Below are positions 1 to 64,000 of a DNA stretch of 64,000 nucleotides, in pieces. This DNA comes from a virus. Positions within the stretch are counted from its first letter, which is position 1, and each line of letters starts with the position of its first letter. The translations under genes were made by a program, and so were the position numbers. The DNA lies in IMG/VR virus record IMGVR_UViG_3300042090_000890, positions 1 through 64,000 of that record. The stretch is one strand, 5' to 3'. Under the pieces are notes generated by a model that was not told where the DNA came from, did not search any database, and saw only the letters and a list, made by a program, of their open reading frames with translations.

Positions 1-165
1 GTCGTCACTGCGCCTGGCACTAGCACGACCCTAGTCTACGTCGGTGCAGGTTCTACCACCAGCCAGTTCATTCCGGCGAACGGTAACGCAACAGGTACGG
101 TGTTCGTGTCGGCAAGCATTACGCAGTTTGACTTCAGCATACCGATCACGAACTTCCAACCTTAA
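1..165 (+). CDS. 3' end of a Thr/Gly/Val-rich protein, possibly virion structural (partial)
   Basis: Frame 1 open from base 1 (VVTAPGTSTTLVYVGAGSTTSQFIPANGNATGTVFVSASITQFDFSIPITNFQP) to TAA 163-165; stop overlaps the convergent stop of the next gene. Confidence 0.55.
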   Translation, partial: VVTAPGTSTTLVYVGAGSTTSQFIPANGNATGTVFVSASITQFDFSIPITNFQP

Positions 166-341
166 TCGTCGATCTTGGCGAGTTCGGCTTCCAGCTTCTC
201 TTGCTCTTTGTTGAGCTGCAAGAATTTCTCTAAATGTTCAGTCTTGGCTACGCCGGTTGCCTCCCGCGCGAGCTTCAATGCATCAAGCTTTTGGTCTTGA
301 AGCTTGTCGATTTGAACTTCTAGGTCGTATATTTTACTCAC
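162..341 (-). CDS. small coiled-coil hypothetical protein
   Basis: Probable GTG start at 341 overlapping the upstream stop; heptad-like Leu/Glu/Lys content. Confidence 0.55.
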   Translation of the reverse strand: MSKIYDLEVQIDKLQDQKLDALKLAREATGVAKTEHLEKFLQLNKEQEKLEAELAKIDD

Positions 342-516
342 GCTTGGCGTCAACCTTCCGGAAGATGCGAGCCATGACCCAGATAGCCCATGCGTCTCCG
401 ACTGCATGGATCATGGTCAACTGCGGAGCTTCGCACGAAGTGTACAAGCCGACTGCGGCGGTCAGTAAAATACCGACCACGCATGCGAATTTAAGAAACT
501 TAGCTTCTGGTCCCAT
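334..516 (-). CDS. small membrane protein (2 hydrophobic segments)
   Basis: ATG 516 (MGPEAKF...) with upstream GAGG; two hydrophobic stretches. Confidence 0.5.
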   Translation of the reverse strand: MGPEAKFLKFACVVGILLTAAVGLYTSCEAPQLTMIHAVGDAWAIWVMARIFRKVDAKRE

Positions 517-802
517 TACGGCCTCGCGGAAAGAGCTGTGCGATTGCATACAACACTCGATCGAGTAGATTGTATCGTTTGAAACGCACAAAACCATTTA
601 AAACATATACCTGTTGGTAGTCTGCTTCGGTACCACCAGCGACTTTTTTAATCCTGCTGATGCGTACATTGAACTTGAAAGGTAACGCGCTGCCGAGCAG
701 ACCTTTGTCGGCCAACTCAATCTTCTGTGCTACTTCCAATCCCACTTTGCCCATCGGCAGTTTCGCTGACCGGTAATACTTCGGTCCGATTGTCACTTCC
801 AT
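500..802 (-). CDS. hypothetical protein
   Basis: ORF with GGAGG RBS in a tightly packed minus-strand operon. Confidence 0.55.
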   Translation of the reverse strand: MEVTIGPKYYRSAKLPMGKVGLEVAQKIELADKGLLGSALPFKFNVRISRIKKVAGGTEADYQQVYVLNGFVRFKRYNLLDRVLYAIAQLFPRGRNGTRS

Positions 803-1370
803 CCTGTCCTCCTGTTAAAGGTGCATTATTCCATCTGTCACGAAACTTGTCAAGACGTAGGTTGATCAACTCGGACGACATTCTAGCTGCTATGCCGCTT
901 TTCACATGCTTCGAAATCAGCCGTTTATGCAGCGTAGGAGCCTTTTTGGCGACTTCTAGGTAATCGGCGACCATAATACGCCCGTCACCCATTTGATGCA
1001 AGTTCTTGGCTACCATTAGACCGGCATGCTTGTACGTGGTCGCGATCACTTCAAGAGCTTTGTCTTTCAACTCGATCGGTACCAGGAAATAGAACTGAGT
1101 CGGCAGAGGCGAATGGTCCGAAGAAACATCGTATGTCTCGGCCTTCGATAGCCAGTCGTGCTTGCCGCGCTTCTTGAGATCAGCTTTCAAGTCTGAGATG
1201 GATATCTTGGTCTCAATCTCGATCATCTTCCGGCATTGTATCGAAGAGTCTGTTCCCAGCACGTCTGCCGATCGGGTAGGATCTTCCGTGCAAACCAAGT
1301 CTAGTTGCTTCTGGAAGCGTAGCCATGCCATACCCAGCGTTTTGAGATCATCTGACCCGATCTTATTCAT
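717..1370 (-). CDS. MmcB-like PD-(D/E)XK nuclease-fold protein
   Basis: RSADVLG...IEIETKISISDLKADLKK and FYFLVP match the MmcB-family pattern. Confidence 0.65.
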   Translation of the reverse strand: MNKIGSDDLKTLGMAWLRFQKQLDLVCTEDPTRSADVLGTDSSIQCRKMIEIETKISISDLKADLKKRGKHDWLSKAETYDVSSDHSPLPTQFYFLVPIELKDKALEVIATTYKHAGLMVAKNLHQMGDGRIMVADYLEVAKKAPTLHKRLISKHVKSGIAARMSSELINLRLDKFRDRWNNAPLTGGQDGSDNRTEVLPVSETADGQSGIGSSTED

Positions 1371-3438
1371 TGATCCGCCCTGCGAAGTGCGGCTCGGTCA
1401 CGAGTACCTGCACATTTTCTTCTCCAACATTTACGACTACTCGATCGTCGTTTTGCTCAACCACAGCGACTGGGGCTGCCGGTACCAACTGTCCTTGGGC
1501 GACCTGCGGCAGTGCTCCACCAGCTTGTAGTGCGCCAGCAATGGCACCTGCACCACCGCCAGCTTGTCCTTGAGCTATATTGATATTCAAATTTCCGGCG
1601 TTGCCATTGTAGACTAATCCACCGCCGCCGAACATATCCTGCGTCCATCGGCCTTCGTAAAGGTCTTCCACCTTGAACTGCATCATGATTGAGTATACCT
1701 TGTCGACATCCTCTTTCGGGACTGCCTTGTTGGAATGCGAGCGCAGTTCGCCGAATCGCAGAATGACCTTTTTATGTTCGACCAGATCATGTACTTGCGC
1801 GGGCGTTTGAGTAGTGATAGCCAGTGGACCGTTGGCCCAACTCTCGCGGTGAATCCTGCCGACGTACGTCAATTTTGGCCCTTTGTACACGCCGAAGATA
1901 ATCTCGGTGCCTTCAACCATGCGGTCTGCGTACGATGCAACGCAGTGATTCTGGTCTTTGCCCCATTCCGTGATCTTTACGGTAGTTCGCGGCAACAGGA
2001 TGCGTATATCGTCTTTGCGGGCGCCGTGGAGTCCTTTCAACTCTTCCGGCCAAGTGATGCGCTTGCGGGATTCGATGGCCTTAAGCTTGGTGTAATTGCG
2101 AGAGATATCGTCATGCAGTTCCTTGATGGTCTTCCAACTACGCTTCGCTTTAAGTCCTTCCGGGAACATCGCTTTCGATTTCTTGGACTTGAACTTGGAC
2201 GGATCTTTAAATTCGTTGAGCATTCTGAGAGCATCGCACGACCACGATAAATTCTCTTCTTTCATAAGCTTGTCGACGGTCGTGTTCATGAGATAGTTGA
2301 TCGCCTGCTCTTTACCAACCAATTTGAAAAAGTCGCGCAGTGGCTTGAAGGATTGATCCTTTTCCGTCCCCGGACCGCCGTAGGTCATATCTTGGCCGTA
2401 GTAACGATTTGTATAAAACGAACGGGAACCTTGAATTGCCCGATCGTCCACGGTCGACAAAGTAGCGTTGATGATAGCAGCTTTTTCGAGCGGAACATCA
2501 AACTCTTTCATCAGAATTCGTAACATGTCGCCGTCGTACACGATAGGGTAACAGAACTTGCCTTTCGGAATCATCATCGCGTGGATGCCGTCTTGTACAT
2601 ATCCGACGACCTGATTGTTCGTCTCTCGCACTTCAGTGAATGCGGTACTAGCGCCTGCAGCACGCATGACTGGCTTGGTCGTATTGCCGACCCACTCGGC
2701 CATAAATTTTTTGAAGTCTTTATCACGTGTAGCCTTACGAATCCGAGGATTGGAGTACATGCTGGGATGCAGAAGTATCGCCGGTTCCGCGCAATCTCGG
2801 TCGAGGACCATCTGAGAGTATGGGCATGCGAACATGCACAACTCGAACCCATCCTTAAGTTCTGGATGCTTCATATGTATGTATCCAATTTCATTTGGCA
2901 GACGGTCTTCGCGGATCGCTATTCCCAGAACACCTTTAAAGATTCCCAGCGCCCGACGAGCTATGGCCAGATCGGCAGCACAGCGTACTCGGCGCACCGA
3001 TTTAGATGTGAATCTCTTGAACTCGTACTGATTGCCTGGGACCATGATTGCTGGATCTGGCTTCTCAGACTTCCGCTCTGTGATGTATAGGGTAATGCCG
3101 CCCTTTTTGTGAAACGTCATCCCATTTACCAAGTTGTTGATGTAGTAGATGTTGTCTTCTGAATGATTCGTCATGATGGGCGCGTCAGTCAGAAGAGTGA
3201 TGGACACCAGCTCGTGAGTCTTCGGATGGAACGATCCGATGATGCTGAGCCTATACCGATCGTACGGATTGGCCCACTGTATTTGGCCAGACACATTGTT
3301 AGAAGTGAGAACGTTGGCATTGCCAGCCGCAACAAAGTATGACCCCGCTCCAGAGCCGTAGTGATGGTCGTTGTCGTTGTGAGCGAACTCGCCTTCGAAC
3401 AACAACCTTTTACTACTGGACGATATAACCTTTATCAT
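1363..3438 (-). CDS. PcfJ-like domain protein
   Basis: C-terminal ELHD...ILLPRT...EWGKDQNHCVASY...IFGV pattern typical of PcfJ; Gly/Ala-rich tail. Confidence 0.65.
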   Translation of the reverse strand: MIKVISSSSKRLLFEGEFAHNDNDHHYGSGAGSYFVAAGNANVLTSNNVSGQIQWANPYDRYRLSIIGSFHPKTHELVSITLLTDAPIMTNHSEDNIYYINNLVNGMTFHKKGGITLYITERKSEKPDPAIMVPGNQYEFKRFTSKSVRRVRCAADLAIARRALGIFKGVLGIAIREDRLPNEIGYIHMKHPELKDGFELCMFACPYSQMVLDRDCAEPAILLHPSMYSNPRIRKATRDKDFKKFMAEWVGNTTKPVMRAAGASTAFTEVRETNNQVVGYVQDGIHAMMIPKGKFCYPIVYDGDMLRILMKEFDVPLEKAAIINATLSTVDDRAIQGSRSFYTNRYYGQDMTYGGPGTEKDQSFKPLRDFFKLVGKEQAINYLMNTTVDKLMKEENLSWSCDALRMLNEFKDPSKFKSKKSKAMFPEGLKAKRSWKTIKELHDDISRNYTKLKAIESRKRITWPEELKGLHGARKDDIRILLPRTTVKITEWGKDQNHCVASYADRMVEGTEIIFGVYKGPKLTYVGRIHRESWANGPLAITTQTPAQVHDLVEHKKVILRFGELRSHSNKAVPKEDVDKVYSIMMQFKVEDLYEGRWTQDMFGGGGLVYNGNAGNLNINIAQGQAGGGAGAIAGALQAGGALPQVAQGQLVPAAPVAVVEQNDDRVVVNVGEENVQVLVTEPHFAGRINE

Positions 3439-3958
3439 CGGCTTCCTTGATGAATTTTTCGATTTCTTTCACGCCACGGAGAGTGATCTCTTCGAACTCG
3501 GAAGTCTTCGTTTTCATGACCTTGAACGTTAGGCCAACGTTTTGGCCGTTCGCGTTCTTTTTGGCTTCAGCAAAGCCTTTCTTAAGCTCCGCCAGCTTGT
3601 TCTCCGGTAGCTTCAATTTGGCGGATGACTTCTGCTTCCTTGCCAAGTCGCGAGTTTCCTTGTCGGTCAATTTCTTCGGAGGCTTCTCTTCCTCCTGCTT
3701 TGCAGGCGACTCCTCTTTCTTAGCAACTACTTCTGGCGGAGACTCGACCTTCTCGGCTACCGACTTCAAACCTTCGAGCAATTTCGACTGTTTCAACTTC
3801 TCGATGAAATCGCCCGGAATTTCCCGTATCTCGGCAACCAGGTCTTCAAGCAGATCCTCGAAGGGCATAGCGTCAACATCGCTGCGCTTCGGACGAAGGT
3901 CGAATACGTAAATCACAAGCCCAGCAAGCAATAGCGCTATAATAATCCAGTCTGTCAT
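3413..3958 (-). CDS. membrane-anchored hypothetical protein
   Basis: N-terminal hydrophobic helix followed by a Lys/Glu-rich region. Confidence 0.6.
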   Translation of the reverse strand: MTDWIIIALLLAGLVIYVFDLRPKRSDVDAMPFEDLLEDLVAEIREIPGDFIEKLKQSKLLEGLKSVAEKVESPPEVVAKKEESPAKQEEEKPPKKLTDKETRDLARKQKSSAKLKLPENKLAELKKGFAEAKKNANGQNVGLTFKVMKTKTSEFEEITLRGVKEIEKFIKEADDKGYIVQ

Positions 3959-4818
3959 ATAAGCCCCAATTCTTTCAAGCGTTCGGTTAAATAGGAACCC
4001 GCCGTGTGACGCTCTGACAGCACGGTATTCGGGTTTGCGTGCAGAAACAATGGCATACTGTAACGCGACACGTTCGACTCTTCTCCGGAAGGATTGACCA
4101 CGCGGTGAGTCGTGCTTTTGTAGTATCCGCCGGTTGCCTCTGCGAGCATGTCGCCGACGTTCACAATGATCGGGTTACCGGCGCCGACTTCCACTTTGTG
4201 CCACACGCCGTCATTATCTTGCACTTCCAGACCTGGCTGTGTCGCCGCCGGTAAAAGGGTCAGGAAATTGATATCCTCGTGAGCTGCTGCTCGTACGGCC
4301 CCGCGCTCAACATCTTTGCCGAGAGGTGGATAATGCAAGATTCGGTAGAGAGTATTCCAGCAGCCGGTTACGGCGTCTGCCCATTGTCGATCGCATTTAT
4401 TGATGCCGACAGGAGTTGCTCTCTCAACTGCATTCAGCAGCTTCACGGATAGTGCTTCGAGCGAGATGAATGCCTCAGATGTTACGCGGCGCAGGTTCAA
4501 CGGAAGCGGAGGTAGTTGGTCTGCTATGGTCGGGTTGTTGCCGAAATAGTGATAGAATTCTTTGATGTCTGCGACTGTAGCGCCTTTGGCCTTTTCGGAC
4601 TTCATTGGAAAGTAACCAGATTGAGTTTCTTTCTTGAACATGAACCGATTCTTGTACGTCGGATGTTCGAAGAACCCGGCCCATGACTTGTAGCAGTCCT
4701 CGAATACGCTGGCAGGTATCCCGTGGTTCGTGATGACCGCGAATCCTGTGTCGCGCAGGGCCTGGACCAACCGCCCGTTAGCGTCTTCGTCCTGCAAATT
4801 TATCGTTGGCACTTTCAT
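3955..4818 (-). CDS. 2OG-Fe(II) oxygenase, isopenicillin N synthase/DIOX family
   Basis: GFAVITNHGI N-terminal motif; RILHYPP; HED (HxD), distal HRV, RYS 2-oxoglutarate-binding motif. Confidence 0.9.
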   Translation of the reverse strand: MKVPTINLQDEDANGRLVQALRDTGFAVITNHGIPASVFEDCYKSWAGFFEHPTYKNRFMFKKETQSGYFPMKSEKAKGATVADIKEFYHYFGNNPTIADQLPPLPLNLRRVTSEAFISLEALSVKLLNAVERATPVGINKCDRQWADAVTGCWNTLYRILHYPPLGKDVERGAVRAAAHEDINFLTLLPAATQPGLEVQDNDGVWHKVEVGAGNPIIVNVGDMLAEATGGYYKSTTHRVVNPSGEESNVSRYSMPLFLHANPNTVLSERHTAGSYLTERLKELGLI

Positions 4819-4936
4819 TCACAGTTTCCTTCTCGCGTTTCTTGCGCGACTTGATCTTGGATTCTAACATGTGAACCAATGGTAACGCAACACAAAGAGC
4901 GATCAGGCACATCATGTCAATCTGTTGCTGGCTCAT
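4778..4936 (-). CDS. small membrane peptide (52 aa, below ORF-track cutoff)
   Basis: MSQQQIDMMCLIALCVALPLVHMLESKIKSRKKREK... fills the gap between flanking genes. Confidence 0.35.
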   Translation of the reverse strand: MSQQQIDMMCLIALCVALPLVHMLESKIKSRKKREKETVNESANDKFAGRRR

Positions 4937-5219
4937 ACGAAACCTTCCATAGCCTGATGCACCATCGGTATACCTTGCTCCCCAACTGAACGTGAACGTA
5001 CAGCATTCTGCGTTTATCGATCACTTTTCGCTTCCATTTCGGTCGACCAGAATGCTTCCATGTGCCGTATATCGTCCATAAAAACTGATAGTTGTACCCA
5101 GGACAGAACAACAGCGAGAGTCCCTTTCCGTCGTAGTATTCTTGCGACGGGTCAACTTCCCACGAATAAAACGTTGCAAACCTGATAGGCTCTCCGGGGC
5201 CTTCTTTCCGCTCTCTCAA
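4917..5219 (-). CDS. hypothetical protein
   Basis: Probable TTG start overlapping upstream TGA; aromatic-rich. Confidence 0.45.
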   Translation of the reverse strand: MRERKEGPGEPIRFATFYSWEVDPSQEYYDGKGLSLLFCPGYNYQFLWTIYGTWKHSGRPKWKRKVIDKRRMLYVHVQLGSKVYRWCIRLWKVSYEPATD

Positions 5220-5572
5220 TGGACTGGGCCTTCGTACTCGGAAAATACAAAGCTGCCGTTCATGCCGAAGTGGGCGCAGTTGTGATCGCGATGCTGCATG
5301 GTCATGTCGGCTTCGGCGACGGCGTTGGCTTCCACACCGTGGCGGACAAGAAACCGGCAAGTCACATCCGGACAACGCGATTGTATCTTGTCGACGAGGC
5401 GAGTGTCTACTTTACCGTCCGAGAAGGTCTTCGTTTCGGTCACCTTCACTTCGAAGAATTGTGTCGCCATGTCCATGTTTCGGATATAGAGCTTGCACGT
5501 TCTCATAGGTCCTCCATCTTCATGATATCGGACTGCTTTCTTAGAATCAACTGTATTGTCAGACTGTTTCAT
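5216..5572 (-). CDS. hypothetical protein
   Basis: ORF in operon context. Confidence 0.55.
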   Translation of the reverse strand: MKQSDNTVDSKKAVRYHEDGGPMRTCKLYIRNMDMATQFFEVKVTETKTFSDGKVDTRLVDKIQSRCPDVTCRFLVRHGVEANAVAEADMTMQHRDHNCAHFGMNGSFVFSEYEGPVH

Positions 5573-5579
5573 AATGATC

Positions 5580-6800
5580 CTACCAAGTGAATTTAAAGGC
5601 CAGTTGCTTGTCGATTACCGCTTTGAGAATGAAATATGGGACACCGCCGTACTTCGCGATTTCCTTCATGTCGTTCGTGATGTACCGTTTTTCAAGCATC
5701 TTCGTCATTTCGTCGACTTCGCCCTTAAGCCCGCTTTGCATGTAAGCTGCGTCCAGCGCATGGCTTTCGGCGTCATTCATCGGTATCCCAGCGATGCCAG
5801 CCGGAGCGCGCCGGACGGCCCTGCGCATGCGCAGGCGAGAGGCCGGTCGACGATGGTGCGTCATAGGCGGCTTGCGTTCGTACAGAAGACCTAGATATTT
5901 GTCGCCGCGCAGCATACTCATGCGGTTAACGAGCGTGCCAGTCATGATAGCTGTCGCCTGGGAAGTGCCAGTCATGTATCCGTACTGGTCGCCTGGCAGA
6001 GTGGAATATACGTTGTTACCAAGCTCGTACTCGACCTTCATCTCACCTGGCTTAATCGAGTCCACTTTCCGATCTTGCGATAGCGTACCGGAGTAATTGG
6101 AAGTCGGCAGTACGGCATTGCCACGGTCGTGAGCCGACACCATCACGATTCTTGGATCGTACGCGGCGGGGTAGTATTTATGGATGTTGATGTCAGACCT
6201 TTCATTCCCGGCAGCGGCAACGAACAAGCCTCCTCGATCGAGAAACTCTGTAACCGCTGCGCGCTCTTCCTCGCTAGGAGCAAGACCGCCGCCGGAGTAA
6301 TTGATAACCGACGCTCCCATTTTGTTCGCGTACATGATCGATTTTACCGTATTTATTAAATTGTTGGACTCATTAGATTTCGGATCATAGTAGCGCAAAA
6401 TTATTAGGCAATAGTCTGCAGATCCGGCTTCCAATGCGACCAGTCCGGCAATGTGCGTACCGTGGCCGTGATGATCAGTCAAGTCGTTGTTATTGTCGAC
6501 GAAGTTCCAACCGTACACGTCATCGATGAAACCGTTGCCGTCGTCGTCGATTCCATTGTTGGACTTGTCACGGCCACGAGCGTCTTTGCCGGTTTCGCCT
6601 TCGTTCACACAGAGATGTTCTTTTATTCCGAGGTGGGTGACTTGGGCGCCAGTATCGATTACGGCTATCTTCACGGTCTTGGCGGTTACCGGGACAGTTC
6701 TTTCAACGACCGGCCAGCCTCCTGCGCCTTTAACGGCATCCAGGCTATCAGCTGCGGCAAAAGAACACACCAAATAAAGTGCAAGCAACAGAGTTCTCAT
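5580..6800 (-). CDS. secreted S8 subtilisin-like serine protease
   Basis: Signal peptide; catalytic triad IAVIDTG / HGHGTHIAG / MTGTSQAT; oxyanion AAAGN; DDDGNGFIDD Ca-binding loop. Confidence 0.92.
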   Translation of the reverse strand: MRTLLLALYLVCSFAAADSLDAVKGAGGWPVVERTVPVTAKTVKIAVIDTGAQVTHLGIKEHLCVNEGETGKDARGRDKSNNGIDDDGNGFIDDVYGWNFVDNNNDLTDHHGHGTHIAGLVALEAGSADYCLIILRYYDPKSNESNNLINTVKSIMYANKMGASVINYSGGGLAPSEEERAAVTEFLDRGGLFVAAAGNERSDINIHKYYPAAYDPRIVMVSAHDRGNAVLPTSNYSGTLSQDRKVDSIKPGEMKVEYELGNNVYSTLPGDQYGYMTGTSQATAIMTGTLVNRMSMLRGDKYLGLLYERKPPMTHHRRPASRLRMRRAVRRAPAGIAGIPMNDAESHALDAAYMQSGLKGEVDEMTKMLEKRYITNDMKEIAKYGGVPYFILKAVIDKQLAFKFTW

Positions 6801-6818
6801 GCCAGCATAATCTCATAA

Positions 6819-7244
6819 TCAGTCGACTTCGTCAACTTCGTCCTCTTTATCCTTCAAAGGGTTGAAAGGATTGCGATAAATACGATTTTTCTCAGGCAGC
6901 CATTCGGAGGCTGGCTTATCGTCCATGATCCAATCGAATTTCGATATCGTATATGTGAAAACGTCTTCCAGGCCGAGCGCGCAGACGATCTTGTACGCCC
7001 ACTCCTCGCCGCCCGCAGACCAAGCCACGATCGTAAAGTCGCGGGCAGCAAACTGTTTTACGATGTTGATGTGGCGACTGTGCGGGAGGCACGGGACTTT
7101 GATGCCGGTCTTCGACGTGAGCCATAAGATCGAGTCTTGGTCGATGTGATCCGGTATGCCTTTTTCAAACATGTCCATCAAGACCATTGTCTCGTCGATG
7201 TCGACGCCGAACGTTTTCTGTCCGCATTTAATTCTTTTTACCAC
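6819..7244 (-). CDS. HAD-superfamily phosphatase (cap-less)
   Basis: VDIDET motif I, WSAGG motif II, MDDK motif IV. Confidence 0.7.
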   Translation of the reverse strand: MVKRIKCGQKTFGVDIDETMVLMDMFEKGIPDHIDQDSILWLTSKTGIKVPCLPHSRHINIVKQFAARDFTIVAWSAGGEEWAYKIVCALGLEDVFTYTISKFDWIMDDKPASEWLPEKNRIYRNPFNPLKDKEDEVDEVD

Positions 7245-7779
7245 CGTACACCTTCAATACTTCGCACCACGGACCGTGACCATGGAGATCCGTGTCTTTG
7301 TACCCTAACTTATGGGCGCCGCAGTCACAGATAGTCAGCGGCTTGGTTACCTCATCGTCATCTTCGAATTCGCCGAATATGCCCATTTTAGTTCGTTTGT
7401 ACGGCAGCGCTGGAAGCCCACAGAACTGATTCACTGCCTTTTCAATATCGACTATCCCGTATTTAACGCTCGTGCCGATTCCAGGCAGCTTGAACCCACT
7501 CGTTTTCGGGGTATATACCGTCACGTCGCCGGTTTGGGCTTCGAACGTGAAAATTGCTTCGATATCTCCGTACATCAATACCGGGTCCAACAACCATTGC
7601 GATGAAATCTTTCCGTGAACGTTGACGTATTTGATCAAATTTTTATCCACGAAAGGCAACGCCAGCACGACGTACCAGCTATCGTGACCGTTATCGTCCT
7701 CGTATGTGAGAAGATCGTAACTTGGATACGGGCCAGTAAGAAGTGGCATCAGAATGCCAGTCAGTTTGCTGATCATCAT
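7228..7779 (-). CDS. hypothetical protein with C-terminal Cys/His cluster
   Basis: ATGA overlap with map stop; CDCG...HGPWC. Confidence 0.55.
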   Translation of the reverse strand: MMISKLTGILMPLLTGPYPSYDLLTYEDDNGHDSWYVVLALPFVDKNLIKYVNVHGKISSQWLLDPVLMYGDIEAIFTFEAQTGDVTVYTPKTSGFKLPGIGTSVKYGIVDIEKAVNQFCGLPALPYKRTKMGIFGEFEDDDEVTKPLTICDCGAHKLGYKDTDLHGHGPWCEVLKVYGGKKN

Positions 7780-8540
7780 TCCACCGTCAGAATTTCGTAA
7801 CCGGTGTCGGTCACCAGCACGGTGTGTTCGAATTGCGCGGACAATCCTTTCGGGCAGACGTACATCTTGACCTTGCATTTGTCGTATCCGAAGAGCGGTT
7901 CGATGTCGACTGCCTTATAGCTTTGATTCTCCCACACGATCGGCTCGACCGTTATACAGCTCCACGGCTTCAGAACGTCGCCTGTTCCAAACCGCCCTTG
8001 AGATGGTACGAACGGGAAATCATGGAAAATCTTGCCTATTCCGTGGCCGCCGATGTCCTTTACCAGCCACAGGTGCGGGTATTTCTTTTGGATGAGCGAT
8101 TCAGTAGCGAAGCCAATGTCGCCGGTCTTACCGAACGGTCTGATAGCACGGATGCCAGCATCCCGCGCTTCTAAAGCGGCCTGGATGACTACAGCCGCCT
8201 TCGGTAGCACATTCCCGATCGGGATAGTGACAGAGCAGTCACCGTGGTACGGGCCAACCTTGACGGTCACATCGATGTTTACGGTATCGTCCTGTCTGAG
8301 GCATCGGTCGTCTGGCACGCCGTGGCATAGTACCTCGTTTACGGACGTACAGATGGTCTTCGGGTACCCACCGTAGCCGAGGCAGGCGTTCGTTCCGCCG
8401 TTCGAGAGCGTGAAGTCGGAAGCAATCTGGTCGAGTTCATTGGTCGACACTCCGGCGACGGCGTGCTTCACGGTATGAGCCAACACTCGCGCTGCGAGCT
8501 TGCCAGCCTTTCTCATGCCATTTACGAACTCTTTGTCCAT
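7776..8540 (-). CDS. map: type I methionine aminopeptidase
   Basis: CTSVNEVLCHGVP, NIDVTV, HGDCS, GHGIG, TVEP, SAQFEHTV: all five metal ligands present. Confidence 0.95.
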   Translation of the reverse strand: MDKEFVNGMRKAGKLAARVLAHTVKHAVAGVSTNELDQIASDFTLSNGGTNACLGYGGYPKTICTSVNEVLCHGVPDDRCLRQDDTVNIDVTVKVGPYHGDCSVTIPIGNVLPKAAVVIQAALEARDAGIRAIRPFGKTGDIGFATESLIQKKYPHLWLVKDIGGHGIGKIFHDFPFVPSQGRFGTGDVLKPWSCITVEPIVWENQSYKAVDIEPLFGYDKCKVKMYVCPKGLSAQFEHTVLVTDTGYEILTVE

Positions 8541-9022
8541 TAAACCCTCTGGCGAAACGTGATCCCGTCGAGATGGTCAACCTCGTGGAGTATGCATCGG
8601 GCTGTGATGCCGGTAAAATTTCCTTCAATCTGATGCCCGTCGAGATTCTGCCAGGCAACTCTGATGTACGTCGAGCGCTTGACGGCCAACCTGACGCCTG
8701 GGAACGAAAGGCAACCTTCATCGTCGGCCTCTGCAGTTTCGGACGAGGATAACACGACCGGGTTGATCATGACCAACCGTTGGCCGCCGGGAATCGGCTT
8801 CTTGTTCTCATCTTTCATCTCGCGGGTATTGATGACGATGACCCGTCCGAGCAGACCGACCTGGTTGGCCGCCAGCCCGATGCCGTTGAACTTCTCCATC
8901 GTCGCGAACATACGCTCGACGATCGATCGCAGATTGGCGGTCTTGAAGTTGTTCATCGGCTGACACTTCTGTGAGAGGAACTCGCTTCCGTCCTTCTGAA
9001 TCTCGTACGTTTTCATTTGCAC
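8540..9022 (-). CDS. def: peptide deformylase (short, no C-terminal helix)
   Basis: GIGLAANQVG, EGCLS and HEVDHLDG signature motifs. Confidence 0.95.
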   Translation of the reverse strand: MQMKTYEIQKDGSEFLSQKCQPMNNFKTANLRSIVERMFATMEKFNGIGLAANQVGLLGRVIVINTREMKDENKKPIPGGQRLVMINPVVLSSSETAEADDEGCLSFPGVRLAVKRSTYIRVAWQNLDGHQIEGNFTGITARCILHEVDHLDGITFRQRV

Positions 9023-9249
9023 TCCATTCTGGCGTTAAGACACACTTCCGCATCCATCAAGGCATCGTCTTCCGTGGCCGGTCCACGGAGTTGCTCGCGT
9101 TCGGCGATCTTGGTCGCGATACATACACGCCATGCTATCTTCTCGGCCTCCACTTTAGATGGAGCTGTGCCAACGCCGCCGGAGCCTTCCAGCACGCGGC
9201 ACGTCATCGCCTGGGCCGACCATAAGAAAAAGACTGCGAGCCACTTCAT
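9013..9249 (-). CDS. small secreted Cys-containing protein
   Basis: Signal-peptide-like N-terminus; ATGA overlap. Confidence 0.5.
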   Translation of the reverse strand: MKWLAVFFLWSAQAMTCRVLEGSGGVGTAPSKVEAEKIAWRVCIATKIAEREQLRGPATEDDALMDAEVCLNARMECK

Positions 9250-9551
9250 TTTGCCTTCGCTTTCAATAGGATTTCATACTTGTTGCGCATGTCGATTACG
9301 TCATCCTCAAGTTCGCCTTGGACCATGATATTTTTGTCGTTGAACTCTTCGATTCGACGAACAATGTTCGCCATCTGCTCTTCGTCGGCGTGCTGTTGAT
9401 TGCGAATGGATTGGAGCATAGAAGCCATTTCATCCACTTCCGGCGGAGTCGGTGCGTGGTATTGCAAAAATTCGATATAAAACACCATCGTGCATATGCC
9501 AATAGCCAACCCGATAGCACCGTACAACCACTTCTCGAATTTATTTGGCAT
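9246..9551 (-). CDS. membrane-anchored coiled-coil protein
   Basis: N-terminal TM helix then coiled coil. Confidence 0.55.
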   Translation of the reverse strand: MPNKFEKWLYGAIGLAIGICTMVFYIEFLQYHAPTPPEVDEMASMLQSIRNQQHADEEQMANIVRRIEEFNDKNIMVQGELEDDVIDMRNKYEILLKAKAK

Positions 9552-9759
9552 TCTTGAGTCCTTCTTTCGGCCCGTAATACTCGACCGGGTGAGAGCCGTC
9601 TTCGTACTCTTCTATCGCACCTGGGTAGTGGATGTCAATGTATTTGGAGATCAAGGCGAGGACTTCGCCTTTCTGCAGATCGTGCTTTTCGATCATTTGA
9701 CCGCCTACGATCCGTTCGATTTCGTGCATGATATCGCCCATTTTCATCATCTTTGCCAT
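9541..9759 (-). CDS. hypothetical protein
   Basis: ORF directly downstream of an extended -10 element. Confidence 0.6.
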   Translation of the reverse strand: MAKMMKMGDIMHEIERIVGGQMIEKHDLQKGEVLALISKYIDIHYPGAIEEYEDGSHPVEYYGPKEGLKNAK

Positions 9760-9764
9760 AGCCC

Positions 9765-9792
9765 ATTATATCATACGGGCGAACTACGGCAA
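9765..9792 (-). promoter_or_regulatory. sigma70-type promoter TTGCCG-N16-TATAAT with extended TG
   Basis: TGATATAAT on minus strand, 5 nt before ATG 9759. Confidence 0.6.
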
Positions 9793-9804
9793 CACCTTCT
9801 CACT

Positions 9805-10233
9805 TTAGGGCGTGAAATAGCGTCCGGATGGTCCAGGCTGTCTCAAATCGACATGGACCCACGTGGTTGTTCCGCGCTCCATTCTGATACCGAGCGTCTC
9901 AAGTTGAGGTTCCAGAATGTCTTTCACTTGCTGTATGGTCAGATTTGGAGACGCATCAAAATCGCATGCGAGGTTCATCGCATGAACGTCCATGCCGGTC
10001 GGCAACAGAATCTTTTGCTCGATGTTGTACTGCGGCGAGCGAAACATGCAGTGTACATTCATCGGACAGCCGAGAGCAGATCGTACTTCTTCCAGCTTCT
10101 GACAGAGAGACTGTAGCAAGTCAAAGTTGGCACCGTCGGCTTCGGTAGCCAGTCTGCCCCAATTATGGAGCATTAAGCAGTCTTTTACGCTGAAATGATC
10201 CGTTACTGGATCATTAGGTGCGGTCCAATCCAC
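9805..10233 (-). CDS. peptidase M15 family, probable endolysin
   Basis: FRSPQYN, H-x6-D (HAMNLACD) and WVHVD Zn-ligand motifs. Confidence 0.8.
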   Translation of the reverse strand: MDWTAPNDPVTDHFSVKDCLMLHNWGRLATEADGANFDLLQSLCQKLEEVRSALGCPMNVHCMFRSPQYNIEQKILLPTGMDVHAMNLACDFDASPNLTIQQVKDILEPQLETLGIRMERGTTTWVHVDLRQPGPSGRYFTP

Positions 10234-10241
10234 GACTCCTC

Positions 10242-10460
10242 CTACGGGTGCTGCTTGATGTACTCGATCTTGTTTCGAAGATCGGTAATCTTTTGCTGCA
10301 GCTGTTTGGTAAACGCTTCAAGGTCTTTCAACTTGTGGGCACACATGTCTTCGTTCATATTGTTCGCATGCGTCATCGTCTCGAACGCTGCCGTCTTGAC
10401 GAAGCCGGTCGTTTCGAACAAACCCTCGATTTCCTTGGCAACCATGCTATACGAGAACAC
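10242..10460 (-). CDS. hypothetical coiled-coil protein
   Basis: ORF in operon. Confidence 0.5.
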   Translation of the reverse strand: MFSYSMVAKEIEGLFETTGFVKTAAFETMTHANNMNEDMCAHKLKDLEAFTKQLQQKITDLRNKIEYIKQHP

Positions 10461-10647
10461 GGATATCGTCCTCCAAAATGGATGGATATTGGGCGCGGAT
10501 CATTTCCTTCGCCTTCTGTATGCTTTCGGCCAACGTGGGCTCGACAGACACTGCATGGCCAGCGTACTCGCCGCCTTTGGTCAACTCGACTTCTACGGCT
10601 GTTTCGATCGACGGGTGACGATCGATGCGTGCAGCTACTTTGAACAT
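10447..10647 (-). CDS. hypothetical protein
   Basis: TAATG coupling to upstream gene. Confidence 0.5.
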   Translation of the reverse strand: MFKVAARIDRHPSIETAVEVELTKGGEYAGHAVSVEPTLAESIQKAKEMIRAQYPSILEDDIRVLV

Positions 10648-11117
10648 TATCCACCAGCCCCTTGAGTTGTCACCAACGGGACACTTACTGCTCCGCCGGA
10701 GCCGCCAGCAGCTACGGGCGTAGTCAACTTCTTTTCAAGGCGAGCTATTAAGTCGCCAGCGGCTCCGGCGGTCGGGCGGTTATCAACGAGATTGCCGGTT
10801 TCTTTGGCATCTACGATGATTCCGAGGCAAGCCAACGCGTGGGCGAGGTGCGGTTTGCCTGAGTCGGCAGCATTTTCTTCGCCGTCCAGCCAGGCCATCA
10901 AGTGGCGCATGGCGGCGTCGACGTAGATTGTGGCGACCACTTTGTTCTGTCTCCAATTATACGGACCATACTTTTTTGCGCCATCTTCCATCGCGAGAGC
11001 TTGGTAGATGATGCTCGAAGGTGGAACGAGGTGAAGATTCACCTTTTTCATACCGAGCAAGTCTTTCGGATTCGTGCCTAGTGTCGTACCGTTCGTTGAA
11101 TTCATGTTACCTCCCAT
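10647..11117 (-). CDS. DUF5664 dATP/dGTP diphosphohydrolase domain protein
   Basis: NPKD..GMKK..LHLVPP...GAKKYGPYNWR...YVDAAMRHL...SGKPHLAHA. Confidence 0.85.
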   Translation of the reverse strand: MGGNMNSTNGTTLGTNPKDLLGMKKVNLHLVPPSSIIYQALAMEDGAKKYGPYNWRQNKVVATIYVDAAMRHLMAWLDGEENAADSGKPHLAHALACLGIIVDAKETGNLVDNRPTAGAAGDLIARLEKKLTTPVAAGGSGGAVSVPLVTTQGAGG

Positions 11118-11895
11118 TTAAAATTGATTTAACGGCTGCCAAAGGTACAGCGTACGCCCATGATGTAGGTCCGTAAGCGTACACCACTCCGACCAGATTT
11201 CCGACCGAGTCTACCACAGGACTTCCGGAAGCGCCAGGATACATTGCGAGAGTAGTGATCAGCGCAGAATCTGTTTCCGAGCAAAAGTCTACCATCTTAC
11301 TGGCCGGGAATAACGGACTTTCTGCTAGGAACGGGTAGCATTCAAACAGCTCTTGGAACTCAGATACCCTAGACGTAGACGCGTCTTTCATGGCTTGGCA
11401 TTCTTCCAAAGAAATGGCGGTACCTATCACACCGACGCCGACGGTTTCGTCCAATATACCGACTACTTCACCTGAGATGAACGTGAAAGGATTCAGGTTG
11501 GGATGCCCAGCGTAATAGATTGTCTGCCCGTAAGCGAGGCCACTGGCGAGTCTTATGCCAGTTTCGTTGGTCGGCGGCTTCAGCAAACACAGGTCCGAAT
11601 TATCTGATACGACTACTATGTCTATCTGTTTTTCGCCGTCTGGCGTAGAAGCCCATAGACCGCCGGTTTCTGCACCTTGGCAAACGTGGCGGTTGGTCAT
11701 GATATACGTGTTGCCGGACGGCGCCTGGATATAGAACCCGGTGCCGCCGGAACCGTTAGGAAATGACGGTTCGTTCTTCTGGGCCAACATGACCACTTTT
11801 TTCGATAGGTACGAGCGTAAAAAGATCCGCTGTGCTCGCGGCACTTCGAAGGCGATGATGACCATCGCTGCCAATAAAAAGAACGCAACGCTCAA
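11107..11895 (-). CDS. membrane-anchored/secreted trypsin-like (S1) serine protease
   Basis: GTGF, TNRHVC (His), DLCLL (Asp), PGASGSP (Ser); hydrophobic N-terminus. Confidence 0.88.
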   Translation of the reverse strand: MSVAFFLLAAMVIIAFEVPRAQRIFLRSYLSKKVVMLAQKNEPSFPNGSGGTGFYIQAPSGNTYIMTNRHVCQGAETGGLWASTPDGEKQIDIVVVSDNSDLCLLKPPTNETGIRLASGLAYGQTIYYAGHPNLNPFTFISGEVVGILDETVGVGVIGTAISLEECQAMKDASTSRVSEFQELFECYPFLAESPLFPASKMVDFCSETDSALITTLAMYPGASGSPVVDSVGNLVGVVYAYGPTSWAYAVPLAAVKSILNGR

Positions 11896-11924
11896 GGTCG
11901 CAAGCGCGCGGGAGATAAGTCGAA

Positions 11925-12404
11925 TCAGAAACTTCCTCCGATACTGAGACCGTACACCTTATTGGTCAGACCGAACACGCCAACGCTGAACGGGCCGATG
12001 ATACGACGCTGTATGTGAACGCCGTAGCCCATAGAGCCTGTGTTGAGCAGTGTGTCGTCCAAGCGACTAGGAGTCGCAAGCGCGGAGATGTTCCAATCCG
12101 AATTGATGTTTGTCGTCGTGGTTGTGGACTGTGTCGTCGTAGTGGTATTTTTCTGGTCTGTTGTGACAGAGTTGCTCTTGTCCGTAATGTGAATTTCTTC
12201 TTTGACTGTACCATCTTTCTCGATGGTTTTGTCGATGGTTTCGTCTTTGTTGTCTGCCACGTCCGTGACTTTGTCCTCATTTGAGTTTGTGACCGTCTGC
12301 GTCTTAGTGACCACTTGGCTCGGAGTCGAATACCGACCAACGCAGAAACTCGCGGCGATGGCCGTGACCAGCACTATCGCGCCTGTTTTTAGACTGACTT
12401 CCAT
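11925..12404 (-). CDS. membrane protein: N-terminal TM, Thr-rich linker, C-terminal beta strands ending in Phe
   Basis: Sequence composition; GGAG RBS. Confidence 0.6.
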   Translation of the reverse strand: MEVSLKTGAIVLVTAIAASFCVGRYSTPSQVVTKTQTVTNSNEDKVTDVADNKDETIDKTIEKDGTVKEEIHITDKSNSVTTDQKNTTTTTQSTTTTTNINSDWNISALATPSRLDDTLLNTGSMGYGVHIQRRIIGPFSVGVFGLTNKVYGLSIGGSF

Positions 12405-12423
12405 ACATTCTCCTTTGACCCGG

Positions 12424-13116
12424 CTAATCTAGCACGAAGTCGTGTGTGCTGAGATTCCTCTCTTTGATTTGAGATTTCGCCCAGCCAATATAGTCTATAC
12501 CATGCTTCTTGCAGATTGACCTAGCCTTTTTTCGGATATCGTACTCCGTCAGCTTCAATGTGGCCAATTCTGACAATTTATCCCGGTAATCGTCAAGATT
12601 CTCTTCGAGTATGCTGCGGAGCTGCTGGCGGCGGGCCTTACGGACCCACACTGGCTCAGGCGCCGATTCCTCGACTGCCATGACCGGCGCTTCGATCGGG
12701 TAATCTTTGCCGTCTTTGAGAAACGAGTCGTAGACTTCGTCGAGGCTCAGGTCGAGATGATTCTCTCGTATCCGGAACTTGCGATCAAGAAAGTCGTAGA
12801 AGTTGGCCAGCTTTTGGTTGATGCCGTGCATCATAACGTAATAGTAGTCTTTTTTCGACTTTCCGTCGAATTCACTGTTCAGAAATTGCAAACCGAGTAT
12901 CTGCACGATGCTGAGCATGTCGTCGAAGTCAAAGCCGTACCTTGTCAAGGTGTGCTTATTGGCCTGGAACGTCAGGTTCGCGATGTGCTTCGCGCATTTT
13001 TGGAACTCGCGATCGGCCAGAAGGGTATTTGCTTCTTCGTTGGCGAAGGCTTTGCGGGCTGGATTCTCGCGCAGGTAGCAGGCTTCGAAGTTGTCTGACA
13101 CGTTATTTCTGGTCAT
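12424..13116 (-). CDS. hypothetical protein
   Basis: ATGA overlap with primase stop. Confidence 0.65.
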   Translation of the reverse strand: MTRNNVSDNFEACYLRENPARKAFANEEANTLLADREFQKCAKHIANLTFQANKHTLTRYGFDFDDMLSIVQILGLQFLNSEFDGKSKKDYYYVMMHGINQKLANFYDFLDRKFRIRENHLDLSLDEVYDSFLKDGKDYPIEAPVMAVEESAPEPVWVRKARRQQLRSILEENLDDYRDKLSELATLKLTEYDIRKKARSICKKHGIDYIGWAKSQIKERNLSTHDFVLD

Positions 13117-14111
13117 CTGAACCTATTGTTGGGATGAAACAGGAAGGTAGAGCCCAACGGTTTGGCGTTTTCGAACGCAGTCTTTGCTTCTTCCAACGTA
13201 CACTCTCCGAAGTCGGCTTTCTTACCCGCCGCTGCGCAGCGGGCGACGACTGATGCCGGAACGTCGATCTTGTAATACGATTCAAATGTTTTCATGTCTG
13301 CGATCTCATTCATTTCTACCGCAGCGTCGTCGTCGAGCGCCAGATACAGTTTTCGTATACCATAACTCTTGATTATGTCAAGTTGTTTATCAGTAACCGC
13401 CTTGCCCATAGTGCAAACATTCGAGCCGACGAGATCGAACTTCAGTGCGTCAAACGGACCTTCGGCCATGATCGCGAAGTCTGAGCCTTCGAGATTGTCC
13501 GCGAACATGACCAAGATATCCCGTCTAAATCCGTCGTTGTTGCGCATGCGCAACCCCTCTTCGACAGGATCTATGTGACGTCCTTGGTACCCGTAGCAGT
13601 ACCCTCCCATCATGATCGGGAAGTACACGCGGCGATAATGTTTAGAGTATGCCATGTCGTACTTTGAGGCCATTTCTGGCGTGACACCGCGTCTGGCGAG
13701 ATAGGACATTCCTTCCGCAGAATCCGGACTCAAAATGTCCGTCATGTAAAACTCCGGCCATGCCAGAGCTTCGATATCGCTAGTAGCGTCTTCCCGTTCT
13801 TCTAGCCCAGAGACAAACTCTTGTAATTTCTCATCCGCCTTGACGCGGTGCTGTCCGTCATCGTCCGTTCTGAGCATTGCCCGCGCATCCTTGATCGGGA
13901 TGCCCATCGTTAATGAAACCCAATCCGGAAACCACCGTTTGCCGAAGTCACACGAAGCACGGTAACACCGCGATGCGCCATTTTCTTTTAGAATCGAGAA
14001 CTTATCTTCGCGCTTGCACAGAGGACATGTGGTGCGCAACGTGTTGCGCTTTTCCACGTACGCGACGCCGGATTCGGACAAAATTGCGACCATTCTGTCC
14101 CGAAGGCTCAT
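13113..14111 (-). CDS. DNA primase (Zn finger + TOPRIM)
   Basis: CPLC...CYRASC Zn finger; YLARRG; AEGPFDAL and LALDDD TOPRIM motifs. Confidence 0.88.
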   Translation of the reverse strand: MSLRDRMVAILSESGVAYVEKRNTLRTTCPLCKREDKFSILKENGASRCYRASCDFGKRWFPDWVSLTMGIPIKDARAMLRTDDDGQHRVKADEKLQEFVSGLEEREDATSDIEALAWPEFYMTDILSPDSAEGMSYLARRGVTPEMASKYDMAYSKHYRRVYFPIMMGGYCYGYQGRHIDPVEEGLRMRNNDGFRRDILVMFADNLEGSDFAIMAEGPFDALKFDLVGSNVCTMGKAVTDKQLDIIKSYGIRKLYLALDDDAAVEMNEIADMKTFESYYKIDVPASVVARCAAAGKKADFGECTLEEAKTAFENAKPLGSTFLFHPNNRFR

Positions 14112-14113
14112 TC

Positions 14114-15232
14114 TTACTCCGAGTCTTTGATGCCTTTGATTCGCTTGAAATCGATCATCTTGACATCGCGCAATAATTTCTCTTGGAGTTCCGTGTTATC
14201 TCGGATAGCAGTAAGGCACTTCACCGCTCCGTGATACGTGTCTTCGCCGATCTTGTAGTAGGCCGCCGAAGGTTTTTGTATGACACCATGATTGAGAGCC
14301 AGCTGAAAGATTTCCTCATACTGATTAACGATACCATCGTCGTAGTTGAGAGTGAACTCGGCGGTGCGGCCAGCGTATGGAAATGAACTGTCTTCCACGC
14401 AGAAGCGCATCTTGTGGCCGGTGCGCTGGGCCTTGTCCATCAAATCTTTCACGGCTGGGTCGTTGAACTCTTCGTTGAGCAGGCTCATTTTTCCGTCTTT
14501 CCACTCGTTTCTTTCGATGTAGCAGAAATACTCGAAGATGTGTTTGGTAGCCCAACCTGCTTGCATCTTAACGCTTCCGGATTTCTTGGCCTCTTGGGTG
14601 TCTTGCTCTGCGCGTACGTGAGTCGTACACAGCAAAGCGATGTTGTGGCGACGTATGACCGGCAGAATGCGCATCAGACCATCTTTGATCGTGAGAGCGT
14701 GATCGCCGCGCTGCTGCGTGTCGACCGTATCTGCATCCAGCGTGCGACGGCCTTGGATACCGGACAGAGAATCGATGATCACCAATTTGATGTTCTCGCC
14801 TGCCTCGCATAGGGCGGCCACGTCGTACTCGATGAAGTCAAAGATTTCGCTAGGAACGTTCGTATCGCGTGCTTTGAACCGCTTCGGATCTATGCCGAAT
14901 TTTCGCATGTTCGTCGCGGACAGCTGAAACTTGCTGCGAAGCTCCGAATCCAGTTTGATGGCCTTGGCTGTCGGATCATCGGCGTGCAGCTGGCCGATCG
15001 TAGCCGATACAAGAACTGACTTGCCGCCTTTCGGAGGACCGTACCACAGCGCGCCTGCGCCGAACGGAAGACCCCATCCTGGCTGAGCAAACGCCCAATT
15101 GATGGAAGGACTAGGCGTCTTGAGGCAGTTCATCAAAGCCTCTTCGCCAGCATCTGGCTCGACCATACCTTCGATTTCGTCCAGTTTGCTCCACGAGCTT
15201 ACTACGCGGCGTTTCTGTTTCTTGTCATCCAT
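14114..15232 (-). CDS. recA: RecA/UvsX-like recombinase
   Basis: Walker A GPPKGGKS, LDSE, Walker B VIIDS; start placed at ATG 15232. Confidence 0.85.
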   Translation of the reverse strand: MDDKKQKRRVVSSWSKLDEIEGMVEPDAGEEALMNCLKTPSPSINWAFAQPGWGLPFGAGALWYGPPKGGKSVLVSATIGQLHADDPTAKAIKLDSELRSKFQLSATNMRKFGIDPKRFKARDTNVPSEIFDFIEYDVAALCEAGENIKLVIIDSLSGIQGRRTLDADTVDTQQRGDHALTIKDGLMRILPVIRRHNIALLCTTHVRAEQDTQEAKKSGSVKMQAGWATKHIFEYFCYIERNEWKDGKMSLLNEEFNDPAVKDLMDKAQRTGHKMRFCVEDSSFPYAGRTAEFTLNYDDGIVNQYEEIFQLALNHGVIQKPSAAYYKIGEDTYHGAVKCLTAIRDNTELQEKLLRDVKMIDFKRIKGIKDSE

Positions 15233-15800
15233 TGCTTTTCCTCTCGTCTTTGCCCATGAAATTAGCTTGTGGGCTTTCGTACGTTCGACCAATTGTTCCG
15301 ACCAAATTCGGAGTCGGAGCCGAACCGCGATTCTGCGCGGACTCTGCGACCGACTTGTGCGCTCGAACAAAAGACCAGAATGCTGTTTCTAGCACAGCCT
15401 TGGCGGTTGTCAACTCATTCATGATGTCGAGCGATTTCTCGCAATCTGGGTCTGTCGCATATAACGCATCTCGTATATCCTCGTTCATCTTCATGCCTTC
15501 GGCCTTAAACCGTTTGGCTTCTTCGACCGCTTTGCCGAGGGTAACGCGGGCGCGGTTCTTGTCATGAACCTTTTTGATCTTCAAAATCTCATAGTCTATC
15601 CAGGCCATGTACTTGCCAGCTTCGTTGGCGGCCTCGTTGAACAGACCTTCCAACTCTTTCTGGGTAGCCGGATTAACGAAACGAGCCTCGTGCATTCGGC
15701 GGTTCGCTTCGTCTATCCGTGTCATATCCAATTCAATTTCCGGCTGATCAAAGTACCCTCTGGGCACCTTAATCGTACGCGGAACAGTTGGGAGATTCAC
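15225..15800 (-). CDS. helical protein, possible UvsY-like recombination mediator
   Basis: Coiled-coil content; lies between SSB and RecA (function inferred from position). Confidence 0.4.
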   Translation of the reverse strand: MNLPTVPRTIKVPRGYFDQPEIELDMTRIDEANRRMHEARFVNPATQKELEGLFNEAANEAGKYMAWIDYEILKIKKVHDKNRARVTLGKAVEEAKRFKAEGMKMNEDIRDALYATDPDCEKSLDIMNELTTAKAVLETAFWSFVRAHKSVAESAQNRGSAPTPNLVGTIGRTYESPQANFMGKDERKSNG

Positions 15801-15802
15801 GA

Positions 15803-17056
15803 TTATCCTTCTTTCTTAGGTCTCACCATGTTGATGAACTCTTGATCGTCCATCTGAGCTGCCGGAGCGGCTGTTTGACCAAATCCTGCCGGAGGCGGTG
15901 CGCCAAAGCCTGCTGGAGGCGGTGTAGGAGCTTGTGGGGCCGGTTCAGCAGTGCTTCCGAACCCAACCGGAGGTGTGAAGCCTGCCGGAGGCTGGAATGC
16001 CGCTGGCGGCGCCACAAGCGCCGTTGGAGCTGGAGCAGGTGCTGTAGCAGCCGGTGTCGGTGTCGGAGCGCCAAAGCCTGACTGGAACGCTGGCGGAACT
16101 GCCGGAGCCAAAGGCTGTTGCGTACCGAGTGGTGCAGAAGTTGGTGCGCTGAAACCAACCGGAGGAGGAGCTGCAAACGCCGTGGGCGGCGGCGCCATCG
16201 TCGCAGCCGGTGCAGGTGCTGAGCCGATCGGAGGCACATAGCCCTGCGGCGGCTGATAAACCTGAGCCGGTTTGTTTTCTTCCGCGAACAACTGGTCCAT
16301 GTACTGAGCACGGGCGTTGCCTTCCAAGGCAATGATCTGAGCGATCTGCTCGACAGTCAGAATGCGATTGAACAGCATTCCAAGGTCTGCCGCTTCCGGG
16401 CCGAGACGCTGAGCGAAGGCTTGGTCGATGTGGTGGATAACTTCGGCGTATCTTCCGTCTGGTTGGCGGTGCATGTAGAGTTCAACGTTGAAGATCGCCT
16501 GCGCGTCGCCTTTGTAGGCCGACTTCTTTTGGAAGGTCAGGTATACGCCTTCAAGGCCGCAGATATCGCGTCCGAGAGCTTCTTGCTTCTTGCAAAGATC
16601 GTCAAGAGCTTTGAACATCTTAGAACCGATCGGTAGGATGCCGATGCGGTTTTCCGGGTTCACGACGTTGAGGTAATACTTCCGTTCTGCTTGGAACGGG
16701 AAGATATTCTCATCGCGGAACTTCTTGACTTGGTCTTTCGGCGCGCCGGAGTCGGCCCATGCTTTAAGCTGAGCTTCCAGCTCGGCGACTTTGTCGCAGA
16801 CGGGGCAGTGCGCCGTGATAACCTTCGTCTTAAAGTTGAATTCTTCGACGCAACGGAACGGACGCTGTTTGCCGTCTGTTCCTCGGAAGCCACGGTGCGT
16901 AGCGTAGAATTGAGCATATTTGCTCTTCGGCGCGAGGCTCTTGATCGGCGGCAGAACGCGGTAGATATTTTCCTTATTGGACTCAATGTCGAAGAATCCT
17001 GCTCGACCTTGTCTTCCGTATGCGGCTCTGCCGATCGCTACTTGTTCCGTATTCAT
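15803..17056 (-). CDS. gp32-like single-stranded DNA-binding protein with long Pro/Ala-rich tail
   Basis: YRVLPP, C...HCPVC Zn motif, YYLNV; low-complexity C-terminal third; replication-cluster context. Confidence 0.7.
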   Translation of the reverse strand: MNTEQVAIGRAAYGRQGRAGFFDIESNKENIYRVLPPIKSLAPKSKYAQFYATHRGFRGTDGKQRPFRCVEEFNFKTKVITAHCPVCDKVAELEAQLKAWADSGAPKDQVKKFRDENIFPFQAERKYYLNVVNPENRIGILPIGSKMFKALDDLCKKQEALGRDICGLEGVYLTFQKKSAYKGDAQAIFNVELYMHRQPDGRYAEVIHHIDQAFAQRLGPEAADLGMLFNRILTVEQIAQIIALEGNARAQYMDQLFAEENKPAQVYQPPQGYVPPIGSAPAPAATMAPPPTAFAAPPPVGFSAPTSAPLGTQQPLAPAVPPAFQSGFGAPTPTPAATAPAPAPTALVAPPAAFQPPAGFTPPVGFGSTAEPAPQAPTPPPAGFGAPPPAGFGQTAAPAAQMDDQEFINMVRPKKEG

Positions 17057-17799
17057 TGATTCTCCTGTGTCTGAGGCTGTTCAGCCTCGGTTTTTAATTT
17101 TGATGTCAGAGATTTTTTGATCCCTGCCAACTTCTTTTTCACGGAATCAACGGTTACTTCATCGTCCGACGTGATTACCGTGTTTGCTTGGCTAAGATAT
17201 TGCGAATCGATCTCTTTGTCAAGGTTATAAACCACGACCGGCAATTTTGCGCCGCTGAAGCGGGCTTCTAGCGCTTTCTTCTCGATTTCCCGACGGGTAA
17301 TCGCCGACTGGAGCGACGAGCCGTAGTTGTTGTCGATCAACTTCGACACCGCGATATCGAACGGAGAGTCGTAGATGCCATCGGAATAGCCGTTGATTTT
17401 CGGCGTCGGCAACTCTTTCATCTCGTATTCCATCTTGACCTTGTGGAGTTCTGCGATCAAACGGAAGTGGGCGTGCGAACTGTAAACGCTGCCTACTGCG
17501 GCCTGGCTAAGTTGAGTAACCAATCGGTTTTTCACGAGATTAAAGTCTACTGAGATCGACCCAAGGGTATCGGCAGCTTTGGCAAACTCGGCTGCTGTGG
17601 AACCTTTCACACCGATGATCACAACGTGGTTCATGACCAACGCCTTGTAATTACGGTATAGTTTGTCCAAATCCTTTTTGGCGTTTCGGACCATCGCTTC
17701 GACACCGTTTCGTGTCCGTGGGTCGGCATCGCCGGGATTGAGCTTTGATTCAGCTTCCTTGTCTTCGATCTTGGCCAGGGCTTCTTTGAGTTCGTTCAT
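17053..17799 (-). CDS. hypothetical protein
   Basis: Strong RBS (GGAGG) and upstream TGGTATAAT. Confidence 0.7.
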   Translation of the reverse strand: MNELKEALAKIEDKEAESKLNPGDADPRTRNGVEAMVRNAKKDLDKLYRNYKALVMNHVVIIGVKGSTAAEFAKAADTLGSISVDFNLVKNRLVTQLSQAAVGSVYSSHAHFRLIAELHKVKMEYEMKELPTPKINGYSDGIYDSPFDIAVSKLIDNNYGSSLQSAITRREIEKKALEARFSGAKLPVVVYNLDKEIDSQYLSQANTVITSDDEVTVDSVKKKLAGIKKSLTSKLKTEAEQPQTQENQ

Positions 17800-17814
17800 A
17801 GTACCTCCAACGCC

Positions 17815-17823
17815 ATTATACCA
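17815..17823 (-). promoter_or_regulatory. extended -10 element TGGTATAAT
   Basis: In the dnaE/next-gene gap, followed by RBS and ATG. Confidence 0.55.
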
Positions 17824-17826
17824 GAA

Positions 17827-20800
17827 CTATGACATGTTATATTTTTCCAGATCAGATTCTGCGAGCAAAGGATTGATCGATCCGAGCTGGACGCCGCGCG
17901 GCGAAATATAGAAAGAGGCGAGAACCGGCAGCTTCTTATATCCGATCTCTGCGGAATCAGACTCTTTTGGCGGCCACAGCATTTCCTCAGTGAAGAAACC
18001 GTTGACGTCAAGTACCATCTTGTTCGCATACTTGGTTTTATTTTTGTATGGGAACGATTTCTCTGAGATGACATACGCGAGCACGTAGAACCGGCGTTCG
18101 TTGGGCGAGATACGAGCCGGATGGTACGTATTGTCGCCGCCATACGGTAGCAGTCTGTCGAACATCTGTCCGAGCCGTTCAGCCGGTACGCCAGCTGTAA
18201 ACTTAGATTTGAACAATTCTAACAGGTTGCCGTCCAGTACCGGGAACCCGTCCTGTGTGAACCACCCGTTTACCTCGTGATCCGCCACGATCGGCATCTG
18301 CCGCCCGCCACGGTTCTTGAGCATGACCGGTCGAAGGTCCTCGGAATGGATCTGAACCAATTCTTTACGTAGCAGGTACTTGCCTAGCAAGGATATGGAG
18401 GAGAACTCTTCCGGAATGGCCTCTGGCCTTTTGCCGCGAACTTCTCCGCGAACCTTTTCGAACTCGAATAACTTATCCTCGATCATTACACTCGTAGTGA
18501 ACAACGAATCCAATACTCCAGCCGCAATGAGCTTCCTGGCTATACCGGCGTTGACTGCCGATTTTCTAACCGCCGCAGTCTTTTCTTGGGCTTGACCGGA
18601 TTCTTTGGCAGCTTTCTTGACTTTGGCGGCAACTTTCTTGGCCTGCTCCTCTTCCTTGGTCGGGAAGTGGCTGCGTACAAAATGTTCGAGAGAAGTATAC
18701 GGCTTGCAGCGCATTAAATCTTCGTACGCCTTTTCGCCTACGCCGGACAGAATCGAAAAAGGCGCCACAATACGCTCACCGACGATTTCATACGATTCTG
18801 TTGACATATTAATGTCTGGCAGAGCCGTGAATTCTTTGACGTGCTTCCAAAATTTTGTCGCCAACTCATCCTTCGAAGAGTTTGAAAGGATCGCCTTCCA
18901 CCAGTCAAGTTTATAATTAGTCTTGAGGTACATACAGGCGTATGCGACATAAGAGTACGAAACGGCGTGAGATTTGTTGAAAGAGTAATTGGCTGATGCG
19001 TCGATCTGTTCCATCAACAATTTTACTTGATTTTCGCTCCATCCGCGAGCAAGAGCTTTGTCTCTGAGCTTCATGGTAGCGTCTGCCAGAACTTTCTTAT
19101 TCTTTTTACCAATACCGCGTCGGACTTCATCTGCTTCCGCGTCGTCCATACCGCCGATATCCGTAAAAATCTTCATAGTCTGTTCTTGGTAGAGCTGAAT
19201 CCCGTACGTGTCTCTTAGAATCGGTTCAAGATCCGGATGTAGATATTTGATCGCTTCGCCGTTCGCGCAGGATAGAAATACGTCCGCCAGAGTGCGACCG
19301 TCGCCGGAAGGCGCGTCGAGAGTACCAGGTCGGCAGAGAGAGGTGATCGCCGCATTTATCTCGATCAAATCTACCAGATTCTTTATCTTATCCGGCTTCA
19401 CAATCTTGGTCTGGTAAGGTCGCACGGTTGGAGTATCGAACTGGAAGACACCAATCGTGTTACCGGCTGCGAACTGCTCTGCGCATTTCGGGTCATACGG
19501 CAAATGGAACGGGTCCAACTGCAAACCTGTGCGCTCTTTGATCGACTTGACGGCCAGTCTGATATCCCGCAATGTGTTCAGTCCGAGAAGGTCGAATTTG
19601 ACCAGACCGGCGGCTTCTGCAGGCTTTGGCGAGAACGCAGTAGTAAATTCGTCGTTCACCTTGATGATCGGGACGTAATCTGTGATAGGACGGTCTGCGA
19701 TCACAAACCCGCATGGGTGCGACGACTTGTTGCGCACGATACCGAGCATCTCTGACACGACCTTCCACGTGTCCGGATTCTCGTCCGCATACTGTTTAAG
19801 GAACATGTTGGTGTCGTACAGGCCCGGCGTGTGGACCCCGTCCTTGTCGGACCCGAACACGAAAGCCTCGTCGTCAGTACCTTGCGGAGTGGAAGGCAAC
19901 TTGGTACATAGCCGCTCTGTGGCGGGCCGGACTTGGCCGTATTGCGCCCGCTCAGCGTCTTTGATTGATGACTTCAGCCGGAGGAGCATGTCGATTGAAA
20001 GTCTGCACGCCTTGTCGCCGTACTTCTGTTTAAGGTATTCGATGACAGTCTCTTGGTCAGACACGTCCATATCGACGTCGGGCAGGTTGTTGGCTTTGAT
20101 CCGACCGGCTGTTAGAAAACGACCGAATGACAGGTTGTGTTTCAGCGGATTAACGCCTGACACGCCGATCAGGTACATCAGAAGTGACCCGGCAGCTGAT
20201 CCCCGCACATTCATAAGCACATCATTGTTCCGGCAAAAGTTGGCGATGTCCTCGATCGTTTCGACGTATGACAGAAGGTTCAGTTTCCCGTTGAACGCCA
20301 GAATCTGCACTTCTTTTTTGAGCTGTTCGAGCATAACCGGGTCGCCCCAGTCCATACGGCCCCATTTGTCGATCGTACCTTTCAGCCGACCGAGGAACCC
20401 TTCAGCATCACCGGCTAAGATCCATCGCTCTTTCGAAGTTTGAAGTTTGAAACCGTCGAAATTGGATGCCCACGCATACGAGTTGTCGACCCACTCTTCG
20501 ATTTTCTTGTCGGATACTCCGAGAGATTTCTGCAGGATGGCGGCTGCTTCTTCCGTCGGCATGATATGATACGAGTTGTGGAAGCGCCAGTTCTCTTCGC
20601 CGTTGCCTAACTTGGCGTCTTGAATGACTTTTTGATCTTCTGTCGCAAAATGAGAATCGAGCGAGATTATTACTCGGTCGCCGTTTTGTTCGGCCAGTGC
20701 GATCACAAACTGATTCAACGGCTTTTGCAGGTCGCCTTCCGGCGCGTGATGGGTACATTCGTGCGGCTTGTAATATCCTTCTTTAACTATGCGACCATCT

Positions 20801-21504
20801 TCACCTTTTTCGGGTTTCTGCCAGTCGTGGGTCACCGTATGCGGGAACACTTCGATGAAAAATCCGTCTTTACCGGCTATTTCACGCATTTTGAAATACA
20901 TCCAGTTCGCTTTTTCGACGGACGGTTGAATGAGACCGTCGCGGGAAGCCATTAGAAAGTTTTGGACTGGACCTTTCATGCAAGACGAGCCAATCGTTAT
21001 GTGCCCGGCTGCGCCTTCCAGCTCCGCCAGCGTGATCATTGGCTTCAGCTCGTCGTACTTTTTTACGGCGCGAGAGTACATCGCCTTCGACAGCCCGCAG
21101 AAGTACCGGTACGCCCACTCGTCTTTGAAATGGATGGTTACGTGCAGGTATTGATTCATAGCCTTCGACTGTATGGCGCGCTCGATCGCCTCGGTGTTAC
21201 CTTCTTTGATGCGCGGCTTCCATACGCCGGTTCGATATGCTTCACGGTAGATGGCCACATACTCTTCATGGTACGGGTTTACCATGTATGCTTCGATGCC
21301 TAGGATAGGCTTGAGATTCGCTCCGGCGGCGGCGGTATACAAGTCCATCGCTGAGTTCATATTGCCGTGCTCCGTTAGGCACACGTGGGTCGCGCCGAGC
21401 TGCGCGTTGCGTTTGACGATCTGTTTGACCGTCGACGCGCCATCGAGGCTGTGGTCCGAATGTGAATGCGGATTGATGAGCTGCCGGAATTTTCTATCGT
21501 TCAT
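17827..21504 (-). CDS. dnaE: DNA polymerase III alpha subunit (family C)
   Basis: PHP motifs HSHSDHS/TEHG/DSH; RGSAAGSL; catalytic PDVDMD; KFDLLGL; FNKSHA. Confidence 0.95.
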   Translation of the reverse strand: MNDRKFRQLINPHSHSDHSLDGASTVKQIVKRNAQLGATHVCLTEHGNMNSAMDLYTAAAGANLKPILGIEAYMVNPYHEEYVAIYREAYRTGVWKPRIKEGNTEAIERAIQSKAMNQYLHVTIHFKDEWAYRYFCGLSKAMYSRAVKKYDELKPMITLAELEGAAGHITIGSSCMKGPVQNFLMASRDGLIQPSVEKANWMYFKMREIAGKDGFFIEVFPHTVTHDWQKPEKGEDGRIVKEGYYKPHECTHHAPEGDLQKPLNQFVIALAEQNGDRVIISLDSHFATEDQKVIQDAKLGNGEENWRFHNSYHIMPTEEAAAILQKSLGVSDKKIEEWVDNSYAWASNFDGFKLQTSKERWILAGDAEGFLGRLKGTIDKWGRMDWGDPVMLEQLKKEVQILAFNGKLNLLSYVETIEDIANFCRNNDVLMNVRGSAAGSLLMYLIGVSGVNPLKHNLSFGRFLTAGRIKANNLPDVDMDVSDQETVIEYLKQKYGDKACRLSIDMLLRLKSSIKDAERAQYGQVRPATERLCTKLPSTPQGTDDEAFVFGSDKDGVHTPGLYDTNMFLKQYADENPDTWKVVSEMLGIVRNKSSHPCGFVIADRPITDYVPIIKVNDEFTTAFSPKPAEAAGLVKFDLLGLNTLRDIRLAVKSIKERTGLQLDPFHLPYDPKCAEQFAAGNTIGVFQFDTPTVRPYQTKIVKPDKIKNLVDLIEINAAITSLCRPGTLDAPSGDGRTLADVFLSCANGEAIKYLHPDLEPILRDTYGIQLYQEQTMKIFTDIGGMDDAEADEVRRGIGKKNKKVLADATMKLRDKALARGWSENQVKLLMEQIDASANYSFNKSHAVSYSYVAYACMYLKTNYKLDWWKAILSNSSKDELATKFWKHVKEFTALPDINMSTESYEIVGERIVAPFSILSGVGEKAYEDLMRCKPYTSLEHFVRSHFPTKEEEQAKKVAAKVKKAAKESGQAQEKTAAVRKSAVNAGIARKLIAAGVLDSLFTTSVMIEDKLFEFEKVRGEVRGKRPEAIPEEFSSISLLGKYLLRKELVQIHSEDLRPVMLKNRGGRQMPIVADHEVNGWFTQDGFPVLDGNLLELFKSKFTAGVPAERLGQMFDRLLPYGGDNTYHPARISPNERRFYVLAYVISEKSFPYKNKTKYANKMVLDVNGFFTEEMLWPPKESDSAEIGYKKLPVLASFYISPRGVQLGSINPLLAESDLEKYNMS

Positions 21505-21715
21505 TAGGTACCATACCCTCTCGGAGCTTAAGGATAGCAGATTTGTATAAATCTTCAAGCTCTTGTTGCGTAATGCACAAGGCCTTGCAGATCACGCTAT
21601 CTGGCGCGCCGTCGGGGTAGTAGTCGAGGAACGCTCTGAGAGAGTTGGAATGCTTTGGAGCATGGATATAGTCAGAATCTCTGGATATTTTGATGAGTTC
21701 TTCTTTCTTAATCAC
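21494..21715 (-). CDS. small protein, possible HTH (sigma region 4-like)
   Basis: VICKALCITQQEL...AILKLR pattern. Confidence 0.4.
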   Translation of the reverse strand: MIKKEELIKISRDSDYIHAPKHSNSLRAFLDYYPDGAPDSVICKALCITQQELEDLYKSAILKLREGMVPNER

Positions 21716-22082
21716 GTTTGAACTCCAACACCTTGCACTGCAGCGCCGGTATTTCGCCTTGCAGCCGGGCTATCTCGGCCTCGACGATCTTGATGCTCTT
21801 AGCGGTGATCGGTATCTGCTTGCGTAGGTGTATGACGGATGCCCAGTTGTATATACGTTGGTCACGGATCGTTCGATACTCTCGGAGGGATACCGCTTCG
21901 GCGTATTTGCGGAGATAGCTCAACGTGGTGTCTATGCTTTCGACATTCGACTCGGCGCGGGCTAACTCTTCTTCGGATTTCCGCAGCTCGTACTTCAGCT
22001 TTTCTAAGTCGGATTTGGCAGTTGCAAGCTGAAATTCAGCATGCAAATATGCCGGATTTTCATTGGTGAACCAGAGAACCAT
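21708..22082 (-). CDS. coiled-coil hypothetical protein
   Basis: ORF in operon. Confidence 0.55.
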   Translation of the reverse strand: MVLWFTNENPAYLHAEFQLATAKSDLEKLKYELRKSEEELARAESNVESIDTTLSYLRKYAEAVSLREYRTIRDQRIYNWASVIHLRKQIPITAKSIKIVEAEIARLQGEIPALQCKVLEFKRD

Positions 22083-22083
22083 T

Positions 22084-22404
22084 TCATTTTTGAGCCTTGC
22101 TGTCCCTGCAGACGTTGCACGTCAAGTATGTTTTCTGCGTCCCATCTCTCAGCTTGATGTTGAGAGGTACGTACACACCTTTCTGGCAGTTATCGCAGAC
22201 AAGACTATCTCCCCGCTTACGCGCCTTTTTGTCTTCGTGTTCTGTGTGGTCCGGGGATTCGGCAAGAAGATCGTCGATCATACCTTGAGCTTTTTCAAGG
22301 TCGCGTCGCAATCTAGTATTTTCACGCTTCAAGGAATCCGCTTGCCTTTTGAGCATTCGAATCTTGTTGTCCTTGTCGCCGCGATCACCGTAAGTCCGGC
22401 TCAC
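22084..22404 (-). CDS. coiled-coil plus Zn-ribbon protein
   Basis: CDNC...CNVC. Confidence 0.6.
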   Translation of the reverse strand: MSRTYGDRGDKDNKIRMLKRQADSLKRENTRLRRDLEKAQGMIDDLLAESPDHTEHEDKKARKRGDSLVCDNCQKGVYVPLNIKLRDGTQKTYLTCNVCRDSKAQK

Positions 22405-22422
22405 ACAAGCCTCACAAAGACA

Positions 22423-23718
22423 TTATACGTCAATTCCTTTAAATGGCTCGATGATCTTGTCGAGGGATGCGTCCAACTCGGCGCCTTGGGCATTGATGAA
22501 CCTCTGATCGCCTACGGCGAATTTTTCCGTCGTCTCCCAGATGACCTGGTCCTGCGGCGAGCGCATGATGCTCAGCGTCTGAGCGAAAGAGTTCGGTGGA
22601 ACCAATGGCCCGTTTAGGAACAGGTAGGTCCCATTCGGTAAATGGATACAAAGCGAAATGTGAACGTGACCCATCGCGACAACTGCTAACTTCTCATCGT
22701 CTTTGAGCGATGAGTTCAGTCTGTTGATGCGGTCTTCGATGGAACGGATCGAGATCGTATTGCCTGGGTTGCCGACGGCCAAGTTGGTGTCACCATGCGT
22801 CACGTATACTTTGTGGCCGAGAGCTTCGTAGATGACCCACGGCGTTAACGGCTGGTGGAATGTGACATTTTTTAGATGCGAGCACGCTTTCTTGACGGCG
22901 TAATAGATCGTGGTTTCAACCGCGTTCCACTTCATCGACGTCGCGCGTCCGTGGTGGACTGCCATGTCTCGACCATGGTTGCCGACGGCAAAGTTGACTA
23001 CCACTTCTGGGTAGTTCTCTGCCAAACGACCGATGCCTTGCGACAGAAGGTGAATGGCGCGGCACGCCTGCTCGTGGATCGGAGCAGCGGTAGACTTGTC
23101 GTGAAGTTCGTTCTCGATTACGTCACCGATGATGTTCGCTACCAAGCGCGTTTCCGAGCGGTAGTGGGTCTTGTATGCACAGACGTTCTTGATCACGCGG
23201 GCGAACGACCGAGCCTCCTCGACCTTGCCCCACGAAATGCCGGTCTCTTCCGAGGAAATGTCCGAGCCAAAGTGCAAGTCCGACAGGAGAAGATTTACAA
23301 CGCGCTTTATGGGCTTGTACGCGTCTTTTGGTTTGAATGGCGCCATTCTGATCGGCTTGAGCTGGCTGATGGCCGCTTCCATACGCTCGATGAACAGATC
23401 GCGAAGTTCAAGCTCTCGTTCGGTCTTAAGGTATTTCTTGCGAAGTTCTTTCACTTCGCCGATGGTCGCACGGTCTTTCGGAAGGTCTTTCTCGAAGAAC
23501 AGCTTTTTGACGGCGTTGTATCCGCCGACTTTGCGGAGCTGCCATTCTTTGAAGTAGCCGCCGTTTGCGTAATAGTCTGGAAGCGTGAGAAGTCCAGGTT
23601 CGACGTCTGCCTGTTCTGCGACAGTCCGAATATCGTTGGCTATCGCGTTCAGCAGCTTTTGGCCTGTAAGCCTAGAAACACCGGTCTCTGGCTTTACAGC
23701 CTTTTTCTTCTTGGACAT
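22423..23718 (-). CDS. calcineurin-like metallophosphoesterase
   Basis: SDLH, GD, GNHG, THGD, GHVH motifs. Confidence 0.85.
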   Translation of the reverse strand: MSKKKKAVKPETGVSRLTGQKLLNAIANDIRTVAEQADVEPGLLTLPDYYANGGYFKEWQLRKVGGYNAVKKLFFEKDLPKDRATIGEVKELRKKYLKTERELELRDLFIERMEAAISQLKPIRMAPFKPKDAYKPIKRVVNLLLSDLHFGSDISSEETGISWGKVEEARSFARVIKNVCAYKTHYRSETRLVANIIGDVIENELHDKSTAAPIHEQACRAIHLLSQGIGRLAENYPEVVVNFAVGNHGRDMAVHHGRATSMKWNAVETTIYYAVKKACSHLKNVTFHQPLTPWVIYEALGHKVYVTHGDTNLAVGNPGNTISIRSIEDRINRLNSSLKDDEKLAVVAMGHVHISLCIHLPNGTYLFLNGPLVPPNSFAQTLSIMRSPQDQVIWETTEKFAVGDQRFINAQGAELDASLDKIIEPFKGIDV

Positions 23719-23734
23719 CTATACCGCCTGTGGT

Positions 23735-24466
23735 TCAGGTTTGTTCGGATGCTGGAGACGTAGCTGGGGAGTCGATAACGCCCGGCGGGACTGCCGGTTC
23801 ACCTTCGCCCTTCGCGTAAATCTTAACATACGAGTACACCTGAACGATGGTTGTTGAGAGGACTCCATCGTCAAGATTAAGATTTACCACGTCATTTGCA
23901 GCTTTTCCAAGGTAATTTTGCTTCGTATCCTTTTCGAGTTCAGGATTGGCAAAATTGAGTACCCGATATTCCGAAATGATTTCAGGTGTTTTGGACTCAT
24001 CTTTCGGAGTAAATGTCTGCGACACAATGACCATAGATTCCGACTCGATGACGGGAGATTCTTCGATGATTTTCAACTTCAGCATGCCTTCGACTTGCCC
24101 GCGATCGTTTTCTTCCTGTGACTTCCTGAGATTTGTCATGACATTTTTCTGGTTGAGTACCTTCGTCTCCGACAGCTCTGTCACGACCGCTGCGAACATC
24201 TTTGAAAGTGACGCGAACGAAGATTCAAGACCCATGCATCGGGTAATGATAGCGTTATTCTGCTCGTTCAGGTTCTTGTGTCTGACATTGACGCCTTCGG
24301 TGATATTCTGTATCGCCTTGGTCAGCGTTGCCAGATCCTTCCGGAGGTTGCCGACATCCTGGTTGATCGTCGGCATGCTCATGGCCAGCTTTTCGAAAAC
24401 AGCCAGCTTCGGAGTTAAGGAGGCGAGGGATTGCTCAATCTTCGCGATCTTATCGAGTGTGTTCAT
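23735..24466 (-). CDS. coiled-coil hypothetical protein
   Basis: ORF with RBS. Confidence 0.65.
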   Translation of the reverse strand: MNTLDKIAKIEQSLASLTPKLAVFEKLAMSMPTINQDVGNLRKDLATLTKAIQNITEGVNVRHKNLNEQNNAIITRCMGLESSFASLSKMFAAVVTELSETKVLNQKNVMTNLRKSQEENDRGQVEGMLKLKIIEESPVIESESMVIVSQTFTPKDESKTPEIISEYRVLNFANPELEKDTKQNYLGKAANDVVNLNLDDGVLSTTIVQVYSYVKIYAKGEGEPAVPPGVIDSPATSPASEQT

Positions 24467-24475
24467 GCGTACTGT

Positions 24476-25348
24476 TTACCTCTGTTTAAGCATCATGTCA
24501 AGGGCTGCGGATAAACTGCCGGTGCCAGCTCCCGCGTCAGAACCACCGCCGCCTTCGCCGATACCTGGTGAATTGCGTATGCGAGCTACCTGACGAGCGT
24601 TGAGCATGTCCATTTGGGCCTGAGAAGGCATTGGCTGCGGTGGGCGGATAGTCGAGACTGCTTGCGAAAGGTCTTGGCCGGTAAAGGCATTAACGTTGTT
24701 CGACTTCTTGCGCGGTGCGTTCGGCTTGGCCGGTGCGGCGGGTGCCGCAGCCTGTGCTGGTACGTCTTCGGTAGAAATGACTTGGCCGTTGCGCTTAACT
24801 ACCCGGCGGGTAACGGTCTTGCGTGTGGTCGTTGTTGGCGCTGGAGCGGCCACGGGCGGTGCGACCTGTACGTGCTGATGCGTAGTAGGAAGCTCTTGAA
24901 TCTGAGGCTGTGGCACTTGTACGGCGCTTATAGACGGAACGGATGACACGAGCCGGTTCTTCTCGACCAACTTGCGAGCGATATCCTTCAGTGCGACCGT
25001 TTCTTCGTCCGAAAATGGAGATTTGACCTGGATCGGTTGCATTGAGCCAATGTGGCCTGGCTTGCCGTCGGCTTTGATGCCGAGCAGCACTTCCAACCGG
25101 AACTGGATGAATTCTTTGAATTCTTTGCGAACAGCCTTGATGATTTCTGGCCGGGCCGAACCGGGAGCGAACAGTTGGTGATTCAGAAGCGCTTCGTACA
25201 GTTTGGCTTGTTCGATGCGGGCGATGGCCTCGTTGATGATGGAAGTGGTCGCCTCGGCCTCTTCCGTCTCTTCGATAACCTCTTCTTCGATTTCCTCGAC
25301 GATCTCTTCTATGTCAGTATCGAGAAAATTACTGTTCACATCGTTCAT
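24476..25348 (-). CDS. hypothetical protein, acidic N-terminus and low-complexity C-terminus
   Basis: ORF 5 nt downstream of TGGTATAAT. Confidence 0.65.
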   Translation of the reverse strand: MNDVNSNFLDTDIEEIVEEIEEEVIEETEEAEATTSIINEAIARIEQAKLYEALLNHQLFAPGSARPEIIKAVRKEFKEFIQFRLEVLLGIKADGKPGHIGSMQPIQVKSPFSDEETVALKDIARKLVEKNRLVSSVPSISAVQVPQPQIQELPTTHQHVQVAPPVAAPAPTTTTRKTVTRRVVKRNGQVISTEDVPAQAAAPAAPAKPNAPRKKSNNVNAFTGQDLSQAVSTIRPPQPMPSQAQMDMLNARQVARIRNSPGIGEGGGGSDAGAGTGSLSAALDMMLKQR

Positions 25349-25353
25349 GCAGT

Positions 25354-25362
25354 ATTATACCA
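25354..25362 (-). promoter_or_regulatory. extended -10 TGGTATAAT overlapping the stop codon of the RuvC-like gene
   Basis: GTG GTA TAA T. Confidence 0.55.
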
Positions 25363-25969
25363 CAGTTTTCTGTTGCGGAGATAAAACCACGTTTAAATCG
25401 ACTTGGACGGCCACTGGAAAGGCTATCTTGAAGGACTCGTTGTGCCCGTACGTTGCGAGGCAAACAGCGTCGGCGATGTCATGGTCTTTTTTCAGAAGTT
25501 CGAGTTTGTATTTCTCGTTAACCCAGGCTACAGCCAGATGCTTCGGCGTTACCTTGCCGCGAGCTTCTTTAGACTTCACGGCCTTATTATGCTTGCGCTG
25601 GTCTTTCGATAGCTTGATTTCCAGCCTTGAACGCCAACGCGAGGTGTCAACATACTCCGTCTTTGGTGCCCACGGTGTGGCCATTATCCAGTCAAGAGTG
25701 AGGCAATGGATGAACTCCAACTGCTTTTGGTCCGTACGGAACGAGCCTTGATTTGTTTGCTCTATGATGATTTTGTCTGGCTCCGAATTCAAAACCAGTT
25801 TGGCAATTTCATTTCTCATATCGCGGGCGCGGCAGAGAAGCGAGAAGTCAGAGCAGAGTGATGGGTCGTCGACGTGCGGCGCTTTCATCAACCCGTATGA
25901 AAGAAGAACGCCGTCTTGTAGGACGGCGTATCCAGTCTTTGTGCTTATATCGAGTCCGAGGATTCTCAC
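25355..25969 (-). CDS. RuvC-like Holliday junction resolvase
   Basis: ILGLDISTKTGYAV, IIIEQ, HDIADAVCL acidic catalytic pattern. Confidence 0.8.
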   Translation of the reverse strand: MRILGLDISTKTGYAVLQDGVLLSYGLMKAPHVDDPSLCSDFSLLCRARDMRNEIAKLVLNSEPDKIIIEQTNQGSFRTDQKQLEFIHCLTLDWIMATPWAPKTEYVDTSRWRSRLEIKLSKDQRKHNKAVKSKEARGKVTPKHLAVAWVNEKYKLELLKKDHDIADAVCLATYGHNESFKIAFPVAVQVDLNVVLSPQQKTVV

Positions 25970-26262
25970 GGAGCTTTTCCGCGCTCTTCCAGGATTTTGT
26001 AGACCAACTTACGTTTGAGTTTGAGAGCGGCGAGAGGTTCAGTGTACGTCTTCGCTGCCTGTTTAGCCTGCTCTCGCAGACTTTTCAAGTCTTTGTCTTT
26101 TTCCATCTCATTCTCGTTAAGCGTCACCTGAATGGCGATCGTCGCTAAACGGCTTCTGAGATTGTCATCGGTCGCACCGTAGACTTCTTGGGCAAACGTT
26201 TCGTCAACGTCTTTAACTTTGTCCCATAGAGTCTTCGGACCTTTGCGTGCTCGGCGTGCCAT
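25966..26262 (-). CDS. basic helical hypothetical protein
   Basis: AGGAG RBS; GTGA overlap. Confidence 0.6.
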   Translation of the reverse strand: MARRARKGPKTLWDKVKDVDETFAQEVYGATDDNLRSRLATIAIQVTLNENEMEKDKDLKSLREQAKQAAKTYTEPLAALKLKRKLVYKILEERGKAP

Positions 26263-26271
26263 CGACAGCTC

Positions 26272-26601
26272 CTACTGAACTGTCGCTGGTGCTGGGCTTG
26301 CGTCCGTGCCGGATGCGCTTTGGCTTCCGGAGTCAGATGCAGGTGCCGGTGCAGGATCGCTGCCACTCGGAGCTGCTCCGCTGGAAGAATCGGCTGCCGG
26401 TGCGGCGCCTGCTGCCTTGTCAGCCTCTGCTTTTTCTGCAGCGGTCTGCTCGGTTACAGTCTGCAACGCGAAGATCGCGCCTTTCAACTGTTCCCGTCGG
26501 CTTTGCAACATTTCCAGATTTTGCTGGAGTTGCGTGATCTGCTGATTCGTTTGGTTCAGCTGATCAGTAAAATTTTTCGTGAGATTCTCTACTGCTTTCA
26601 T
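26272..26601 (-). CDS. coiled-coil protein with Ala/Ser/Pro tail
   Basis: AGGAGG RBS, upstream TGGTATAAT. Confidence 0.65.
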   Translation of the reverse strand: MKAVENLTKNFTDQLNQTNQQITQLQQNLEMLQSRREQLKGAIFALQTVTEQTAAEKAEADKAAGAAPAADSSSGAAPSGSDPAPAPASDSGSQSASGTDASPAPATVQ

Positions 26602-26618
26602 GGGTACCTCCTATTCAC

Positions 26619-26627
26619 ATTATACCA
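26619..26627 (-). promoter_or_regulatory. extended -10 TGGTATAAT overlapping upstream stop
   Basis: ATG GTA TAA T. Confidence 0.55.
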
Positions 26628-27054
26628 TACAATCGGGCTCGGCAGTCCAAAGAATATCTAAATCAACGAATTTTTCGTCGTGGATAGCCGACGCGACGGC
26701 TCGGACGCCGAATTTTCCGATCTCTTTGTACTTCGAATCCATCTGAGAAACGTAGTCGACGAAGGCGCTGAACTTCATTTCCCACCGACGGATGAACTCG
26801 AACGGGATACCTTCGGCGAGCGAGACTGACTTGGCGTACCGGCGATGGTCCTCGGCTGTAAAAAAGACTCGGATCTGTCCTTCGAGAGCTTCGGCGCCGT
26901 CCGGAGCTTTTTCTAAGAAGATTTGGCCGATCTGGTCTTCGTTGTTGACAATGCAGATATAAACACTTGAATCAGCTACCATTGTTTCAAAATATCTTGT
27001 GTACAGAATTGGCGGGATGAACGGTCTGAATTCGAAGCTAAACTGCGTTGACAT
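26620..27054 (-). CDS. hypothetical protein
   Basis: Start placed at ATG 27054. Confidence 0.6.
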   Translation of the reverse strand: MSTQFSFEFRPFIPPILYTRYFETMVADSSVYICIVNNEDQIGQIFLEKAPDGAEALEGQIRVFFTAEDHRRYAKSVSLAEGIPFEFIRRWEMKFSAFVDYVSQMDSKYKEIGKFGVRAVASAIHDEKFVDLDILWTAEPDCMV

Positions 27055-28819
27055 ATGATTCTCTGCCGTCGTACTCGATGTTGACTGTCCGGTCGAAAGA
27101 CTCTTTGATCTCTGTTGCATGATCGATCATAAGTACGAGACCTTTTACACGGCTCTTAATCATTTCGATTACGGCCATCTTTTCGCTGGGTCCAAGTCCT
27201 TCCATGACTTCATCCAGGCCAGTCCATTGGACTGCGCATCCCGACCGAGAGCGGATTGCTTCCGCTGCAGCCAAGTCCGAGCACAACTCGATGGCGCCTT
27301 GTTGGCCGCCGGAGAGATTGTCATCGAGATCGACGTCCAACCCATTACGCGATATCGTCACGGAGATTTCTTTCTTGGTTGTTCCTTTCGTTTTCACGAG
27401 CTTGTTCGATGAGATAGTAACCGTGAAGTGTCTGGCGTTCGGGAAATAACTGAGCATGTCATTCGTGCGAACTTCAATGTCCTGGAGTATCTCGTCGAAG
27501 ATGCAGCCTAAGAAACCGCCGCGACCGAGTAACTCGGCAGAATGCTGTTCGATAGCCAGATTGGCCTCTTCGGTCGCCAGCTTCAGCTTCAACTTCTCGT
27601 ATTCTCCGAGCTGTTTCTGATAGAAGTTCGCTTTATTGACGGTCGTCTGGAGGTTAGACGCGGCGGAGTTCATGGCCGATTCCGCTAATCGGAACGGTGC
27701 AGACAGAGAGCCAAGTTTACCGTTCAGGTCCCGCAGACGTTCATTCAAGCCGACGTCTTTTATCATCAAATTGGCGTGGCGATCGACAATCTCCTGGAGA
27801 CTATTAAGAATAGGCTCGGCATTTTTGATGTACGTGATGTTCGTCTTCATCTTTTCAACTAGCCGGTCTATCTCGGCGTTCGTCTGATCGAGATATGCTT
27901 TGGCCGCGTCCCATTCTCTCTCGCAAGTCGGGCACGCGTTTTTCTCAAGTTTCGCGACCTTGTCTTGTAGCGACAGAATCTGATTTTTGACGTTCGCGTT
28001 CTCAGTCTTCTTGGAATTAACCGAGTAGTTAAGATCGTTGATCTTTTTGATTTCCTGTGCAGCTACGGAAATCTCCTGTCGGAGACCGTACTGTTCAGTT
28101 TTAACGGCGTTGATCTCGGCGTTTATGCCGTCTGCCGCCGCAGGACTACCCAGAGACAAGAACTCCAGCTTCGCCTTATTGTGCGTTTCGTAAGCCTTGT
28201 CGATATCTTCCTGCGAAACATAGTTGCCGGACATGTTCGCATCATAGTGTTGAATGTCGCGCTGAGTCAGTTTGATCGCTTCCAGAATCCGATTAGTCTC
28301 TTTGGTGAACTCATCCGCTGCCAGCTCGACTTCACCGAGGTTGAGCGGTTGCGTCAGAAATTCTTTCAGCTGCGAGTCGGTGGACCGGATGATCGTACCT
28401 TTCACGCGCTGTTTCCGATACGTGATCATCTTCAGCATATCGGCATTTGTACCGAGCATTTCGAGAAGATGCTCGCGTGGACCTTTGGTCAGGCCGGGAT
28501 ATACCTCGCCGTTGATGATCAAACTTAGTTTTGGGTCCATGACCACTTCAACCAAGTCCGGACCGATCTGGATGGTCAACTTCAAAAATATCTTTTTGGA
28601 ATCCCAATTCTTGATGGATGCGAGCGTTGCGTTCGATATGCCGAGGCAGACCGCTATCGCTTCTAGGATGGTCGTCTTACCAGATCCGGAGGATACTTCC
28701 GAACCCTTCCAGTGGCCGGAAATGAGCATCACTGCATTGCCGCGAGGGAATGGGATTACGGTACGTTTTCGGAAGGATCGGAACCCTTCAAGCTCTAAGC
28801 TGACGAGCTGAATGTCCAC
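27038..28819 (-). CDS. SbcC/Rad50/gp46-like SMC ATPase
   Basis: LEGFRSF, Walker A SGSGKT, coiled coil with CPTC hook, LSGGQ signature, LDE Walker B, IDH. Confidence 0.92.
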   Translation of the reverse strand: MDIQLVSLELEGFRSFRKRTVIPFPRGNAVMLISGHWKGSEVSSGSGKTTILEAIAVCLGISNATLASIKNWDSKKIFLKLTIQIGPDLVEVVMDPKLSLIINGEVYPGLTKGPREHLLEMLGTNADMLKMITYRKQRVKGTIIRSTDSQLKEFLTQPLNLGEVELAADEFTKETNRILEAIKLTQRDIQHYDANMSGNYVSQEDIDKAYETHNKAKLEFLSLGSPAAADGINAEINAVKTEQYGLRQEISVAAQEIKKINDLNYSVNSKKTENANVKNQILSLQDKVAKLEKNACPTCEREWDAAKAYLDQTNAEIDRLVEKMKTNITYIKNAEPILNSLQEIVDRHANLMIKDVGLNERLRDLNGKLGSLSAPFRLAESAMNSAASNLQTTVNKANFYQKQLGEYEKLKLKLATEEANLAIEQHSAELLGRGGFLGCIFDEILQDIEVRTNDMLSYFPNARHFTVTISSNKLVKTKGTTKKEISVTISRNGLDVDLDDNLSGGQQGAIELCSDLAAAEAIRSRSGCAVQWTGLDEVMEGLGPSEKMAVIEMIKSRVKGLVLMIDHATEIKESFDRTVNIEYDGRESYVNAV

Positions 28820-29346
28820 TACAGACCGCCTTTTGAAGAGTTTTCTTCGTTCCACATAGGCTGCATATTGTTGTAATGGCACGCCGCACGCAGTTCTTCC
28901 ATATTTTCCAAATTAAACTTAGAAAGTGGCTTGATATGATCTATAGACCATCGGCCCACGCCTCTTCCATAATTATCCCAAGACATGGAATCTTTGAATA
29001 GTGCGCTAAGATGAAGTTTAAATTCTTCTATGGAACAGCCGAGATTTCGGATCGCTCCTCCACATCGGACGACTTTCGTCAGTCTGGCTCGCAAATTATC
29101 TCGAAGCCTAAAATTTATTTCAGTCTTTCTTCGAATCCGAAATCTGGCGGATTGTCGGGCAGAAATTTTCGCCTTGTTCGATTGAAAATATATCTTCTTT
29201 TGTGCCAATTTTTTAATGCGATTTTTCTTGTACGATTTCCTACCATACGCTTGATATTCGGCTTTTTTCAAAAGCCTCCTGGCTTTGATTTCAGCCTTGT
29301 GATTCTGATAATAACGCTTGTGTGCGTCAGTGTAAGTGTTATTCAC
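28819..29346 (-). mobile_element. free-standing HNH-type homing endonuclease gene
   Basis: LGCSIEEFK.HL...MSWDNYG...WSIDHIKP...CHYNNMQPMW; visibly AT-richer than flanks. Confidence 0.75.
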
Positions 29347-29590
29347 TTTCCTCAGTATTCTCGCTATGCTTGTCGGCTCTGTCCGACATTATTTCTTCAA
29401 TGTTATGGAGCCGTTCGACCTTCCGGGCCATTGCTCCGTTGTCCAACTGTTCGACTACCGATATGCTACCAGTACGTATTACCGCCTTTGACTCGGTTTT
29501 GCAAGTCGGGCACGAAACAACTCGCTCTCGACGAACCAGAGATACTCTAAATTCGCCGTGGGCTGGACATTTGAAGGTGAACCAGGCCAT
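29339..29590 (-). CDS. FmdB-like Zn-ribbon protein
   Basis: FTFKCPAHG...CPTC. Confidence 0.6.
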   Translation of the reverse strand: MAWFTFKCPAHGEFRVSLVRRERVVSCPTCKTESKAVIRTGSISVVEQLDNGAMARKVERLHNIEEIMSDRADKHSENTEESE

Positions 29591-31377
29591 CAGTGTCCTC
29601 CGTGGAGTGACCCTCGCTCGCCGATCGCTTTTTCGAACTGGCGGACCATGTCCTCTTCCGACTTGTCGGTCTGGTAGTCGCGTTTGAAAGCTACGATCCC
29701 GCCGAGCGTTCCGATGAGCGATGCGATCGAGATGCTGTTGCGAATAGCCTCGGCTACAGCCGGGAGAGAATCGAGCAGATCGGTCTTGCCGACCCATTTT
29801 TCTTCAGAGATGTCGTACGTTTGCTTATCGTTGAGCAATAATTCGCCGATCTGGCGCGTGATCTCCTCTTCGTTGTATCCGTAGTTGGAGTACAAAAGTT
29901 TGACCGGCTCAAGCAGAGCCTCCGCCAAAATCTCGATCGCATGGCGCTTGGCCGAAAGCGGCAATGAAAAAGCAGACGTATGAAGGTCGGCGGCCAGCCG
30001 GACCAGCACGTAGCCTCCGCCGGGAACAGCTCCGTGTTTGATAGCGCCTTTGATTGCCATCCAAGCGTCTTCCGCGCGGTCGCGCTTCTCGCGCGTCTCG
30101 CCCGCCGACGGACCGTAGATGTTGAGTCGTACGATGCCAGACGTGAGCTTGCCTTTTCGGATGTTCAGATCGTTTTCTTCGTAGTCTGATTCCGGATTTT
30201 TGAGCTGTTCCTTCAGTTCGTCGACGCGGATCTTGATGGCATCAGCGTCTTCGTCGGCGAAGATCATAGCCTTGAACCGGCTGCACTCAAAACGCTTGAC
30301 GCGGCACGAAGCGAGCAACCCTTCAGCGTTGATGTCTGTGATCGGATTGTCGATCGGATTGAACACTGTCGTGCCCGTGTACGCTTGCAGATCATACAGC
30401 AAGTTGGTCCGCCAGTTCATGATGGCCCGCTCCGGTGTCATCAGCGGGAAAACCTTCATGGCTGACTTTGGGTGGTTCCAAATCACATGCATGTCGCCGA
30501 GAGCTTGATCAGAGAAGCCGTGGGCAACCAACACAACGTTGTGCTCCGGGCGCTTAGCGGCCTCGGATGCTGCATAAAGTTTGTTCAGTGAATCGAACAC
30601 CTGCATGAAATCATTGATGATTCCGTCAAACAATACAAAGATCGGATTGTCGAGGACGACCATCGTGCCGGTTTTGTCATTGATGAAACCATTCGCCAGT
30701 GTGCGGCATGACTCCTCGTACCCGCGCTCGGAGGTGTAGCCATTGATCTTCTCGATCGCGTACCGCGAGTTACCGCCCGCATTGATTTCGACGATCGTCA
30801 TGTCGCCTTCTTCGCCGACCAAGTCCAACCCTTCGATGACTTTCTTGGCCAGTTCCGTGTCTCCGTTGGCAGACAGACAGGCGACCTTTTCGAGTGTTTC
30901 CGAGTAGTTGTCAGCGTCGATCAACAACTTTTCCGCCTCAATCTGAGACGTTATTCCCGGAATGAGACGCTGCATTTCCCGAACGATTTTCTGCGGCGAT
31001 AGCTTCGGATTGTTTTTCACAACGTCGATGGTCGCGCGGCATATCGCACTCGAAAGTACCGTGGCAGTAGTTGTTCCGTCACCGGCTTCGGAGGCGGTTC
31101 GAATCGCCGCATCGCGGGCAGCTTCGAGGATGAGTTGTTGGATCGGATTGTCATAACCAAGTGACTTGATTACGGTAACGCCGTCTTTCGTGATGATCGG
31201 TTTCATGTTAATCTCAGACCGTTCGAGCAAAACTTGTTTGCCGCCCGGACCCAGCGTGATCCCGGCCATGCGGGACATGTGATCGAGAGTATCGATCGTA
31301 TGCTGCGTCAGCTTGTCGCCAGACGGGACCATTACCTTGGCTGCGGATTTCGGCTTTGAGACCTGGAAAAGTGACAT
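29590..31377 (-). CDS. groEL: chaperonin GroEL (phage type)
   Basis: TLGPGG, ITKDGVTV, AGDGTTTA, SANGD, VPGGG. Confidence 0.93.
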   Translation of the reverse strand: MSLFQVSKPKSAAKVMVPSGDKLTQHTIDTLDHMSRMAGITLGPGGKQVLLERSEINMKPIITKDGVTVIKSLGYDNPIQQLILEAARDAAIRTASEAGDGTTTATVLSSAICRATIDVVKNNPKLSPQKIVREMQRLIPGITSQIEAEKLLIDADNYSETLEKVACLSANGDTELAKKVIEGLDLVGEEGDMTIVEINAGGNSRYAIEKINGYTSERGYEESCRTLANGFINDKTGTMVVLDNPIFVLFDGIINDFMQVFDSLNKLYAASEAAKRPEHNVVLVAHGFSDQALGDMHVIWNHPKSAMKVFPLMTPERAIMNWRTNLLYDLQAYTGTTVFNPIDNPITDINAEGLLASCRVKRFECSRFKAMIFADEDADAIKIRVDELKEQLKNPESDYEENDLNIRKGKLTSGIVRLNIYGPSAGETREKRDRAEDAWMAIKGAIKHGAVPGGGYVLVRLAADLHTSAFSLPLSAKRHAIEILAEALLEPVKLLYSNYGYNEEEITRQIGELLLNDKQTYDISEEKWVGKTDLLDSLPAVAEAIRNSISIASLIGTLGGIVAFKRDYQTDKSEEDMVRQFEKAIGERGSLHGGH

Positions 31378-31392
31378 AGAACCTCCAATTGC

Positions 31393-31444
31393 ATTATACC
31401 ACATCTCCTGATATGATCCGACGGTGAGGGAGTTCTGGTATAAT
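31393..31444. promoter_or_regulatory. divergent extended -10 promoters at the strand switch
   Basis: TGGTATAAT on minus (31393-31401) and on plus (31436-31444). Confidence 0.6.
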
Positions 31445-31460
31445 TACGTGAACAGTCGGA

Positions 31461-32159
31461 GTGTATTTGAAAATCAACGATCCACAACAACGAGATGATA
31501 AAATCTTTGAAGCGATGCGCTCCATGAGCGGTCGTGCGTTCAAAGTTTGGCTGGCCACTTTCGTGGACTCCGAAGGCTATCACACTCCTACCAAAGAAAT
31601 AATGGCCCGAACTGGAATTAAATTCGAGAGGAACATTTACACAGATTTGAAATGGTTGCGCGAGAACGGTTGGCTTGGACATGATCAAAACAATCATGCT
31701 GACATGATCAAAACAATCACTGATCAAAACAATCATGATCAAAATAGACATGATCAAAACAATCATGCTGACATGATCAAAACAATCATGCCGGACATGA
31801 CTAAAACAATCATGCCGTCTATATTAACCAAGAAAGACCTAGAAACCAGGCAGGCTGCCGAATCTTCCGAAGTCGAACAGCAGATCGAACAGCTGATTCA
31901 GCATCCGAAGATAGAGAACAAGGATTTATTGACCGGCTGCCTCAACAGACTTCGTTCGGGTAAGGCTTTGACAGACAATCAGTTAACGGCTATACAAAAT
32001 ATCTGGGACCAATTCGGCTCGACATCTGTTCCACCTGAACCGGCCCCTAAGTGGGACTCGACTCGCTTTCCGGAAACATCGACAAACGGGACCGCCGAAG
32101 AAGTCGCGTCGTGGATGCAGTTGATCAACGACTTTCCCGTTAAGAAAAGGAACGCATGA
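31461..32159 (+). CDS. replication initiator, lambda O-like architecture
   Basis: N-terminal winged-HTH-like segment (TKEIMARTGI...LKWLRENGWL), internal iteron array, directly upstream of DnaB-like helicase; start uncertain. Confidence 0.65.
   Translation: MYLKINDPQQRDDKIFEAMRSMSGRAFKVWLATFVDSEGYHTPTKEIMARTGIKFERNIYTDLKWLRENGWLGHDQNNHADMIKTITDQNNHDQNRHDQNNHADMIKTIMPDMTKTIMPSILTKKDLETRQAAESSEVEQQIEQLIQHPKIENKDLLTGCLNRLRSGKALTDNQLTAIQNIWDQFGSTSVPPEPAPKWDSTRFPETSTNGTAEEVASWMQLINDFPVKKRNA
31678..31817 (+). repeat. iteron array, probable replication origin
   Basis: TGATCAAAACAATCA perfect at 31682, 31705, 31721, 31751, 31774; partial at 31736; variant TGACTAAAACAATCA at 31798. Confidence 0.8.
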
Positions 32160-33478
32160 CGACAACGATACAGGTAAAAACTCACGTTCCTTCCCAACTA
32201 GAGCCAGGCCAAGAACAGGCCGTTATCGCGTGGTGTAAAAAGTACAAATTCTTTAATCGTGTTTCTGGCAAGATAAAACACGGTTTTTTCATGAGTCAGA
32301 CTCGTTATGCGTTGTACGAGTATTTGGTTACTATGCACGCCCAACGCTCCAATACCAACATACACGACGCTGAGTTTGTGGACTACGCCGGTCAACAGCA
32401 GGTAGACCCCGTTTACCAAAAAGCGTATCGCGCAGAAGCGACCGCATGTTGCCACGCGTCTAGTTCGTACGATGATAAGCGCGTGCTCATACTGATCGAG
32501 CAGCAGCTGAGATTTTTGGCTGCCAAGGATGCTATTAAGGATCAAGGTAAAAATTTCAGTGACGGCAATTTAAACGCTATTTTTGATCGCAACAACAAGA
32601 TGAATCAAGCGGCAACTATCCAGTCCTCGATGTTGCCGGAATCTGAAGACGTGTTGGCCGAGTTGAAGCAAGAGCGGGCTATTCGAATTGAGGGTCTCCG
32701 CAACAAACTTCCGTTTATCGATGAACGGGTTCAGTTTACACTGAAGCCGGGTATGACCGTAATCGGCGGATTCTTGAAGGCCGGAAAATCAACTCTTATG
32801 GCCAATTTGGTGCCGGTCATATTCCGGACTGCCCCGACCAAGAAGATTCTGTTATTTTCTCTTGAAGACGGAACCGAGCGTGCCATCGCCCGTATCGCAT
32901 GCTGCGGATGCCTTGTAAACAGTAACTACTACCTGTCATCTCCGGAACTTCTTACCGCTGACGAGATCGACCGCGTCGATAAAACGGCAGAGTGGCTGAC
33001 AGAGAGGATCGCGACTGTCGGCGTCAAAAATTACAAAGTTTTTGAGTTGGAATCTGTACAAGAAATCTTGATGAACGCAAAGTCCGATCCTGATATAAGT
33101 TGCATTATTTTTGATCATTATCAGATAGTTAGGGCTTCGAAAAATCCAAAGCTCCGCGACAAATACGCCGTCTTAAAGGAGTTCGGTCCGTGGCTTACGG
33201 AATATGCCAGTGATCTAAAAATCCCTTTGGTCATGTTGGCGCAGCTGAGAGCGGCGGACGAAAAAAGGAACGAAGAGTTCGCCGATCTGATCAAAGACGA
33301 TCGCCAAATTGCCCAACACGCCGCAGTCATTCTTGGCGTAAAGCGGTCGGTAACGGAGATTGGCGAACAGATCACGGAAATAAAATGTCACTACTCTCGA
33401 TGGGGAGACAAAGAAAACGTTGGCACTTTTTCGTACAATGGCGGTAGACTAATCTTCAAGGCTGGGACTGCGACATGA
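32156..33478 (+). CDS. DnaB-like (SF4) replicative helicase
   Basis: GGFLKAGKST, FSLE, IIFDHYQ, MLAQL motifs. Confidence 0.82.
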   Translation: MTTTIQVKTHVPSQLEPGQEQAVIAWCKKYKFFNRVSGKIKHGFFMSQTRYALYEYLVTMHAQRSNTNIHDAEFVDYAGQQQVDPVYQKAYRAEATACCHASSSYDDKRVLILIEQQLRFLAAKDAIKDQGKNFSDGNLNAIFDRNNKMNQAATIQSSMLPESEDVLAELKQERAIRIEGLRNKLPFIDERVQFTLKPGMTVIGGFLKAGKSTLMANLVPVIFRTAPTKKILLFSLEDGTERAIARIACCGCLVNSNYYLSSPELLTADEIDRVDKTAEWLTERIATVGVKNYKVFELESVQEILMNAKSDPDISCIIFDHYQIVRASKNPKLRDKYAVLKEFGPWLTEYASDLKIPLVMLAQLRAADEKRNEEFADLIKDDRQIAQHAAVILGVKRSVTEIGEQITEIKCHYSRWGDKENVGTFSYNGGRLIFKAGTAT

Positions 33479-34971
33479 ATATGATTTTAGCCACACCTTC
33501 AACAATTATCCTGCCCGAAGCCTCGGATAAGGTAAAAGAATTCCTTACTTACAGCGATGCGTCCATCCAGTATCAGATCAAAGAGCTTTCGAAAAAACAC
33601 CACTGGAAACGAAATGACCCAGAAGCGTTCGACGCCCGCATGAGCGAGCTAAAGTCTCAGGCGTATAAATCACTTCTGAAGTACGATGCTAATGACTCGC
33701 CGTACACGTATGCTGGCCTGTGGCATGAACTTGGCGAAGAATTCGGCTGGACCATATCCGGTGAGTTCGAGTGTCAACCGCCGAAACACATGATTCCATG
33801 GTCGCACAAGCCGGAGCATGAGATTCGGTATTACCAGGATGACGCGGCGGAGGCACTGCTCGCAAACGCCCATCGCGGGCCAGTAGCGATCGAGCTGCCG
33901 ACTGGCTCCGGCAAGTCCCGGATCATCGAGGAAATTTGCAAACGCAATCCAGTGCAGACCACGATAGTCACACCTTCAAAGAACGTGACCAATCAGCTGT
34001 TCCGTGAAATGCAATGGTTATTCGGATCAAAGTTGGTCGGCAAGTACGGCGATGGCAAGCATGACATCCACAAACTTTTCACAGTTTGCACGGCCCAAGC
34101 CCTCATGCGCATCGAGCAAGGCTCGGAAGAGTGGGAGTTCTTCTCTGAATGCCAGCAATTCGTGTGGGATGAGTCGCATACGACTCCTGCCAATACGTTC
34201 GATGCCGTAGAGCTTGGCCTTCTCAGAAATGTCCCGTACCGCTTCCACGTTTCGGCTACTCAGATGCGACATGACGGCCAGGACATGAAGCTGCGCGGCA
34301 TCATTGGTCCGATCGTGTACAAAAAGGAATTCAAGGAACTGGTCGACGAAGGCTTCCTCGCCCGCCCGTATTTCAAGGTATTCAACGTCGCCGCCTATGG
34401 CTTGGCCAACAACCGCGACATAGCGCGTGAACAGCGGGAACAGCTTTATTTGAACCCGAACGTCAACCGTCTGGCCGCTGAGTTTGCGATCAAGTCCATC
34501 GCTCTCGCGAACCGCCCGACGCTCATCCTGCTGGATGAGTTCGTACAGTTTGCGGCGCTACGCCCGTACCTTGGCTCCATACCGTTCGAGTTCTGCCACG
34601 GCGGAGCCAACGGCGAAGACAAGAAGGGAACGAAGGTACGCGATATCCTTCCGAGAGAGTTCTGGGAATCCGACGTCGAAGGTGCCGTTGACCGCTTCAA
34701 TCGTGGTGAGAAGAAACTGTTGGTAGGCACCAAAGCAATATCAACCGGCGTGGACACCAAGCCTGCAGGATGCGTGATCAACCTTCAAGGCGGTCTATCC
34801 GAAGTGGCCACGAAGCAGGCGATCGGTCGTGGTACTCGCGTTACGGAGACAAAGAAAGACGTGATCGTGGTCGACTTTCGCGTGGTTGGATCTTCGGCCA
34901 TGGAACGACATGCAGATACCCGCGTCGAGATTTACAAGACGATGGGTGATGTCCAGGAGATCACAAAATGA
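33475..34971 (+). CDS. SF2 helicase, UvsW/XPB-like
   Basis: RYYQ, LPTGSGKS, DESH, SAT, TGVD, QAIGRGTR. Confidence 0.9.
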   Translation: MNMILATPSTIILPEASDKVKEFLTYSDASIQYQIKELSKKHHWKRNDPEAFDARMSELKSQAYKSLLKYDANDSPYTYAGLWHELGEEFGWTISGEFECQPPKHMIPWSHKPEHEIRYYQDDAAEALLANAHRGPVAIELPTGSGKSRIIEEICKRNPVQTTIVTPSKNVTNQLFREMQWLFGSKLVGKYGDGKHDIHKLFTVCTAQALMRIEQGSEEWEFFSECQQFVWDESHTTPANTFDAVELGLLRNVPYRFHVSATQMRHDGQDMKLRGIIGPIVYKKEFKELVDEGFLARPYFKVFNVAAYGLANNRDIAREQREQLYLNPNVNRLAAEFAIKSIALANRPTLILLDEFVQFAALRPYLGSIPFEFCHGGANGEDKKGTKVRDILPREFWESDVEGAVDRFNRGEKKLLVGTKAISTGVDTKPAGCVINLQGGLSEVATKQAIGRGTRVTETKKDVIVVDFRVVGSSAMERHADTRVEIYKTMGDVQEITK

Positions 34972-36053
34972 TCGATCAGCCGGAAGAGCACATCAAGCGT
35001 GATTTGTACAACCAGTTCCGGCACGAAATGAATCTGGTCCTGCGCGAGAATGACGAATCGAACGGACAATCCCAAAAAGTTCTGTTGAACGAGCTTTTCA
35101 AACTCGAACGAGAGTTCAAGAAGCTGATGCTGATGAACGAGCACGGAGCGATTACGTACAAGAAGTTCATCGAGTTTATCCTCGGCGATAAGTCCGAAGG
35201 CGGCAAGGGCAACAAGCTGTCGATCCGCCCGTACTTCCGAGAACGGCAGGACACGTTCTCGAACAAAGTATTTCCGATTCTGGACCGTTTTGCAGAAGCC
35301 CAGGAAGCCAAAAAGCCGGTCGACAAAGAAGCTAAGTCGATGCACCACTTTCGCATCAACTACCTCTTCGTGCGATGGGTACTCGACAAGTCGCCTGCGG
35401 GTACGCTCAATTATCGCGGGCCGAACAAGCGTAAGATGAAGATTTTGCACGATAAAATAGTGCATATACGTCATTTGTTGTGCGAGAATAATCTACCACT
35501 CGCGCTTAACCGAACGGCCTTATTCTTTTCGAAGATTCCACCGAGCCATGCTCAGTACATGGATCTGGTTCAGGACTCCGCCAAAGGACTTTTGGAAGCG
35601 ATCGACAACTTCGTGCCGCCGTACAAGACTGTCTTCCGATCGGTTGCAATCGGTCGGATAGGCTTGAATATGTCGGAAGACGTCGGCGCTTCGCTCGTCA
35701 AACTTCCGCCGAAGGACAAGCGTATCCTGTACCGGGTCCGGAAAGCAAAACAAAAGAACGTCGACATTTCCGACAAAGACTTGCAAGCATTCGTTGGCGA
35801 GAGCTTCAAAGGCACCACTTCCGCTGAGATAGAAATGATCGAGGCGGCTTCCAACCAAGTCGTTTCTATTGATGCCAAGGACGAGCATTCGAGGCCTATG
35901 TCAGAGACCATCGCGGACCCGACCAGCATCGAGGATCACGTAGAACGTACCGAGGTAGCCAACCAGCTCCTCGTACAGCTCAATAAGCTCAAGGTGATAG
36001 AGAAGAAAGTTTTGTTGATGAAAACCGGCGAAATATACGGTATCTTCGAGTAG
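34968..36053 (+). CDS. sigma70-family RNA polymerase sigma factor (phage)
   Basis: Region 2-like LCENNLPL...DLVQ...GLLEAIDNF; region 3/4-like VVSIDA...LNKLKVIEKKVL. Confidence 0.72.
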   Translation: MIDQPEEHIKRDLYNQFRHEMNLVLRENDESNGQSQKVLLNELFKLEREFKKLMLMNEHGAITYKKFIEFILGDKSEGGKGNKLSIRPYFRERQDTFSNKVFPILDRFAEAQEAKKPVDKEAKSMHHFRINYLFVRWVLDKSPAGTLNYRGPNKRKMKILHDKIVHIRHLLCENNLPLALNRTALFFSKIPPSHAQYMDLVQDSAKGLLEAIDNFVPPYKTVFRSVAIGRIGLNMSEDVGASLVKLPPKDKRILYRVRKAKQKNVDISDKDLQAFVGESFKGTTSAEIEMIEAASNQVVSIDAKDEHSRPMSETIADPTSIEDHVERTEVANQLLVQLNKLKVIEKKVLLMKTGEIYGIFE

Positions 36054-36061
36054 GAGGAATT

Positions 36062-36373
36062 ATGGCGCTTTTTACCAAGAAGGGCGAGCTGGCGATCACA
36101 AAGCCAGAGTTTAAGAAAATCGAGGCTGAAGTGGTCGGCGGCATGGCTCGCATCTCTCAGCGCATAGCGGTGACCGAAGCGGTCCTCGTGATGAACTACA
36201 ATTTCCAAGGCGTTGAATTGCGTGCAGGCGACAAGATCCTGTTGCGCGGCGACTCCGGCCTAACCAAATGGGCTGCCAACGAACTGCGGCTCGAAACCGG
36301 CGAAGTGTTCGTCCTCTGTCCGGAAGATGTCGTACTTGGATATCGCACCTTGGTGGTTGGGCATGGAGGATAA
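36062..36373 (+). CDS. divergent GroES/Cpn10-like co-chaperonin
   Basis: 103 aa; VVGG mobile-loop-like segment, LRAGDKILL, GEVFVLCPEDVVLG parallel GroES motifs. Confidence 0.6.
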   Translation: MALFTKKGELAITKPEFKKIEAEVVGGMARISQRIAVTEAVLVMNYNFQGVELRAGDKILLRGDSGLTKWAANELRLETGEVFVLCPEDVVLGYRTLVVGHGG

Positions 36374-37421
36374 AATCAACAGGTACCACATTGTCATACC
36401 GGTCGGCGACCCGCACATCCGCAAGGAAGATATTCCGGAAGCAAAGAAGTTCATAAAGTGGCTCATCAAAAGTGCGTTCAATCTTTACGAGAACACGGGC
36501 GATAAGATACTTGTGCTGTTCATGGGCGACCAACTGAATGACTTTGGCATAGCCAGAGCTGAAGTGCTAGAATTTTGGAAATGGGCCTATGACGAATTTA
36601 AGCCGGTAAAAGGCGCCGTAGACACAATGTCTCTGATCGGCAACCACGACATGAACCAAGAGGAGTCCGCTTCGACCATGTCCGTGTATGATCAGCGCAC
36701 TATTCTAGCCGGTAGAGAACCAGTGTTCATAAACAATACCGCAGCCGCTATTGGGTTCGTTCGCAGTGAAGATGTTTTTCGCGCTCACGTCATTCAAGCG
36801 TACAACGCGGGAGCCAGGACTATTTTTTGCCACGCCGAATTTGAAGGATCGCAGTACGAGTCCGGCACATACGCGCCGAACGGTTTCAAACTTGACCGGT
36901 ATCCAGACGACTTGTCGTTCATCACCGGCCACATTCACAAGCAACAGCAGTTCGGCAAGGTATGGTGCGTCGGTACGCCGCGTCACTTGACGAAATCCGA
37001 TATAGGCGAAGTCAAAGGCGTAAACGCTTTGAATCTCACGAATGGCGTTACACTGTTCTCGCCGACGCCGGAAGATGTGTTCGAGTCGTTCAAATCGATC
37101 GTCCTCGAAGAATCACCTACGTTTGACGAGAAGGTGATAAAAGACATTAAGGACTCGACCAAGGTGTACATCGAGATCAAAGGCTCTCGCGACTTCTGTA
37201 AGAAAATCGCTCGACTGATTCCGTCTCTGTGCAAGGTTCGGTCGACGTACACTGATCTTGAAAGAACGGCCACGGTTAAAGAATCCGAAGGCATTCCGAA
37301 GACATTCGCGAAGTTTTCGGACGAGTATTTCAAGACGCACAATGTGCCGGACCACGTCAAGAAAGCTATTTTGGACAAAGTGTTTAAGAGATGTCCGTCT
37401 TTAAAGGATGGTGTACGATGA
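36363..37421 (+). CDS. SbcD/Mre11/gp47-like nuclease
   Basis: GDPH, MGD, IGNHD, FCH, TGHIH, VGTP. Confidence 0.82.
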   Translation: MEDKINRYHIVIPVGDPHIRKEDIPEAKKFIKWLIKSAFNLYENTGDKILVLFMGDQLNDFGIARAEVLEFWKWAYDEFKPVKGAVDTMSLIGNHDMNQEESASTMSVYDQRTILAGREPVFINNTAAAIGFVRSEDVFRAHVIQAYNAGARTIFCHAEFEGSQYESGTYAPNGFKLDRYPDDLSFITGHIHKQQQFGKVWCVGTPRHLTKSDIGEVKGVNALNLTNGVTLFSPTPEDVFESFKSIVLEESPTFDEKVIKDIKDSTKVYIEIKGSRDFCKKIARLIPSLCKVRSTYTDLERTATVKESEGIPKTFAKFSDEYFKTHNVPDHVKKAILDKVFKRCPSLKDGVR

Positions 37422-37741
37422 GCGACGTCAAAGCTACCGTAGAAGAGCAGCTGCAGCTGTTAAAAGGCATGACGGTCAGAACCGGCATGATCCACGAGGC
37501 GCAAGCCCTCCAGCTCAGAAACTGGCCTATGCTAATTCCAAGCGTATCCAAAGCAGAGGCACGCGTCGACACAGAACTGCAGACGGTCACGTTCGTGTGT
37601 AAGGCGAATAGGCTGTACTCGAACAAGAAAACAAAGTTGCTGTACAAGAACATCGGCGAGTGGGTACGCAACCTACTCTGGAACGAGACTCGCGTAGTCA
37701 TCGAAATCAACGGCAAGAAGGTCTTCGACACGGCCAATTGA
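37418..37741 (+). CDS. hypothetical protein
   Basis: ATGA overlap. Confidence 0.6.
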   Translation: MSDVKATVEEQLQLLKGMTVRTGMIHEAQALQLRNWPMLIPSVSKAEARVDTELQTVTFVCKANRLYSNKKTKLLYKNIGEWVRNLLWNETRVVIEINGKKVFDTAN

Positions 37742-37762
37742 TGATTTTCGGTATAATGAGGT

Positions 37763-38419
37763 ATGTCGAGCGAAAAAGGCCTCCAATTATACCGACCTGA
37801 CGATTACGTGACGCTTGCGAAAGCTGACCTTTCGCCGGAAGATCAAATAATTCTGACAGCTTACGTCGAAAAAGGCGGTCACCCGCTGTCACCGGTCGTG
37901 TCGACGAATATGTTCGAGTTGTTTTTGAACGGTTCGGATGCCCACGAGATCCACCGCCTCAACAGCGCGTTCCCTCTCGGCGCGATCATGGATGCCCAGA
38001 TCCGTTACAAGTGGACCGCCGCCCGCGACGCGGACGCGCTCGCCCGCCAGAGCAAAATGCGAGATACCGTTATGCGGGCGCAGGTCGCTACGACTGAGCT
38101 GATGTCTGACATGCTGGTAGCGGCCAACAAGCAACACAGCGACAAGCTCAAGAAATTCATCCAGACCGGCGACGAGAAGGATTTGGATGGCGCGCTGAAT
38201 ATCGAATCCCTGCACAGCTTGCTAAAGATCACCGAAGGGTTGCTCAAAATTACCGGCCAAGACCGTGTGTCAAAGGTCAAGACAGAGAATACGCAGAACT
38301 TGAACGTCAGCTTGACCGGCGCCGGGCCGTCCAATGACCTTTCGGACGAAGAGGCTGGTCGAATCCTTGAGATTCTGTCTGATGCAAAGCGGAGGAAAAA
38401 TGCTGAGTCCAAAAAATAG
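37763..38419 (+). CDS. probable terminase small subunit
   Basis: Helical protein just upstream of TerL; positional inference. Confidence 0.45.
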   Translation: MSSEKGLQLYRPDDYVTLAKADLSPEDQIILTAYVEKGGHPLSPVVSTNMFELFLNGSDAHEIHRLNSAFPLGAIMDAQIRYKWTAARDADALARQSKMRDTVMRAQVATTELMSDMLVAANKQHSDKLKKFIQTGDEKDLDGALNIESLHSLLKITEGLLKITGQDRVSKVKTENTQNLNVSLTGAGPSNDLSDEEAGRILEILSDAKRRKNAESKK

Positions 38420-38861
38420 GATTCTAGTATGGCAAGTGAAAAATAAAATCTTCCAAAAGTTGTATAAATTTTTGGTATGGGCTTTCGGCATGGAAAGCGA
38501 GATCATCGATGTGCTCAATCGAGCCAGAGGCGAGATCACTGGCCTCCGTGCCGACAAGGAAAAGCTGGAGAAACAGGTTGTACTGCACGACCGTGGCACT
38601 TCCCTCGACGTACGTTCGTCACTCGCGGCTATCGATCTCGATTCGCTCGGAGAGATCATTTGGATAACGGTCGGCGACGAGCGCATGCTTAGGGCTGACG
38701 TCTTCAATCAGATACGAGACTATTACAACACTCACGGAAAAGGTCACTCGATCTTGTTGGTCACTGGCCCGAACGTGACGTTCAAGTCTCTCACGGACGG
38801 AGATTTAGAAGAAGCTGGGCTTCGCCGACTTTCGAGGCTTGAGCGCATAGGCTTACGATGA
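38400..38861 (+). CDS. hypothetical protein
   Basis: GGAGG RBS, ATG 38400. Confidence 0.6.
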   Translation: MLSPKNRILVWQVKNKIFQKLYKFLVWAFGMESEIIDVLNRARGEITGLRADKEKLEKQVVLHDRGTSLDVRSSLAAIDLDSLGEIIWITVGDERMLRADVFNQIRDYYNTHGKGHSILLVTGPNVTFKSLTDGDLEEAGLRRLSRLERIGLR

Positions 38862-40765
38862 GTGTTTCCCGACCGGTCGATCCACATTTAGCTCAGACAT
38901 TTCTAAAGCGCTTCACGAGCCCGAAGCACGCTAAGACGTGGATTCACAATTTCCTCGATCTGGACTTCCCGGATTCGTGGGTAGACCCAGATTCGAATTC
39001 GAGTCCGGTGCATTGGCTATACGAAACGTACAAGATGTACGAGGCCAATATGGGCCACACGTCTCCGAGCACGATCGTGATTTCCTCGCGGGAGTCGTAC
39101 AAGACACTTTCAGAAGCGGCGTTCGCAATCATCATGATGGTCCAATTCGGCGCCTCGATCGCTCATATGGCCGCTATCGTACCGCAGGCGACCGCCGCGC
39201 AGAATTACATTTCCATGTTCATCGACAAGATCAAACCGTATCTGGAATACCACAAGATCGAGTTGGACTCGTCGAACGCAAAGGAAATCAGTTTAAAGCT
39301 GAATCCCGGCACGCCGGAAGAGAAACAGGCGTACATGAAGATCATCGTTTGCACCGTTACCGGCGCGAACAGTTCGCATACGAACATCTTCACGATCGAC
39401 GAGATCGATACGATCCGGTCTCGCGAGCAGCTGCGCGCCTACAAAGAAGCGGAGTACATTCCTGGAGTGTTCAACGGCCAGCATCCGGTTACGATCAAAA
39501 CATCGACATTGAAATTCCCTGGCGGACTATTTACCAAAGAGATGGAGAAGGCCCAGAAGTCCGGCCATCGCGTATTCCGGTGGAATATCATCGACATCAC
39601 TGAGAAGTGTCAATCGGCCCGACATCTGCCGGACAAGCCAAAGCAGTTCGTGTATGTTGCTCGCAGCCTGCCGCTTCGGACCATCACGGAAATCGAATAT
39701 GCGAATCTGATCGAAAAGGAAAAAGAAGGTTTCGACCGTGTCGAGGCGTACGAAGGTTGCCTCAAGTGTCCTCTTCTTCCGGTGTGCCGCACCCGTTTAG
39801 CGCACCGCTCCGAAAAGGATGTTGGCGGTTTGTGGAAGCCGATCGATTTTACAATCTCACAGTTCGACAAAGACCCGGACCTGGCCGAAGCTCAGCTGAT
39901 GTGCTGGAAGCCTTCGTCCGCTGGTATGGTTTATCCCCGATTCGTCGATCTCGCCGATGGGACCGGCAACACGTACAGTCTTAAGCAGGCGTGGGAAGTT
40001 TACACCGGAGAAAAAGCGCCGACAGGCCTCGTGTTCCCGCACCTGATCGAGTTCATGCTCAGCAAAGGTATTCGGTTCTATGCCGGTGTCGATTGGGGCA
40101 CCACACATGCCTTCGCGATTTCGGTGTCCGCCAAGATGCCAAATGGCGAATGGTGGTTGGTAGACGGATATTCCGTACCGCAGCTCGAATTCGCCCAGAT
40201 GATGGCGCTCGCGATAGAAGTCCGGGACATGTACCGCGTCGCGCAGTGGTTCGCGGATACATCGGAGCCGATGTTCATCAAAGAATTCAAGAACGCCCGC
40301 ATGCCATGCAAGAAGTTCACGAAGGATGTCTTCGGAGGCATCTCAGCTGTTCGCGGTCGGATTATCAACGCCCGCAACCGTCGGTTCTTGAAAGTCATCA
40401 AGCACGACCGAACTGAGCTGTTCATCAAGATGTTTGCGGAGCACTGCTTTAAACTGGATACCCTCGGCAATCTGACGAAGGACCCGGACGATGGTGAGTA
40501 CGCAGATATCGCTGACTCAGTGCGGTATCAAGCCCAGAACCTGTACAAGATTTCCAAGATCAATACTCCCCCGCCGCCGCAGCCGGTCAACCCGTTCGAA
40601 CAGTTCTTTGCACAGACTCCTACTCCGGAAAAGCACTTTCAGGATTGGCAGACCCAGAAAAGACAGGTTTTGGACGGCGGAGACACCTCCGCAGGTTTGA
40701 AGGGAAAGTCGGCTGACGGGAACGTTATATGGGACTTTGGCACCGAAGAGGGTGCCGATGATTAG
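38858..40765 (+). CDS. terminase large subunit
   Basis: Deviant Walker A SSRESYKT, Walker B FTIDE, TST motif, RNase H-like GVDWG...FAD...DIADSVRY; upstream of portal. Confidence 0.85.
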   Translation: MSVSRPVDPHLAQTFLKRFTSPKHAKTWIHNFLDLDFPDSWVDPDSNSSPVHWLYETYKMYEANMGHTSPSTIVISSRESYKTLSEAAFAIIMMVQFGASIAHMAAIVPQATAAQNYISMFIDKIKPYLEYHKIELDSSNAKEISLKLNPGTPEEKQAYMKIIVCTVTGANSSHTNIFTIDEIDTIRSREQLRAYKEAEYIPGVFNGQHPVTIKTSTLKFPGGLFTKEMEKAQKSGHRVFRWNIIDITEKCQSARHLPDKPKQFVYVARSLPLRTITEIEYANLIEKEKEGFDRVEAYEGCLKCPLLPVCRTRLAHRSEKDVGGLWKPIDFTISQFDKDPDLAEAQLMCWKPSSAGMVYPRFVDLADGTGNTYSLKQAWEVYTGEKAPTGLVFPHLIEFMLSKGIRFYAGVDWGTTHAFAISVSAKMPNGEWWLVDGYSVPQLEFAQMMALAIEVRDMYRVAQWFADTSEPMFIKEFKNARMPCKKFTKDVFGGISAVRGRIINARNRRFLKVIKHDRTELFIKMFAEHCFKLDTLGNLTKDPDDGEYADIADSVRYQAQNLYKISKINTPPPPQPVNPFEQFFAQTPTPEKHFQDWQTQKRQVLDGGDTSAGLKGKSADGNVIWDFGTEEGADD

Positions 40766-40775
40766 CCTAATCTTC
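40760..40775 (+). promoter_or_regulatory. candidate late promoter/operator GATTAGCCTAATCTTC (copy 1)
   Basis: Identical 16-mer at 45530-45545. Confidence 0.5.
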
Positions 40776-40812
40776 AAGGAATATAATGCCTTGAGATTTC
40801 AAAGAGGTAAAT

Positions 40813-42447
40813 ATGCACCAGAATTCAAATGATTGCCCGGACAGTATACTGAACATGATGGTCAGTATGCTTTGCTACCAGGACGGCCAAGTTACCGACA
40901 ATCCGCACCAGCGTGCGTTCGATTATCGGCTCCGCCTTGAAAGCATCGGATGTAAGAACCCGTACGGCAACGAAGTCCTGATAGGCCCCGGCCAGTCGTT
41001 CTCGCTATTTTCCAGCGTCATTGCTACCGGGCTGACCGGCAGCTCGATCGTGAACATGGACCCGCAATCGCCGCCGGAGTCGATTTACCGGTTGTCGGTA
41101 TCATCCGGCACGACGAATAATTTCCGCACCGGTCGCACGGTGTCTGATCTCGCAGGTTGCACGGTCACGGTCAACAACAACGCCGTCGCCGTATTCCAAT
41201 TCACTGGAGCTAACTACACGAATAACAACCAGAATTTCTCGGCCAATGCTGCAATCGTAGCCGGTACGACATTGATCGCAACCGGCACGGGCGCGCCAGC
41301 TTTCAACGCGTATCAGATGACAACTGCACCGGCAAATGCTACGGCAGGCGCCGTATACCAAGATGCTCTGAACACCAATCAGCGATATACCGTCGAGCAG
41401 ACGGTCTCAGGCGGTACGACCTTGATTGCTTCCGGCCCGACACCGCCCGAATCGACTTTTGCGATCACGTGCAGCCCGGCATCAGCATCCGCAGGCGCGG
41501 TTTACCAGCTGAACGGCCATCATTACCACGTCACCACCACGATTACAGGCGGTGCGTTGCTTACGGCTACTGGCTACACACAGCCGCCTGCGTCCGGCGT
41601 TTTGACGTATGTGTCCGGTACCGGTGACCCGACGATCACATATTCCTCGTTTACGCTCTCAGGCTCTCTGACACTTTTTTCTGGTACCGGCGATGGAACG
41701 ATTACGTATTCAGGATACGTCCCGGTCGGATTGCTGACTCTCGACAGCGGCGTGGGCGATTCTTTGATCATTTACACGTCTGTCACGGCTGTCGGAAATC
41801 AGTACACGTTCACGGTTAACCCGGCGAATGCTTCCGTTCCGAACATCAGTACGGTGCAGGTCGGCGACATTATGCGCATCAACGGCCAGATGGGTTATGA
41901 TACTCCGCCTTATGCGTTTAATCCAATAAATTCAGGCAGTTGGATCATCATCGCTGTCTCCGGAACCACAGTCCAAGCGGTTCGTCCGGCGGGAACAGCG
42001 TTCCAAGCCGTCCAAGAAACACCTCCCGGCCCAACCGTCAACGATGTGATGTTCTACGCGAACGACAAGGTCATGCCCGGTATGATGTTCCAGATTACCG
42101 GCACATTCAGCCCAGTCACCCAGCGCACATACACCGTCCTTGATTCCACTCCGAACTTCATCCAGTTCTGTTCGACGCAGCCGATTCCTAAAGAGGACGG
42201 ACTGACTTTTGTGCCAGGCACTGCAACTTTTTATACAGGCGTCAAGAAAATGGTGTATGTTGAGGTTGATCAGCCATGCGCGGCCCAGTTCAATGGACAG
42301 GTCGACGTGCTGAACATGATCACACCGATCAAGCCAGGCTCAAGAAATTTGAGAGGCTTTTTAACAAAGATGGGCGAAACGTACAGCTGTACGGTCGTCA
42401 ACACTTCGGTGAATCAGGCGCACGTTAAGTTTTTTACAGTCGAGTAA
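40813..42447 (+). CDS. virion structural protein with nested Thr/Gly-rich beta repeats
   Basis: Position in head module; three interleaved copies of an AGAVY...GGTTL...SGTGD.TITY unit. Confidence 0.65.
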   Translation: MHQNSNDCPDSILNMMVSMLCYQDGQVTDNPHQRAFDYRLRLESIGCKNPYGNEVLIGPGQSFSLFSSVIATGLTGSSIVNMDPQSPPESIYRLSVSSGTTNNFRTGRTVSDLAGCTVTVNNNAVAVFQFTGANYTNNNQNFSANAAIVAGTTLIATGTGAPAFNAYQMTTAPANATAGAVYQDALNTNQRYTVEQTVSGGTTLIASGPTPPESTFAITCSPASASAGAVYQLNGHHYHVTTTITGGALLTATGYTQPPASGVLTYVSGTGDPTITYSSFTLSGSLTLFSGTGDGTITYSGYVPVGLLTLDSGVGDSLIIYTSVTAVGNQYTFTVNPANASVPNISTVQVGDIMRINGQMGYDTPPYAFNPINSGSWIIIAVSGTTVQAVRPAGTAFQAVQETPPGPTVNDVMFYANDKVMPGMMFQITGTFSPVTQRTYTVLDSTPNFIQFCSTQPIPKEDGLTFVPGTATFYTGVKKMVYVEVDQPCAAQFNGQVDVLNMITPIKPGSRNLRGFLTKMGETYSCTVVNTSVNQAHVKFFTVE

Positions 42448-42455
42448 GGTGACGA

Positions 42456-44654
42456 ATGGCCAACGAAGAAGGCAAGAAAAAGCGGTACCAACAGAGACAA
42501 GAAATTGTCGCGTTGGACCCCAACGCTTTGAAGTTACTCAAAGCGGAAGCTGACGCTCGCCAGAAATCCAACGATGAAGAAGAAGTCACTCCGGCGGATA
42601 CCGGCGTGTTGGGCGAGATCGTAAAATCGATCAAAGCTCAGAACGCGATGCAGGCGGCCCAACTGGAGCGAATGTCGTTCCAGGTCGACCCGAACGCGAA
42701 CTACTCCGGCGCTCTCGGTTTTTACAAGCTCAAGCAGAACTTAACTCCTGATCATATCATCAAACGGATCTGCGGTCCGGGCGGCGACGAACTCGTTAAC
42801 GAGATTCTCCAAGCTCGCTCGAATCACATCTCGTCCTTCGGTCGGCCACGTACCGATCGTTTCAGTGTAGGCTTTGAATTCCAAGACATGGACAAGAACG
42901 CCAAGCGTTCGGAAGAAGATCAGCGGAAGATCCAAGAAATGATCGATGCCGCTAAGAAGACCTTCTGGCAATGCGGTCGCGGTACGCTCGAAGGCGAACT
43001 CGACCAAGTAAACCTGTCTCAATTCTTAAAGCTGGTGACCCGCGATGGACTTGGATTCGGACGCCTAGCTACTGAAAGAGTTTGGTGGACCAATCCAAAA
43101 ACTGGCAAGAAAGAGCTGTACGCATGGCGCGCAGCCGATGCCGGAACAATGCTCAAGATTCTGCCGCAGAAAGAGCACGATCAATCTCTCCGCCAAGAAG
43201 CTATTCGTCAGTTGCAACAGATCAAAAACAAAAAGATCGACATCGAGAAGTACAAGAAAGATGAGTACCGCTACGTTCAGGTTATCGAAGGTAAACCTAT
43301 TCAGACATTCACTGAAGAGGAAATGGTCATCTACAATTTGTATCCGACGACCGGCATCGAATACAACGGTTACCCCCTGACCCCGATCGATCAAGCCCTT
43401 AACGCAATCACGACTCACATCAACATCACGGTCCATAACAAACTGTACTTTCAGCACGGTCGCGCATCCAAAGGGATGTTGGTATTCCAGTCGGATTCTA
43501 TGGACGAGGCAGCTGCCCAGCGCATTCGCCTACAGTTCCATCAGTCTATCAACTCCGTCCAGAACTCGTGGCGCATGCCGGTGTTCGCGATCGGGTCTGA
43601 GGACAAACTGACTTGGGAAGCAATCGACAACTCAGGCCGCGATGCAGAGTTCCAATACCTCATGGACAACAATGCTCGGGTGATCTTGTCGGCGTTCCAG
43701 ATGTCGCCGGAAGAATTGCCGGGTTACGCCCACCTCGCTCGCGGAACGAACACGCAGGCTCTCTCGGAATCTGACAATGAATGGAAGCTCACCGCAGCCC
43801 GCGACGTTGGTTTACGTCCTCTGCTAAGCGACATTCAAGATTTCTTGAACACGCACATTCTCCCGTTCGTCGACGCGGAACTCGCGAAGACGCACCAGAT
43901 CGTGTTAACTGGTCTCGACAAGGATTCTCCGGAAAAAGAGAATACCCGCCTGCAGCAAGATATGGCCGTTCACATGAACTACAACGAAGTCATGGAACAG
44001 GTCGAGAAGAACCCGATCCCGGTCGAACTGGGCGGCGACTTCCCTCTCAATCCTCAGTACCAAGCAGTCGCGGATAAGTACCTCACGGTCGGCCAGATCC
44101 TGGAGAATTTCTTCAAGGTCAAAGGCGCCGCATCCGATCCTCGTTATCAGTACATCCGTGATCCGTTCTGGTTCCAGAACAAACAGCTCATCCTCCAGGA
44201 AGCTCAGATCGCGATGCAGCAGTCCATGCAAGCTCAACAGATGATGCAACAGCAAGCGCTGGCCGAGCAAGGTATCGCGACCGATGAGAACGGCAACCCC
44301 GTTCAGCCCGGTGACGATGACGACAAAGGCGGCGGAGATGACTCCGGCGGAGACGATGATTCGGGCGGAGACGACTCCGGCGGCGGAGATCAGCCTCCGG
44401 AACAGACATCCAAGGCGGAGAAAGCGATCGACATCGTGAAAGAAATCACTGCCAAGAACGTGGCCTGGTCGGCGAACAACTACGTCGTCCTCGAAAAGGC
44501 CATCCGCAACAATCACAACAGAATCTCGCGACAGCTCCTGAAGCGTCACAATGAACTTGTGACGGCCACGATGGATAACTGGAAGCGCCAGTCCGCGAAG
44601 GAACTGGCAGCCATGGGCAAAGCGCTCAAAGACGGTAAGAAGAAGGGGAGCTGA
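42456..44654 (+). CDS. portal protein
   Basis: Position between TerL and MuF; YNGYPLTP, NKLYFQHG..SKGML, ILSAFQMSPEEL, GLRPLL pattern. Confidence 0.85.
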   Translation: MANEEGKKKRYQQRQEIVALDPNALKLLKAEADARQKSNDEEEVTPADTGVLGEIVKSIKAQNAMQAAQLERMSFQVDPNANYSGALGFYKLKQNLTPDHIIKRICGPGGDELVNEILQARSNHISSFGRPRTDRFSVGFEFQDMDKNAKRSEEDQRKIQEMIDAAKKTFWQCGRGTLEGELDQVNLSQFLKLVTRDGLGFGRLATERVWWTNPKTGKKELYAWRAADAGTMLKILPQKEHDQSLRQEAIRQLQQIKNKKIDIEKYKKDEYRYVQVIEGKPIQTFTEEEMVIYNLYPTTGIEYNGYPLTPIDQALNAITTHINITVHNKLYFQHGRASKGMLVFQSDSMDEAAAQRIRLQFHQSINSVQNSWRMPVFAIGSEDKLTWEAIDNSGRDAEFQYLMDNNARVILSAFQMSPEELPGYAHLARGTNTQALSESDNEWKLTAARDVGLRPLLSDIQDFLNTHILPFVDAELAKTHQIVLTGLDKDSPEKENTRLQQDMAVHMNYNEVMEQVEKNPIPVELGGDFPLNPQYQAVADKYLTVGQILENFFKVKGAASDPRYQYIRDPFWFQNKQLILQEAQIAMQQSMQAQQMMQQQALAEQGIATDENGNPVQPGDDDDKGGGDDSGGDDDSGGDDSGGGDQPPEQTSKAEKAIDIVKEITAKNVAWSANNYVVLEKAIRNNHNRISRQLLKRHNELVTATMDNWKRQSAKELAAMGKALKDGKKKGS
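44311..44390 (+). repeat. Gly/Asp/Ser coding repeat in portal C-terminus
   Basis: GDDDDKGGGDDSGGDDDSGGDDSGGGD. Confidence 0.7.
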
Positions 44655-45535
44655 TGAAGCTCACCGACGCCCAGCGGAATGTCATCATCGAACGCATTGA
44701 GTCTCTCTTCGAGGGGACCAAAGCGCGCCTGTTAGGGTCGATGTTCAAAGGCCCGAAGCTATACTTCGAAGTCGTCCGTCGGTCGGACCCTCTGCATACT
44801 ATCGAAGGCTTGTACAATTTCACGCTGAAGACCATGTACGGCGCGACTGCCGAGCCGAACAAGAAAAATATCGAACATCTAGCTGAAATAACTGGGAATT
44901 ATATGGATTCCCAGCAGCTGAAGATCAAGAATCACATCTTGGCGGACGTGGCCAAGGCTAAAACGCCGTCAGAAGCGATCCGCTCGATACGCGGTCACTT
45001 CGAGCAGGCCGGGAAGTACGTCGATCTGCTAGTATCGAACGAAACCCGCATCGTTCAGACGTACGCCTCGCGCGAAGGTATCGGCAAACTGGCGTCGGAC
45101 ATCGGAGTGAAAGACCCGACCGTCGTATTCCTAGGCGTTTGCGACCATAAAATCTGTAAGTATTGCAAGAGCATGTACCACGACTCTGCGGCGATCCGCA
45201 AGCCGAAGCCGTATAAGCTGTCTCAGGTACAGGAAGGGTATTTCAAGCCGAAGGATTGGGACGGGAAGACGCCGCACCAGGCTCCGCTACATCCGCGTTG
45301 CCGACACGTAATGAGCTTCGTGCCGCCGAACTTCGGGTTCAACGACGCAGGCGTGATCGAGTTCAAGGAATTCGGCTACGATTACCACAAAGAGTACTGG
45401 AAGCTGAAGAAAGCCGAGGAACTGCCGCCTGACTCAACACCCATGGCGAGTTTCCTGAGTTACGACGAGTACTTGGAGATGAATATCATCCACGAAGCTG
45501 AACATCTACACGATGAGTTCTGCACGCACGATTAG
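44654..45535 (+). CDS. MuF/SPP1 gp7-like head morphogenesis protein
   Basis: NETR...D.KICKYC...APLHPRCRH; follows portal. Confidence 0.8.
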   Translation: MKLTDAQRNVIIERIESLFEGTKARLLGSMFKGPKLYFEVVRRSDPLHTIEGLYNFTLKTMYGATAEPNKKNIEHLAEITGNYMDSQQLKIKNHILADVAKAKTPSEAIRSIRGHFEQAGKYVDLLVSNETRIVQTYASREGIGKLASDIGVKDPTVVFLGVCDHKICKYCKSMYHDSAAIRKPKPYKLSQVQEGYFKPKDWDGKTPHQAPLHPRCRHVMSFVPPNFGFNDAGVIEFKEFGYDYHKEYWKLKKAEELPPDSTPMASFLSYDEYLEMNIIHEAEHLHDEFCTHD

Positions 45536-45545
45536 CCTAATCTTC
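45530..45545 (+). promoter_or_regulatory. candidate late promoter/operator GATTAGCCTAATCTTC (copy 2)
   Basis: Identical to 40760-40775. Confidence 0.5.
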
Positions 45546-45561
45546 TAATAGATATACATAC

Positions 45562-47310
45562 TTGGTGGTCACTTTGGGTCTGAAGATTGACGGTATCGCG
45601 ACATCTGAACACATTGATTCGTCCGGTGAATTGCTCATCGTCGAGAATCATGACATCTCCGATCTTGTGTCGGGCAAAGGCGTCATGAATTGGGAGCACT
45701 CCAATAAGTCCGATGACACGATTGGAGCAATCATCTACGCCAAGAAAATTCTCAAGAAGACCGACTGCGAGAACGACCGCCAGCGAAAATACTGGAATAC
45801 CGTCAACAAGCCGTTCGTTTACATCATAGGCGAGCTGTACGATGACGAGGAACATTCAGGTGCGCTTGCCGTCGCCGCCATGATCCGGTACTACGCCAAG
45901 AAATCTGAGAATCTCCTGACAGGCTTCTCCATCGAAGGCGCCACGCTCGAACGGGATGATTATATCCTGAAAGAGTCTGTCGGTCGCCGGGTAGCCGTCA
46001 CCCTCCGCCCGTGCAATAAGACTGCAATCGCTGGGTTGCTGGAAGATCCAAAAACGAAAGATATCGCTAAGTCGATCGAGGCAATGATGGCCCGCGTCGA
46101 TGGCAGCCTCGTCGAAATCGACTCGGTCATCCTCGACGATATGTTCATGCCGAAGGACCCGATTCTCGACCTACATAAGGCCGTCGAAAGTCTCGCGAAG
46201 TCGATCGAAGCGGGCATGTACAATGTCACTCCGTCGCAGTTGATCGGCCAAGCCGCACTTACCCGCGAGCACATCAGCGGATTCCAGCGGAACCGTGTTA
46301 AAGCTGCCGTCCGCGATTGGGACCGCAAACGTCCTCTCAAGGAAGTTCTGAAGAGCGCTCTACCGGAAGTGTCTGACGATTACATCGGACATTTCGAGAA
46401 GTTGGCCGAAGAATTGGCACTCAAGAAAAACATGCCATCCACGAAATTAACTCGCGTTGGGGCTAGACATTCGCCAAATCAACATCAAAATGAAGACCAA
46501 CAGAAGTTGATCGAAGGCTTGTACTTCGACCCGAAGAGAAAGTTCGGCGGTAAAGATTTTGATCCTGGCCACACCGGCTATCAAACCGCGATCACGAAGC
46601 ATAAAAATGACGCAGGCGCGAACGTGTTGGTCAAACAGCCCACGGGCAAATGGGCAGAGAACGCCACTCATTACTACGAGAACGCTCGCGATGTTTTTGG
46701 AATGGGCAATCACGTACCGGTTACGAATTATTTCAAGCCGCCCAAAGGATCTCAGAAATGGGATATGACTACCGATACTACGGATCGTCAGCCTGAAGGC
46801 CTGCATCATCAAGCGATGGAACTTGTCGATAAAGCCAAATCGCCAATGACCATGAACGACAAAGACCTGGCTAAACCGTTGCAAAGAGCATATGATAACG
46901 GAGACTTGAACAAACTCATGATGATGGATCAGATTCTAGGCGGAGCGTCGGATAGACACCACGGAAACTATCTGATTCATCCTAAAGGCCACGTTATGAA
47001 CATCGACAACGATCAGGCTTTTTCTTACAATATACCGGCTCCGACACCGGCGTACATGTATCAGCACATCGATCAGCCGATACACCCGGAAGCGTCAAAA
47101 TGGATAAAAGGAATTGATCCAAAAGCGTTGATCGGGAAGATGGCGGACCAAGGTCGTTCACCGGAAGAAATAAAATCCGCCGCTATGATTCTTAAACTGC
47201 ATCAGAAATACGCCGACAAGCCTATGACAGGACGCCAACTGTGGGACACTATAGGCAATCATGCTACGGCAGTTCGTCGTGAAGAGCAGCGCAAGAAGAA
47301 GGTAGCATGA
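45562..47310 (+). CDS. prohead protease fused to an MCP-N-terminus-like segment and a PI3/PI4K-HipA-like kinase domain
   Basis: Protease: GIATSEHIDSSGE, NWEH, GFSIEG, VAVTLRPCN; kinase: VLVK, DRHHGN, NIDN. Confidence 0.8.
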   Translation: MVVTLGLKIDGIATSEHIDSSGELLIVENHDISDLVSGKGVMNWEHSNKSDDTIGAIIYAKKILKKTDCENDRQRKYWNTVNKPFVYIIGELYDDEEHSGALAVAAMIRYYAKKSENLLTGFSIEGATLERDDYILKESVGRRVAVTLRPCNKTAIAGLLEDPKTKDIAKSIEAMMARVDGSLVEIDSVILDDMFMPKDPILDLHKAVESLAKSIEAGMYNVTPSQLIGQAALTREHISGFQRNRVKAAVRDWDRKRPLKEVLKSALPEVSDDYIGHFEKLAEELALKKNMPSTKLTRVGARHSPNQHQNEDQQKLIEGLYFDPKRKFGGKDFDPGHTGYQTAITKHKNDAGANVLVKQPTGKWAENATHYYENARDVFGMGNHVPVTNYFKPPKGSQKWDMTTDTTDRQPEGLHHQAMELVDKAKSPMTMNDKDLAKPLQRAYDNGDLNKLMMMDQILGGASDRHHGNYLIHPKGHVMNIDNDQAFSYNIPAPTPAYMYQHIDQPIHPEASKWIKGIDPKALIGKMADQGRSPEEIKSAAMILKLHQKYADKPMTGRQLWDTIGNHATAVRREEQRKKKVA

Positions 47311-47912
47311 AAGTCTACGTAATCAAATCAGATCATTCCGAAGTGCCGTTAGCCGAAGTCCGCACGGACGGCGATACGGCCCACTTCGTAGTCGACAATA
47401 CAAACGGAAAACTGCCCCAGATGGTCCAGAGCAGTCTGCCAAAATTACGTGCGATTTGCGACAATTCTTCGCATATGCACATGGAAGAGCCGAAAACAGC
47501 GACCGTCAATCTTCTGCGGTACGTTATGGACAACGGTGATGTGGTCGAGATTACGTCGGACGGCCATACCGTCATGCTCAACGGACACCTCCTGCCGCAA
47601 GAAGAGAAGGATGCGTTGTTCAACGCCTTTACGCGTGGCGAAATCAAAGTCGCTCGTAAGACCGATGTACAGCAGGCATTGCCGGTCCTCCCGTCGAATC
47701 CGCCGTCGGAGTACGCTAAGCCGCAGAGCAAGATGAATCCGACAGTGCTTGGCATGATAGAAGATGACCAAGACAAAAAAGATACCGCCCGTGAGATGGC
47801 CACTCGCGACTATGATCCGGCCATTGACGATGCCGAGCTGTCTGATGTAGAAGATGCTGATTGGACGAAAGAATTGATGCGCTGGCTCAAATACGGTGAC
47901 AAAAATGAATGA
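47307..47912 (+). CDS. hypothetical head-module protein
   Basis: ATGA overlap. Confidence 0.65.
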   Translation: MKVYVIKSDHSEVPLAEVRTDGDTAHFVVDNTNGKLPQMVQSSLPKLRAICDNSSHMHMEEPKTATVNLLRYVMDNGDVVEITSDGHTVMLNGHLLPQEEKDALFNAFTRGEIKVARKTDVQQALPVLPSNPPSEYAKPQSKMNPTVLGMIEDDQDKKDTAREMATRDYDPAIDDAELSDVEDADWTKELMRWLKYGDKNE

Positions 47913-50900
47913 CGAAAAGAAATTAGCACCAGACGTACCGGCTGACACACTCCACGCTCACGTGGAGCGCCATATGGCATTACCGGAAGAGTCTCAGTCA
48001 GACAATGACAACGAAGACTTCGCGGCTGAAGTCGCCTCGCATCCGAACCTTGCGCCGCATTCCATTGAGAAGCTGTACAACCACGTGATGAAGCCTGTAT
48101 CTGCCAATTCTACGACGGCGGCCACTGGCGAAGCAGAGCCGATGTCGAATGTGATCGTCGGTAATCTGCTTAGAAATCCTAACGCACCGCAGAATATCAA
48201 ACAGGACTTTGCGCTCAAGACGTTTCATCCCGACAATCCGTCGTCCGATCTGCACGAAGAGTTGGCTGATTCCGGCATTCTGAACGAACAGCAATTGAAA
48301 GGCATGTCCGAGCAGGTTTTGAAAGCTGGCAAAGAGCCACACGCATACAAGCACCTTGGCCCGAATTACTACATGAAGTATTTTCGAGGCCGGTCGCAGC
48401 AGGACCCCAACGAACTCGACGAGGACGGGAAGGAACAGCATTCTCGCGAGATGGAGCTGGGAGAAAAAGGGTTAGTTAACTCGTCTAGGCACACGCCGGA
48501 GACATTGGATCAGACGATCGACGCGTTTTCGGCTTCGAAACATGACCCGCACGGCCTTATCGAAAAATTGGTTAACAATAGAGAAGACTTGTCTAAAGAC
48601 CAATTGAATAAGATCCATCAATGGTATGATTCCAACAAAAATGAAAAGAGCAACGCCTACAACGACGACTATTATCATAGGCAGCGCATCGATAGCTTGC
48701 TAGAGCATAAGAATGTCGATCCAGCGTTGCTTGCCAAATATGCTGTAGGCAAACGGGTCAGCACAGAAGCTCTCAAAAATCCACGCCTGCCGCAGGAATC
48801 GATCAACGGTATCATAAAACGTATAAAAGATCCCAACGAATGGGACACTCGGAACAGGGTAGAAAGTCTTCTCGAAAATCCGTCTATATCGAAAGACCAG
48901 GTTCGCGCATTGATTCAGAAGGGTTCCAATAAAGCCATCAAGCATCCTCTGGCCGACGAAGCCGCTGTCCGCGACTATTGGCAGAAAGGTTCAAAGGACC
49001 TAGACTCATCCCGCGATATCTTGCAAGCGAAGAATTTACCGCCAGACGTGTTAAAAGAGCTTGTCAATCACAAGAATCAGGAAGTCGCCGTCAAAGCTCT
49101 CAACCATCCCAGAGCGGACATGGACGTGGTCAACGAAGGTCTCAAACGCCGGGCAAAGACCGTACAGGATGCCGCACGGCTACATCCGCTTGTAGCCGAG
49201 CAACAGGTCAAAGAAGGTTTGAAATCGGGCGCGACATCTCTCGCGAACGTGTACACAGATCCGAAATTCGAAGCGCAGTTCGACAAGCTCCCGAAGGTGG
49301 ACCAGGAAGCGATCTTCAATAAGGCACACGAGAAGTACCAAGGTACCAACCTCGCCGAGTTGGCCAAGAAGACCAAGGAACGTTCTGAAAACGTCATCAA
49401 CAGCAAGATGAACCTGGCCATGGACGAGCGCGTCCCGGCAGCCATCCGCGAAGCGCATGGTAAAGACATTGCCAATATGTTCGAGGATCAGGTCCCGAAG
49501 AATCAGATGCTGGTCCAACGCACGACCGACGTGATGAGCAAAAATCACCCGGACGACAATTCTCGTCTGGTGACGGCCATTTCACATCTTGCGATCAACG
49601 GCAACAAAGATGCCCAGAGAGCGATTCTCAATAATCCTGGCTATCTCTCGGAAGTTCAATCCAATCTGGACTTGAAAGACGCCGAACCAGATTTCCTGGA
49701 AAGCGTATATCGCAAAAGACAGGAGAATCAGGCCAATAACGTACAACTGTACGATCGCGTCGGACACCCGGAATTGTTCGATAAATCCGGCCACACGCTC
49801 AGACGTGTTTTCGAAGCTCCCAACTTGCCGTCTAATGTGTTCGACGAGATTGCTCGGAACGGACAACAGATGGACCAGATCGGTGCCGGAGACTATTTCA
49901 AAAGATACAATGATCTGCCTGAAGACCAACAGAATCAGAAATACGAGCACATTCTAAATTCCGGTTCGCAAAAGGCAGCCATTTCAGTCGTCCGCGCTAA
50001 AGCGCCTCCGGCATCTTGGGACCGTGCATTCAACATGCTGACCCCAGACAATAAGCAACGTCTGATCAAAGACGAAGTCGATCACGTGAAAAGTCATAGG
50101 CCGGACGTTTTCCACAATGCCGTGCTGGGCATGTACAATGATCCGGCAGACGCAGATCGTCCTGGCATGAGCAGATACGAGAGCTATCAAGCGAAAGCCG
50201 TTAGCAAATTAGATCCGGAATCGCCGAATGACCGCTCGGTACTTGAACAGCTGATCTCAATCCCAGAGGCTCAGCCAGGGCATATGCCAGACGAAGGATT
50301 GCTGGATAATATCCCAGAGAAAATGTACAGCAAGCCCGGTGACGATTCTCTGATTGACCATGCAGCAGCTTCCGGTAAAGGTCCTCTGGCATACAATATG
50401 CTTGCCCGGAAGATGAACACTCTCAGTCGTGAGGCGTACGTCGGCAGTTACGAATCGGAAGATAAGAAAGCAGCAGCCAGACAGAAAGCTGAAGACCTTG
50501 TTACTTACTTGCACGGACGTGTTGCGTCGATGCCATCTTTCAGCGACGCGGATACAGATAATCCGACCGCCGAGAATTGGTACTCACTGATGACTCGTCA
50601 GAAGCAAGGGTACCACGACGATCGGTTCATGGGAGCTTTGAAAAAAGCAGGTGCGAACCTCGATTTCTTGGCCGACATGCCCGGCAAGGACGGCGAACTC
50701 GTAAAACGCCAGGCGCTCACGGACAACCTTCTGTCTACGCAGAAGCTGCAAGAAATGTCGCAGGCCAATTCTGTGAAAGATATTCTGGCCATCGGCAGTC
50801 CAAAGTTACGTCAGCAATCTTTGGATTCTTGGGTCGTCCAAGGAAATCATACGCCCGAAGATTTAGAACACCTTGCCAACAAAGTTGACGCATCGGTGCT

Positions 50901-53900
50901 CAATCCGGAGTCGTTCGAACACGGTCGCCGTAAGTCCATGGGCGAAGAGGCTGTCAACGTATTTAATTCCCGCATCAACAACTTGATAGACTTGTACAGG
51001 ACAAAGAGTCCAGACAGTCTCACGCATGTGATCAACAATGCTCTGCAAGTCAGCCGCTCTGACGACGATCTCACCCAAGAAGATGGCCGCCGCATCGTAA
51101 AAAATATCTTGAATCACGTCAACGGCGCAGCATACGGTTCGCCGGAAGAGAAAGCGTCCACGCTCCTGAGCACGTACATGGCTCTCAAAAAACGAGAGAT
51201 GGCGCCCGCCAATATGGGCAAGCAAATAGAGCGTGCTGCCGTAGAAGGTAAAGACTACGACACGATGATTAAGCTGTCGGATCACAAGATGCTTTCCGAA
51301 GAGGGCATAAGCTCTTTGATGAAAGCCGCCGCGCAGCCACAGACGCTCAATTCGCGCCAGATCGCAGGCGTATCCTCGATGCTCACTTCGAATACTCCGC
51401 CTAGCGCTGTACTTGACACCGCCAAGGCCTTCGAGAACAAAACGGCGCAGGAAGTGGCCGAAGGTAAACGCCCTTCGCCCGCCGACCGAACGAAGTTGAT
51501 GAGGAATCTGTTCGGCACGTTCAGCCCCAGTGAGTCCGGCCCGGAAGAAGTTCAGAAGAACGAGTTTTTAGTCAACTACATGAAAAAACAAGCGCTGGAC
51601 CCGGCAGTCTCCAGATACGCCAATACGCATTTGGCAAACATGTCTGTGCAGTTGGCAGAAGCTGGCGACGAAGATCAAGGCATCAGTCTATGGGAACAAT
51701 TGCCGAATCAGTTGACAGATTTCGACGGCAACTATCCTGACATACAAGGTGCTATCCCGTCAAAAATGCTCAACGACCCTCGTTTCATTGAGGCCTGCGG
51801 ATCGGGATGGAAACTTTCGTCCCTGGCCATAAACGCCGATAGGCTCACAGGTGCGAATGCCTCTACCCTCACGAATCGTGCGTTGGCCGCCGAGCCATAC
51901 ACTGTTGACCACCAGCAGTTGTTCCGAAATTTTGAAAATAACGAGTTCGTGGCACCAGAAGATTCTGTCAAGTTGGCGCGCAGCATGCCCGATGACAAGT
52001 TCAATTCTCTCACTCGCGAGCTTGGCCAGTCCATGGCAGGCAATCTGATATATGCTGCCCATGCCAGGATTAGAGATGTCGACGCGCTTGTAAAAGATCC
52101 GAATCTGGCTGCCCCGAACGCGCCGTTTATGGGAGCTGAACACCGCAACAAGATTCTGACAAATCTTGATGCATATGCCACTGCCATCAAAAACGCTGAT
52201 GTTGAAGAAGAAACGCCGAATTTGAAGGACAAACTTGGCAAAGTGTCCGAAATGATTGGTACGATCCACGGCCACTTGAAGACGATCGCCAATCATATGC
52301 GTTTGCAGGCGCCAGACCAGGTAGACAATATTGAATTTGCTAGGGATCACGCCGCGATGCTGACTACGCTCAGTAAAATCGCTACCACTAATCTGCAATT
52401 AGACCGCGACGATGCACTCAAAGTTATGGATATGGTAAAAGAATACCACTCTGTTCAGCAGGCAGCCGGTAAAGAACCTATGCCAGAGAAGACGTATCCT
52501 GCCACAAAGGGCCTCGTCGCCCGCGCCGAAAATTTCGAGGAGCAGGATTGGCGGGAAATGTTCAAGGCCGACCCACACGCAATTTACGCGCTGAGCGACC
52601 GAGCCACTATCCCTACTGAAGCCTTGAACGCCGCCGAGATCACCAAGATCGAAAAGTCTCGCAACAAAGACGAGAATCGAGCCAAGACCTTGTTCGTTAA
52701 GACGTCCAAGGATTGGTTCTCGAAGATGTCGAAGGAAGACGTTGCTCACCACGGCAAGGATCTTCTGCATCTGTACATCAAGCTGAAAAATGCCGATGAA
52801 ATCTTCCATAACGATTACACGTATGCGATGGAAGAGGGCATGAAGTACATGGGCGACAGTATGTCGCACAAGGAACTAACCGATCTTCTACAAGAGTCCG
52901 GCGCTTCTGACTTGCGAAACTCGTTGTTCAAGACTGCCGTCGAAAACGGTGTGGGCGGCGTAGAAAGTTTGAAAGCGTACGCCAAAGAATTCCACGACCA
53001 GATATTCTCAGGTCATTCAGATATACATGACATGGAAGCGTCGAATTTGAAGATGAAGTTAGAGCCAATCACAGCATCGCCGTACATAGATGAGGATCTC
53101 GCAGGACAAGTGTTCGATATGTACGATAGGAATAAGGGCGCCATGCACGCAGCCGCAGTTGACCTATTGGCTAATACATCAACTCCAGCGAAATCCGTGA
53201 AAAAGTTCACCGACACATTACTCCAAAATCATAAAGACGGATACAAGGACATTAATAAGAGAGCCTCTGCGAATCTGGCAAGTCAGATTATGCAGCATCC
53301 GAATGTGTCCGAGGAAGACCTTGGCGAACTTTTCGCTCTCAGCAACGAGCAGTTCCCGAAATACTTCGCTCCGTCTGGGAAGTTCAACCCGGCGCTAACG
53401 AATCCGACGTACGGCGGCAAGCTGTTCCGAGCCATGCCATTGGCTCTTCCGGAATCTCAAAAGATGGGTCCGAAAGGTGAAGGCGGTACGGTAGATGAAG
53501 GAAAGTGCCTCCGGGACATTAACTTGCAGCACAAGGATTACGAGCGCATGAAGTCGACCATGGCCATGATACCTGCCGAGGGTATGGCCTGGGCCGAGTT
53601 CAAGCGCAAGTTCCCGGCAGAAGAAAAATCTCTGCCGCCTTCCGTCAAAGCTGTGTTCACGTCAGCTCAGAACAAACCGGTCATGCCTGAGCAATTCGCG
53701 CAAGCTATGCGTTCGCTGGATGATAATTCCAAGAAGTACCACCTGACGTATTCGGAATGGGGATCTGGCCTGCAGCGTCATAACCCTCCTGGCCGCCCGA
53801 ACTTGGTTGTTCAAGTAAACAATTCCGAGGCTTCCGAGAAGGAACTTTCGCAGGACCCTAAACTTTGGTCGTTGTACCAGCATCTACTCCAACAAACGAA

Positions 53901-54498
53901 CGGCATTTCGAATGGTTCGATCGGCATGCATCCGACTACCCCGCACATGGTTTCCTGGTCGCGCGTCGACACTGATCAGCAGACGAAAGGTAAGAACGCA
54001 TGGGCGATCGAAGAGTACCAATCTGACTTTGCTCAGAAGTTCCGCCGCAACTTGAAAGCTCTGGCCAGCAAGTTCCCGTCCGGAACGAAGCTGAGCGGCC
54101 AGCATGTAACCGCCGAGGACATGAAAAAGTACGCGAAGACGATCGACAATCACCTTTCGGACTGGACGGAAGCATCCATGCAGGCGGTGATCGACAACGC
54201 GAAGGCGCAAGGCGTCACGCATTTGTACATGCACGGTGCCGAGATGCGCGGGTACATGTCGAACGGCGGGCGCTACAGCCGCGAGTTCTGGGATAATCCG
54301 AACACCAAACCGTTCACGGTTGGGTTCCGGAAGATTTACGGCGAAAATCCTGCAAAATTTGGCTTCAAGGAATGCGACTATACGGATTACCCGAAGCATA
54401 ACAAGGACATGCTCAACAATTTGAAGAAAAACAAGCTGTCCACGAAGTGCTGGGTTCTTGAGCTGCAGCCTCCGGCGCCCAAGAAGAAAAAAGCCTAA
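47896..54498 (+). CDS. giant (2200 aa) helical-repeat protein, probable internal head/ejection protein
   Basis: Many [NH]P-x-x-P helical repeats; distinct C-terminal alpha/beta domain; head-module position. Confidence 0.7.
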   Translation: MTKMNDEKKLAPDVPADTLHAHVERHMALPEESQSDNDNEDFAAEVASHPNLAPHSIEKLYNHVMKPVSANSTTAATGEAEPMSNVIVGNLLRNPNAPQNIKQDFALKTFHPDNPSSDLHEELADSGILNEQQLKGMSEQVLKAGKEPHAYKHLGPNYYMKYFRGRSQQDPNELDEDGKEQHSREMELGEKGLVNSSRHTPETLDQTIDAFSASKHDPHGLIEKLVNNREDLSKDQLNKIHQWYDSNKNEKSNAYNDDYYHRQRIDSLLEHKNVDPALLAKYAVGKRVSTEALKNPRLPQESINGIIKRIKDPNEWDTRNRVESLLENPSISKDQVRALIQKGSNKAIKHPLADEAAVRDYWQKGSKDLDSSRDILQAKNLPPDVLKELVNHKNQEVAVKALNHPRADMDVVNEGLKRRAKTVQDAARLHPLVAEQQVKEGLKSGATSLANVYTDPKFEAQFDKLPKVDQEAIFNKAHEKYQGTNLAELAKKTKERSENVINSKMNLAMDERVPAAIREAHGKDIANMFEDQVPKNQMLVQRTTDVMSKNHPDDNSRLVTAISHLAINGNKDAQRAILNNPGYLSEVQSNLDLKDAEPDFLESVYRKRQENQANNVQLYDRVGHPELFDKSGHTLRRVFEAPNLPSNVFDEIARNGQQMDQIGAGDYFKRYNDLPEDQQNQKYEHILNSGSQKAAISVVRAKAPPASWDRAFNMLTPDNKQRLIKDEVDHVKSHRPDVFHNAVLGMYNDPADADRPGMSRYESYQAKAVSKLDPESPNDRSVLEQLISIPEAQPGHMPDEGLLDNIPEKMYSKPGDDSLIDHAAASGKGPLAYNMLARKMNTLSREAYVGSYESEDKKAAARQKAEDLVTYLHGRVASMPSFSDADTDNPTAENWYSLMTRQKQGYHDDRFMGALKKAGANLDFLADMPGKDGELVKRQALTDNLLSTQKLQEMSQANSVKDILAIGSPKLRQQSLDSWVVQGNHTPEDLEHLANKVDASVLNPESFEHGRRKSMGEEAVNVFNSRINNLIDLYRTKSPDSLTHVINNALQVSRSDDDLTQEDGRRIVKNILNHVNGAAYGSPEEKASTLLSTYMALKKREMAPANMGKQIERAAVEGKDYDTMIKLSDHKMLSEEGISSLMKAAAQPQTLNSRQIAGVSSMLTSNTPPSAVLDTAKAFENKTAQEVAEGKRPSPADRTKLMRNLFGTFSPSESGPEEVQKNEFLVNYMKKQALDPAVSRYANTHLANMSVQLAEAGDEDQGISLWEQLPNQLTDFDGNYPDIQGAIPSKMLNDPRFIEACGSGWKLSSLAINADRLTGANASTLTNRALAAEPYTVDHQQLFRNFENNEFVAPEDSVKLARSMPDDKFNSLTRELGQSMAGNLIYAAHARIRDVDALVKDPNLAAPNAPFMGAEHRNKILTNLDAYATAIKNADVEEETPNLKDKLGKVSEMIGTIHGHLKTIANHMRLQAPDQVDNIEFARDHAAMLTTLSKIATTNLQLDRDDALKVMDMVKEYHSVQQAAGKEPMPEKTYPATKGLVARAENFEEQDWREMFKADPHAIYALSDRATIPTEALNAAEITKIEKSRNKDENRAKTLFVKTSKDWFSKMSKEDVAHHGKDLLHLYIKLKNADEIFHNDYTYAMEEGMKYMGDSMSHKELTDLLQESGASDLRNSLFKTAVENGVGGVESLKAYAKEFHDQIFSGHSDIHDMEASNLKMKLEPITASPYIDEDLAGQVFDMYDRNKGAMHAAAVDLLANTSTPAKSVKKFTDTLLQNHKDGYKDINKRASANLASQIMQHPNVSEEDLGELFALSNEQFPKYFAPSGKFNPALTNPTYGGKLFRAMPLALPESQKMGPKGEGGTVDEGKCLRDINLQHKDYERMKSTMAMIPAEGMAWAEFKRKFPAEEKSLPPSVKAVFTSAQNKPVMPEQFAQAMRSLDDNSKKYHLTYSEWGSGLQRHNPPGRPNLVVQVNNSEASEKELSQDPKLWSLYQHLLQQTNGISNGSIGMHPTTPHMVSWSRVDTDQQTKGKNAWAIEEYQSDFAQKFRRNLKALASKFPSGTKLSGQHVTAEDMKKYAKTIDNHLSDWTEASMQAVIDNAKAQGVTHLYMHGAEMRGYMSNGGRYSREFWDNPNTKPFTVGFRKIYGENPAKFGFKECDYTDYPKHNKDMLNNLKKNKLSTKCWVLELQPPAPKKKKA

Positions 54499-54509
54499 CC
54501 TTTCAGTCT

Positions 54510-54953
54510 ATGAATATAGATATCGATTCCTTTTCAGCCGAAGTGACCCAAGAACTGGCCATGTCGCCGCTGGAAAAGGCTCTCCCGCCAAAGCTAAGGT
54601 ATCGTTTTTACAAGTGGTTGAAGCAATATCGACATTTGCCAATGCAGCAAGCAAAACCGTCGATGGTCAACAAAACGATCCAGGCAGCTTTCGAGCACAT
54701 GTCGGCCATCAAAGAGTTGAAAAAGAACGAATGCATGGTATCTGCTTTCGAAAACGGCGCGATCCGAATGGACTTCGGCGAAGAAGTCGACCCGAAGATT
54801 AAGAAAGCCGCAATGCAGTGGGCCAAGAAAAAAGGGCTCAAGACGATCGAGGCTTCCATAGAAAAATCGGTCGCAGCTCCGTCATATGTGATCTGTGGAC
54901 TGTCAGAACCGCCTAAAGGCGTCTGCGTCGATTACATCAAATACTCTCTCTAA
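54510..54953 (+). CDS. hypothetical head-module protein
   Basis: Contains LEKA and IEKS motifs. Confidence 0.6.
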   Translation: MNIDIDSFSAEVTQELAMSPLEKALPPKLRYRFYKWLKQYRHLPMQQAKPSMVNKTIQAAFEHMSAIKELKKNECMVSAFENGAIRMDFGEEVDPKIKKAAMQWAKKKGLKTIEASIEKSVAAPSYVICGLSEPPKGVCVDYIKYSL

Positions 54954-55061
54954 AAATTTTTTAGTCAACCAAATCAATAAGTTAACCATTTTGGTCAACT
55001 ATTGGTACCTAATCGTATGGTCTGTAGAACGAACGTTCAATCCTTAATAGGAGGATAAGAT

Positions 55062-55553
55062 ATGAGTGCTTTCACCGCCCAGGCAAAAGTCAGAGAACTG
55101 ACGCAGCGACTTCAGTTGCTGATGCCGACTGCTACGATTACGCAGGCGCTTGACGCCAATGGTTATCCGGCAATCAACGTGGCCTACAACACGGCTGTTG
55201 CCCAGACCAAAGTTCTGCAAGATCCCGCCCAGTCCGCAACCGATCCGATGATCGGCGGCGTTCCCGGTCCGGCATATCGCGTGAACGGCCTCGGTCTTGC
55301 TCAGACTGCTTACAGCCCGCACGTCATCGAATTGCTGCAAGACAGCGATCAGACCGACGCGGACAGTCAGTCGTTGAAAGCTCGATTGCATCAAGCTCTC
55401 GGAAAGATGGGACTCAAGATTTTCATCAGTCAAGCTACGCAAGCTACGATTTTGGCGGCTCCAATCGCCTCTTTCGATGCTACTTTCGCAGCTGCGACTC
55501 CGTTGATCTCGATTCCGTCCGACGAAATCAATCCTCTTATCCAGAGTTCGTAA
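55062..55553 (+). CDS. probable virion structural protein
   Basis: AGGAGG RBS; Ala/Thr/Gln-rich; precedes scaffold and MCP. Confidence 0.6.
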   Translation: MSAFTAQAKVRELTQRLQLLMPTATITQALDANGYPAINVAYNTAVAQTKVLQDPAQSATDPMIGGVPGPAYRVNGLGLAQTAYSPHVIELLQDSDQTDADSQSLKARLHQALGKMGLKIFISQATQATILAAPIASFDATFAAATPLISIPSDEINPLIQSS

Positions 55554-55584
55554 TAGGGCTCTAACTAAGAAAGGGAATTGGAAC

Positions 55585-56430
55585 ATGAATAAGCCAAAAT
55601 GGACTGACCAAGACGTACAGAGCATCCTTGACAGCGTTGAAGAAACGATTGCCAAGGCCGAAGCTCTTGCGAAGGCAGATCCGGCTGATCCAGATCCGAA
55701 GGACGATAAAAATGCGCCTCCGGATCAGTCAGCTGCACCGGCTTCTTCTGACGCGCCGCCTTCCGGCGACGCTCCTCCTGCAGATGGTTCGGCAGACGGC
55801 TCTCAGCCGCCTCCGGACGGTTCGCAACCTCCGATGGACGGCTCTCAGCCGCCCGCAGAAGGCCAAGAACAACAACTTGCAGCCGAAGGACAACCTGGTG
55901 AAGACCAGCCCCTGTCTGACGAAGAGCTGGCTCAGATTTACGGATCGATGCCGCCCGACGAACTTGAGAGACATTACTCGATCATCCGACAGCAGCTCCA
56001 AGCTGCCTACAGCCAAGATCAAGGTGCCGCTCCTGCTGCTCCTGAGTCTGCTGCTCCTCCCGCTCCTGCTGCACCGGCACCGCAAGGTCCGCCGCAAGAG
56101 ATGGGCAAGTCGGAGAAAGATGTGATCGCTGCTCTCGAAAAGCGCGTGGCACAAGCCGAAGAAGCCAATCAAATGGTTGTGAAGGCTTTCGAAGCCCTCG
56201 CAAAACCGGCCCGCAAGTCGATTACCGAGATTCAGGTCATGAACAAGACCGAAATCGATAACTCGCAGCAAACCGGCCCGATGACGGTCGAGCAAGTCAA
56301 AGAGAAAGCCCGCAAGCTCTCTCCGGCCAAGCTCGAAAAGTCGGAACGTGACCTGATAAACCGCCTCTTCATCTCAGGTGAAGGTGCAGAAGAAGTTGAA
56401 CGAATTATCCACTCTAAGGGAGGGAAATAA
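55585..56430 (+). CDS. capsid scaffolding protein
   Basis: Acidic Pro/Ala/Gln low-complexity protein with coiled coil immediately before MCP. Confidence 0.7.
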   Translation: MNKPKWTDQDVQSILDSVEETIAKAEALAKADPADPDPKDDKNAPPDQSAAPASSDAPPSGDAPPADGSADGSQPPPDGSQPPMDGSQPPAEGQEQQLAAEGQPGEDQPLSDEELAQIYGSMPPDELERHYSIIRQQLQAAYSQDQGAAPAAPESAAPPAPAAPAPQGPPQEMGKSEKDVIAALEKRVAQAEEANQMVVKAFEALAKPARKSITEIQVMNKTEIDNSQQTGPMTVEQVKEKARKLSPAKLEKSERDLINRLFISGEGAEEVERIIHSKGGK

Positions 56431-56432
56431 TA

Positions 56433-57824
56433 ATGGACGATCTAGTCAAGACTCTTGAGAGTCTCGTGAAAACCTTGGAGGCCGGTAACTACAACGTAGC
56501 GCCGTCGCAGTTGGTCCAAGGATCAGCACTCCAGATCGAAAACCTTGAGCCTGTGATGCACAATGTGACGTTTGACGACAGTCACATCAAGCTTCAGAAG
56601 CTCTTCTCGGTGAAGAAAGCCAAGTCATTGCTTGTGCAGTTCAACCGCCAGCTGTCTTATGGACGGTTCGGTGGAACAGCGCAGCGTGAAGGCGCGGTTG
56701 GCGACTTGAACGTCGGCGACTATATCCGGGCTACGGTTCCGATGTGTTTCTACTCTTGTGTTGAGCGCGTAACGATCGCGGCCAACATGGTTGAGACCAT
56801 CGACGGCAAGAAAGCCGAAGACCGTGAGGCAGATAACGCCGCAATCAAATTGTCGGCGGACATCGAGTTCGACTCTTTCAAAGGAAAAGCCGATTTCTCG
56901 AACAACGGCGTTTTCGACGGCAACCCGGCCCTCATGCCGGAACTTCCGAGCATGCTCGGTCTCGACTCGCAAGTTCGCATGTCAGACATCCTCGTTTCGA
57001 CGCAGGATCTGATGTTCGCATCTTACGGATCGAACAAGTCGGTCGTTCTCTCGCAGAACGGTTCGCTTGATCAGCCGATCATCGAATCCGCAGCTCTCCG
57101 CAGCCGCATGAACATGGGTAAAGCAGAAACCATGTTCGTTGACCCGGTCATTCTGTCCGGTTACAACACCTCGGTCGCTCTCGGTACGGGCGTGAACTCG
57201 ATCCAACGGATCGTGCTCGCAGGCTCCGCACAAGACGCTACCGGTGCTGACCTTCGCAGACAGTGGGTCTCGAACGGAACAGTCGGTCTCGAAGACTCGC
57301 GCTTCTTGTCCGGCAAAACCTCGCCTCTTCGCGCAATGATCGGCAGCCCGCTCCCGCCCGCAACTGCGGTCGGCACGCCCTCCGGCTCCGGCGCTCTCAT
57401 CCCCGCTGGCACGTATGTGTACGGTGTGACGGCTGAGAACGAACGCGGTGAAGGCGTCGAGATGTTCTCGGCATCTGTTGTGGTCGCAGCTGGCCAGCAA
57501 GTGGCTCTCGTGATCGCAGGCGTTGCAGGCGCTTCGCTCTACAACGTGTATCGCGGCACTTCGGCCTCGAACGCTTACTACATCGGTCGCATCGCTGCGA
57601 ACGGTTCCGCAAGCGTGACCTTCACCGATCTCGGCAACAAGTCGCCGGGCTTCGTGACCGGTTACCTCGTCCAGAAGGACACTTGGGGATTCCACGAGTT
57701 GGCTCCGTACTCACGTATGAAGCTCGCAATCGCGGACTTGAGCGTTCCGGAAGCGCACTTCCGCTTCCTGACTCTCGCAGGCTACCAGCCTCGCAAGAAC
57801 GTCATCGTCGACAACTTGTTCTAA
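56433..57824 (+). CDS. major capsid protein (SPO1/Twort-like)
   Basis: 463 aa; KTLEAG...PSQL...AL.IENL N-arm, EG, internal beta-sandwich (TYVYGVTAEN...YNVYR...FTDLG); strong RBS and downstream terminator. Confidence 0.88.
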   Translation: MDDLVKTLESLVKTLEAGNYNVAPSQLVQGSALQIENLEPVMHNVTFDDSHIKLQKLFSVKKAKSLLVQFNRQLSYGRFGGTAQREGAVGDLNVGDYIRATVPMCFYSCVERVTIAANMVETIDGKKAEDREADNAAIKLSADIEFDSFKGKADFSNNGVFDGNPALMPELPSMLGLDSQVRMSDILVSTQDLMFASYGSNKSVVLSQNGSLDQPIIESAALRSRMNMGKAETMFVDPVILSGYNTSVALGTGVNSIQRIVLAGSAQDATGADLRRQWVSNGTVGLEDSRFLSGKTSPLRAMIGSPLPPATAVGTPSGSGALIPAGTYVYGVTAENERGEGVEMFSASVVVAAGQQVALVIAGVAGASLYNVYRGTSASNAYYIGRIAANGSASVTFTDLGNKSPGFVTGYLVQKDTWGFHELAPYSRMKLAIADLSVPEAHFRFLTLAGYQPRKNVIVDNLF

Positions 57825-57850
57825 TAGAGCAAGGTAAAAGAAAGAATTCG

Positions 57851-57884
57851 AAAAGACCCGGCCAAAAGCCGGGTTTTTCATTTT
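57851..57884 (+). terminator. intrinsic terminator, likely bidirectional
   Basis: ACCCGGC-CAAAA-GCCGGGT then TTTTCATTTT; A-run on 5' side; between convergent genes. Confidence 0.88.
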
Positions 57885-58179
57885 AAGCGGCTTTTCGTGA
57901 TACGACGCGACGCGCCTTAAAGTCCACTACAATCAGTTCGCCGGTTTTCGACGGAACGGTGATGTCGAACGAGTGGTCGCGGATCACGAACCACCGCTTA
58001 CCGCCGACCACACCGACGAATGAACATCGGAAGCCGGAAAACCCCGGCGCGATCTTCCGGACCTGCCGGATAAGTTCGTTGTTCTCGCGGGTCACTTCGA
58101 TCTTGTGGGATTTTATGCCGTACAGCATCATCTCCTCGACGATTAGATACGCCTCGTCGATAGCAGTATTGAGCATCAT
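57883..58179 (-). CDS. hypothetical protein
   Basis: AGGAGG RBS, ATGA overlap. Confidence 0.6.
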   Translation of the reverse strand: MMLNTAIDEAYLIVEEMMLYGIKSHKIEVTRENNELIRQVRKIAPGFSGFRCSFVGVVGGKRWFVIRDHSFDITVPSKTGELIVVDFKARRVVSRKAA

Positions 58180-58973
58180 GCGGCCTCCTTCAATTTTTCT
58201 TGATCTTGTTTCTTGCGCGCCTTCTCAGCTTCTTTGCCCAGGTATATTAGGTACCTAGTTTTACACCAATCTTCCAGATCGTCCAGTATCAAGCTGCGCT
58301 TACCGGCGACAATGAAGTACATGCTGCCAAGGCAAATTGCCGTAAAGCGGGCCTTTTCCCATTTCGTTTCTCGCAAAAAGAAGCCTCGCTTCAAGTCTTC
58401 GAACGTCTTTTTCAAGTGTTGGCGTTTTAGAGCCATCTTGCGCTGAAAAACTATACGCTTTGCCCAACGCGGCACCTCTGGCGGCTTAGGGTCCATGGCG
58501 GCTTGGACACCGGCCCATGCCAGCACGTTGCGCCACGATTGTACAGAGTAGAATGTCCCGGTTCGCGGGCAGACGATCGGCGCCTTCTCGTGCGGGTACC
58601 ATCTCCTCTGACCGTCGACTGTGAATGTTTCGAGGGCTTCGTGGACCTGCATTTCGGTGTGGATCTGACAGATCAACCGCTCAAAGAATCCTTCCGGGCA
58701 TACAGGATACACGTCTTCGTAGTCGAATGCCGCACGGTGGTATACCGATATCGGCTCGCCGAACTCGGTGAAGCTGTGGAATTTATTGCCGAACTGGTCC
58801 CGCCAGTCGTGGCGCGACCCTTCCGGGTCGGTGTTTGGCACCCGCCAGGTCAAAGTCAGGATGTGTTTACCCCATCCGTTTTCGTGCAGTTCGATGTTTA
58901 TACCGTACTTCTCTTTGCCAGGGAATTGACATCGATCCCACGCCCGCCTCATGTCCTCGAATATATTTCTCAT
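58176..58973 (-). CDS. hypothetical protein
   Basis: GGAG RBS and upstream promoter. Confidence 0.65.
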   Translation of the reverse strand: MRNIFEDMRRAWDRCQFPGKEKYGINIELHENGWGKHILTLTWRVPNTDPEGSRHDWRDQFGNKFHSFTEFGEPISVYHRAAFDYEDVYPVCPEGFFERLICQIHTEMQVHEALETFTVDGQRRWYPHEKAPIVCPRTGTFYSVQSWRNVLAWAGVQAAMDPKPPEVPRWAKRIVFQRKMALKRQHLKKTFEDLKRGFFLRETKWEKARFTAICLGSMYFIVAGKRSLILDDLEDWCKTRYLIYLGKEAEKARKKQDQEKLKEAA

Positions 58974-58990
58974 GGCACTCTCCAGTGTCC

Positions 58991-59058
58991 ATTATCTGAT
59001 AGTCCACTGAAATGGTCAACTATAAAATGGTAGCCAAAAACGGTTTCTGACGTATAAT
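58991..59058. promoter_or_regulatory. divergent sigma70-type promoters
   Basis: Minus: TTGACC-N17-GATAAT (59019-58991); plus: TAGCCA-N16-TATAAT (59031-59058). Confidence 0.55.
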
Positions 59059-59077
59059 GAGTCGTACAGGAGGCCAA

Positions 59078-59386
59078 ATGAGCTATATTTCAAAGAAAGA
59101 AAAGAAACGTGTCTCAAAGCTGATCACCAACAAATTATTGGCGATGGGCGTCAAGGACGAGTTGACGATGGTCGGGTCAGGGAAGACTCGCCAATTTTAT
59201 CGGAAAGACGATAAAGGCAATCTGATCACCGAGAAAGGTAAGGACGGCAAGGCTGTACCGAAGCTCTTCGACGTGGAAATGCCGATTGCAATGAACGTCC
59301 TCCGCCGGACCGTCCGCGAGCTGCGGAACCAGCCGGTGGAAGTCATCAACGCTTTTCTGAATATGCAGACCGGCCCGCAGGAGTAG
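59078..59386 (+). CDS. basic hypothetical protein
   Basis: AGGAGG RBS before ATG 59078. Confidence 0.65.
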   Translation: MSYISKKEKKRVSKLITNKLLAMGVKDELTMVGSGKTRQFYRKDDKGNLITEKGKDGKAVPKLFDVEMPIAMNVLRRTVRELRNQPVEVINAFLNMQTGPQE

Positions 59387-59387
59387 A

Positions 59388-59978
59388 ATGGCTAAGTGGA
59401 AGGAAATCGAAATCAAATGGAACGCGCGGCGAGTGCGTCGCGCTGATTTCAACAAGGCATTGAGAGCACACCTTCGCGGCAAGAAGTGGAAGCTGGTCTC
59501 GATCGCTGGTTTCGACTATTACCATATCAACGGCCCGTTCGTGCTCAGGCACCGGCATGGTGCGTCAACTAACGAGCTGACAGTCAAAGCCCGTACCTCA
59601 AATCAGTCGACTACCGTCCGGAAAGAAGTGAACGTCAAGTTGCCGCCAGACGCGTCGCCTATGCTCGTCCGCGAGATGATGGTCGAACTCGGCTTCAGTA
59701 AGATCCTGCCGATCTACAAGGACTGCGACATCTACTTCGTGAAAGACGGCAAGTACATAGTCGACATCGTGTGGTACCGCGCATCATGCAACGGCGAGCG
59801 CCGCATGGACCTGATCGAGGTAGAGATCCACAATGCCCCGATTAAAACATCGATCGAAATGCTGAACAAATGGAAGAAATTCCTTTCAGAGAACTTCGGC
59901 TTGACCGACTCCGATATCATCAACGATTCCCTATATGAAATCTACTCTGGCAAACGCTACAGGATGAGCAAATCATGA
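59388..59978 (+). CDS. CYTH/triphosphate tunnel metalloenzyme
   Basis: N-terminal EIEIK (ExExK), LR.R, LTVK, RKE, LGF, IEVE. Confidence 0.75.
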   Translation: MAKWKEIEIKWNARRVRRADFNKALRAHLRGKKWKLVSIAGFDYYHINGPFVLRHRHGASTNELTVKARTSNQSTTVRKEVNVKLPPDASPMLVREMMVELGFSKILPIYKDCDIYFVKDGKYIVDIVWYRASCNGERRMDLIEVEIHNAPIKTSIEMLNKWKKFLSENFGLTDSDIINDSLYEIYSGKRYRMSKS

Positions 59979-60214
59979 CGCAAGAAGAAGCCGTTCAACG
60001 ATTGACCGACGTCATGTTACCTCTGATCGAAAACCGCACCCGCGATGAAGGCGAATTCGAAGGTCTTTTCGCGGCAGCGGCGGACAAATTGACCAAAGAA
60101 GAGCTGTCTGCTATACTGTGTTTCGTGATAGCCGACTACGAGATTTTCTTCGACGTGTTCGAAAAGGCGGCGGAGAACTCGATACTTAAAGGCTTGAGGA
60201 GTCGCAGTGCTTAA
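59975..60214 (+). CDS. hypothetical protein
   Basis: ATGA overlap. Confidence 0.55.
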   Translation: MTQEEAVQRLTDVMLPLIENRTRDEGEFEGLFAAAADKLTKEELSAILCFVIADYEIFFDVFEKAAENSILKGLRSRSA

Positions 60215-60671
60215 CATGCAAGTTACCTTGCAGCCGAGAATAGAGTCAGATTACACAGGTTTATCCGCACACATGCTCGATCGCATGTCTCCGTACGCGA
60301 TCTTCGCTTCCAACAGAATGAAAAGCCAGACGGCCAATGCCTACCTCGCGTACATGGACTTCATCATGGAAGACCTGATCCGGCAAGACGAAAAGGCGCC
60401 GGTCATGAACACATTCGAAATGATGTTTCGCATCGAAAGCGCTTCAAGGCGGCTCCCAAAGAGAGAGTACGGGGTCAAAGACACGTTCAGCGGCAGGATG
60501 CGAGCGGACATCGAAGCGAGACGCTTCGCTTTGGAACACACGTTCGATCTGGCCATCTCCTACCGACGTTTTGAAGGATGCGTGCCGTTCTCGCACGACG
60601 AGGAAACGTTGAAAAGATTCCGCAATCAGACGATTGTGTCTCATCTTAAGTCACTATCCGAGAATCTTTGA
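60207..60671 (+). CDS. hypothetical protein
   Basis: GAGGAG RBS. Confidence 0.55.
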   Translation: MLNMQVTLQPRIESDYTGLSAHMLDRMSPYAIFASNRMKSQTANAYLAYMDFIMEDLIRQDEKAPVMNTFEMMFRIESASRRLPKREYGVKDTFSGRMRADIEARRFALEHTFDLAISYRRFEGCVPFSHDEETLKRFRNQTIVSHLKSLSENL

Positions 60672-60696
60672 CACCTGACCATAAGTTCGATATACT
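60668..60696 (+). promoter_or_regulatory. near-consensus sigma70 promoter TTGACA-N17-TATACT
   Basis: Direct reading; followed by GGAGG and ATG 60716. Confidence 0.75.
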
Positions 60697-60715
60697 GATT
60701 CAAATGGAGGAACTT

Positions 60716-61009
60716 ATGAACACAATTTTTCAAATCGCAGTGATCGTGATCGCGGGTTATGTCGCAATCGAAATCGCCACGGCCATCTACATCTACCGGA
60801 ACCGTAGGACTTTGGTCCCGCGAATACGCAGTCTTCTGCGCAGCATCCTCGGCTTGGATGTCGATCGCGTTGCAGTCGATAGCGCTCTGGACGTATTGCA
60901 TCGCAAGGTCAATTACATCGGTCGTCACACCCAGTTCGAGCGCCAGCAGCTGCGTCAGATGGGCATCTTGAAAGATGATAACGTTTTGCCCTTGCGCAGA
61001 CAACAGTAA
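60716..61009 (+). CDS. small membrane protein
   Basis: N-terminal TM helix; RBS. Confidence 0.65.
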   Translation: MNTIFQIAVIVIAGYVAIEIATAIYIYRNRRTLVPRIRSLLRSILGLDVDRVAVDSALDVLHRKVNYIGRHTQFERQQLRQMGILKDDNVLPLRRQQ

Positions 61010-61020
61010 GCTGGTATCTT
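60992..61020 (+). promoter_or_regulatory. sigma70-type promoter TTGCGC-N17-TATCTT with extended TG
   Basis: Direct reading. Confidence 0.45.
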
Positions 61021-61037
61021 TCCTCTACGGAGGCAGA

Positions 61038-61529
61038 ATGTCCAAAGTCGTTGATAATGTGATCGGAGGCGTCCTAGTGGTTGTGGCACTAGGACTCATT
61101 TTTTCGATGCAGCTTGATCTAGTCAATCGAGGTGCGTATTCGGCACCGACTCCGTCTGCAACGCCTACCATTTCACAAGTGGAACAAGTTCTGTTGGACG
61201 CGATGCACCACACGACGGATGCTGAAGCAATCATCGCTGGATGCTCTTCCGCTGCCTTACGCGACGATCGCCTCGCAGCGGGACAACTACGCACCAACGG
61301 TCAGCTGTGCGTTCATCTGACCGGCACGTTACAGCTTAAAACGTATCTTGGTTTGAATGGTACATGTCAGACCAAGGATTACCAATGCATGTTTGCGTCC
61401 GGCGTGGCATTTGTGTTGGTGTACACGCGCAACGTGCCGCAGAACGCCGAAGAGATGAAGGCCTTGGAAGGCCAGATCGATTTTGATTACAAAAGTTGGC
61501 TTGAAAACAGAAAACGAAAGGATCAATAA
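61038..61529 (+). CDS. membrane-anchored exported protein with 4 Cys
   Basis: GGAGG RBS, N-terminal TM. Confidence 0.6.
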   Translation: MSKVVDNVIGGVLVVVALGLIFSMQLDLVNRGAYSAPTPSATPTISQVEQVLLDAMHHTTDAEAIIAGCSSAALRDDRLAAGQLRTNGQLCVHLTGTLQLKTYLGLNGTCQTKDYQCMFASGVAFVLVYTRNVPQNAEEMKALEGQIDFDYKSWLENRKRKDQ

Positions 61530-62780
61530 ATGAACATGACTTCTGCGAGCACTGGCTCATTCGACAATTTGCCGACCGCCGGACAAACTCTGGTGAAAAC
61601 CTTCCCGCGACTCTTCAAGAAGGCGTCCTCCGGCGCGATTCAATACTGGGACATATTCGCTCAGCAGAGTCCCGCAGGATATGGTCTTGTAGTAACCATA
61701 TACGGCCAGCTTGGTACTCCGAACCCGCAGCGCACTTCCGACACCGTTTCGGAAGGTAAGAACCTCGGTAAGAAGAATGCCACGACCGCCTATGAGCAGG
61801 CCATCAAGCAAGCGCAAGGTAAATGGGAAAAACAGAAAAAGAACAAGGGTTACGTCGACACCGAAGAGGCCGCTCGCGCCGAGTTGGTCGATAGCACCGT
61901 CGGCGGCGGAACGTGGCCGATGCTGGCCGAGAAGTACCGCGATTATGCCAAGAAAGTGGCGTGGCCATGCTTCGTTCAGCCGAAGCTGAACGGGCACCGT
62001 TGCATTGCTACCGTAGTCGGCGGCAAAGCAACTCTTTGGAGCCGCAAGCGCAAGCCCATCACCTCGATGCCTCACATCATCGCTGAGCTGGAAGCGAACT
62101 TCACCGACGCTATCTTGGACGGCGAGCTATACAATCAGGAAATCGGCCAGACGTCGCCGGATTATACCGGTCCGAAAACGCCCGATGCAATGACGCTCCA
62201 AGAACTAAGCGGATTGGTCCGCTCGAAGGTTCCGAAAGGTCGATATGAGAAAGTTCAATACCACGTGTACGATTTGGTCAACGACGGTAAGTTCGTGGAC
62301 CGGTACGACCAGCTCACTTCTCTGATGTCACAAGTCAATTTCCAGATCGTCTGCCTCGTGCAAACGGGCTGGGTCAACGACGACGCCGCAGTCACGAAAC
62401 TGTTCGACGAAGTCCGCTCGGCTGGATACGAGGGCCTCATGCTCCGCAATGCGGATGGCCTATACATCCAGCACCCGACCAAACGATCGAAGGATCTGCT
62501 TAAGGTCAAGAAGTTCGTAGGCGACCAAGAGTTTGAGATCATCGGCATCGAAGAGGGCAACGGTAAACTGCAAGGCCACGTCGGTTCGTTCGTCTGCAAA
62601 GCAGCAAACGGAAACGTGTTCAAAGCAAAACTGGAAGGCGAATACTCTTTCCTTAAAGAGTGTTTCGAAGACCATTCGCTGTGGGAAGGAAAGATGTTGA
62701 CGGTCGAGTATTCGGAGCTGACACCTGAAGACCAGGTTCCGTTCCAAGGAGTCGGCAAAGACATTCGGGATAAAGAATGA
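61530..62780 (+). CDS. ATP-dependent DNA ligase with N-terminal WGR-like domain
   Basis: QPKLNGHR (motif I), LDGELY, YHVYD, EGLMLR, LLKVK, C-terminal OB fold. Confidence 0.9.
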   Translation: MNMTSASTGSFDNLPTAGQTLVKTFPRLFKKASSGAIQYWDIFAQQSPAGYGLVVTIYGQLGTPNPQRTSDTVSEGKNLGKKNATTAYEQAIKQAQGKWEKQKKNKGYVDTEEAARAELVDSTVGGGTWPMLAEKYRDYAKKVAWPCFVQPKLNGHRCIATVVGGKATLWSRKRKPITSMPHIIAELEANFTDAILDGELYNQEIGQTSPDYTGPKTPDAMTLQELSGLVRSKVPKGRYEKVQYHVYDLVNDGKFVDRYDQLTSLMSQVNFQIVCLVQTGWVNDDAAVTKLFDEVRSAGYEGLMLRNADGLYIQHPTKRSKDLLKVKKFVGDQEFEIIGIEEGNGKLQGHVGSFVCKAANGNVFKAKLEGEYSFLKECFEDHSLWEGKMLTVEYSELTPEDQVPFQGVGKDIRDKE

Positions 62781-63355
62781 GCAAATTTCTCGGTTACGAC
62801 ACAGAAACGGGCGGCCTGTTCGCCCGCGAACACAGCCTGCTGACGCTCTACATGGCGTCGGCGGTTCTCGAATTCGGCAAGTTCCGGGTCATCCGCGACC
62901 TGGACTTGAAAATCAAGCCGAACGAGGACGAGGCGTACTGCGTCACAGCTGGCGCACTGTCCGTCAACAAGATCGATCTTGTCAAGCACGACAAAGAAGC
63001 GATCACGATCGATGCCGCAGCCGAGAAGGTCTATTACTTCTTGAAGGAAGAATCGGAAGATGGTCGGAACAAGCTGGTCCGGATGGGGCAGAACGAACCT
63101 TTCGACAAAGACTTTCTGATCAACCATCTGCTCAAAGAGAAGATTTTACGGTTGTTCACCGATTACCACACCCGCGACACGGCGGTTGTGGCTGGTTTCC
63201 TCAAAGACAAAGGCCTTTTGCCCGGCAATGCCAGTATCAGTTTGAAAAATCTCGCAAAGGCCATGGGTATTTCCGTCCCAGATTCGGACTGGCATACCGC
63301 AAAAGGAGACGTTCATACGATGTTCAAAGTCTATGAGAGGTTCCTAACTCTATGA
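62777..63355 (+). CDS. DEDDh 3'-5' exonuclease (DnaQ-like)
   Basis: YDTETGG, QNEPFD, RDT, HTAKGD. Confidence 0.85.
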   Translation: MSKFLGYDTETGGLFAREHSLLTLYMASAVLEFGKFRVIRDLDLKIKPNEDEAYCVTAGALSVNKIDLVKHDKEAITIDAAAEKVYYFLKEESEDGRNKLVRMGQNEPFDKDFLINHLLKEKILRLFTDYHTRDTAVVAGFLKDKGLLPGNASISLKNLAKAMGISVPDSDWHTAKGDVHTMFKVYERFLTL

Positions 63356-63411
63356 AATAGCTGGCGTATCGCATATCATGATTTGTAATATGCGAATCTC
63401 ATTTTAGCGTA

Positions 63412-63440
63412 TTGCTATCCCGCCAGGTGTTTGGTATCCT
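63412..63440 (+). promoter_or_regulatory. sigma70-type promoter TTGCTA-N17-TATCCT with extended TG
   Basis: Direct reading; AAGGAG RBS downstream. Confidence 0.5.
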
Positions 63441-63476
63441 GGTATTGTTCAACACAATACTTTTAAGGAGTATCAA

Positions 63477-64000
63477 ATGTCACATGCAGTCGAAAATATG
63501 TTCTCGGTCAAGCAAGTTCCCTGGCACAACCTGGGCAAGATCATACAGGACGCTCCCACCATCGAAGAAGGAATAAAGCTGGCCGGACTCAACTGGGAAG
63601 TGGCAATGCAACCGACCTACCTCAAGGACGGTCGCAAGTTGGCCAGCCAGGCTGTGATCCGCACGTCGGACAACACCGTCCTCGGCGAAGTTGGTTCGAA
63701 GTACCATCCCCTCCAGAATTCCAAGGCATTCGAATTTTTCGAAGAATTCGTTCAGTCGGGCGAAGTCTCGCTTGAGACTGCCGGGTCTTTGGACAACGGC
63801 AAGAAAATCTGGGTTCTCGCCCAGCTGAACCGTTCTCCGATCGAAGTCGCCGCTGGCGATGAAGTCCGCAAGTATTTGTTGCTCACGAACCGTCACGACG
63901 GCGTGGCCTCTGCAATGGTCGGTTTCGCACCGATCCGGGTCGTCTGTGCAAACACTTTGGCAGCTGCCATCGGCGCAACTGATTCCGCTCTCCTCCGGGT
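63477..64000 (+). CDS. DUF932 (TIGR03299-like) phage/plasmid protein, partial
   Basis: MSHAVENMFSVKQVPWHNLG...AGLNWEV...YHPLQN..AFEFF...ETAGSL..GKKIW...NRHDG...PIRVVCANTL; runs off window so absent from the ORF track. Confidence 0.85.
   Translation, partial: MSHAVENMFSVKQVPWHNLGKIIQDAPTIEEGIKLAGLNWEVAMQPTYLKDGRKLASQAVIRTSDNTVLGEVGSKYHPLQNSKAFEFFEEFVQSGEVSLETAGSLDNGKKIWVLAQLNRSPIEVAAGDEVRKYLLLTNRHDGVASAMVGFAPIRVVCANTLAAAIGATDSALLR

Follow-up and report, generated by a model that had tools for sequence, protein, structure and literature searches.

A phage head-module protein with a lineage-specific insert probably built from one small beta-barrel nested three deep within itself

To our knowledge, self-nested domain insertion has been documented in detail for essentially one system, Si3 of RNA polymerase. 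In the beta' subunit (RpoC2) of the cyanobacterial enzyme, Si3 is made of recursively inserted sandwich-barrel hybrid motifs (SBHM) (10.1101/2024.01.11.575193), and a 2026 survey finds six nesting levels in it (PMC13114784). In phages, small and mobile beta domains occur in variable number on exposed virion proteins; T4 Hoc is described as three variable Ig-like domains in a string on a capsid-binding domain (PMC10385173).

In this study, we describe a viral protein, P0001, with a 209-aa insert in which a module of ~65 aa, here called NC after its 43-residue first half (N) and its 21-residue hairpin second half (C), appears to be nested three deep. We put the probability of this nested architecture at roughly 75–80%. 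As in Si3, a small beta domain family would be self-inserted within a loop of a host protein, with domains built from distant parts of the chain, and in both systems the accretion is lineage-specific. Unlike Si3, the P0001 unit is a six-stranded barrel unrelated to SBHM in sequence and without a clear link to it in fold, its host is a phage head-module protein and not a polymerase, the nesting is strictly linear and shallower (three levels against six), the outer unit is circularly permuted, and the NC module has nested independently elsewhere, in unrelated proteins as well as at a second loop. The likeness to decorating domains such as those of T4 Hoc lies in the small, mobile beta domains and their variable number, the place of P0001 in the virion being our reading of its context. 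Hoc-type arrays run head-to-tail at a terminus, whereas the P0001 copies would be nested within an internal loop, so that the chain must return to the host protein. Self-nesting is thus a rare architecture that is already described for cyanobacterial RNA polymerase, and this locus presents the Si3-type grammar in a different fold and biological setting. It is easy to test, with three levels in 209 residues, a permuted outer copy and natural controls in the form of insert-free relatives, tandem arrays of the module and independent nestings, including one at a different loop. It also brings out a common phage module named by no family database, and offers a convenient system to study how domains tolerate splitting and how surface projections of phages are extended from internal loops.

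The P0001 gene lies in a window of 64,000 nucleotides, the whole stretch of DNA analyzed (positions 1 to 64,000 of IMG/VR record IMGVR_UViG_3300042090_000890), within a 97.9-kb contig. It is surrounded by head genes.

38858..40765, + strand: large terminase (phrog_5653, phrog_2)
40813..42447, + strand: whole P0001 gene, 544 aa, a conserved ~326-aa core plus the 209-aa insert
42456..44654, + strand: portal protein (PF04860, phrog_15361)
44654..45535, + strand: minor head (MuF-like) protein (weak phrog_115 / phrog_4728 matches)

The start at 40813 is supported by the conservation of the first 14 residues in P0003. The initial annotation had placed the gene between those of the terminase (TerL) and the portal, which agrees with the profile matches of both neighbors, and this order is kept in 12 of 12 related loci, including Myxococcus phage Mx1. 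The MuF-like gene comes next in 11 of the 12, the other locus (L090) stopping before the MuF position. Mx1 is a cultured phage with a contractile long tail (PMC10720576); a literature search found no proteomics or structure for WNM70315.1, its homolog of P0001. As one part of an overall explanation that we hold to be probable, P0001 belongs to the head module of Mx1-like phages with contractile tails, in which it is a conserved protein.

Relatives of the P0001 core form 379 clusters (E up to 0.001), mostly of 320–330 aa and typically of ~326 aa. Their alignment puts the break points of the insert at residues 133–137 and 339–351, between the conserved FxFxGA (to residue 133) and TLxxVQVGDIMRING (residue 343 on). 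Of 11 viral-contig relatives, 10 lack the insert, as does phage Mx1, and in the alignment of core relatives it is common only to P0001, P0003/L001 and the fragment P0004; P0003/L001 is 72% identical to P0001 overall and 60% within the insert. The parts of the gene, with units assigned according to the nested reading, are given below.

40813..41211, + strand: core, N-terminal part, residues 1–133, ending in the conserved FxFxGA (alignment; AF2 pLDDT > 90); its end, 41203..41211, overlaps N1
41212..41838, + strand: lineage-specific insert, putatively three self-nested barrel units, residues 134–342, 209 aa
41203..41298, + strand: N1, strands 2–4 of the outer unit, residues 131–162, HMM positions 12–43 only
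41308..41442, + strand: N2, strands 1–4 of the middle unit, residues 166–210
41452..41586, + strand: N3, strands 1–4 of the inner unit, residues 214–258
41590..41652, + strand: C3, hairpin of the inner unit, residues 260–280, contiguous with N3 as a canonical unit
41659..41715, + strand: C2, hairpin closing the middle unit, residues 283–301
41728..41793, + strand: C1, hairpin closing the outer unit, residues 306–327
41797..41832, + strand: displaced strand 1 of the outer unit, residues 329–340, YTFTVNPANASV
41839..42447, + strand: core, C-terminal part, residues 343–544, beginning (N)ISTVQVGDIMRING

Three first halves followed by three second halves had been noticed at 41206–41838. The peptides quoted for them are present in the ORF, the range matches the insert, and profile HMMs return the same order, N1-N2-N3-C3-C2-C1, followed by the strand 1 that N1 lacks. 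The HMMs for the N half (43 positions) and the C half (21) were built from eight insert-only matches with P0001 left out, and they match P0001 with i-E values of 2.8e-07, 8.5e-13 and 2.2e-10 (N) and 1e-10, 3.1e-06 and 3.7e-04 (C). In a six-frame scan of the whole contig, matches were confined to the P0001 ORF, so that the unit occurs in these 97.9 kb only there. Self-diagonals scored with BLOSUM62 in 12-residue windows reached 50, 48 and 38 against a shuffle maximum of 37 (mean 29, 50 shuffles), which indicates that the repeats are real. Since the N halves follow one another without an intervening C half, the insert is not an ordinary head-to-tail tandem array, as had been said of it from the start. 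In the DNA of the insert no inverted repeats were found and the direct ones, which lie 147–162 nt apart and join N half to N half only, are weak, so that the arrangement is not an assembly artefact.

An origin of the insert from duplicated host strands was considered and rejected, the N HMM matching no core-only relative. The host segment TVNNNAVAVFQ before the insert weakly resembles ANATAGAVYQ of the module (63% over 32 nt), with the DNA similarity running from 41167–41198 to 41329–41360 and 41476–41507. This resemblance may be due to chance, or to microhomology used when the insert was acquired.

The module consensus reads YTFTVTAANATAGATYTNNGQTFTV..TI.GGTTL...GTG.P in the N half, followed directly by ASGTLTK.SGTGDATITFSSF in the C half. 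The contiguous N3-C3 (214–280) can be aligned gap-free with 63 canonical units of viral-contig origin, and in the insert-only matches (P0027-P0034, P0151, P0179) N and C motifs are adjacent, often in tandem units. With a two-unit query and 8000 candidates scored, at least 782 protein clusters carry the module, and many of these are phage proteins of the tail, the baseplate, the sheath or head closure. Scans of P0001, P0030, P0027 and P0005 found no model for the module itself in Pfam, PHROGs, NCBIfam or PDB sequences. Named families are matched by seven of ten carriers scanned, the remaining three (P0230, P0214, P0260) belonging to families of unknown function or to none. These carrier families comprise Gp10_C baseplate/tail, Mtd_N tail fibre, head closure Hc3 (phrog_578), tail sheath (phrog_205), DUF2612 and Lcl_C, in which the mobile module is a fusion or an insertion, and Ice_binding; in the sheath and head-closure proteins, single canonical NC units sit inside loops.

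When both HMMs were applied to 136 proteins and 80 reading frames of viral contigs, the census gave the following arrangements.

NC: 104 proteins, 71 viral-contig frames
NCNC: 16 proteins, 7 viral-contig frames
NCNCNC: 4 proteins, 1 viral-contig frame
NCNCNCNC: 2 proteins, 0 viral-contig frames
NNNCCC: 3 proteins (P0001, P0002, P0003), 1 viral-contig frame (L001)
P0151: NNCC, then NC
P0031, residues 20–235: N(NC)(NC)C, two tandem NC units within one outer unit, read as branched nesting
P0184, residues 160–305: an NC unit in the C-hairpin turn of another unit, SGVLNRVS[unit]TGAGDASIAYSS

Every whole carrier or frame examined is bracket-balanced, five of them only by eye: in P0184, P0200, P0217 and P0276 the imbalance is only apparent because one half is merely divergent, and in P0031 a third unit missed by the HMMs was recognized on reading the sequence. 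The sole other exception, P0004, is a truncated fragment, and neither N-only nor C-only arrays were found in the 136 proteins and 80 frames. Balanced brackets are predicted by nesting and not by independent arrays, and the census therefore supports nesting. The proposal that the domain was repeatedly inserted into the same Pro loop holds for P0001, where both inner insertions are in the GTGxP/xxSG loop between strand 4 and the C hairpin. It does not extend to a rule for the family, as P0184 uses the C-hairpin turn; to judge from these sequences, the module can accept a copy of itself at more than one site, since the two loops differ.

One could instead see in the insert two independent tandem arrays, the case that the initial annotation had named as contrary to nesting. 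The N halves would form a string of four-stranded units and the hairpins one six-stranded sheet. Along the sequence the N halves and the C halves do each form a run of similar pieces, and the direct DNA repeats fall within the N run. However, N and C counts would have no reason to be equal in all whole proteins and frames read, an arrangement such as N(NC)(NC)C or an NC unit inside a hairpin turn would be meaningless, and the single strand-1 piece of 12 residues that follows C1 would be left unexplained. Together with the structure model described below, these points make separate arrays extremely unlikely.

A full-length AF2 model with 76 core homologs gave pLDDT > 90 for the core and 30–55 for the insert, and could not decide between these readings. 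When the insert was aligned by MAFFT with 134 full-length carriers, unrelated residues came to lie under N1, N2, C2 and C1, and the alignment was discarded. A second AF2 model, of residues 115–352, used 63 non-redundant canonical units aligned on N3-C3 together with the ortholog, P0004 and P0031. It reached a mean pLDDT of 86.3 and a pTM of 0.76, with 157 of 238 residues at pLDDT ≥ 90 and a mean pLDDT ≥ 82 in four of five models; because the two outer units have only 2–3 alignment rows, confidence in them rests on the network's learning. DSSP assigns six strands to each unit, namely strands 1 and 4, both long, two short strands between them, and the hairpin. The hairpin strands are fused end to end into two continuous 17-residue strands, 274–290 (C3b+C2a) and 296–312 (C2b+C1a), and C1b turns straight into the displaced strand 1 (330–335). 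In the model, this layout is a staircase and not the six-strand meander of a separate hairpin sheet.

The pairing of N with C halves was deduced from DSSP and from the first and last residues aligned by VIA, taken as a proxy for contacts. EF-Tu domain 2, a contiguous barrel of ~78 residues, and its relatives align 62–65 model residues at rmsd 2.8–3.2 Å over the model range 24..229, and N1 (25 aa) together with C1 and strand 1 (40 aa) amounts to 65 aa; N1 and the displaced strand thus appear to share one compact domain in the model. The aIF2-gamma and Ski7 barrels align 70–76 residues over 50..189/190, which corresponds to N2..C2. Such compact barrels spanning 24..229 and 50..190 are not what separate arrays would give. 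The model favors three stacked barrels with an out-and-back chain. The census, the confident model and the discontinuous alignments are thus consistent in pointing to one domain nested three deep along the chain path that the initial annotation had foreseen. It had further supposed a telescoping stalk, which is not supported, the two continuous 17-residue strands that run between barrels in the model suggesting a rigid rod rather than an extending one.

The unit matches have VIA Z scores of 3.6–6.1 over 62–88 aligned residues, which is the tool's "common arrangement" range, and the unit is therefore taken as a generic small six-stranded barrel without assignable relatives. EF-Tu domain 2, PilZ and the baseplate J / Mu gp47-like wedge barrels resemble it in size and strand number; among the VIA matches, the wedge proteins from the baseplates of phages Pa193, E217, Mu and XM1 reach 8–17% identity. 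There is no sequence relationship between any of these small barrels and the NC unit, and nothing suggests a common function.

The outer copy had also been described as circularly permuted, and the details bear this out. N1 covers HMM positions 12–43 and the tail (329–340, YTFTVNPANASV) positions 1–11, the latter with 4.8 bits, too short for significance alone. When joined, YTFTVNPANASV+GANYTNNNQNF compares with the consensus YTFTVTAANATAGATYTNNGQTF, and tail and N1 together complete exactly one N half, neither overlapping nor leaving positions out. The permutation point lies in ANATAG, the loop joining strands 1 and 2, where the conserved GA of the host coincides with the GA of the module. 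The displaced piece is conserved in P0003 and P0004, and the model shows it as a strand (pLDDT about 90) that forms a hairpin with C1b. We consider it probable that the outer unit is a circular permutant, and the simplest origin for it would be an out-of-phase one-unit slice of a tandem array.

The weak resemblance of the host segment to the strand 1 - loop - strand 2 region of the module, with a diagonal score of 29 besides the 63% over 32 nt, allows another assignment, in which the host strand before the insert (CTVTVNNNAVAVFQF) is strand 1 of the outer unit and the trailing YTFTVNPANASV is the leftover of a decayed fourth unit. This assignment is very unlikely. The host segment is conserved as core in all insert-free relatives and its diagonal score equals the shuffle mean, whereas the trailing piece shows the conservation, the predicted pairing to C1b and the exact complementarity to N1 described above, and the alignments of PDB barrels reach model residue 229.

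Intertwined trimers are common among phage fibres and spikes. It is conceivable that the sequence is nested and that the halves are swapped between subunits, each N half pairing with the hairpin of a neighbor in an interdigitated fibre. The presence of the module in tail-fibre and baseplate proteins would suit such an exchange, and the AF2 model, being of a monomer, is compatible with it. We nevertheless regard it as unlikely, in view of the confident monomer model (pTM 0.76) and of the N-to-C linker of only about 4 residues in canonical units; the single NC units in the loops of sheath and head-closure proteins are also read more simply as self-contained domains.

Nesting within one chain would arise as follows. 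In the branch comprising this phage and its closest relative, the loop after FxFxGA (residue 133) would have gained the 209-aa insert, three copies of the six-stranded barrel of ~65 aa in other than tandem order. The contiguous N3-C3 would sit in the strand 4/hairpin loop of the middle unit (N2...C2), and the outer unit (N1...C1) would hold the middle one in the corresponding loop. Being permuted, the outer unit would join the core through its own strand 1/strand 2 loop, and for this reason its strand 1 would come last in the sequence. With such nesting the chain would go out via the three first halves and return via the three hairpins. The second strand of each hairpin would run on into the first strand of the next, so joining the barrels in a rod that stands out from the core; at its tip would be the canonical N3-C3 unit, which has the best-conserved hairpin (C3).

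With regard to the core, the model has a jelly-roll made of N- and C-terminal strands (model range 48..544 in VIA). Its Z scores of 10.2 to 6e5c, a designed double-stranded beta-helix, 9.3 to Ena3A and 8.0 to the HFTV1 turret and STIV A223 are all near the tool's background for models without a clear match; the alignments cover about 72–81 residues at rmsd 2.1–2.2. The predicted jelly-roll fold is therefore taken as likely and a relationship as possible. The viral turret, spike and cement proteins HFTV1 turret (8qpg), STIV A223 (6bo3) and PM2 P1 (2vve) and the Ena subunits of spore appendages share the jelly-roll with the P0001 core only, over one ~80-residue domain of the 326-aa core, and there is no sequence similarity. 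Foldseek returned nothing at E up to 0.001 for the core model against the PDB, and no usable match for the core and insert models against BFVD. The core has no significant profile match in Pfam, PHROG, NCBIfam or PDB sequences, and the PDB profile searches with the core and the module reached E values of only 0.29 and 0.77. The ESM Atlas gave a single 0.77 feature match, to an unnamed viral cluster.

Four loops, located after core positions ~75, ~102–109, ~125 and ~185, bear unrelated inserts in other core relatives (P0177, P0160, P0040, P0038, P0010/P0013, P0012/P0014, P0119, P0148), which is the behavior of an exposed display scaffold. The foreign inserts differ in kind: that of P0177 has ~380 aa resembling, by eye only, Kelch repeats, those of P0010 and P0013 contain repeats of LNxxYFLISSxTVxYYVWFNVGGxGxDP, and a ~90-aa module is common to P0038 and P0040, at two different core loops.

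Synteny, the jelly-roll core and the company kept by the module suggest that P0001 is a virion protein. By analogy with other phage decorating domains, the rod would stand outside the particle and might serve display or weak adhesion. That P0001 is an exposed display scaffold in the head/neck region, with the rod as a projecting and probably adhesive element, seems to us about an even chance; this functional reading is based on the head-module position, the jelly-roll core, a divergence faster than that of the neighbors, the four insert-accepting loops and the carriers of the module. More speculatively, and in our view rather doubtful, the NC barrel might be a widespread and so far undescribed phage building block with its termini and at least three loops as junctions, so that self-insertion could produce rigid out-and-back rods of adjustable length on any surface loop. 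The depth of nesting would then set the reach of the tip, and the permuted outer unit would be an adaptor providing a loop-compatible base.

Between P0001 and its ortholog (L001/L082) synonymous sites are saturated (dS about 1.6–2.3), and dN is 0.35 in the insert (where dS is about 2.3) against 0.12–0.20 in the core. All six halves and the displaced strand are kept in the ortholog despite the saturated dS, and C3 is the best-conserved piece of the insert, with 76% identity. From these comparisons the insert appears to be under constraint, looser than that of the core. When the window is compared with L082, the P0001 protein is 72% identical, and TerL, portal and MuF are 92, 88 and 86% identical, respectively; the P0001 gene is a fast-evolving member of an otherwise conserved head block. 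Further along, a 582-aa ORF at 45562–47310 matches head maturation protease (phrog_1028) in residues 9–155 only, its other ~430 aa being unassigned, and the capsid region is separated from this protease-containing gene by a 2200-aa ORF (47896–54498) within the head module.

Follow-up and report, generated by a model that had tools for sequence, protein, structure and literature searches.

In phage T4, host-modifying cargo proteins that carry a capsid targeting sequence (IPI-III and Alt) are loaded into the prohead, cleaved by gp21 and ejected with the DNA; these are separate proteins, each with a short N-terminal tag that the prohead protease removes. In herpesviruses (UL26/UL26.5), phage lambda (C/Nu3) and phage P2 (gpO), the protease itself reaches the procapsid via a sequence held in common with an assembly protein, namely the end of the scaffold that binds the capsid. 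Herelleviridae-type phages, among them Listeria phage P100 (gp15, YP_406391.1, 264 aa) and Enterococcus phage Revolver (gp76), encode a prohead protease in the gene order portal, protease, scaffold, major capsid protein (MCP); in the literature searched, we found no description of how proteases of this SPO1/Twort/A511 type are recruited into the procapsid. The nearest published concept to the arrangement reported here is that of polyvalent proteins, multi-domain proteins from phages and conjugative elements that are encoded in the virion module, are predicted to be packaged and injected, and draw on assemblin-like peptidases, protein kinases, GGDEF and GNAT domains; Alt of T4 is described in the same work (Iyer, Burroughs, Anand, de Souza, Aravind 2017, PMC5512222).

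The window analyzed here is a 64,000-nucleotide stretch of DNA from an uncultured wetland phage related to Myxococcus phage Mx1. Among sequencing runs, it is listed for DNA from four wetland metagenome studies, with the source sample possibly among them, and for no RNA run. On its + strand, an open reading frame at 45562-47310 with a TTG start encodes a 582-aa protein made up of a prohead protease, a copy of the capsid arm, a helical linker and a kinase. Most of its 100 homologues are 520-600 aa long, with more than 90% of the query covered. Like a polyvalent protein, it combines several enzyme domains in one virion-module chain; unlike polyvalent proteins, it has an essential maturation protease at its N-terminus and a PI3/PI4K-like kinase with both lobes, and the capsid-arm copy lies between them. 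It also differs from the UL26, Nu3 and gpO systems, in that the shared part is the capsid protein's N-terminus. In contrast to T4, protease and cargo form one chain here, and the segment held in common, a copy of the mature arm, is internal (residues 203-238); we rejected an assignment to T4-type capsid targeting sequence cargo on account of the internal position and the fusion.

An earlier, sequence-only reading of this stretch had proposed the three-part anatomy of protease, arm copy and kinase, which profile, alignment and AF2 plus Foldseek analyses now bear out. The same reading knew of no description of such an arrangement, and this was too strong: packaged multi-domain effectors have been published (PMC5512222), and in UniProt a full-length relative is already annotated as a PI3K/PI4K-domain protein. 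Our literature search returned no paper dealing with the likeness of protease and MCP, with the head proteins of Mx1 or with a fusion of protease and kinase, and no report of a virion proteome, N-terminal sequence or activity for this phage or Mx1; the Mx1 genome announcement mentions neither protease, kinase, cyclase nor capsid.

Residues 1-160 (45562-46041) are a Herelleviridae-type prohead serine protease; a prohead protease had been read from the motifs NWEH (43-46), GFSIEG (121-126) and VAVTLRPCN (144-152), all of which we found. The phrog_1028 'head maturation protease' profile matched residues 9-155 (E 8.8e-7), and tblastn matched annotated head maturation proteases of Mx1 (2e-64) and of Listeria and Enterococcus Herelleviridae (6e-5 to 4e-4). 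A Foldseek search of BFVD returned numerous models labelled 'prohead protease' or COG3740, at E 1e-9 to 1e-6. The AF2 model of the 582-aa protein has a mean pLDDT of 86.5, rising above 90 across protease residues 10-160. Among 89 homologues H46 and S123 are invariant and H98 is at least 90% conserved, and these three are the likely catalytic residues. Pfam searches with the whole protein gave neither a kinase nor a protease match at E <= 1. The Felix O1 protease belongs to a different family.

The protease gene sits in a head module on the + strand. Before it lie genes for a portal protein (42456-44654; PF04860, E 4.7e-12) and a MuF-like minor head protein (44654-45535; weak matches to phrog_115 and phrog_4728, with a homologue in Mx1); after it come a 281-aa scaffold-like protein (55585-56430), encoded directly 5' of the MCP gene, and the 463-aa MCP (56433-57824; phrog_752, E 1.5e-34). 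The scaffold-like protein has homologues in 21 loci and conserved K|S-type sites at K175-S176, P208-x-R210-K211|S and K252|S. The MCP is 52% identical to that of Mx1 and is also related to SPO1 Gp6.1 (9vel) and the phi812 MCP (5lii); its AF2 model, built from a 20-sequence alignment, is poor (pLDDT 43.6) and offers a tentative N-terminal helix at residues 2-16. Between protease and scaffold, two accessory genes (47307-54498, + strand) encode proteins of 201 and 2200 aa. Both are found in loci L002, L003 and L014 and not in L008, L020 or L039. The 2200-aa protein matched no Pfam family and, by BLAST, does not resemble the Mx1 fusion protein, and the 201-aa ORF gave only sub-threshold Pfam matches (SPP1_Dit, E 0.0044, below the cut-off).

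According to the AF2 model (pLDDT about 95), residues 297-582 (46450-47307) form a confidently folded kinase that is nearest to human type II PI4-kinase. Foldseek ranked human PI4KII-alpha (4hne/4hnd, E 1e-7) best, followed by Rio2 and PI3Ks, with all of these matches at probability 1.00 and E 1e-7 to 1e-5 over a two-lobed fold; a profile search against the PDB returned PI3K/PI4K/mTOR catalytic loops only. This protein falls short of the PF00454 gathering score and has no match to that family at E <= 1. PF00454 is precomputed in most of the 100 homologues, including homologues at 50-67% identity, and four distant relatives exceed its 27.1-bit cut-off (P0127, 28.9; P0140, 27.8; P0133, 27.6; P0121, 27.4). 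The kinase motifs first noticed in the sequence (VLVK, 355-358; DRHHGN, 464-469; IDN, 481-483) are all present, and the kinase proposed from them proved to have a real fold with conserved catalytic residues. K358 (46633-46635), at the end of a strand at 354-358 and a lysine in 79 of the 89 homologues, is the candidate ATP-binding residue. The catalytic loop D464-R-H-H-G-N469 (46951-46968) aligns to GDRHNSN of PI3K-alpha, with the D kept in 76, the R in 88, the H in 76 and the N in 79 of 89 homologues; I481-D482-N483 (47002-47010) aligns to HIDFG of PI3K-alpha at the DFG-motif position, with D482 kept in 85/89 and N483 in 82/89. Type II PI4-kinases (4hne/4hnd/4pla; PI4KII-beta, 4wtv) are the best structural match and share the DRxxxN loop, with only about 13% sequence identity; they also bear an IDN motif instead of DFG. 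The substrate class could be lipid or protein, since Rio2 protein kinases match nearly as well. We favored the PI3/PI4K-like assignment and rejected a HipA-type one, HipA being absent from the top 50 Foldseek PDB matches and from the profile matches; HipA_2 appeared as a secondary overlapping match only, in the multi-kinase relatives P0110 and P0143.

Between the two enzymes, residues 203-238 (46168-46275) reproduce residues 3-38 of the phage's own MCP (56439-56546). BLASTP confirmed the gapless match that had first drawn attention to the segment, with 20/36 residues identical and 27/36 similar (E 2e-8). The copy contains a putative self-cleavage site, L211-A-K213|S214 (46192-46203), aligned to L11-V-K13|T14 of the MCP, where maturation would cut between K13 and T14 (56469-56474). 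A K|S/T cut within the copy had been suggested from the sequence, and homology to the phi812 capsid protein supports and places it: the 439-aa MCP chain in PDB 9row starts at S25 of the 463-aa phi812 MCP, and phi812 K24|S25 aligns to K13|T14 here. From this homology and the conservation of the motif, we predict that the protease would cleave the MCP, the scaffold and itself at L-x-K|S/T/A. Within the copy, L211, K213, T/S214, L215, A217, G218, A223, P224, L227, A232, L233 and E236 are kept in at least 90% of homologues. In the AF2 model a flexible, low-pLDDT linker (160-200) joins the catalytic domain to the copy, which is itself modelled with little confidence (pLDDT below 50 for 217-235) and is not seen to dock.

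The copy is followed by a conserved helical linker, residues 239-289 (46276-46428), with AF2 helices at 240-251, 259-266 and 272-289 and with W253, P258, L259, K264, A265, P268, Y274 and F278 conserved in at least 90% of homologues. It holds a further candidate site, V262-L-K264|S265, and ends at the module border L287-K288-K289|N290 (46420-46431), a candidate second cleavage site. K289 is invariant (89/89 homologues), and similarity to the long forms ceases at residue 288-289. Three lysines, K213, K264 and K289, are almost invariant and combine a hydrophobic P3 with a small P1'; each precedes the kinase in the chain. The conserved L-x-K|small site at the border could serve to separate the kinase from the arm.

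We compared protease and MCP across relatives. All 40 of the related loci that hold both genes carry the arm copy. It is also present in the cargo-less 264-aa proteases of P100 and Revolver, which have a homologous catalytic domain and a like gene order: residues 160-201 of the P100 protease match its own MCP at 14-55 (24/42 identical, E 1e-11), and residues 164-202 of the Revolver protease match its own MCP at 16-54 (51% identity, E 9e-10), in each case around the K|S site. These proteases end after a tail of about 60 aa, whereas the present protein continues for 293 aa more, into the kinase. The copy is therefore an old standard part of the Herelleviridae-type prohead protease, with or without cargo, and the proposal that it is an address built for the kinase is not supported. 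Protease and MCP share lineage-specific variants (AGNYNVAPSQL, AGYGGAGxPT and, in L019, AGTYAGTAP). Of 38 protease segments, 14 scored highest with the MCP of the same phage (median rank of the own MCP, 2), and in a permutation test of the own-MCP score 0 of 10,000 permutations reached the observed mean, a result confounded by shared ancestry. In these sequences, conservation and co-variation show that the copy follows each phage's own capsid protein.

The Mx1 'putative prohead protease' (WNM70322.1, 1239 aa, from OR576727.2) is 41% identical over residues 3-290, its arm copy matches Mx1's own MCP (KAMEAGNFNAxPSTL), and it shares the C-terminal kinase (DRNDGN...HIDN). It has in addition a middle domain of ~600 aa, without a counterpart in our 97.9-kb contig. 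Chains with several unrelated enzyme domains recur among relatives, as protease plus ~600-aa domain plus kinase or GGDEF. GGDEF takes the kinase's place in L027, L032, L038, L042, L047 and L048, and in two close relatives, L020 and L039, the protease terminates 6-7 residues past LKK, with no kinase found within 16-20 kb. A tree of the protease from a quick IQ-TREE run, with support given by SH-aLRT, mixes kinase and GGDEF forms and places L020 within a set of kinase-bearing ones (99% SH-aLRT). As had been anticipated, the MCP-like segment is kept while what follows varies between a kinase, a GGDEF domain, a ~600-aa domain and nothing. The domain identities thus show a protease with an optional add-on kinase, and the cargo after the protease module is optional and swappable.

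We consider it probable that this protein joins a canonical protease, one segment of which serves for self-cleavage and recruitment, to an exchangeable enzyme that enters the procapsid through the fusion and is freed there. Residues 1-289 are the standard protease of SPO1/Twort/A511-type head modules, consisting of a serine-protease domain, a copy of the mature MCP start with an L-x-K|S/T site, and a short helical tail. The copy would have two jobs. By supplying a cut site of the same kind as the main substrate's, it would allow the protease to process itself; by binding the procapsid partner of the MCP N-terminus (scaffold or neighboring subunits), it would have the protease co-assembled inside the shell. 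As part of the protease chain, the kinase would then enter the procapsid; its loading into the head is probable. Cuts at K213 and probably K289 would release a folded, apparently active kinase of PI4KII-like type, roughly 33 kDa in size, which would be too large to exit like small peptides and so may stay in the head and be ejected with the DNA. We infer where the chain is cut, that the kinase is encapsidated and retained, and that it reaches the next host, as is predicted for polyvalent proteins. Against this reading, a fused kinase could do its work ahead of assembly and be degraded afterwards.

More tentatively, the arm copy and the L-x-K|small sites may form a general and hitherto undescribed loading-and-release device of SPO1/Twort/Mx1-type heads, with the protease recruited through its imitation of the MCP N-terminus; in the Mx1-like clade this would have become a vehicle that brings an interchangeable PI4K-like kinase or GGDEF cyclase into the next host cell as the DNA is injected, to serve takeover or counter-defence. 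Should these enzymes leave the head with the DNA, they would constitute a new class of pre-made phage effectors, active before phage gene expression, and the protease module would offer a natural scaffold with which to load foreign proteins into capsids; otherwise the finding is a mere domain-fusion curiosity. The appended kinase or nucleotide cyclase characterizes a large uncultured clade of roughly 140-170-kb phages, for which Mx1 is a cultured model. The co-evolving copy, present in every member checked, including therapy-relevant Listeria and Enterococcus phages, offers a concrete hypothesis for the recruitment of these proteases into the procapsid, one open to test by mutation.

A possible alternative, which we take seriously without preferring it, is that the copy is mainly a pseudosubstrate or activation peptide that would sit in cis in the active site, keep the enzyme quiet until it is in the procapsid, and then be cut. 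Zymogen activation of T4 gp21 provides the model. Targeting would then fall to another part, such as the helical tail 240-289, and this reading is compatible with loading of the cargo. It draws support from the universality of the copy in this protease type regardless of cargo, from its place directly after the catalytic domain via the flexible linker, and from the positions nearly perfectly common to copy and true substrate: identity between copy and own MCP is 76% at P3, 100% at P1, 81% at P1' and 95-97% at P4' and P5'. Beyond P3 on the non-prime side identity is mostly 6-32% (42-47% at P8 and P10), and the similarity lies mainly C-terminal to the presumed K|S/T cut. However, many prime-side positions are 60-90% identical as far as P24', which subsite recognition alone does not explain, and AF2 does not put the segment into the active site.

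It is unlikely, in our view, that the kinase acts solely in the producing cell or assembling head, for example in late phosphorylation of head, scaffold or host proteins, and is fused for co-expression only and never delivered. The protease gene does lie in a late-operon position, with start and stop codons overlapping those of its neighbors, and head building can do without the kinase, which is absent from L020 and L039. The same genome has another kinase-like ORF, a free-standing one at 68190-69992, so the phage uses unfused kinases too. Against this stand the GGDEF cyclase, an alternative cargo of relatives with no obvious assembly role; the recurrence of the fusion, over hundreds of sequences, to the one protein guaranteed to be inside the procapsid; and the confinement of conserved cut-site-like motifs to the region upstream of the kinase.

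We give still less credence to the mechanism originally proposed, in which a LAK|S cut leaves a fragment beginning with a mimic of the mature arm; like a capsid N-arm, the mimic would dock on the lattice inside the capsid and keep the kinase in place until it is ejected. The concentration of similarity on the prime side, which is the mature arm, to about P24', the tracking of each phage's own MCP by the copy, and the invariably C-terminal position of the cargo relative to the copy in the Mx1-like clade are all as this mechanism would have it. But each capsid subunit already has its own arm, so that a vacant docking site is not evident; the copy also occurs in proteases without cargo; the segment is disordered in the AF2 model; and the invariant L-K-K289|small border site could part arm from kinase. 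Moreover, in the distant group L061-L080 an extra domain lies N-terminal to the copy, which is then near the C-terminus; 'cargo follows arm' is thus not general, a second point against an address built for the kinase.

That the protease-MCP similarity reflects chance, low complexity or a functionless recent DNA duplication is refuted, for although the segment is short (36 aa), the match has an E-value of 2e-8, recurs in all 40 loci and the two cultured Herelleviridae-type phages, and is the sole significant one when the entire 97.9-kb contig is searched in six frames (E about 3e-9, followed by matches at E 0.23 to 2 and with no third copy of the arm motif), and its third codon positions have diverged. 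The two segments are identical at 66 of 108 nucleotides, with 15/36 third and 29/36 second codon positions shared, a pattern indicating that the likeness is maintained at the protein level and does not stem from recent DNA duplication or gene conversion.

The ORF at 45562-47310 (+ strand, TTG start) is intact and encodes 582 aa, within a 97.9-kb contig of 52% G+C whose closest cultured phage is Myxococcus phage Mx1 (52% identity between their MCPs); wetland metagenomes contain near-identical DNA. All motifs quoted in the sequence-only reading are present in this ORF. Residues 9-155 match the phrog_1028 'head maturation protease' (E = 8.8e-7), and the protease region also matches proteases annotated as such in Mx1 and in Herelleviridae that infect Listeria and Enterococcus. 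We aligned 89 full-length homologues and used this alignment for AF2 prediction, conservation analysis and profile searches. H46 and S123 are invariant in all 89 sequences, and the AF2 model (mean pLDDT 86.5) comprises a confident protease domain (residues 1-160), a weakly predicted region (160-240) in which a helix at 200-216 gives way to coil, three helices (240-289), and a kinase domain (297-582, pLDDT ~95).

Residues 203-238 were reported to match residues 3-38 of the phage's own MCP without gaps, and BLASTP reproduces this match (20 of 36 residues identical, E = 2e-8); neither segment has any other significant match in the contig. Their DNA is 61% identical, and 15 of 36 third codon positions agree. 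Selection on the protein, and not recent duplication, thus accounts for the likeness. We examined 79 related viral loci: in each of the 40 that hold both genes, part of the protease resembles the N-terminal end of that locus's own MCP. These 40 include a distant group with only remotely related MCPs, in which the copy is close to the C-terminal end of a ~550-aa protease. The 1239-aa 'putative prohead protease' of Mx1 also has a copy, matching Mx1's own MCP. The copy is not confined to proteins with a fused kinase: it is also present in the proteases of Listeria phage P100 (24 of 42 residues identical to its own MCP, E = 1e-11) and Enterococcus phage Revolver (51% identity over 39 aa, E = 9e-10), both of 264 aa and without cargo. 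Lineage variants of the copy follow the MCP (AGNYNVAPSQL versus AGYGGAGxPTxL, and AGTYAGTAP in locus L019). In a comparison inflated by shared ancestry, 14 of 38 protease segments scored highest against their own MCP (median rank of the own MCP, 2), and none of 10,000 permutations reached the observed mean own-MCP score. Only in locus L025 (9983-12169) is the K|A-L-E-A-G cut-site block missing from the copy (ELLMKYNVAPTQLNGYSALQTE), whose distal arm residues are retained. The distant proteases of L061-L080 (460-560 aa; e.g. L061:9965-11638) carry ~300 aa of extra sequence between catalytic domain and copy, which therefore lies near the C-terminus (e.g. 482-511 of 558); no Pfam family was found in the L061 and L073 proteases.

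The MCP chain in PDB 9row, 9rox and 9roz (439 aa) starts at S25 of the 463-aa phi812 MCP (5lii), after VVK24. As this start aligns with K13|T14 of the phage's MCP, whose counterpart in the copy is K213|S214, homology predicts cleavage at both sites. Anchoring 37 copy/own-MCP pairs on the cut-site lysine, we found identities of 76% at P3, 100% at P1, 81% at P1' and 95-97% at P4' and P5', with many prime-side positions at 60-92% out to P24'; on the propeptide side past P3, identity is mostly 6-32%, with exceptions at P8 and P10 (42-47%). The copy is thus chiefly one of the mature arm. The shared stretch is longer than subsite recognition by a protease would require, and this mature-arm extent is the best argument that the copy may also bind something. 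A live alternative is that the copy serves as a pseudosubstrate or zymogen element, which is compatible with a cargo role for the downstream domain.

Upstream of the protease-kinase ORF lie genes for the portal (42456-44654, PF04860) and a MuF-like minor head protein (44654-45535). Downstream, ORFs of 201 aa (47307-47912) and 2200 aa (47896-54498), both without a Pfam family and each overlapping the stop of the gene before, then two small ORFs, precede a scaffold-like protein (55585-56430) and the MCP (56433-57824; phrog_752, E = 1.5e-34). The 201-aa and 2200-aa ORFs both occur in loci L002, L003 and L014 and are absent from kinase-bearing L008 and kinase-less L020 and L039, which marks them as accessory head-module genes whose presence does not follow that of the kinase. 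The first half of the scaffold-like protein is acidic, rich in proline and of low complexity. The protein has four K|S-type motifs kept across 21 relatives (one close to the N-terminus, LAK|A/S, then M-x-K175|S176, P208-x-R210-K211|S/A and L-x-K252|S), consistent with the same protease chopping the scaffold. Because the scaffold has its own conserved sites, a single protease specificity for MCP, scaffold and protease would fit.

Three lysines combine near-invariance with a hydrophobic residue at P3 and a small one at P1' (K213, K264 and K289, the last in 89 of 89 sequences); all lie upstream of the kinase, and similarity to long relatives ends at residue 288-289. The proteases of L020 and L039, whose MCPs are 72% identical to that of this phage, terminate 6-7 residues past LKK, and no kinase, 201-aa or 2200-aa gene was found in their 16-20 kb of sequence. 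A quick ML tree of the N-module places L020 within the short forms that bear the kinase (99% SH-aLRT). The sister clade has a ~600-aa middle domain in common; what comes after it is a kinase, a GGDEF domain (Pfam E 1e-8 to 6e-17) or nothing, and the kinase and GGDEF forms of this clade are interspersed, with at least 5 changes forced by well-supported branches of the quick tree. The kinase domain is held by 284 sequence clusters, often C-terminal in long proteins. Together, the LKK-ending relatives, the kinase/GGDEF swaps and these clusters show that the protease is complete in itself and that the kinase is an add-on, which can be absent or exchanged. The mimic is conserved while the downstream domain varies, the pattern that the sequence-only reading had proposed to look for.

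The kinase fold proposed for the C-terminal third is borne out by the AF2 model and by Foldseek, whose top PDB match is human PI4KII-alpha (4hne, E = 1e-7), ahead of Rio2 and PI3Ks. The alignment profile matches only PI3K, PI4K and mTOR among PDB sequences, across the catalytic loop; HipA is rejected as the closest relative on these matches. Pfam reached no kinase family at E ≤ 1 with the 582-aa protein itself, and a PF00454 match is precomputed for most homologues. K358, D464, R465, H466, N469, D482 and N483 are conserved in 76-88 of 89 sequences, and with the fold matches this makes the kinase look active. A second, free-standing kinase-like ORF (~597 aa, DRHHGN...IDH) lies at 68190-69992 (+) of the full contig, beyond the window, and is 33% identical to the catalytic-loop region of the fused kinase (61 aa, E = 1e-4); the phage thus appears to encode two PI3/4K-like kinases. 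Two kinase-domain relatives, P0110 (3184 aa) and P0143 (987 aa), have three or four tandem PI3_PI4_kinase domains per chain (Pfam 183.8 and 100 bits).

We think that residues 1-289 form a canonical protease in which the arm copy would offer a point for self-cleavage and, as a mimic of the capsid N-terminus, probably recruits the protease; the N-arm of the capsid protein is where scaffold binds in other HK97-fold phages. The kinase would enter the head fused to the protease and then be cut free, and as a folded 33-kDa domain it probably stays in the head and exits with the DNA. T4 Alt and internal proteins are the experimental precedent for packaged and injected proteins. Alternatively, the kinase may act purely late, inside the cell. 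An arm-tethered kinase docked on the capsid lattice, as originally proposed, is possible but less likely, since the arm is found without cargo, no capsid subunit lacks an arm of its own, and cleavage at LKK289 may cut the arm-kinase link.

A literature search found no account of a protease-MCP arm copy, the genome announcement for Mx1 is silent on the protease-kinase gene, and a 584-aa relative is labeled 'PI3K/PI4K catalytic domain-containing protein' in UniProt. Iyer et al (2017; PMC5512222) described 'polyvalent proteins' of phages and predicted that they are packaged and injected; their domains include assemblin-like peptidases, always C-terminal in these proteins, as well as truncated Ser/Thr/Tyr-type kinases and GGDEF.

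In Mx1, a 'nucleotide cyclase' is a separate gene two genes downstream of the protease-kinase fusion (L001:13139-13870), whereas related phages have GGDEF fused to the protease. In the long fusions of L033 (7564-12351), L034 and L044, ~340 aa interrupt the common middle domain (in L033, Mx1 residues 43-135 map to 387-484 and 131-616 to 823-1299); a weak Pfam Intein_splicing match (533-798, E = 0.004) indicates that this insert may be an intein within the protease-cargo chain. A model search of BFVD matched a Nudix-domain protein (501 aa), a ferritin/DPS-domain protein (679 aa), the ADP-ribosyltransferase of Mycobacterium phage Onyinye (1340 aa) and a PI3K/PI4K-domain protein of archaeal virus HSTV-2 (L7TJZ0, 490 aa); judged by lengths and names alone, each of these four viral proteins may be a protease with another domain attached.
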